Source: a virus
Taxonomy: Duplodnaviria > Caudoviricetes
Direction: 5' to 3' (one strand)
Virus record (IMG/VR): IMGVR_UViG_3300025759_000624
Location: 1 to 25,677 of that record
DNA length: 25,677 bases
In this document: piece after piece, positions 1 to 25,677 of the stretch
How positions within the stretch are numbered: position 1 is the first letter of the stretch
Layout: the number at the start of each line of letters is the position of its first letter
The notes under the pieces: model-generated
What the model was told of the DNA's origin: nothing
Database searches by the model: none
Seen by the model: the letters and a program-made list of their open reading frames with translations, nothing else
Made by a program: the position numbers and the translations under genes

Positions 1-783
1 AAATAATCTTTTGATAGGTGTGCATACCTATTTACTATATTGAAGTCGGACCACCCACCAAGATGTTGTAACGTATGTAAAGGAGTACCGTTTTGTACAT
101 GGTGAGTAGCCCAAGTATGTCTGATGTCATGCCATCTAAATCCATTAAGACCAGCTCTATCTAATGCACTATACCAAGCCGTGTTAGAAGCTCTGTTCAT
201 TTTTCTACCAGCATAGGTGAAAACATAAGGGCTAGACCTATCAATTGATTCTAAGAGCTCTCTGCATTTAGCATTCAAAGGCACTGATAAGCCTCTACAA
301 AGGCACTGATAAGCCTCTACCATTTTTAGTCTCAGTTCCATCTATTGATATCTGATCTTGTTTTATGTCTGCCCATTTAAGATTAAAGCAGTTGGACATT
401 CTAACCCCAGTGAGGAGTGAAAATATAAATGGTTTCTGCAAATGAGGGGGGAGCTCTTTTTGCAATTTTTTTATATCTTCAAGAGTAAAATATTTATTTC
501 TTTTAGGGGACTCTTTTACTCTTTTTATAATGGGCTTAGTGTCCAACCACCCTAACTCTTCATATGCATACATAAGTATTGCACGGAAGTAGTTTAAATA
601 TCTGTTGACTGTTCCTGGTGCTCCTTGAATACCAGATCTAGCCGCAGCTATTTGTTCTTTAGTAATATCTTTAATGTCCATGTTTTCAAACAATGGCTCA
701 AAGTATTTTCTATAGGTAAAATCATTCTTACCCATTTTATTAAATCTATAATATTGTTTAATTGCGTCAGTTAATGTTTTCAT
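1..783 (-). CDS. int: Tyrosine recombinase / phage integrase, 3' end outside the window, frameshifted by a 22-bp tandem duplication
   Basis: ORF 295-783 contains LLTGVRMSN (catalytic Arg) and TKNG. Removing one copy of the 276-319 repeat continues the frame through FRWHDIRHTWA...LGGWS...RYAHL (HxxR, W and catalytic Tyr). Confidence 0.92.
276..319. repeat. 22-bp perfect tandem duplication inside the integrase
   Basis: caaaggcactgataagcctcta at 276-297 and 298-319. Confidence 0.95.
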
Positions 784-902
784 TTTTTATTTTTTGCAAC
801 TAATATTTTTTCATGCTGAGTCCATATTTTTTTAAACTCAGGGTCTTGTGATTTTTTTTTAGCTTTTTTTATTGCGTTAATTTTTTTTGTTAAACCATTC
901 AT
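780..902 (-). CDS. Small basic hypothetical protein, 40 aa (not in ORF track)
   Basis: MNGLTKKINAIKKAKKKSQDPEFKKIWTQHEKILVAKNKK; its stop overlaps the integrase start (ATGA); AGGGG upstream. Confidence 0.6.
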   Translation of the reverse strand: MNGLTKKINAIKKAKKKSQDPEFKKIWTQHEKILVAKNKK

Positions 903-924
903 TGTTTTCCCCTATTAAATATTC

Positions 925-964
925 TGTGTATACATTATAAACATGTATTACACACTATTGTCAA
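925..964 (-). promoter_or_regulatory. Putative sigma70 promoter for the integrase unit with an overlapping imperfect palindrome
   Basis: TTGACA (964-959), 19-bp spacer, TATAAT (939-934); TGTGTAATACAT-N7-ATGTATACACA flanks the -10. Confidence 0.55.
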
Positions 965-1409
965 TAACATATTTTTTAAATAGGTTTATAGGAATAAGGC
1001 AAGCTTTTTTAGTTTGAGTGTCTCCCTCTCCCAAAACATCTTTAACCTTTATATTATTTAACAAAATACATTCTAATATTTTCTTTGGTTTTATCCACAA
1101 GTTTTTTACGCCAGTGTGTATGATCCAGTAGTCAGCCTCAGTAGAAAGCAAGGCAGATGGTTTGCCAAACATATACAGCTCAATAATAATGTTGCCAGTC
1201 TCTTGGCTCTTGTAGTCAACCTTAACTTCTACTTTAAGATTTTTCTCTGGTATGAATATATCGTAAGGTTTAAATTTTCCTGGTATTAAAACAGCACTAG
1301 GATACTTCTTATGAATTGATTTTAAGATCTTGTTTTCTAACTCTTGCCCAGTCAGAAGATCTTTTTGAAAAGCTCTACTCGAACTTGTTTTTAATTTCTG
1401 CGTAGTCAT
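948..1409 (-). CDS. PD-(D/E)xK nuclease-like protein (start uncertain)
   Basis: YDIFIPEKNLKVEVKVD (D...ExK) followed by TGNIIIE and ADYW, typical of phage restriction-fold nucleases. Confidence 0.65.
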   Translation of the reverse strand: MTTQKLKTSSSRAFQKDLLTGQELENKILKSIHKKYPSAVLIPGKFKPYDIFIPEKNLKVEVKVDYKSQETGNIIIELYMFGKPSALLSTEADYWIIHTGVKNLWIKPKKILECILLNNIKVKDVLGEGDTQTKKACLIPINLFKKYVIDNSV

Positions 1410-1863
1410 TTTCAGACATTATTGACTGCACTGATATATCATTAAACTTGTGTTTTGACTCAGCTATCTTGTTCAATAATGCTATGCATTTATGATCTTG
1501 TGGATACATTTCTGATTGATGGGTAGCGACTTGAGTTATTCTTTTTATCACATCGCCAACAGTCAAGTTGTCTATTGTTTTCAATTTTTGTAGTTCCCTC
1601 CATCTATCTTCTTGAGAAGACACCTGCCTTATTTTATAACCTTCAGCGGCATTCTTGATGTTTATAATTTTTCTTTTTAATTCTGGAAGTTTATTCCACT
1701 GGCGGATTTCATCCTCGTGTCTACCACAAGTCTTACATCTAATATCGCCTATTGTTGTGGAGCAGACTCCACCATTACAGGGTGACCCTGATAGGGAAGA
1801 CTCCCCTAATACAGATGAGAGCCTCTCAGAACCTGAGAGACTCGTTTCTAGTTTTGCATTCAT
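1375..1863 (-). CDS. DUF1289-like Cys-rich protein
   Basis: SPCNGGVCSTTIGDIRCKTCGRHEDEIRQW matches the DUF1289 pattern SPC..C....C..C.R..E...W. Confidence 0.7.
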   Translation of the reverse strand: MNAKLETSLSGSERLSSVLGESSLSGSPCNGGVCSTTIGDIRCKTCGRHEDEIRQWNKLPELKRKIINIKNAAEGYKIRQVSSQEDRWRELQKLKTIDNLTVGDVIKRITQVATHQSEMYPQDHKCIALLNKIAESKHKFNDISVQSIMSENDYAEIKNKFE

Positions 1864-2183
1864 TTGCTTTCTTTAGATGAACCAGCTCCATTTGTGTTCT
1901 TTGTATCTGATTCTACCGCATCTTCAGCTTGTTGTACAACCGTGTACTTCTCTGGGAGAAGACCCGTAAGCTGATTCTGATCAACTTGATTACCTAATTG
2001 TACAAGCCTTATAATTTCAGTAAGCAAAGGCATAATGTTGCTTGAATGAAAGTTAAGAACATTCAAACGATTAATTGCTTCTTTAGATAGGCTATCGACT
2101 TCATACTCTCTAGCCTCTCCATCCACATTTAAGGTGATATTTTTTACAGCCTCTTCACCACCAGGCGTTACAATTTTACCCAT
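1860..2183 (-). CDS. Hypothetical protein
   Basis: 107-aa ORF with GGAGG RBS, overlapping the next start. Confidence 0.75.
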   Translation of the reverse strand: MGKIVTPGGEEAVKNITLNVDGEAREYEVDSLSKEAINRLNVLNFHSSNIMPLLTEIIRLVQLGNQVDQNQLTGLLPEKYTVVQQAEDAVESDTKNTNGAGSSKESK

Positions 2184-2191
2184 AGTTCCTC

Positions 2192-2452
2192 CTAAAAAGG
2201 TAAGTCATCTTCTGTGATGTCCTTTGGAAACACCTCATTAGATTTTGGTTTAATACTCTGACTATCTTTAGGTGTTATAGCAAAGCTTAAGGCTGGTGCT
2301 TTTTCTGGAGCACCTGGAGCTCTTCTCCACGCACTTACCCAAAAATCTACTCCATCCACATTAAGCTCACCCCTAAAGTCAGGATGTCTTTCAGTTTCTT
2401 TTTTATCGTTTTTCCAAATCGCACCACGATTTTTATTATCAAATTCTGCCAT
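2192..2452 (-). CDS. Putative single-stranded DNA-binding protein
   Basis: Start MAEFDNK after AGGAG; HPDFRG...SAW motif; acidic C-terminal tail EDDLPF like SSB; located beside exonuclease and annealase. Confidence 0.7.
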   Translation of the reverse strand: MAEFDNKNRGAIWKNDKKETERHPDFRGELNVDGVDFWVSAWRRAPGAPEKAPALSFAITPKDSQSIKPKSNEVFPKDITEDDLPF

Positions 2453-2453
2453 T

Positions 2454-2621
2454 TTATTTCTCCTTATCAGCCCAGTCATCTAAAATCTTGTTAACCATAT
2501 AAGCAACTTTACGATCATAAAACCTATGACCAGCCTTTTTAGTGGCAGACACTAGTTTATCGTAAGTAGATTTATTAATCCTTGAACTAATTGATTTTTT
2601 TTCATTTTTATTAATAGTCAT
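2454..2621 (-). CDS. Small putative ribbon-helix-helix DNA-binding protein, 55 aa (not in ORF track)
   Basis: MTINKNEKKSISSRINKSTYDKLVSATKKAGHRFYDRKVAYMVNKILDDWADKEK; GGAGG RBS; fills the gap exactly; strand-helix-helix pattern as in Arc/CopG (inference). Confidence 0.55.
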   Translation of the reverse strand: MTINKNEKKSISSRINKSTYDKLVSATKKAGHRFYDRKVAYMVNKILDDWADKEK

Positions 2622-3560
2622 TTATTCCTCCAGTAGTTTGGTATAAATTCTGGTGTCGCCCTCTGACCTATAGCCTTCCATAATATCAAAAGGAATATCC
2701 TGATCCTTTACCAGTCTGGCGTAGTTTATTCGACCCCTAGCTTGTGTCATATGACATTTCACTCTTGAGGTACTAAATGCTCCTCCGTGCTTTTTTACAG
2801 CCTCGGCAGAAAGTTCTTTCTTTCTTTTATCAAGCAAGCTTTTCCTTTCGTTAAGCTCATTTAGTTCGGTAAGTACATCTGCTAATTGTGATGTATTGTC
2901 ATCATCATCAACAGGTTTGTAGTTGACTCCTGGTTCTTGTTTTGTTTCTGACCACATAGCAATATATTTTGGATCTTTAGACGCATCTGCATACCAATCC
3001 ATAAATTCTTTTGCTTTTGGTATATATATATCAGCCCATCTAGGATCTCTTTCAACCCATTCTTGATAGTGTTCATGCTCATACCATTGAAAAAACAACA
3101 TTTCATCTATATCCATGCACTCCATACCCATTTGCATTTGATGCCAATAGTTTCTTTTTTGTTCTTGTACATTTTTGACGGGCTTTGTTTGTGGGCATTT
3201 AATTTCTACAGCAGAAACTTTTCCATTTCTACCAGAAACAATTACTCCATCTGGAGACATTCCCAACCAATCATGTTTTGGATGCACAACAAAAGATGGT
3301 TGTGTAATTTTGTAGCCCATGCTTTTTAATTGTTCTAAAGCAACTGGCTCGTGGTCACTACCATATGTTATTGCAAACATAGCTCTTTGATCAAAAGGGT
3401 CCTGAGACAGGTTGTGAGCCTCTCTGTAGATATCTCTACCTAAAGCCTCCCATTGGTCTCCTTTTGCCCACATACACTCTTTAACGGCACGAGGTAGCCT
3501 CGTTCCTGTAATTCTATTTTTTCTTTGATCATGCCACTCAGGCGTTCCTTGCTTAATCAT
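2622..3560 (-). CDS. YqaJ / lambda-exonuclease family protein
   Basis: QGTPEW...R..RITGT, HE, SPDG, EIKCP and Y.HQMQ motifs. Confidence 0.92.
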   Translation of the reverse strand: MIKQGTPEWHDQRKNRITGTRLPRAVKECMWAKGDQWEALGRDIYREAHNLSQDPFDQRAMFAITYGSDHEPVALEQLKSMGYKITQPSFVVHPKHDWLGMSPDGVIVSGRNGKVSAVEIKCPQTKPVKNVQEQKRNYWHQMQMGMECMDIDEMLFFQWYEHEHYQEWVERDPRWADIYIPKAKEFMDWYADASKDPKYIAMWSETKQEPGVNYKPVDDDDNTSQLADVLTELNELNERKSLLDKRKKELSAEAVKKHGGAFSTSRVKCHMTQARGRINYARLVKDQDIPFDIMEGYRSEGDTRIYTKLLEE

Positions 3561-4176
3561 TTTTATAAACCTTTGTAAAAGCTAGTATAAGTTGCTTCTT
3601 GGTTTCATCGTCACCACTAAGGTTGGCTACCTTTTCATACTTTTTATAAATTTCTTTTGCTTTTTCCTTGTTTGCACATGCTTTAATTTCTTTAGTAAAG
3701 TCCTCAACCATGCTTGTTGTTTCATCTTCCTCTTCCGCCGGAAAGCTCTGATCAATTCCTTCAAGCTCAGGCTCAACCACTCCCTCAAAGGGTACGCAGA
3801 ATGTTTCTAACAGTGCGTTACGATATGCAAAAGATCTTGCAGATTCTAAATCTTTTCCCTGTTGGGACTTACTGTGTCCCACATAAGACCTATCTACAAA
3901 AGAACCATCTTCAGTACAAATAAATCTAAGGGTTCCAACAACTCTAGTTAATGTTGATCTACCATCATCTAGAAATTTAGTTGATACCTTAAGATCAGGC
4001 TGAACCAAAGTTAGAACATTATTGTCATGCAGTGGTTTTGAAAAAGATTGTATGATCTGATCAATACCCCTGTATTTATATTTTTGAAATGTATTAACGC
4101 CCTCTTTTGCAATTGGGTTTTGATACATGTAGTTTTGCACATTTTTAAGTGCTGTATATATTTTTTGATTACTCAT
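3553..4176 (-). CDS. ERF-family single-strand annealing protein
   Basis: IAKEGVNTFQKYKYRGID...A.SFAYRNAL..F motifs; adjacent to exonuclease; ATG at 4176 follows GGAGG. Confidence 0.85.
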   Translation of the reverse strand: MSNQKIYTALKNVQNYMYQNPIAKEGVNTFQKYKYRGIDQIIQSFSKPLHDNNVLTLVQPDLKVSTKFLDDGRSTLTRVVGTLRFICTEDGSFVDRSYVGHSKSQQGKDLESARSFAYRNALLETFCVPFEGVVEPELEGIDQSFPAEEEDETTSMVEDFTKEIKACANKEKAKEIYKKYEKVANLSGDDETKKQLILAFTKVYKND

Positions 4177-4189
4177 ATAAACCTCCTGC

Positions 4190-4270
4190 ATGAATTGTAA
4201 ACTTTTATTAATTTAAAAACAATACTTTACAATGATTAATAATTAAAGTTAATATACGCAAGTGAGGGAA
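4190..4270. promoter_or_regulatory. AT-rich divergent control region
   Basis: Gap between divergent operons; inverted TTGTAAA (4195-4201) / TTTACAA (4226-4232); TTTACA-N18-TAATAT on the + strand. Confidence 0.45.
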
Positions 4271-4274
4271 AAAT

Positions 4275-4913
4275 ATGTCGCTTGAATACATTACAAAAGT
4301 TTTACGGGTTGAGGTTAATTCAACACAAAAGCTATTGCTTATTGTTCTGGCTAATTACTCAGATGAGTTTGGTTGTTCTTATCCCTCCCATAAAAAGTTG
4401 ACTGAACTTACTGGGCTTTCCCTCACAGCTATAAAAGATAATCTAAAGAAACTTAGAGACATGGGTCACATAGAATGGGACCAAAGAAAAAATACTAGCA
4501 ATTATTACAAAATACTAGGGGGGTCGGCAGACGCCTATGGGGGGTCGGGAGGTGGCTACAATACTAAAGCTTATACTAAAAATGAATTTATATTAGATAT
4601 TGATTTGATAAATGAAATTTTTAAAAGCAAATGTGATCAAGCATTTTATGTTCATTCACAAAACGCTCACAAATATGTAGTGCCTTATAAAAAACTAAAA
4701 GAAATAGCTAAATCAAAAAAAGGATATGTCTCTCCTAAAACGGGGAGAAAAATAGATTTCACATCAAATGATTTTTGGGAAGCATATTTTGAAATAGCTA
4801 ACTCAGAAGGTCATAAGAAATGGATAAGATCTTTTTGGAATGGAAAGCCAACACTTGGAACAATGCTAGGGATTAACCAGTTTGACGCAATTATAGAGAG
4901 GAGACATGGATAA
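4275..4913 (+). CDS. Phage replication initiator with N-terminal winged HTH
   Basis: KLLLIVLANYSDEFGCSYPSHKKL..LTGLS...L..L...G.I...N.Y pattern; directly upstream of and coupled to DnaB. Confidence 0.8.
   Translation: MSLEYITKVLRVEVNSTQKLLLIVLANYSDEFGCSYPSHKKLTELTGLSLTAIKDNLKKLRDMGHIEWDQRKNTSNYYKILGGSADAYGGSGGGYNTKAYTKNEFILDIDLINEIFKSKCDQAFYVHSQNAHKYVVPYKKLKEIAKSKKGYVSPKTGRKIDFTSNDFWEAYFEIANSEGHKKWIRSFWNGKPTLGTMLGINQFDAIIERRHG
4491..4580. repeat. Iteron-like repeats inside the initiator gene (putative origin)
   Basis: GGGGGGTCGG at 4518 and 4539 (21 bp apart) and four ATACTA copies between 4492 and 4579. Confidence 0.4.
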
Positions 4914-6225
4914 AGAAATATATGAACTGGAAGCAAATTTATTAGGGGCTATGGTTCTTGATCATAAGAGGTTTATGAAAGCACAAGAGGAGGGACTCTT
5001 GCCAGAAGACTTTGAGAACAGCTCGTATAAAAAAGCATATGAGGTAATGATAGACAACCAAGCATCAGACATAGTCACCTTGAGAAACAATATAAGCGAT
5101 GATTTTGTTTTTGATGATATAAGACAGGCATCAGCTTATTGTATTAGTGCGGCTGGATATACACATTGGATTAAAGCAATGCATGACAAAACCGCTAACA
5201 ACAAGTTGATGCAGCTTTCCTTGAAGATACCTGAAATAGTAGAAGACAAAATAACAATTGAGCAAAAGGTTGATCAGGTTAATCAATTGCTGATTGAAAA
5301 CAAAATTACAAAAAATACTGAGTCACCAAAATCAGTTAAAGATATTTTGTCTGTTGTAAAGCAAGAGCTACAAGACGCTAATCTTATTGAACAAAAATTA
5401 ATAAAGACAGGTTTTCATAATATAGATTCAAGGTTAAATGGTTTTAAAGATGGTGATCTTATTATTGTTGCTGGTAGACCAGGAATGGGTAAAACAACAT
5501 GGGCTTTAAATATTGCAACAAACAATATACTTAAGGGCAAAACAGTTTTAATTTTTTCATTAGAGATGACTAACGAACAGTTGATTAAAAAAATAATTAG
5601 CTCAGAGTCTAATCTTTCAATGAAATCTTTATTAACAGGAAATCTTACACCAGATGAATGGAATAAGTTTAATGATATTGAAAAGAAACTATCTGATTCA
5701 AATTTATATGTGTATGACAAGTCACCAATAACTATTGAAACGCTTGTAAACAAAACAAAAGCAATACAATCTATCAAAGATATAGACCTAATAGTCGTTG
5801 ACTACTTGCAATTACTTATGACTTCTAATAAAGCACCAAGTAATTCAGATAGCAGGGCGGCTTCAATGACCTATATCTCCAATCTTCTGAAGGGGCTGGC
5901 TAAAGACGTTGGCTGTCCAGTAATCTCGTTGTCTCAATTAAATCGGGGTGTGGAGGCGAGAGTGGACAAACGACCAGTCCTTTCAGATTTAAGAGATAGT
6001 GGCTCTATAGAACAAGATGCTGACATGGTTATAATGTTATACAGAGAAGAATATTATGATTCTCTAAACACAGGACTGGCTGAAGTAATTGTTAGAAAAA
6101 ATCGCCTAGGTGAAACGGGTGACTTTAACTTAGCCTTCGATGGAGCTACATCAAAATTTTTAGACCCCGAAGAGGAGGCATTCGGGAAAAAACAAACAAG
6201 GAAAAAAGACTATGGAATCATCTGA
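4906..6225 (+). CDS. dnaB: Replicative DNA helicase
   Basis: AGRPGMGKT, FSLEM, VVDYLQL, SQLNR and LSDLRDSGSIEQDAD motifs. Confidence 0.97.
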   Translation: MDKEIYELEANLLGAMVLDHKRFMKAQEEGLLPEDFENSSYKKAYEVMIDNQASDIVTLRNNISDDFVFDDIRQASAYCISAAGYTHWIKAMHDKTANNKLMQLSLKIPEIVEDKITIEQKVDQVNQLLIENKITKNTESPKSVKDILSVVKQELQDANLIEQKLIKTGFHNIDSRLNGFKDGDLIIVAGRPGMGKTTWALNIATNNILKGKTVLIFSLEMTNEQLIKKIISSESNLSMKSLLTGNLTPDEWNKFNDIEKKLSDSNLYVYDKSPITIETLVNKTKAIQSIKDIDLIVVDYLQLLMTSNKAPSNSDSRAASMTYISNLLKGLAKDVGCPVISLSQLNRGVEARVDKRPVLSDLRDSGSIEQDADMVIMLYREEYYDSLNTGLAEVIVRKNRLGETGDFNLAFDGATSKFLDPEEEAFGKKQTRKKDYGII

Positions 6226-6547
6226 AAACTTTCATCAACAGCTAAGAGATATAATACCAACTATATCAGAGGCTAGGGTAAACGTACTTAAGGCAGAGGT
6301 AAATCTCAAAAGAGTATTCTGGGTAGAGCTATGCCAAGCTAAAGACGATGGAGAAAGATCATACAACGCACAGAAATCAAAAGCTGAAGCTACAGAGTCG
6401 TATTACGAAGCATCAATGCTAGTGGCTAAAGCTAAAGCAAAACTAGATGCATTACAAACAGAAAAGTCTGCTGTAGATATGCAGTTTGAAGAGTGGCGTA
6501 CAAAAATGGCTAACTTAAGAATGGAGAGAAATAGATATGGAGCATGA
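6212..6547 (+). CDS. Coiled-coil phage hypothetical protein
   Basis: 111-aa helical ORF ending EWRTKMANLR; overlaps the DnaB stop. Confidence 0.75.
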   Translation: MESSENFHQQLRDIIPTISEARVNVLKAEVNLKRVFWVELCQAKDDGERSYNAQKSKAEATESYYEASMLVAKAKAKLDALQTEKSAVDMQFEEWRTKMANLRMERNRYGA

Positions 6548-6695
6548 TAACTTTAAAGATTTTTGTAGAATGATGTATGAAGAGTGTAAGTCTGAAAGAA
6601 GAAAGTATAATGAAGATCAAATAGATTTTGATCAATATGTTTTACAAAACAATAAATTTTTAGTTAAAGAATATGCAAGGCAGAGCACCAAATAA
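6537..6695 (+). CDS. Hypothetical protein, 52 aa (not in ORF track)
   Basis: MEHDNFKDFCRMMYEECKSERRKY...; fills the gap with overlaps on both sides. Confidence 0.6.
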   Translation: MEHDNFKDFCRMMYEECKSERRKYNEDQIDFDQYVLQNNKFLVKEYARQSTK

Positions 6696-6975
6696 AAAAG
6701 AAAAACAATGGATGGATTCTATATCTAACTTTGGCTGTATTGTCTGCAAACTTTTTTATCAATGCAACAGCCCAGCAGAGATACATCATATTGATGGTAA
6801 AACAAAACCTGAAGCACATTTTAAAACACTGCCACTTTGTTACAAACATCATAGAGAAGGTGTTAACAATGATATGTATGTTTCAAGACATCCTTTTAAA
6901 AGGGAGTTTGAGAAGAGATATGGCAATCAATACAACTTATTAGAAAGGTTGAAAGAGTTAATTGAAAATGATTAA
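6673..6975 (+). CDS. Ref-like (recombination enhancement) HNH/Zn nuclease
   Basis: GCIVC...PAEIHH...TLPLCYKHH...FEKRYG motifs. Confidence 0.8.
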   Translation: MQGRAPNKKEKQWMDSISNFGCIVCKLFYQCNSPAEIHHIDGKTKPEAHFKTLPLCYKHHREGVNNDMYVSRHPFKREFEKRYGNQYNLLERLKELIEND

Positions 6976-6984
6976 GGTGCATCT

Positions 6985-7140
6985 ATGACAAACAGAGAAA
7001 GGCTTGGCTCTTGGCATGGTGGAAAGGGAGATAGAGACAGGGTATCAAATAAAAAAAAATACAATGAAGGATATGAAAGAATTTTTGGTAATAAAAAAGA
7101 AAAAAGGAAAGAAAAATGTCAGCAACAAAAAAACAAGTAG
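6985..7140 (+). CDS. Small basic hypothetical protein, 51 aa (not in ORF track)
   Basis: MTNRERLGSWHGGKGDRDRVSNKKKYNEGYERIFG...; AAGGTG RBS. Confidence 0.6.
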   Translation: MTNRERLGSWHGGKGDRDRVSNKKKYNEGYERIFGNKKEKRKEKCQQQKNK

Positions 7141-7328
7141 GCGGGACCCATTACAAAAAATATAAAATACAACCAGTAGAGTTTGCTCAAGTCAATGAAC
7201 TTAATTACTGTGAGTCTAACATTATCAAATACGCTGTTAGGCACAAGGATAAGAACGGCATAGACGATGTTAAGAAAATAATTCATTATGCAGAACTACT
7301 GCTTGAGCTTGAGTATTCTGACAAGTGA
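7116..7328 (+). CDS. DUF3310 (SaV-like) protein
   Basis: QVGGTHY...IQP.EF...NIIKY..R...KNG..D..K..HY. Confidence 0.88.
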   Translation: MSATKKQVGGTHYKKYKIQPVEFAQVNELNYCESNIIKYAVRHKDKNGIDDVKKIIHYAELLLELEYSDK

Positions 7329-7618
7329 AGCATGTTGATCAAACAGGTCAAATAGATACGCTACGCTACGCCAATCAAATAAGTTTACTAAAAACTCATC
7401 AAGAGAGAATTAACTATATGTCTGATATAGATGAAAACTTTCATGATTTGGTGTATCTTTTAAGTATGCAGATGGCTATTCCTAAAACCATTGCGAACCT
7501 TCCAACTCGGGAAGAAAGAAAAAAAGCATGGGAAGAATTGCCAGAACATAATAAAACCATGAAGGGTATGAAAGACATGGTTTATCATAGAGTGATAAGG
7601 ATATTTAGAAAAAAATGA
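7325..7618 (+). CDS. Hypothetical protein
   Basis: 97-aa ORF, GTGA overlap upstream and ATGA overlap downstream. Confidence 0.7.
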   Translation: MKHVDQTGQIDTLRYANQISLLKTHQERINYMSDIDENFHDLVYLLSMQMAIPKTIANLPTREERKKAWEELPEHNKTMKGMKDMVYHRVIRIFRKK

Positions 7619-7797
7619 AAGGCGTAAATCATTACAAAAAAGATGGAACTATTTACAAAGGCGGAACGCATAAAATGCCAGATGGCTCTTTGCACTCTGG
7701 AGCAAGACATAGTTCTAGCAGCGTAAGACTTTTTCATTTTGGAGAACTGTCAAACAAATCTAAAACAAAAGCAAAAAATTCTTGGAGGAAAAAATAA
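7615..7797 (+). CDS. Small basic protein (HKMPDG motif)
   Basis: 60 aa, translationally coupled on both sides. Confidence 0.75.
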   Translation: MKGVNHYKKDGTIYKGGTHKMPDGSLHSGARHSSSSVRLFHFGELSNKSKTKAKNSWRKK

Positions 7798-7868
7798 TGG
7801 GCTATGGCAAAAAAATGGGTTATGGAAAACCAAAAAAAAAGAAAACTAAAAAAGGTAAAAAGAAGTAA
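7797..7868 (+). CDS. 23-aa Lys-rich peptide (not in ORF track)
   Basis: MGYGKKMGYGKPKKKKTKKGKKK; GGAGG RBS; TAATG overlaps at both ends. Confidence 0.65.
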   Translation: MGYGKKMGYGKPKKKKTKKGKKK

Positions 7869-7987
7869 TGCCTTTTAAAAAGTATTCTCCAAAACAAAAA
7901 AAATTAGCCAAGGTTGCAAAGCCTAGAAATAAAATAACAGGTGCTGATTTTAAAAAAATGAGAAAAGGAAGTGGTAAGAAAAAGTAG
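7868..7987 (+). CDS. 39-aa Lys-rich peptide (not in ORF track)
   Basis: MPFKKYSPKQKKLAKVAKPRNKITGADFKKMRKGSGKKK; TAATG-coupled. Confidence 0.65.
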   Translation: MPFKKYSPKQKKLAKVAKPRNKITGADFKKMRKGSGKKK

Positions 7988-8174
7988 CAAGCCTACAAAG
8001 AAAAAGTCTACGGTCAATTCTGCTGGCAACTATACCAAGCCAGAAATGCGTAAAAGATTATTCAATCAAATTAAGGCTGGGTCAAAGGGTGGTAGAGCTG
8101 GTCAGTGGTCAGCAAGAAAAGCACAAATGTTAGCCAAAAAATACAAAGCAAATGGCGGGGGTTATAGAAAATGA
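7971..8174 (+). CDS. Small basic protein, DUF5872-like N-terminal part
   Basis: YTKPEMRKRL...GG..GQWSARKAQMLA..YK..GGGY; family name recalled, not searched. Confidence 0.7.
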   Translation: MVRKSSKPTKKKSTVNSAGNYTKPEMRKRLFNQIKAGSKGGRAGQWSARKAQMLAKKYKANGGGYRK

Positions 8175-8314
8175 TTGGAAGATTATTTGATAAGTTTATA
8201 GAGTGGTCACTAAACAGACATGAACAACGAATAATGAAAAAAGAAACTCAAAAAAGAAAAACATCTAGAGTTAGAAGAAAAGCAAATGCAAAAAGAAAAG
8301 CAATTAAAAAATAA
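8171..8314 (+). CDS. 47-aa basic hypothetical protein (not in ORF track)
   Basis: MIGRLFDKFIEWSLNRHEQRIMKKETQKRKTSRVRRKANAKRKAIKK; ATGA overlap. Confidence 0.55.
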   Translation: MIGRLFDKFIEWSLNRHEQRIMKKETQKRKTSRVRRKANAKRKAIKK

Positions 8315-8332
8315 TTACACTTATTTAACATT

Positions 8333-8575
8333 ATGCCATTAAAAAAATCACAGAAATCACTTAAAATGTGGACCAAGCAGAAGTGGCGAACTGCTAGTGG
8401 AAAGAAATCTAGTAAGACTGGCGAAGTCTATGCTCCAGCAAGAACAATAGCAAAACTTAAATCTACAGCTAAAGGTAGAAAAAAGTTAGCACAGGCTAAT
8501 CGGGTAAAAAGAAAAGCAACCGCAAAAGGTAAACAGCATGCTAGACACGGATTACACAAGGGGAGGAAAAGATAA
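8333..8575 (+). CDS. Small basic protein, DUF5872-like C-terminal part
   Basis: SQKSLK.WTKQKWRT.SG...GEVY.P motif; very K/R-rich. Confidence 0.7.
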   Translation: MPLKKSQKSLKMWTKQKWRTASGKKSSKTGEVYAPARTIAKLKSTAKGRKKLAQANRVKRKATAKGKQHARHGLHKGRKR

Positions 8576-8919
8576 TGGCAACAACTAAAGACACAAAAAG
8601 AGTCTCTGGTGGTGTTATGTATCGAGGTAAGAAATATCCAGGATTTAACAAGCCAAGAAGAAACACAGGATCAAGCAAGCACAAAATGGAAGTGCTAGCA
8701 AAAAAAGGTAATGAAATTAAAGTTGTCAGATTTGGGCATAAAGATTATGGGCATAATTATTCTAGTAAAGCTAGGAAGTCTTATCTTGCACGATCCGCAG
8801 GAATCAAAAACAAATCAGGCGGGCTTACAAAGAATGATAAGTTCTCTGCGAACTATTGGGCGAGGAAGAAGCTCTGGGCTGGATCGGGGGGAAGTAAAAA
8901 AACTCCACCTAAAAAATGA
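8575..8919 (+). CDS. Basic hypothetical protein (VRFG...SYLAR...SANYW..LW type)
   Basis: 114 aa, TAATG-coupled. Confidence 0.75.
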   Translation: MATTKDTKRVSGGVMYRGKKYPGFNKPRRNTGSSKHKMEVLAKKGNEIKVVRFGHKDYGHNYSSKARKSYLARSAGIKNKSGGLTKNDKFSANYWARKKLWAGSGGSKKTPPKK

Positions 8920-9089
8920 AGGTATATTATGGGTCAATAACCCAAGACGAACAACAACCACAACAGTTTCTAATAATCGCTGAAGACCACCAACAAGCAC
9001 AAAGAATCTTAGATGATATAGGGCTTGATCTTATAGGTGAACTTAATGAAGTTTTAGTTTACGATGATCATGATATAACTTATCATTGA
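8916..9089 (+). CDS. 57-aa acidic hypothetical protein (not in ORF track)
   Basis: MKVYYGSITQDEQQ...DITYH; ATGA overlap with the previous gene. Confidence 0.55.
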   Translation: MKVYYGSITQDEQQPQQFLIIAEDHQQAQRILDDIGLDLIGELNEVLVYDDHDITYH

Positions 9090-9094
9090 TTACT

Positions 9095-9340
9095 ATGAGT
9101 AAGAAAGAAGACCTTATACAAAGGTTTCAGCAACAAGGATATGACAGGGTAAGCCTAAGATGGGTGCCAAAGAATCCTTATGGAAAGAAACATAAAGTAA
9201 GTGGATGGATTTATCCAAAGAATCCTTATGGAAAGAAACATAAAGTAAGTGGATGGATTTATAAACTTAGTGGTGACAGTGAATGGTCTAAACTAGGCAA
9301 CAACTATGAAGATGCTTTTAAAGAGATTGACTTAATATAG
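9095..9340 (+). CDS. Hypothetical protein with a 16-aa internal duplication
   Basis: MSKKEDLIQRF...; PKNPYGKKHKVSGWIY occurs twice. Confidence 0.65.
   Translation: MSKKEDLIQRFQQQGYDRVSLRWVPKNPYGKKHKVSGWIYPKNPYGKKHKVSGWIYKLSGDSEWSKLGNNYEDAFKEIDLI
9167..9262. repeat. 48-bp perfect tandem duplication, in frame
   Basis: 9167-9214 is identical to 9215-9262. Confidence 0.95.
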
Positions 9341-9508
9341 ATTTACAATTGCATCAGATACAGAAGCGATAGCCACCATAGCTTTTTTAATATCATCTTG
9401 ATTTAAATCTTCTGGGTAGCCATTAAACAACTTACCGTCTTGATAGATTTTTTCTTCTTGATCTTTCAGCTCTCTGGCTATTTTTATAATTGCTTCTTTT
9501 ACTAACAT
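9332..9508 (-). CDS. 58-aa hypothetical protein (not in ORF track)
   Basis: MLVKEAIIKIARELKDQEE...AIVNLY; GAGGG RBS; TGaTAAGAT extended -10-like site upstream. Confidence 0.55.
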   Translation of the reverse strand: MLVKEAIIKIARELKDQEEKIYQDGKLFNGYPEDLNQDDIKKAMVAIASVSDAIVNLY

Positions 9509-9568
9509 AGGAACCCTCTATCTTATCAAAAAGAAAAATGAATAACAGTCTTGACATTTCAAAAAGAC

Positions 9569-9597
9569 AAAAAAAAGCGGAGTAATTACCCCGCTTC
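9569..9597 (-). terminator. Intrinsic terminator ending the early operon
   Basis: Minus-strand hairpin GCGGGGUAAUUACUCCGC followed by about 8 U, just past the stop at 9611. Confidence 0.85.
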
Positions 9598-9610
9598 TTC
9601 AAATCATAGG

Positions 9611-9757
9611 TTACTTTTTCTTTTTATACTCCTCCTCGTATGTAGTAAACCTTCTTTTACATACCAGACATTCCCGTCTGCGTTTGTTAACTGATCCGTC
9701 AACATACTTGCGTACATCTACAACTCTGGAGTTGCCGCCACATTCTGAACAAGTCAT
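9611..9757 (-). CDS. Stand-alone NrdR-type zinc-ribbon protein, 48 aa, no ATP-cone (not in ORF track)
   Basis: [48 protein letters not shown] matches the NrdR N-terminus (CxxC, V.D.R, RRR.CxxC..RFTT.E); GGAGGTG RBS with TAATG coupling. Confidence 0.85.
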
Positions 9758-10086
9758 TACGCCACCTCCCATGGTTCGTAGTTTTGAAGCTCGTCTTCAT
9801 AATAGTATTCCATGCTCCAAACTGTTCTGGCATCCCACTTACAAGAAAAAACACCAGAGTCTTTAAGTTCATGAAAAAGCTTCCAAAACTTTTTAGACCT
9901 ATTTTGAACAACAGAGCTTCCAAAGTCTGAACAAACCATATGTGCAATTTCTCTTTTGTTCTGGGCATCTAAGAACTTTACTATTCTGTGCCTATCTTTC
10001 CAATCTATTGGTATGATCTTGTTGGTAGAACTTATGCCAAATTTTGACATATCGCCAGACACTGAAGCTAAACATAACTTTACCAT
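9757..10086 (-). CDS. Hypothetical early protein
   Basis: 109 aa, GGAGGTG RBS, TAATG coupling at both ends. Confidence 0.75.
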
Positions 10087-10451
10087 TACGCCACCTCCTC
10101 TGCTTCAGCTTTTTTCAAACACTTATTGACCCAAGCTAAAGATTTTTTTTCAGCCTCAGCTTCAGTGTTTGACTCTTCATTGAAATGATCTATGTAATGC
10201 TCAGCCATATTGACCCAAGCTAAAGATTTTTTTTCAGCCTCAGCTTCAGTGTTTGACTCTTCATTGAAATGATCTATGTAATGCTCAGCCATCCATTCAA
10301 TGCAGTCTTGTTTGCTTCCTGTCCACAGATTGCCATTGCTTAGGTACTGAACCTCCCAGAAAGGTTCGAACCCATCGTAGTCAGTGCTCATGCCATAGTG
10401 TGGCGTTCCTTTGTCAACAAAGTCTAACTCAAAACTTCCATCAATAATCAT
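10086..10451 (-). CDS. Hypothetical early protein with a 28-aa internal duplication
   Basis: 121 aa; GGAGG RBS; coupled to neighbours. Confidence 0.75.
   Translation of the reverse strand: MIIDGSFELDFVDKGTPHYGMSTDYDGFEPFWEVQYLSNGNLWTGSKQDCIEWMAEHYIDHFNEESNTEAEAEKKSLAWVNMAEHYIDHFNEESNTEAEAEKKSLAWVNKCLKKAEAEEVA
10125..10292. repeat. 84-bp tandem duplication, in frame
   Basis: 10125-10208 repeats at 10209-10292 (MAEHYIDHFNEESNTEAEAEKKSLAWVN twice). Confidence 0.95.
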
Positions 10452-10948
10452 GCAACATCCTCCTCTGCTTTATATTCCCACATATCAACATCACCAATAA
10501 GCTTTCTGGAAACAATATCCTTCAAGTTTTGAGTCAACCAGTAAGCATCAGATTGGACCCAGTTATCATCCTCGCAGGATTGGTACCTGTAGCAACTGAT
10601 CATGCCGTAGAGCTCCTTCTTGTTGACCCTAGGATATCCTTTGGTCTTAGCTTGGCATTGATTAACAAAGAGTAGGATCATACTCTCATCAAACTCGCCA
10701 TCCTTGCCTTCAGGGTTCCATGTAAAGAAACCCTTCCAGCTATCTGGATATCTAGCCTGCAAGCTTTTGATATTCTCTCTGGCTAATATCTCAGCCGCCT
10801 CTTGCGGGGAAGAAAAAGAAATCTTCTCCCTAGTCACCATGTTATAGGCATGAGTCACAAGATCATCACTAGCCATTGGCACACTACCATTAGCAAAGAA
10901 CTTACTCATCTCACCTATATGATCAGCATTACATAAAAACGCACTCAT
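10448..10948 (-). CDS. Hypothetical early protein (MSAF...N..S..ARY...CY.YQSCE type)
   Basis: 166 aa; GGAGGTG RBS; TAATG coupling. Confidence 0.8.
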   Translation of the reverse strand: MSAFLCNADHIGEMSKFFANGSVPMASDDLVTHAYNMVTREKISFSSPQEAAEILARENIKSLQARYPDSWKGFFTWNPEGKDGEFDESMILLFVNQCQAKTKGYPRVNKKELYGMISCYRYQSCEDDNWVQSDAYWLTQNLKDIVSRKLIGDVDMWEYKAEEDVA

Positions 10949-11115
10949 TATTTCACCTCCTGTAATTTCTTTTGTTCTTCACGAATCAAGTCAAAATAAA
11001 CTTGTACCTTTTTGATTCTTTCAGAGTCAAGCTTGTCAAACTTCTTGTCATACTCAAGATCAATTTCGTGTATGCGATCTAGACATCTTCTTATGTTTTT
11101 ATTTATTGTTTTCAT
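10948..11115 (-). CDS. 55-aa hypothetical early protein
   Basis: Likely start MKTINKN at 11115 after GGAGGTG, not the track's 11181. Confidence 0.7.
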   Translation of the reverse strand: MKTINKNIRRCLDRIHEIDLEYDKKFDKLDSERIKKVQVYFDLIREEQKKLQEVK

Positions 11116-11126
11116 TGTTGCACCTC

Positions 11127-11460
11127 CTATAATGCACTTGGTATTGTTCCAATTGGTTTTCCAAAACCTTCCCCGTACCATTCAGTAAATATTCGATCAT
11201 ATTGGTTTTCCAAGACCTTCCCCGTACCATTCAGTAAATATTCGATCATCTTCTTTTATTTCTTTTAAAGTCATGCCAAACATTTCTGCACATTCTCTTT
11301 GCCAAAAATCATGCAAATATTTACTTTGTTTTTTAGTAGGGCTTTTTTCTAGTTTAAATAATTTATAATCAACCCCATATTTTGTATGACATTCTAAAAT
11401 GTATGTCTTTTTCATTTTCTTGAATTGCTTTTGCAATTCTTGTAAATTTTCTGTTGTCAT
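11127..11460 (-). CDS. Hypothetical early protein with C-terminus disturbed by a 49-bp duplication
   Basis: Track ORF stops at 11197; removing one repeat copy extends it to GKPIGTIPSAL-TAG at 11127, overlapping the next RBS. Confidence 0.7.
11152..11249. repeat. 49-bp tandem duplication with one mismatch
   Basis: 11152-11200 versus 11201-11249 (ccaaaacc vs ccaagacc). Confidence 0.95.
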
Positions 11461-11699
11461 TATTTCACCTCCCTGATTTGTTTGACTTCTTTGGTAATAG
11501 CATCTGCCCTACCCATTAAAAATAATTCATAAACCTTTTCTCTGTCTAGGCTGTCTCCACCGCCCCAAAGATTAGGAAAATTTGTTTTATACATTTTTGT
11601 ATATTTACACGCCTCTAGGGGTGTTATGTCATCTCCACTATCACGATAAAAATCTAGAAAGTAAGAAACAAATTTAGAGTTCTGATTATGTAGGCTCAT
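11460..11699 (-). CDS. Hypothetical early protein
   Basis: 79 aa; GGAGGTG RBS; TAATG coupling. Confidence 0.75.
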   Translation of the reverse strand: MSLHNQNSKFVSYFLDFYRDSGDDITPLEACKYTKMYKTNFPNLWGGGDSLDREKVYELFLMGRADAITKEVKQIREVK

Positions 11700-11881
11700 T
11701 ATTCACCTCCTTGTGTTATTAAACCTTGTTCTATTAAATTAATTGCAGTTCTACCAAACCAGCCTTGAAGTTGCCAAGCCAGACCAGTGTCAACTAAGTG
11801 TTGCCATGCCTCTCTAACTTGATCCTCATGATCAGCTGGGATGAATCCCTCTGCAATACCTACAGCTGTGAAGTTATCCAT
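11699..11881 (-). CDS. Small phage protein (Q.L.DTG.AW.LQG.FGR.A..LI..G motif)
   Basis: 60 aa; motif familiar from phage early regions; GGAGGTG RBS. Confidence 0.8.
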   Translation of the reverse strand: MDNFTAVGIAEGFIPADHEDQVREAWQHLVDTGLAWQLQGWFGRTAINLIEQGLITQGGE

Positions 11882-12090
11882 TATTTCACCTCCTTTGATT
11901 TTGAATAATCAGTAGACTCAACTACTGTACAAATTGAAGCTGAATAAAGATTGTCTAGATCAAGCAATTTTTTGTATTCCTTGTCAGCATATTTTTTATC
12001 TTCGCAAAACATATAATGATCTTTGATCTTATCGCTATTTGGTATCCAATCACTCTTTCTTTCAGTCCAGACTAAAATATATCCATTCAT
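11881..12090 (-). CDS. Hypothetical early protein
   Basis: Likely start MNGYILVW at 12090 (GGAGGG RBS, ATGA overlap). Confidence 0.7.
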   Translation of the reverse strand: MNGYILVWTERKSDWIPNSDKIKDHYMFCEDKKYADKEYKKLLDLDNLYSASICTVVESTDYSKSKEVK

Positions 12091-12215
12091 GATTGCCCTC
12101 CAAAAGATAAAGCTATTGCAAGTGCCATTGATAATCCCACTGGCACACATATTATGATTGCGAATAAGATGTAAGTAAGTCTATCTCGTTTCGCTATTTC
12201 TTCTTTGTAAGTCAT
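12087..12215 (-). CDS. 42-aa single-pass membrane peptide (not in ORF track)
   Basis: MTYKEEIAKRDRLTYILFAIIICVPVGLSMALAIALSFGGQS; AAGGAGGG RBS just after hammerhead 1. Confidence 0.75.
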   Translation of the reverse strand: MTYKEEIAKRDRLTYILFAIIICVPVGLSMALAIALSFGGQS

Positions 12216-12236
12216 ATTCCCTCCTTTGGTTTGTTT

Positions 12237-12290
12237 GACTAAGACTGCCATTGCTGGCAGTTTCGCTCATTAAGAGCTCATCAGTTAGCC
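12237..12290 (-). ncRNA. Hammerhead ribozyme, type I (copy 1)
   Basis: GGCUAA CUGAUGA GCUC-UUAAU-GAGC GAAA CUGCCA-GCAA-UGGCAG UC^UUAGUC. Complete core, three stems, GUC triplet; cleavage predicted between 12243 and 12242. Confidence 0.95.
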
Positions 12291-12679
12291 TAAGAGTGAT
12301 ACCACATATCCCACTTCTGCACGATCTCATAAACATCGTACTCAGCATTATTCTGGATAGCTTCTTTAAGATCACCAAAGACTGCTGATCTATAATCCCA
12401 TCTATCTGGTTTGTTGATGGTGTAGCCCTTATCCATGAAGTAAGCATAGTCTTCAACTAGACCATGATCCTTGGATAGTTCCTTGGTGATCCACTTGACC
12501 ATGTCCATGGCTTGCTCATGAAATGATCTTTTGAGCTCAACATAGTTCAAGAAGTTAGTGTCCCCAAATTCAAGAACATCTGCTCCCTGTTGTTCAGCCT
12601 TGCCCATTATCTCAGTAGCAATAACCATTTCTCTTTCCCAAGATTCTTGGGCATCAGTTTTAGTATTTAAGTTTTTCAT
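12290..12679 (-). CDS. Hypothetical early protein, 129 aa, flanked by hammerheads
   Basis: AGGAGGG RBS; TAG stop overlaps the first G of hammerhead 1 stem I. Confidence 0.8.
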   Translation of the reverse strand: MKNLNTKTDAQESWEREMVIATEIMGKAEQQGADVLEFGDTNFLNYVELKRSFHEQAMDMVKWITKELSKDHGLVEDYAYFMDKGYTINKPDRWDYRSAVFGDLKEAIQNNAEYDVYEIVQKWDMWYHS

Positions 12680-12699
12680 AGTCCCTCCTAATTTTGTTT

Positions 12700-12772
12700 G
12701 ACTAAGACTGCCATTGCTGGCAGTTTCGCTCCCCGTAGGGAGTTTCGCTCATTGAGAGCTCTTCAGTTAGCC
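12700..12772 (-). ncRNA. Hammerhead ribozyme, type I (copy 2, with an extra GAAA-hairpin segment)
   Basis: GGCUAA CUGAAGA GCUC-UCAAU-GAGC GAAA CUCCC-UACG-GGGAG C GAAA CUGCCA-GCAA-UGGCAG UC^UUAGUC; cleavage predicted between 12706 and 12705. Confidence 0.85.
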
Positions 12773-13164
12773 TAGAAATTTAGCGAGAAACGCCCATCAT
12801 CTGACCACCAAGCAGATAATCTAATTTCGATAAGCTTGTCTTCCTTGCTTGAATATTCTTCAGCATCTTTGATCATATCTTTTACAATTTCTTTTGCTTG
12901 TTTTTTGGTTATGGTCAAATATTTGGTAAAGACATTTGGATAATATTTATCCTCATCGATAGACTCTTTTGTATATCCATCAGTCTTAATGTAAACGCAA
13001 ACACTAATACATTTCTGCATTCTAATAATCTTGTCCAGTTCTTTTGGTGTGACATGAATTTGACCTGAGTTTGTTTTGACTAGTTCGTCAGGGTTCTCAC
13101 CCCATCCTTTAGGCTCCATTCTTGTTGCTATTGCTTGTTCTATTCTTTTGTTTAATGCTTTCAT
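12772..13164 (-). CDS. Hypothetical early protein, 130 aa, flanked by hammerheads
   Basis: Likely start MKALNKR at 13164 after AGGAGGG (track extends into hammerhead 3); TAG stop overlaps hammerhead 2. Confidence 0.8.
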   Translation of the reverse strand: MKALNKRIEQAIATRMEPKGWGENPDELVKTNSGQIHVTPKELDKIIRMQKCISVCVYIKTDGYTKESIDEDKYYPNVFTKYLTITKKQAKEIVKDMIKDAEEYSSKEDKLIEIRLSAWWSDDGRFSLNF

Positions 13165-13184
13165 AGTCCCTCCTAATTTTGTTT

Positions 13185-13251
13185 GACTAAGACCATCTCG
13201 ATTCGCGGGGAAAAAAGATGGTTTCGACCAATCAGGTCTCATCAGTTAGCC
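13185..13251 (-). ncRNA. Hammerhead ribozyme, type I (copy 3)
   Basis: GGCUAA CUGAUGA GACC-UGAUU-GGUC GAAA CCAUCU-N17-AGAUGG UC^UUAGUC. Stems II and III differ from copy 1 by compensatory changes; cleavage predicted between 13191 and 13190. Confidence 0.95.
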
Positions 13252-13626
13252 TTGCACCTTTACAGGTTTACCTACAGTTGCTTTCCAAGAGATAGGATGC
13301 TTTCTAACTCCACTGTTGCCAATGTACTGATCAAGCACTGAGTCTAGCTCTTGCTTGTATTTCTCATGACCAGAATCAACGATCTCGTTTGCATGATCTA
13401 TCCATTGAGCAAACTTCTGTTCAGGGCTCATAGCAACCCAACGCTTGTTATCTAAATATTCAAATACTCCTTCTAGCATTCCAACATATGTTGTACCGCT
13501 TTCTGGTTTCTTTCCATATGCCCATGCATACATCAAATTAATGCTGGCAAGTGTAGGCTTATCGTTTGCATACTTCATAGCTGTAGTCATTCTGATGTTG
13601 TTAGATGTTTGTTTTATTGTGTCCAT
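13246..13626 (-). CDS. First gene of the early operon, hypothetical 126 aa
   Basis: Start MDTIKQ at 13626 after AAGGAGGG; TAA stop lies within hammerhead 3 stem I. Confidence 0.8.
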   Translation of the reverse strand: MDTIKQTSNNIRMTTAMKYANDKPTLASINLMYAWAYGKKPESGTTYVGMLEGVFEYLDNKRWVAMSPEQKFAQWIDHANEIVDSGHEKYKQELDSVLDQYIGNSGVRKHPISWKATVGKPVKVQG

Positions 13627-13667
13627 AATTCCCTCCTTTTTTGAAATCTTTTGAAACAATGATTCCA

Positions 13668-13696
13668 AATATAAGGGGTACGATATGTAGTGTCAA
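13668..13696 (-). promoter_or_regulatory. Near-consensus sigma70 early promoter
   Basis: TTGACA (13696-13691), 17-bp spacer, TATATT (13673-13668), with AT-rich sequence upstream. Confidence 0.85.
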
Positions 13697-13791
13697 GCAT
13701 TTACCTGAAAATAATTGAAATTAATTTTTAGGGCTGTTGAGAATCATCTGCGTTTACTGTATCTTTTGTAAGTAATAAACCTATAGGAATT

Positions 13792-14043
13792 ATGGAGCTA
13801 AAAGCATTAGAGATGAGACTTGATAACCTCGAAAAGAAAATGGAGGAGGTTCATAAGCTCACGTCTATTCTTCCCAGATTAGAAGAGAGAATGATCGCTC
13901 AGAAAGATGATCTACAAGATCATGAGTTTAGATTAAGAAGTCTTGAGCAGTCTCAATCAAAAGGCAATGTCTACATTGGGTGGATCGAAAGATTTGCTTG
14001 GGCTATTGTTGTTGCATTGGCTGGTAGTTCAATATTTTTTTAA
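13792..14043 (+). CDS. Coiled-coil protein with C-terminal transmembrane segment (holin/XhlA-like candidate)
   Basis: RLDNLE...RLEE...RLRSLE coil then FAWAIVVALAGSSIFF; next to a lysin candidate. Confidence 0.6.
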   Translation: MELKALEMRLDNLEKKMEEVHKLTSILPRLEERMIAQKDDLQDHEFRLRSLEQSQSKGNVYIGWIERFAWAIVVALAGSSIFF

Positions 14044-14044
14044 T

Positions 14045-14491
14045 ATGTTTTTTGGTCAAAAAGAATACGATGCAGTCTTAGAAAGATTTGCATATTTACC
14101 TGAAGCCACTCTTGGCAAACTTACAGTAAAAGATCATGTATTTTGGATCGCGGAGCGTCCTTGGCGGGGAAATAAAAAAGAGGTCAGCTGCATACCAAAT
14201 GGCACATATACTTGTAAGGCATACACAAGCAAAAGATTTGGAGAAACCTTTGAGATCGGTCAAACCTTTGAGATCACAGAGGTACCAAACAGAACCTATA
14301 TCCTATTCCATGTAGGAAACTTTCCAGAGAAAGATAGTCATGGCTGTCTACTTGTAGGATCATCATTGATGGCTGGCAAGCCAGCAGTATCTGCAAGCAA
14401 GAATGCAATGGCTAAATTCAGAGAGGTCTTACAGGGTGTCGAAAGCTTCGATATCGAAATCAAAGACTCAACTCCATACGACTGGTCATAA
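14045..14491 (+). CDS. DUF5675-family protein (candidate cell-wall enzyme)
   Basis: TLGKL...ERPW..N....SCIP.G.Y...VPNRTYILFHVGN...DSHGCLLVG; likely ATG at 14045. Confidence 0.8.
   Translation: MFFGQKEYDAVLERFAYLPEATLGKLTVKDHVFWIAERPWRGNKKEVSCIPNGTYTCKAYTSKRFGETFEIGQTFEITEVPNRTYILFHVGNFPEKDSHGCLLVGSSLMAGKPAVSASKNAMAKFREVLQGVESFDIEIKDSTPYDWS
14240..14275. repeat. 18-bp imperfect tandem duplication (GETFEI / GQTFEI)
   Basis: ggagaaacctttgagatc followed by ggtcaaacctttgagatc. Confidence 0.85.
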
Positions 14492-14948
14492 GTCCAGAGT
14501 ATGTAGAACTTGCAACATACGCAAGGACATAACCCGCTTCGAAATAACTAAAGGATATAGAGCCAGACAATGTCGCTCCTGCCGTCAAGCGGGGAAAAGA
14601 AAAAGAATGAGCAACTGCCCGTATTCTTACATAAACAACCTATATCACGGACTAGCATATAGAAGGAAAGAGACACACGACTTTACAGTAACAAAGGAAG
14701 ACCTACATGAACTCTATGATCAGCAGAAAGGAATATGTGCATACTCTGGTGTAGAGATGACAAACATTAAAGACGGTGAAGGATATCATCTAACCAACAT
14801 ATCAATAGATAGGGTGAACAATGATCTTGGATATGTGAAAGAAAACATAGCTCTGGTTTGTCTGTCTGTGAACATGATGAAGTACACGATGGAGTTAAAA
14901 GATTTGGTCAAATGGTGTAAACTTATAGCTAAACATAACAAGGATTAA
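14403..14948 (+). CDS. Zn-finger plus HNH-like endonuclease (start uncertain)
   Basis: CRTC...CRSC, then Q.GICAYSG..M...SIDRVNNDLGYVKENIALVC...N.MK. Confidence 0.7.
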   Translation: MQWLNSERSYRVSKASISKSKTQLHTTGHKSRVCRTCNIRKDITRFEITKGYRARQCRSCRQAGKRKRMSNCPYSYINNLYHGLAYRRKETHDFTVTKEDLHELYDQQKGICAYSGVEMTNIKDGEGYHLTNISIDRVNNDLGYVKENIALVCLSVNMMKYTMELKDLVKWCKLIAKHNKD

Positions 14949-14950
14949 TT

Positions 14951-15361
14951 ATGGCAATTAAAGATAAAACAATGAGACAAAGGAAAGAGGAATTTGTACA
15001 GCATTTCTTAGTGACAAAGAACGCTACTGAAGCCGCAAAAAGGTGTGGGTATTCAGAGAAGAGTTCTTATAATCAGGGGTACAGATTGATGAACGATGAT
15101 GAAGTTTCTGAAATGCTTGCAAAAGAGTTATCTGAATCAAAAGAACGTAACCTCAGAGACCATGACAGCATCATAGAGAGGCTCAAAGAAGAAGCCTTAG
15201 GCGATGTATCAGGTCATACTGCAGGCTCTCGTGTCAAAGCCTTAGAGCTCCTCATGAAATACTACCAAATGATTGATAGTTCTCAGAAGCTTGAGGTTTC
15301 AATGAAAGACTCTTGGTTCGAGACGATTGATTTAGACAATAAAGAGAATCACCTTAATTAG
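14951..15361 (+). CDS. terS: Terminase small subunit
   Basis: FVQHF...NATEAAKRCGYS...GYRL...KALELL; upstream of TerL. Confidence 0.9.
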   Translation: MAIKDKTMRQRKEEFVQHFLVTKNATEAAKRCGYSEKSSYNQGYRLMNDDEVSEMLAKELSESKERNLRDHDSIIERLKEEALGDVSGHTAGSRVKALELLMKYYQMIDSSQKLEVSMKDSWFETIDLDNKENHLN

Positions 15362-15456
15362 GTGAGTGGCTCCTAGTTAGTGGACACTATCAACAAGAAC
15401 CGCATTATTAAAGGGAGGGGGAGTGCTGGACAGGGTACCTCATATACATATATACC

Positions 15457-15487
15457 CATATCCCCCTATGACCTTACGGGGGGTATG
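15457..15487. other. GC-rich hairpin in the terS-terL spacer
   Basis: CATATCCCCC-N11-GGGGGGTATG. Confidence 0.45.
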
Positions 15488-15498
15488 TAATTTTGCAA

Positions 15499-17109
15499 AT
15501 GCAATCTGAAAAAAATAAAATAAAAAAAATTATAAAAACCTTTAAAGCGAATCTCCCTCAATACGCTAAGCATTGTTTAAAAATTATAGATAAGCAGGGT
15601 AAATTAATAAGCTTTGAGTTTAACGAAGCACAAAAATTATTAGATAAACAGATTAATAAACAGTTAAAAGATCGTGGCAATGTTCGTATACTAATATTAA
15701 AGTCTCGTCAGACAGGTATATCTACCTACTGCCAAGCAAGAGGGTTCTGGAAAACAGTAACTGCACAGAATCCAAGAGGGTTCTGGAAAACAGTAACTGC
15801 ACAGAATCAGAATGCTGTTGTGGTATCCCATCTTAATGAATCTACTAAAGCTATTTTTAGTATGGTAAGAAACTTCTATGATAATTTACCGCACCCAGTT
15901 GTTACACCAGAGTTAAAAGAATCTACAAGTAACTCAATGGCATTTACACACGGATCTAGATGGAGAATCGCTACAGCAAGAACAGGTGAAGTTGGGAGGG
16001 GTTGGACAACAAACTATCTACATGGTTCAGAGGTAGCCTTCTATCCAAACTCAGATATTATCCCTGGTCTTTTACAAACAGTACCCGAAGCAGAGTCAGA
16101 AATATTATTAGAGTCCACCGCGAATGGAGCAGGAGGTTGGTTCTACGATGCGTGCATGAGAGCATTGCGTGGAGAGGGTGAGTGGGAAATATGTTTTATA
16201 CCTTGGTATATGATGAGTGAATATCGCAGGAAGGTAGATCCATACTTTGAGATAGAGCGTGAAGAGGAAGACGTAAAGACTATGTTCGGCTTAGACGATG
16301 AGCAAATAATGTTTAGGCGTTTAAAAATACAAGAGCTGGGTGGAGAAGATTTGTTTAGACAAGAGTACCCGTCTACCCCGCAGGAAGCGTTTTTAACAAC
16401 AGGTAGATTATTTGTTGAGCCGAAGTTTATAGATCAAGCAGCGGTTGAATGCTTTACCCCGATTTCCCGATACGATGTGCGAGAGAATGATTTCATGCCA
16501 CACGAAAAAGGGCTATTAAAAATTTTCGAGAATCCAAAGGATTCTTTGAGATATTGCATTGGTGTAGATGTTGCAGAAGGTTTGGAGCACGGAGACTATT
16601 CTTGCATCCAGGTGCTAGATCATATGGGCTACCAAGTTGCCACATGGACTGGGCACGTTGACCCGTTTGACTTAGCTCACATAGTTGCCAAGATTGCACA
16701 CTTCTACAATAAAGCTTGGACGCTCATTGAAAGAAACAACCACGGGCTTACCACCATCCGAAAAATACAAGAACTAAATTATCCTAATCTTTATGTAGAG
16801 CAAAGTGTAGATGATGCATATGTAGACCGCTTAACCAGACGTGCAGGTTTTTTAACTACAAGCAAGACAAAGCCCTTAATTATTGATAACTTAGTACACT
16901 TACTACGACAGGGAGAAAGTGGTATAGTAGATATAGAGCTCATTGACGAACTCAGAACATATGTCGTTGATGCCCGTGGAATAACAAATGCCCAGCAAGG
17001 GTGTTATGATGATAGAATAATGGCATATGCTATTGCTTTATTCGGATTGAACAGTATGCCTAGAAAACATAGGCAGAACTTTAAGAGAGTAAAGAAACAA
17101 TTTTTTTAA
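15499..17109 (+). CDS. terL: Terminase large subunit
   Basis: LKSRQTGIST (Walker A), LHGSEVAF (Walker B), ESTANG, RQEYP, IGVDVAEG and DDRIMA motifs. Confidence 0.95.
   Translation: MQSEKNKIKKIIKTFKANLPQYAKHCLKIIDKQGKLISFEFNEAQKLLDKQINKQLKDRGNVRILILKSRQTGISTYCQARGFWKTVTAQNPRGFWKTVTAQNQNAVVVSHLNESTKAIFSMVRNFYDNLPHPVVTPELKESTSNSMAFTHGSRWRIATARTGEVGRGWTTNYLHGSEVAFYPNSDIIPGLLQTVPEAESEILLESTANGAGGWFYDACMRALRGEGEWEICFIPWYMMSEYRRKVDPYFEIEREEEDVKTMFGLDDEQIMFRRLKIQELGGEDLFRQEYPSTPQEAFLTTGRLFVEPKFIDQAAVECFTPISRYDVRENDFMPHEKGLLKIFENPKDSLRYCIGVDVAEGLEHGDYSCIQVLDHMGYQVATWTGHVDPFDLAHIVAKIAHFYNKAWTLIERNNHGLTTIRKIQELNYPNLYVEQSVDDAYVDRLTRRAGFLTTSKTKPLIIDNLVHLLRQGESGIVDIELIDELRTYVVDARGITNAQQGCYDDRIMAYAIALFGLNSMPRKHRQNFKRVKKQFF
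15737..15808. repeat. 36-bp perfect tandem duplication in TerL, in frame
   Basis: caagagggttctggaaaacagtaactgcacagaatc occurs twice. Confidence 0.95.
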
Positions 17110-17115
17110 AAATAT

Positions 17116-19119
17116 ATGAATAAAGAATTAGGACCCGAAGGAATCTCAGCAGCCGTAGAAGCTACTGAAGAAGAGCAATACGAACTAAATTCATTAGGAG
17201 TTATACTTGAGTCTAAATATACCGAGTATAAAGATGCTCGTGATGATATCGAAGACAATTGGATTGAAGACCTAAGAGCATTTATGGGTCAGTATGATCC
17301 AGAGGTATTAGCCAAGATACAATCTAAAGGCGAGAGATCACAAGTGTATGTTGGTCTTACTCGAACCAAGGTGCTCGCAGCCTTCTCAAGAATTACAGAT
17401 TTATTATTCCAACCTGGACAAAAATTCTTTTCAATTGAAGCAACCCCAGTTTCCAAACAACCACTTGTTGCTCAAGAGCTAACCGAACAAGCTGCATTAG
17501 AAATTATGCAAGCTGCCGAAGTAGTAGACCCTGGATTAGTCGATGACTTAATACAAGCAAGATTGGCAGAGCTACAAGAAGAGATAGCGTTAGAGACAGA
17601 AAGCAGAGTAGAGAATATGGAAGAGGCTATTTTAGATCAAGCTGTTGAAAGTAATCTAGAAGGCAAAATGAAAGACGCTATTATGGAGCAAGTTATTTTT
17701 GGCACTGGTGCCATGAAGGCGGGAACTCTAAGAATAGATAAAGACCATAGATGGATTAAAGGCGAAGAAGGATTTAATTTAATATATGAAGAAAGTCCAT
17801 TCCCCGAAATGGAAGCTGTATCAGTATTTGATTTATATCCCGATCCTCATGCCACCAGTATGGATGACCTAAGAGATATCTTTAGAAGACATATTATATC
17901 TAGAAAAGAGTTTAGAGACCTAAAAGATTTTCCAGGTTTTAATGAAGATTTAATTAATGAGTGTATCGAAATGAATCCCGAGGGAAACCATGACGAAGCA
18001 CAACATGAAAAAGACAGAAGACAAATTGCAAATGTAAATGATAGATCTTCTGAAACACATAAGTTTGAACTCTTAGAATATTGGGGTTCAATTAATGGTT
18101 ACGACTTACAAGACGCTGGTGCAGACTTTGGCGATGAAGACGATCTTGCACAAGAGTATCACGCTAATGTATGGATAGTAGATGGTAAAGTTATTAAGGC
18201 TCAACTTAATCCATTACCAGGTGGCATAATACCTTACTTTATATTCCCCTATGAAAAGAACCCTCACGCATTTTGGGGTACTGGCGTACCTAGAATGATG
18301 AGAGATTCACAAGCCACTATGAATGCAGCTACAAGAATTTATTTAGACAACGTAGCTTTATCTTCTGGTCCTATGGTTGAAGTTAATACTGACATCATGG
18401 CTTCAGGAGAGGATCCAACAGAGTTATATCCTTGGCGTGTATTCTTAAGAGAGGGTGGTGACGGAAATCAACCCATGGTTAGATTTTATCAACCACAGTC
18501 AAACTCACCAGCACTTGTATCAGTTATAGAATTATTTAGAAGATTTGCCGATGAGACTACGGCACTTCCGTCCTATACTCACGGACAGACACAAAGCTCA
18601 CTCAACAGAACTGCCACAGGTATTTCTATATTAATGAGTAACGCAAACATAGTCTTAAAATCAGTTATTAAAAACATTGATGACTACCTTACCAAACCAA
18701 TGATACGTTCTTTATATGATTGGAACATGACATGGAATGAAAATGAAAATGTTAAATCAGATATGCGTATTGTCGCTAAAGGATCCACAGCCCTTATACA
18801 GAAAGAAGTACAATCACAAAGATTGTTACAGTTCCTTTCTTTAATCAATAATCCAATGGATGCACAAATGGTTAATAGAGAAAAACTATTAACTGATATT
18901 GCCAAGTCCTTGGACATTGATCCAGAAGAAGTAATTAAATCACAAAAGGAGTTAATGGATGAGCAAGCATTACAACAAGCTATCCTTGCCAGCCAGCAAG
19001 GCGGTCAAGTTGATCAAGTCCCAAATGGGGACGGAATGGTCGGTCCTGATGGACGAAATGGAGTCCCTTCGCCAAATGGAGCGGGACCAGTTGGAAATAA
19101 CGGACAACTACCGCTTTAG
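17116..19119 (+). CDS. Portal protein
   Basis: 667 aa directly after TerL; DLYPDP, FWGTGV, RTATGISIL motifs of podovirus-type portals. Confidence 0.9.
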   Translation: MNKELGPEGISAAVEATEEEQYELNSLGVILESKYTEYKDARDDIEDNWIEDLRAFMGQYDPEVLAKIQSKGERSQVYVGLTRTKVLAAFSRITDLLFQPGQKFFSIEATPVSKQPLVAQELTEQAALEIMQAAEVVDPGLVDDLIQARLAELQEEIALETESRVENMEEAILDQAVESNLEGKMKDAIMEQVIFGTGAMKAGTLRIDKDHRWIKGEEGFNLIYEESPFPEMEAVSVFDLYPDPHATSMDDLRDIFRRHIISRKEFRDLKDFPGFNEDLINECIEMNPEGNHDEAQHEKDRRQIANVNDRSSETHKFELLEYWGSINGYDLQDAGADFGDEDDLAQEYHANVWIVDGKVIKAQLNPLPGGIIPYFIFPYEKNPHAFWGTGVPRMMRDSQATMNAATRIYLDNVALSSGPMVEVNTDIMASGEDPTELYPWRVFLREGGDGNQPMVRFYQPQSNSPALVSVIELFRRFADETTALPSYTHGQTQSSLNRTATGISILMSNANIVLKSVIKNIDDYLTKPMIRSLYDWNMTWNENENVKSDMRIVAKGSTALIQKEVQSQRLLQFLSLINNPMDAQMVNREKLLTDIAKSLDIDPEEVIKSQKELMDEQALQQAILASQQGGQVDQVPNGDGMVGPDGRNGVPSPNGAGPVGNNGQLPL

Positions 19120-19228
19120 TCAAGGACGTTGCGACATTCTTAAGTTTATAGTATCTTTAGATACAATTGCTGATAAAGTAATTAATTCGTTAGGCTCCAA
19201 AAGGGATACACCTAACATATATAAGTAA
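18959..19228 (+). CDS. Small hypothetical protein between portal and scaffold
   Basis: 89 aa with RFSQGR; AAGGAG upstream; overlaps the portal 3' end in another frame. Confidence 0.65.
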   Translation: MSKHYNKLSLPASKAVKLIKSQMGTEWSVLMDEMESLRQMERDQLEITDNYRFSQGRCDILKFIVSLDTIADKVINSLGSKRDTPNIYK

Positions 19229-19263
19229 TTTTAATCGACACCCCCAACAAAAGGACCGTTAAA

Positions 19264-20232
19264 ATGGAAAGAGAAAAAACTAAAGGCGAGTTAATCGCTG
19301 AAAAGCTTGAAAAAGAAGCTGATGAGATGTTGAAACAAATTCAAGACTCTCAACAGGAATCTGAACCAGAAGCCAAAGGGTTAGCTACCGAAGAGGCAGA
19401 AGAGCAAGACACCCCTGAAGAAGTTGTAGAAGATGTGGAAGCTTTACCCGATGAATCTCAGGAAACTGAAGAAGCGTCTGATCAGCAAGAAGAAGAGATT
19501 CAGGAAGAACTAACTAAATCCGATAAGGGTTTGTTGTCTGCCGAACAGTGGGAAGAAAGGTACAAAAATGCTCAGGCACGAATGACCAAGGCTACCCAGA
19601 GAGAAAAAGAACTTGAAGCTAAGATTGCTGAAATGTCTAATAAGATAACAGCGATTGAAAGCATGAAGTCTGAAGCTCGTATTGAGAAACAGAAGGAAGA
19701 GGTTAATGTAGATCTAGGTGAGATTATGAAAGATTACCCAGAAATTGTTAAACCACTTCAAAGTTATGTCGATGCTCGCATCGCGACTGTGGATCAAAAA
19801 ATGCAACAGGCTACAGAAGAGGTCTTAAAATCTCAACAGGAAGAAGCAGACAGGAAGCATTATGCAGCTATTGCAGACGTGCATCCCGATTGGAAGTCTA
19901 TATCAGCTAGTGATGATTTCACTATATGGTTAGAAAGACAATCTAGAATGTGGCGTAATGCCGCATCCGATGGTGATGCCCAAGATGTTGTAGCACTCTT
20001 ATCAAAGTATAAACAAGATTTAGGTTTAGTTTCCAACAAAGTTTCCAAAAAGGAATTAGTGGAAAAGGCAAAACAAAATGTTGAACCTTCACTCTCTAAA
20101 GCCAGGAAGCAAAACGTAGGTAGTAGTAAAAAAATATGGACTGCCCAAGAGATTGGTAAACTTTCTGATAAAGAATTTATAAAGTTTGAGAAAGACATTG
20201 ATCAAGCTTATGCTGATGGAAGGGTTAGATAA
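19264..20232 (+). CDS. Capsid scaffolding protein
   Basis: Acidic coiled-coil, WEERYK, HPDW and terminal IDQAYADGRVR; upstream of the capsid gene. Confidence 0.8.
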   Translation: MEREKTKGELIAEKLEKEADEMLKQIQDSQQESEPEAKGLATEEAEEQDTPEEVVEDVEALPDESQETEEASDQQEEEIQEELTKSDKGLLSAEQWEERYKNAQARMTKATQREKELEAKIAEMSNKITAIESMKSEARIEKQKEEVNVDLGEIMKDYPEIVKPLQSYVDARIATVDQKMQQATEEVLKSQQEEADRKHYAAIADVHPDWKSISASDDFTIWLERQSRMWRNAASDGDAQDVVALLSKYKQDLGLVSNKVSKKELVEKAKQNVEPSLSKARKQNVGSSKKIWTAQEIGKLSDKEFIKFEKDIDQAYADGRVR

Positions 20233-20283
20233 ATAAATATTTACTACTTTTTAAATAAACTTTTATATTAAGAGGTAATTAAT

Positions 20284-21150
20284 ATGGCATATTCATCTTC
20301 AGGCGGGAGCTTTAGCTTCGCAGCTGGTGAAAATCATTTTATACCTGAAGTATTCTCTAGAAAGTTACAAGCTAAGTTTTATGCTCAGACCATGTTGTCT
20401 GAAGTTACAACTAACGAGTACGAAGGAGAAATTTCAGGGTTAGGTAACAAAGTAAACATAAGAACAGTACCAGCAGTCTCAGTTGCTGATTACACAGGAT
20501 CTATTTCCTATTCAGATGTTACTTCATCTACCATTGAGTTAAACATCGACAAAGCTAAAAGCTATGCTTTTAAAGTTGATGACATCCTAAAAGAGCAAGC
20601 CGATATCGACTTTCTAAATGAAGCAGCATCTGATGCAGCTCAAAACATGAAAATCGCTATTGAGCAAGATGTGTTCGCTAACGTAGCCGCAGGTTCGTCT
20701 TTAACAGACATCAACGCAACACCAGCAAACATCACATCTTCTACTGTTTTAGGGCACATTCTCGATGCAGGACAGCAACTTGATGAAAACAATATTCCTG
20801 AAGAAGGAAGATTCATGATCATCAACCCAGCTGTTGCTACATTGTTAAAGCAGTCAGAACTTAGACAAGCATACTTAACTGGTGACAATGTTTCACCATT
20901 AAGAAATGGCTTTATTGGAACAGTTGATAGATTCAACATGTATGTATCTAACAACTTAAGCACAGCAGCTGGAGTAACATCTGGTCTGTATGGGCATCCA
21001 AAAGCGATTGCTTATGCTTCTCAAATGACTAACACTGAAACTGTAAGACTTGAGTCTTCATTCGGTGATGGCGTTAGAGGTCTAGCTGTTTACGGATACA
21101 AAGTTATCCTACCAACAGCGATTGGTGAATTTAAGTTACAAGTAGCTTAA
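20284..21150 (+). CDS. Major capsid protein
   Basis: FIPEVFS..L, G.KVNI, LDENNIPEEGRF, FGDGVRGL.VYG.KV; GAGGT RBS; followed by a terminator. Confidence 0.9.
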   Translation: MAYSSSGGSFSFAAGENHFIPEVFSRKLQAKFYAQTMLSEVTTNEYEGEISGLGNKVNIRTVPAVSVADYTGSISYSDVTSSTIELNIDKAKSYAFKVDDILKEQADIDFLNEAASDAAQNMKIAIEQDVFANVAAGSSLTDINATPANITSSTVLGHILDAGQQLDENNIPEEGRFMIINPAVATLLKQSELRQAYLTGDNVSPLRNGFIGTVDRFNMYVSNNLSTAAGVTSGLYGHPKAIAYASQMTNTETVRLESSFGDGVRGLAVYGYKVILPTAIGEFKLQVA

Positions 21151-21158
21151 TTTAACTT

Positions 21159-21186
21159 GGGGGAGTTTCGGCTCCCCCTTTTTTTT
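21159..21186 (+). terminator. Intrinsic terminator after the capsid gene
   Basis: GGGGGAGU-UUCG-GCUCCCCC followed by 8 U. Confidence 0.92.
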
Positions 21187-21258
21187 GTTTTTTCCCCACT
21201 AGCTTGTATCTATGTTTTTGTGATAACTTAAGCATAGTTATAATTAAACGAGGCTACT

Positions 21259-21543
21259 ATGACAAAAGACGAACTGATTAAATCAGCAAAAGAGAACTTC
21301 AATGTTTCTCTCAACCCAAAGGACAAACTTAAAGACTTAGAACAGCAATATGCATCTCTTGAAAGCACATTAGTTGTTGAAGAAGAAGTTGTTGTTGAAT
21401 CTAATTCTAAAGATCCAATAGCTTCAAGAGGCGAGCACGGGAAGATTCTTCCATGGAGCCCTCTACATAGGTCAGACTTCTGGACTTTTATTTATGATAA
21501 AGGATCTTTAACAAAAGAAGAGAAAAAAATATTGGGTTTATAA
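21259..21543 (+). CDS. Hypothetical protein
   Basis: 94 aa, GAGG RBS. Confidence 0.7.
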   Translation: MTKDELIKSAKENFNVSLNPKDKLKDLEQQYASLESTLVVEEEVVVESNSKDPIASRGEHGKILPWSPLHRSDFWTFIYDKGSLTKEEKKILGL

Positions 21544-22209
21544 ATGGCAACTATTAAAGTAATTGATCTTATTAATAAGGCTGAGGAGATACTTCAAGAT
21601 ACATCTAATGTTAGATGGTCTCAACAATCTCTTTTAAACTATCTTAATGATGCACAAAGAGAAATAGTTTTATTCAGACCAGATGCAAATACGGTTAATG
21701 CATCTTTTACTTTGATAGCAAATACTGCAAAACAAAGTTTGCCAAACGCAGGACTTAGACTTCTTTCAATCTATAGAAATTCAAGCCCTACAACCAAACC
21801 AATAACTAATATTGAGAGAAGGGTTTTGGACGATCAAATAGAAGATTGGCATGGCACAACAGGGACTAATGTTGAACATTATGTTTATGATCCCCTGGAC
21901 CCTAAAATTTTTTATGTATATCCACACACCACAGCGTCAGACGCAACAATAGAGATTGTTTATAGTTCTGCTCCAACAGATATAACTATAAGTAATTTTA
22001 CAACTGACACAACAGTCATAGCTTTGGATGATGTATATGCAAATGCAATTTTAGACTTCATGTTGTATAGAGCTTATCAAAAAGACACTGAATATTCTGG
22101 TGACTTGCAAAAGTCAGGAGTCTACTCACAATCTTTTCAAAACTCAATAGGAATTAAAAATCAAGTTGATGCAGGTTCAACACCAAGACCATCAACACCA
22201 ACACAATAA
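21544..22209 (+). CDS. Putative head-tail adaptor / virion protein
   Basis: LQD...RWS...L..YLNDAQREI...RPDA...D..LYRAY.KD pattern; position after capsid. Confidence 0.7.
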   Translation: MATIKVIDLINKAEEILQDTSNVRWSQQSLLNYLNDAQREIVLFRPDANTVNASFTLIANTAKQSLPNAGLRLLSIYRNSSPTTKPITNIERRVLDDQIEDWHGTTGTNVEHYVYDPLDPKIFYVYPHTTASDATIEIVYSSAPTDITISNFTTDTTVIALDDVYANAILDFMLYRAYQKDTEYSGDLQKSGVYSQSFQNSIGIKNQVDAGSTPRPSTPTQ

Positions 22210-22215
22210 TATTAA

Positions 22216-22893
22216 ATGGCAGTATCAAAAAAAATAGAAACTTTAGTACCAAAAGTTAAGAGAGAGGCACCTAGCTGCCCGTCGTTTATCGTTGTTGAAG
22301 AGTTAAGAAATACTATTATAGATTTTTGCGTAAGCACTGATATTTATTTATCAGACCTAACGCTCTTGCAAGTCATATCAGGTATTAATGAGTATGAGTC
22401 ATCAGATCTTGATATTCCAGTTGGCACAGAGCTAAATCACATTATTGATTTTTATTTTGAGTTTGGTGAATCAGATAACCAGATAACAGAAAAAAGTTTA
22501 GCAAGATTAGAGCCAAAGTCCTTAATAGGTACACCATCACTCATAGATGCATATGGAAAAGGAAAACCAAAATATTATGCACAAAGAAATCAAGAAACTA
22601 TTTTATTCGCACCCACTCCCGATAAAAATTATTCGTTTTATGCTTTATACAGTTTAAAACCAACATCTACAGCAACAACGATTCCTAACATCATTGTAAA
22701 TGAGTACCAAGAAACTATTGTTCATGGTGCCTTATACAGACTACAAATGATGAAAGACAGCCCTTGGAGTGATATACAGGCAGCAGACCTTAATAAAAGA
22801 ATGTATGATAAGGGTGAGGCACAGGCAGTTAGAAAATCTAAATATGGTCTTGTTGGTGCCCCTCTAACAGTTAAATACCAGGAGTTTATGTAA
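22216..22893 (+). CDS. Putative head-tail adaptor / tail tubular protein
   Basis: P.CP...IDFC...GKPKYY...P.PD...L.P...GALYRL...PWS; position in the virion module. Confidence 0.65.
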   Translation: MAVSKKIETLVPKVKREAPSCPSFIVVEELRNTIIDFCVSTDIYLSDLTLLQVISGINEYESSDLDIPVGTELNHIIDFYFEFGESDNQITEKSLARLEPKSLIGTPSLIDAYGKGKPKYYAQRNQETILFAPTPDKNYSFYALYSLKPTSTATTIPNIIVNEYQETIVHGALYRLQMMKDSPWSDIQAADLNKRMYDKGEAQAVRKSKYGLVGAPLTVKYQEFM

Positions 22894-23267
22894 TGGCATA
22901 TTCAACAACAATAAAAGTAGTAGTTGGTGATACGCACCCAGAATTAAATTTTACTCTTACAGATTCAAATACCGCAGCTAGTGGAAAAACTTTAGACGCA
23001 GAGGATCCAACAACATTTGCTCCAATAGATCTAACAGGATCCACAACAAGGGTAAGGATTAGAAAGATCGGGACTACAACAATATTAGATACTATTGTTT
23101 GCTCTATTACCAATGCAACGGCTGGAAAGTGCTCTATGGTTTTTACATCAAGCACTTTTACCGCAGCAGGATTTTACGAGGGAGAAATAGAAATAACCAA
23201 ATCAGATGGTAATATACAAACAGTAGGGGACCTTATTAGATTTAATGTAAGAGATGATTTTGACTAA
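22893..23267 (+). CDS. Virion structural protein (BppU N-terminal-like)
   Basis: GDT.P.L.FTL.D...IDLTG...AG.YEGEIEIT..DG.IQT. Confidence 0.65.
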   Translation: MAYSTTIKVVVGDTHPELNFTLTDSNTAASGKTLDAEDPTTFAPIDLTGSTTRVRIRKIGTTTILDTIVCSITNATAGKCSMVFTSSTFTAAGFYEGEIEITKSDGNIQTVGDLIRFNVRDDFD

Positions 23268-23635
23268 TGGCTATAAAGTTAGTTGTAGGGTACCAAAGCC
23301 TACAAGCAAGTGTTAAAACCCAACAGGCTACTCTAGCTGCCGAGGTATCAGAAGCAAGTACACCCTCCCTATTAAACTTTGTAAACTTAAATCTAGCAGT
23401 AGATAATTTAAACCTATACGCTGATATTCTATTAGATTCTGACACTAAAAATATTTACTTTACTGGATCAAATCCAAACGTAGCTATCCTTTCCATATCA
23501 GAACAAGATGTGATATCTTTTAGCAAAAGTGTTAATGATACTCTAGCAATATCTGAGACTATAGATATTAAATTTATTGCTAGCTCGAAGAGTGTTTTGA
23601 ATACGGCTGCACTTAATACAGGTGCCCTTAACTAG
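23267..23635 (+). CDS. Hypothetical virion protein
   Basis: 122 aa, TAATG-coupled. Confidence 0.65.
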   Translation: MAIKLVVGYQSLQASVKTQQATLAAEVSEASTPSLLNFVNLNLAVDNLNLYADILLDSDTKNIYFTGSNPNVAILSISEQDVISFSKSVNDTLAISETIDIKFIASSKSVLNTAALNTGALN

Positions 23636-23643
23636 GAGTTAGA

Positions 23644-24075
23644 ATGATAGTCGATAATTTTCAGCTAAAAGGAAAATTAGAAATTAAGATAAATAATCAG
23701 GTTGTTGCCAAGGTTCCAAATATTGTTGTGAATAATGGTAAGGATTTTGTAGCATCTAGAATGAAAGACGCTACCGCAACCGTTATGTCTCATATGGCTA
23801 TAGGCACAGGAACAACTTCTGCGGTGGCTGCGAACACTACCCTAGAGACAGAGCTTTCAGGAAGCAGAACAGCCTTAACTTCAACGACAGTTTCGAGCAA
23901 TGATGTAATTTATGTTGCAACCTTTGGACCTGGTGTAGGCACGGGTGCGGTCACAGAGGCAGGTATTTTTAATGCTTCTTCAGGTGGAACTATGTTATGT
24001 AGAACAGTTTTTGCAGTTATTAATAAAGCGGCATCTGACTCTATGACAATCACCTGGACAGTAACAGTAAGTTAA
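23644..24075 (+). CDS. Tail-associated structural protein
   Basis: N.VVN.G...MAIGTG...T.LETE...TEAGIFN....G.M..R. Confidence 0.7.
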   Translation: MIVDNFQLKGKLEIKINNQVVAKVPNIVVNNGKDFVASRMKDATATVMSHMAIGTGTTSAVAANTTLETELSGSRTALTSTTVSSNDVIYVATFGPGVGTGAVTEAGIFNASSGGTMLCRTVFAVINKAASDSMTITWTVTVS

Positions 24076-24091
24076 ATAAAAGAGGTAATTA

Positions 24092-25677
24092 ATGGCAATT
24101 GTCTTTCGCAATAATGCAACCACAGCACTTGCAAGTGATATTACAAATAGTGCTACAAGTATAACCGTCACAGATGGATCTAAACTTCCATCTATTACAG
24201 GCAGTGATTATTTTTACTGCACCCTTGATGATGGAACAAATAACGAAATAGTAAAAGTAACAGCAATAAGCGGTAATACCCTTACTGTTGTTCGTGCACA
24301 GGATAATACAACAGCAAGAGCCTTTTCAACAGGAGATCTGGCAGAGCTCAGATTAACAGCAGCTGTTTTAGAAACCTTTTCACAATTAGATGCAGGAGAA
24401 ATAACTGCTGATGAATTTATAGGAGATCTTCGTGGTGCTGTAATATTTAAGGCACAAGCGGGTGAGTCCTTGTCCAAAGGTGATGTAGTTTACGTTTCTG
24501 GTATTACTGGGAATACGCCAGTCATTTCCAAGGCAGATGCAGATGTGGCTGCAAAAATGCCAGCCTTCGGATTGGTTTTAACAACCGCATCATTGAATGC
24601 TTCTACAGAAGTAGTTACTTTTGGTACTATTTCAGGGGTTGATACCTCCGCATTTAGTCTTGGTGATACATTATATGTTTCTACAACTCCTGGTAACTTA
24701 ACAGCAACTAAGCCAGCAGGAGAATCTGCATTAATACAAAATATAGGCAAGGTTCAAAGAGTTCATGCAAGTGCTGGATCTATCAAGGTAGGTGGTGCGG
24801 GGAGAACAAATGATGTCCCCAACCTTAATGACGGAAACATATTCATAGGAAATGGATCTAATCAATCATCCACCGCATCATTAAATACAAAGGTAGAGGA
24901 ATACTTAGATGGTGGAACTTCTACTCCAACTTTCTCAACCTTAAATGTAAGTGGTAACACAACACTGACAGGTGACCTTACTGTTAACGGAACAACAACA
25001 AGTTTAAATACTAATACCCTGGACGTAGAGGACAAGAACATAACCCTGAACTATTCAACAGGAGATTCTTCAGCAAGTGCAGATGGTTCTGGTATAACTA
25101 TTCAAGATGCTGTAGATGCAAGTACAGATGCTACGATTCTTTGGGATGCTGCCAATGATCAGTTTGATTTCTCACATGGTATAACACTACCAGACAACAA
25201 AAAAGCCATATTCGGCACAGGCTCAGATTTATCTATATTCCATGATGGTGCTAATAGTTTTATTGATGATTCAGGAACAGGTAATCTTTACATTAGAGCT
25301 AATAATTTATGGCTACAAAAATATACTGGTGAAACCTTTATAAAAGGTGTAGCTGATGCAGAGGTAACTCTTTATCACAATAATCAACCCAAACTAGCTA
25401 CAACCTCAACAGGAATTGATGTTACAGGAACAGTTACTGCAGATAATGAAATAAATATAGAAAACAGTTCAGGTTATGGGCGTATAGAGATTGGTGGAAC
25501 TTCTGGAGCTTATCTTGACCTTAAAGCACCAAGCTCTGACGATTACGATGTTAGGTTAATTACCACAGGAACAAGCGGAGAACTTCTGTTTCCTTCTGGA
25601 AGTTTTGTATTTAAACGAGGCTCTCTTCAAAAACTAGCTGTGACCTCAACAGGCATAGACGTAACAGGAACAGTTAC
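24092..25677 (+). CDS. Tail fibre / large virion protein, runs off the window end (not in ORF track)
   Basis: MAIVFRNNATTALASDI...EIVKVTAISGNTLTVVRAQDNTTARAF after GAGGT RBS; G/T/S-rich; repeated KLAxTSTGIDVTGTV. Confidence 0.85.
   Translation, partial: MAIVFRNNATTALASDITNSATSITVTDGSKLPSITGSDYFYCTLDDGTNNEIVKVTAISGNTLTVVRAQDNTTARAFSTGDLAELRLTAAVLETFSQLDAGEITADEFIGDLRGAVIFKAQAGESLSKGDVVYVSGITGNTPVISKADADVAAKMPAFGLVLTTASLNASTEVVTFGTISGVDTSAFSLGDTLYVSTTPGNLTATKPAGESALIQNIGKVQRVHASAGSIKVGGAGRTNDVPNLNDGNIFIGNGSNQSSTASLNTKVEEYLDGGTSTPTFSTLNVSGNTTLTGDLTVNGTTTSLNTNTLDVEDKNITLNYSTGDSSASADGSGITIQDAVDASTDATILWDAANDQFDFSHGITLPDNKKAIFGTGSDLSIFHDGANSFIDDSGTGNLYIRANNLWLQKYTGETFIKGVADAEVTLYHNNQPKLATTSTGIDVTGTVTADNEINIENSSGYGRIEIGGTSGAYLDLKAPSSDDYDVRLITTGTSGELLFPSGSFVFKRGSLQKLAVTSTGIDVTGTV

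What the first reader, a model, noticed from the sequence alone, without database searches (positions are those of the whole stretch)
12237..13251. Array of three hammerhead ribozymes punctuating a phage early operon
Seen: three minus-strand elements with the full core (CUGANGA, GAAA, GUC). Stem II (GCUC/GAGC vs GACC/GGUC) and stem III (CUGCCA/UGGCAG vs CCAUCU/AGAUGG) change while keeping pairing. Each begins at the upstream stop codon and cuts 26-27 nt before the next ATG, leaving the leader UUAGUC-AAACAAA-N-AGGAGGG. They occupy the first three junctions after a strong sigma70 promoter. Established: hammerheads leave 2',3'-cyclic phosphate and 5'-OH ends, 5'-OH RNAs are poor substrates for 5'-end-dependent RNase E, T7 cuts its early mRNA with host RNase III, and hammerheads are already reported in phage contexts. 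Inference: a protein-free mRNA-processing system giving uniform, insulated monocistronic early mRNAs. I cannot confirm whether this arrangement is undescribed.
Basis: partly seen in the sequence, partly recalled or inferred. Interest (0 to 1): 0.95.

Follow-up and report, generated by a model that had tools for sequence, protein, structure and literature searches.

The report
Three hammerhead ribozymes between phage genes
An uncultured aquatic phage has three intact hammerhead (self-cutting RNA) motifs at the first three gene junctions of one operon, which likely cut the message into single-gene pieces; this layout has been known in prophages since 2011, so this is a clean new example, and cultured SAR11 phages carry such motifs too.

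Summary
Confirmed: three type I hammerheads on the minus strand, predicted cuts after 13191, 12706 and 12243, each between a stop codon and a ribosome-binding site behind a conserved sigma70-type promoter. One correction: the middle copy holds 21 extra bases, two stem III alleles in tandem, most likely an assembly artefact. The motifs belong to a compact family (6-bp stem I, UNANU loop II), with an estimated 1,600 IMG/VR stretches, that scores below Rfam thresholds. 34 of 40 terminase-anchored relatives carry one to five copies in this operon, always on the sense strand. The arrangement is not new: Perreault 2011 (PMC3088659) described hammerheads flanking single prophage genes, proposed the same processing and showed cleavage. 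This scan found it before on other DNA (168 notes; e1-9712460 on a relative). Best reading: self-cleavage parts the early message into three one-gene RNAs and one ten-gene RNA; cleavage and purpose are untested here. Useful addition: 9 of 13 cultured T7-like pelagiphages examined carry hammerheads ahead of their RNA polymerase gene. New member of a known kind; interest 0.4.

The parts
13668..13696 (-). sigma70-type promoter (TTGACA-17-TATATT) with AT-rich upstream stretch; start of transcription inferred near 13661
   Evidence: 11 of 12 consensus bases; conserved in 12 of 12 relatives checked
13246..13626 (-). gene 1, 126 aa, unknown function; its stop TAA lies inside stem I of hammerhead 1
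   Evidence: no PHROG, Pfam or ESM Atlas hit
13185..13251 (-). type I hammerhead 1: stem II GACC/GGUC, loop UGAUU, long stem III, predicted cut 13191/13190
13165..13190 (-). leader 1 freed by the predicted cut: UUAGUC, A-rich spacer, AGGAGGG, 26 nt to AUG
12772..13164 (-). gene 2, 130 aa, unknown function (weak phrog_33541 only)
12700..12772 (-). type I hammerhead 2: stem II GCUC/GAGC, loop UCAAU, predicted cut 12706/12705; as assembled it carries two stem III alleles in tandem
12708..12728 (-). 21 extra bases in hammerhead 2, most likely an assembly concatenation of two alleles
   Evidence: absent from L298 and L287; single alleles in runs X1, X3, X9; five other such insertions in the window
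12290..12679 (-). gene 3, 129 aa, unknown function; relatives at about 50% identity occur without any hammerhead
12237..12290 (-). type I hammerhead 3: stem II GCUC/GAGC, loop UUAAU, stem III CUGCCA/UGGCAG, predicted cut 12243/12242
9614..12215 (-). block of ten small, closely coupled genes without hammerheads (mostly unknown; DUF7417, NrdR-like zinc ribbon)
9571..9600 (-). intrinsic-terminator-like hairpin with U tail closing the operon

Best explanation
The three elements are intact type I hammerhead motifs placed between a stop codon and the next ribosome-binding site, and they likely cut the operon's single, probably early, transcript into three one-gene RNAs of about 460-470 nt and one ten-gene RNA of about 2.7 kb. 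Shown: sequence, fold potential, placement, conservation. Inferred: host RNA polymerase starts near 13661; as each motif emerges, stems II and III fold, the weak 6-bp stem I closes, probably helped by a contact between the UNANU loop II and the unpaired A at the end of stem I, and the RNA cuts after GUC. Each upstream piece would end in two hairpins and a 2',3'-cyclic phosphate; each downstream piece would start with a 5'-OH and a 26-27-nt A-rich leader with a strong ribosome-binding site. Such ends are expected (recalled, not tested) to slow 3' exonucleases and 5'-monophosphate-dependent decay, so each gene gets its own stability and translation start whatever gene stands upstream. That would suit an operon whose small genes are swapped often.
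For: Fold beyond chance: 93 of 98 compact matches to a pattern that demands no pairing and 155 of 156 matches to a second one complete all three stems; on a 26-row MAFFT alignment 10 of 15 pairs change on both sides, 96% of cells pair against 26-37% when slid (rows were chosen by my scanner, so this is partly circular). Placement: of 180 motifs with enough flank, 154 have an upstream gene ending at the motif and 141 a ribosome-binding site and start within 60 nt (median 28), against 124 and 146 of 900 random places; read from the other strand only 3 of 180 have such a start. 34 of 40 terminase-anchored relatives have 1-5 motifs in this operon and none on the opposite strand; in five 88-100% complete relatives the family motif sits only in this operon. 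Position is kept while genes change. Equivalent triple arrays cleave in vitro and, for A. tumefaciens, in E. coli (PMC3088659, Results read).
Against: No cleavage, RNA end or strand was observed: the RNA runs are contigs only; X18 has one 207-nt contig inside gene 1, and relatives in X19 and X20 give contigs that run across hammerhead 1 uncut, which may be DNA or uncleaved RNA. Stem I is poorly formed in secondary-structure prediction for elements 1 and 3 (pair probability 0.04 and 0.11), and no known loop-bulge contact or pseudoknot is present, so cleavage may be slow or partial. The motifs are dispensable in parts of the lineage: 2 of 40 relatives (L304, L345) show none, one is too distant and short to judge, three have only altered copies (weak stem III, a base inserted after the core, a U-U pair), and L332/L350 have an insertion in their third copy. 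Nine relatives of gene 3 at about 50% identity have no hammerhead in the fetched flanks. Ten genes of the same operon do without them. The benefit to the phage is unknown, also in the literature read (PMC6765202).
Confidence: 0.68

Rival explanations
1. Cleavage serves to turn expression down or to time it: cutting uncouples or destabilises pieces, or happens only part of the time, gated by ribosomes that stop on the codon overlapping stem I, so that possibly toxic early proteins are made briefly.
For: The upstream stop lies at -4 to +7 of stem I in 132 of 154 cases, so a terminating ribosome would cover the motif; stem I is weak and competes with pairings to the leader; the freed 5' end can pair weakly near the start codon (own -2.3 vs permuted -2.04 kcal/mol, 3 of 200 permutations as low; related sequences confound it). 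PMC6765202 lists different stabilities or translation efficiencies as the proposed outcome.
Against: Strong ribosome-binding sites and A-rich leaders follow nearly every cut; the stop overlap is also what genome compaction gives, and the motif itself supplies TAA and TGA. No data on rates.
Confidence: 0.13
2. The repeats are kept mainly as DNA recombination handles for swapping single-gene cassettes, like the PeSL cassettes of T4-type phages; cleavage is secondary.
For: Similarity between the window and relatives often starts or stops at the motifs (13253, 12773, 12211); stem II and stem III alleles are reassorted among positions; two genes swap order between L318 and L332; depth of genes 1, 2, 3 differs within one run (64, 8, 22 in X2) and one contig joins hammerhead 1 to 3 through other sequence; the phage encodes a RecE-like exonuclease and an ERF annealing protein; PMC2839356 (abstract read) shows this for PeSLs.
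Against: Neighbour turnover is about the same at junctions with and without a motif: same downstream gene in 15 of 51 against 62 of 174 pairwise comparisons among 12 close contigs (pairs not independent). Recombination needs sequence identity, yet the stems covary while the catalytic core is kept. Contig breaks at short repeats are expected from assembly alone.
Confidence: 0.09
3. Pieces cut out between two tandem type I motifs are ligated into circular mRNAs, or spread as retrozyme-like RNA circles.
For: Tandem type I motifs leave compatible 5'-OH and cyclic-phosphate ends, and the two ends of genes 2 and 3 could re-form stem I (anatomy; retrozyme precedent in PMC7761336, passages). A host RtcB could ligate them (recalled).
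Against: No RtcB, RNA ligase (PF09414) or reverse transcriptase in 5 of 5 near-complete relatives. Perreault et al. looked for spliced or circular products of such arrays and found none. Many relatives have one motif only. A re-formed circle would hold an active ribozyme and reopen.
Confidence: 0.06
4. The motifs no longer cleave and act only as structured spacers (hairpins that protect 3' ends or pause ribosomes).
For: Weak predicted stem I; no Rfam match at gathering score; some relatives have altered cores.
Against: All core bases are intact in the three copies, and CUGANGA, GAAA and NUH (GUC 275, GUA 11 of 288) are kept while stems covary.
Confidence: 0.04

Closest known systems
Clustered hammerheads flanking single genes in prophages (Perreault et al. 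2011, PMC3088659; Results parts 1-2 of 3 and passages read)
   Same: Several hammerheads in a row between small, non-constant phage genes; proposed processing of a long transcript into single-gene or operon-length mRNAs; triple arrays from C. scindens, A. caulinodans and A. tumefaciens shown to cleave.
   Different: Here all three copies are one compact type I form with no pseudoknot, in an uncultured aquatic, integrase-bearing lineage; whether this form is in their Dataset S1 could not be seen (alignment pages not held).
RAGATH-1 hammerhead (Rfam RF03152), a type I variant
   Same: Type I topology, short stem I preceded by unpaired A, small loop II starting with U; weak match to element 3 (18.7 bits) and to pelagiphage copies (30-32 bits).
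   Different: Far below the gathering score of 56.3; the 5' hairpin of the model is not matched, because coding sequence runs up to stem I.
T7 early mRNA processing by host RNase III
   Same: One early transcript from host-polymerase promoters is cut between genes into hairpin-ended pieces.
   Different: Protein-free chemistry and 5'-OH / cyclic-phosphate ends instead of 5'-phosphate / 3'-OH; this phage is not T7-like (lambda-O-like initiator, DnaB, integrase), although T7-like pelagiphages have hammerheads in that region.
PeSL cassettes of T4-type phages (PMC2839356, abstract read)
   Same: Short repeated regulatory elements bounding variable small early genes; exchange by recombination between copies.
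   Different: PeSLs are promoter plus terminator; these are ribozyme plus ribosome-binding site, and turnover here is not higher at the repeats than elsewhere in the operon.
Retrozymes and other tandem-hammerhead circular RNAs (PMC7761336, PMC6155905; passages read)
   Same: Tandem hammerheads a few hundred bases apart release unit-length RNAs with ligatable ends.
   Different: Units here are different protein-coding genes in one operon, not repeats of one non-coding element; no reverse transcriptase or ligase in five relatives.

Membership tests
Hammerhead ribozyme, type I | Core CUGANGA, GAAA and NUH around a three-way junction | tested here: met
   All three copies; GUC 275 and GUA 11 of 288 family contexts
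Hammerhead ribozyme, type I | Stems I-III pair, with stem I open-ended and compensatory changes | tested here: met
Hammerhead ribozyme, type I | [quoted passage not shown] | tested here: inconclusive
   No extended helix I or pseudoknot seen; loop II U1 98 of 98, A3 90 of 98 and a 5'-flanking A 98 of 98 in loci whose search pattern did not ask for them suggest a non-canonical contact
Hammerhead ribozyme, type I | Site-specific self-cleavage leaving 2',3'-cyclic phosphate and 5'-OH | not testable with these tools
   Only contigs were available for RNA runs
Rfam hammerhead families (RF00008, RF03152 and clan CL00010) | Covariance-model score at or above the gathering threshold | tested here: not met
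   0 matches at E<=1 in the whole window; on 12190-12320 RF00008 22.1 vs 48.5 and RF03152 18.7 vs 56.3 bits
Clustered phage hammerheads (Perreault 2011) | Several hammerheads close together flanking single genes or short blocks in a phage or prophage | tested here: met
Clustered phage hammerheads (Perreault 2011) | Flanked genes are small and not constant between genomes | tested here: met
Clustered phage hammerheads (Perreault 2011) | All copies cleave within the polycistronic RNA | not testable with these tools
   Needs in vitro transcription
Retrozyme-like mobile RNA circle | Repeated non-coding unit between tandem hammerheads, mobilised by a reverse transcriptase | tested here: not met
   Units are distinct ORFs; no RVT_1 in 5 of 5 relatives
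PeSL-type recombination cassette | Promoter plus terminator in each repeat; gene exchange concentrated at the repeats | tested here: not met
   No promoter or terminator called in the repeats; turnover 15 of 51 vs 62 of 174 unchanged neighbours

The most novel reading that the evidence does not exclude
These are a distinct, very common compact type I hammerhead subfamily of aquatic phages that Rfam thresholds miss, held active by an undescribed contact between a UNANU loop II and an unpaired A at the end of a 6-bp stem I, and gated by the ribosome that terminates on the stop codon overlapping stem I; T7-like pelagiphages, among the most abundant marine viruses, would use such ribozymes in place of T7's RNase III sites to cut their early message.
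Probability: 0.2. Interest if true: 0.68.

Novelty: new member of a known kind. Interest (0 to 1): 0.4.

Why it matters
The purpose of hammerhead arrays in phages has been open since 2011. This locus adds no new kind of system, but it shows the layout is a stable trait of a whole aquatic phage lineage (34 of 40 relatives), defines a compact family with about 1,600 estimated IMG/VR stretches that standard Rfam annotation misses, and points to cultured T7-like pelagiphages (Eistla, HTVC019P, HTVC031P, HTVC109P and others) in which RNA ends can be mapped during a real infection, next to relatives that lack the motifs.

Tried and rejected
Rfam: no match for the whole window at E<=1, none at gathering score in 9 and in 10 related loci, so no other catalogued ribozyme fills the remaining junctions; my type II and III scans found none in the window. 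A four-way-junction or extra-hairpin variant for element 2 was considered and rejected as an assembly artefact. Function of genes 1-3: nothing useful from PHROGs, Pfam or the ESM Atlas. Host: no close cultured relative (best terminase match 35%, Roseobacter phage CRP-7); a stem-I-specific pattern hit only 6 of 185,579 GTDB genomes, none identifiable as host. Expression: three RNA runs held small shares as contigs only; they show neither ends nor strand. A leader-to-start-codon hairpin switch gave a small, confounded signal. A three-frame stop signal inside the motif was rejected: its own stops cover two frames. Whole-element folding z-scores are unremarkable (-0.2 to -2.2), as expected when stem I is weak. 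Perreault's Dataset S1 could not be checked for this family: the file is cut at page 300 of 1018 and alignments start at page 651. De la Pena and Garcia-Robles 2010 is not held and is known to me only through PMC6155905. Alignment A1 has one truncated row and two rows misaligned at the 3' end, left in the counts. Ten literature searches showed no paper on hammerheads in pelagiphages or on this compact family; the library lacks most subscription papers.

Full report
Observation. A descriptor scan for the hammerhead core with three pairing stems finds exactly three hits in the 25.7-kb window, all type I and all on the minus strand, with cores at 13245, 12766 and 12284. One of 200 dinucleotide shuffles gave one loose hit. 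The upstream stop codon lies inside stem I (gene 1) or overlaps its first G (genes 2 and 3). A TTGACA-17-TATATT promoter lies at 13696-13668. Such sites are not enriched in the region (11 found, 16.0 expected), but this one is the best and is kept at the same place in the 12 relatives checked. A terminator-like hairpin closes the operon at 9600-9571. Rfam finds nothing in the whole window at E<=1; on a 131-base stretch element 3 scores 22.1 bits with Hammerhead_3 and 18.7 with RAGATH-1-hammerhead, far below their thresholds.

Element 2 is an assembly composite. It has 21 extra bases (12728-12708): after stem II and GAAA comes one stem III hairpin, then a second GAAA and a second stem III. Near-identical contigs L298 and L287 lack exactly these 21 bases, and L144, L129 and L128 show a plain hammerhead there. 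In public runs, X1 spans the site with a 21-base gap and X3 with a 19-base gap, each leaving one clean allele; X9 has a third allele. The doubled form occurs in no fetched locus other than the window's own. The window has five more tandem insertions of 18-84 bases that relatives or run X1 skip. A real rare duplication is not strictly excluded without raw reads.

The phage. The record is a 49% complete linear viral contig with terminase, portal, major head protein, lambda-O-like initiator, DnaB, RecE-like exonuclease, ERF and integrase. Five near-complete relatives are 46-55 kb and all encode an integrase. Holders are marine and freshwater-labelled metagenomes of 13 studies. The host is unknown. 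The operon is transcribed away from the terminase block and holds 13 small genes, nearly all of unknown function. 'Early' is inferred from the promoter and this anatomy.

The family. A pattern that fixes only the 5' strand of stem I and the core gave 121 IMG/VR loci; of 114 distinct contexts, 93 of 98 compact matches and 1 of 16 long ones fold as complete hammerheads. A pattern free of stem I gave 133 loci from 5 of 64 parts of the collection, about 1,600 stretches estimated in all; 155 of 156 distinct matches fold completely, with up to 8 copies per locus. Across 288 distinct contexts stem I is exactly 6 bp in 266, an A precedes it in 280, AA follows it in 212, and stem II plus loop is 13 nt in 265. 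In loci whose pattern did not ask for it, loop II starts with U in 98 of 98 and has A at position 3 in 90 of 98. All three stems covary (the rows were picked by my scanner and include three badly aligned rows). I read the UNANU loop and the flanking A as a non-canonical loop II-stem I contact; this is inference. Perreault et al. note that many hammerheads lack the known contacts.

Placement. Of the 288 contexts, 180 had enough flank. In 154 an upstream reading frame ends within -30 to +13 of stem I, in 141 a ribosome-binding site and start follow within 60 nt (median 28), and in 123 both hold; random same-strand places give 124, 146 and 30 of 900, and the opposite strand gives 31 and 3 of 180. 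To avoid selecting on the motif I fetched relatives by terminase (79 loci); 40 had at least 3 kb upstream. 34 of these 40 have one to five hammerheads in the divergent operon and none has one on the other strand; several are near-duplicates, so independent lineages are fewer. Of the six without, L316, L324 and L357 have altered copies, L304 and L345 have none, and L375 is distant and short; L332 and L350 have a base inserted in their third copy. In five near-complete relatives the family motif occurs only in this operon. Nine homologues of gene 3 at about 50% identity have no hammerhead in their flanks.

Gene swapping. The slot structure promoter-gene-motif-gene-motif is kept while genes change, stem alleles are reassorted among slots, and two genes swap order between L318 and L332. 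Homology blocks often end at the motifs, and cassette depth differs within a run. But the hammerhead-free part of the operon is about as variable: the downstream neighbour is the same in 15 of 51 comparisons at motif junctions and 62 of 174 elsewhere. Recombination at the repeats probably happens, but it does not explain why the catalytic core is kept.

Mechanism. The most likely working is co-transcriptional self-cleavage into three one-gene RNAs of about 460-470 nt and one ten-gene RNA of about 2.7 kb (sizes, element 2 taken without the extra bases). Upstream pieces would end in two hairpins and a cyclic phosphate, downstream pieces would begin with a 5'-OH, A-rich leader. That these ends resist exonucleases and 5'-end-dependent RNase E, and that T7 uses RNase III for the same job, is recalled and was not read here. 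Against it: no RNA end was seen (the three RNA runs are contigs; two give relative-derived contigs that cross hammerhead 1 uncut), and stem I is weak in folding predictions. Rivals are down-tuning or translation-gated cutting (0.13), recombination handles (0.09), circular RNAs (0.06; no RtcB, RNA ligase or reverse transcriptase in 5 of 5 relatives) and inert spacers (0.04).

What is known. Perreault et al. 2011 (PMC3088659; passages, Results parts 1-2 of 3, supplement searches and the first part of Dataset S1 seen) state that multiple hammerheads flank single genes or short blocks in prophages, infer processing into single-gene mRNAs, show cleavage of three arrays in vitro and of one in E. coli, and found no circular or spliced products. 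PMC6155905 (passages) and PMC6765202 (passages) repeat this and call the role open. PMC7761336 and PMC13725137 (passages) list type I hammerheads in phage DNA as known. PMC2839356 (abstract) is the precedent for repeat-mediated cassette shuffling. This scan's earlier notes hold 168 findings of the kind in at least 156 genomes, one on a look-alike of this locus; they are unchecked and I use them only to say that the layout is common.

A BLAST of element 3 against cultured phages led to T7-like pelagiphages. I scanned two whole genomes and the stretch from record start to the RNA polymerase gene of twelve more records that I chose from the list. Nine of 13 Pelagibacter phages (Eistla, HTVC168P, 031P, 142P, 109P, 019P, 022P, 021P, 201P) have one to three hammerheads of types I, II or III there, all on the sense strand; HTVC121P has a core-like sequence that failed the scan; HTVC120P, 200P, 119P and Roseobacter phage CRP-125 have none in the part read. 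In the two whole genomes they occur only in this region. The search 'pelagiphage' plus 'ribozyme' listed two unrelated papers (listing only), and the scan's notes have no entry with all those words; the library is incomplete, so this is not proof of absence.

Verdict. It is a new member of a known kind: clustered phage hammerheads. Interest 0.4, mostly for the uncatalogued compact family and the cultured pelagiphage test cases; the boldest reading (new tertiary contact, ribosome-gated cutting, ribozymes in place of RNase III sites) has probability 0.2 and would deserve 0.68.

Noticed in passing
window 9167-9262, 10124-10292, 11166-11249, 14244-14275, 15737-15808, 276-320: Tandem insertions of 18-84 bases that double stretches of proteins (for example in the terminase); those checked are absent from near-identical contigs or skipped in run X1, so the record seems to concatenate alleles at assembly bubbles. 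Other findings on this window should be read with that in mind.
   Followed up: partly
L122:8787-10110 (Pelagibacter phage Eistla), L123:488-1290 and 39716-39780 (HTVC168P), L377, L378, L379, L380, L381, L382, L387: Unannotated type I, II and III hammerheads between the small genes ahead of the RNA polymerase gene of cultured T7-like pelagiphages; 9 of 13 examined.
   Followed up: partly
L122:8100-8300: The leader before Eistla's first early gene looks structured (long pairing arms, A-rich linker) where HTVC168P has a type III hammerhead; no Rfam match at gathering score. Possibly another ribozyme or processing signal.
   Followed up: no
L327 and L328, 2-3.2 kb upstream of terminase: Relatives at 86% terminase identity use type III hammerheads at the first junctions instead of type I, some with altered stem II or core, beside a type I copy with a 50-nt stem III.
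   Followed up: no
L332, L350, L061, L324, L357: Copies with one base inserted between the core and stem II (CUGAUGAU) in two different gene contexts, and one with a U-U first pair of stem II; either tolerated variants or decay.
   Followed up: partly
L148 and L152 (Daejeonella spp.): A type I copy of this family and a type III hammerhead about 200 bases apart in two Bacteroidota genomes, one a cultured type strain (DSM 24536); four more GTDB genomes, two of them archaeal MAGs, hold one copy.
   Followed up: no
L178/L179 (IMGVR_UViG_3300006924_000032): At least eight pattern matches within 4 kb, the largest array among the loci fetched.
   Followed up: no
window 13221-13193 and relatives: Many stem III helices pair a pyrimidine strand with an SD-like purine strand (GGGGAG, GAGGAGG) and some carry a UUUUCCCC loop resembling an anti-SD; meaning unknown.
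   Followed up: no
window 9600-12215: Junctions in the hammerhead-free block share a GGAGGUG-N-AUAAUG stop-start motif, and genes there are gained and lost as freely as in the hammerhead part.
   Followed up: partly
window 7615-8919: A run of very small, highly basic lysine/arginine-rich ORFs on the plus strand, of unknown role.
   Followed up: no
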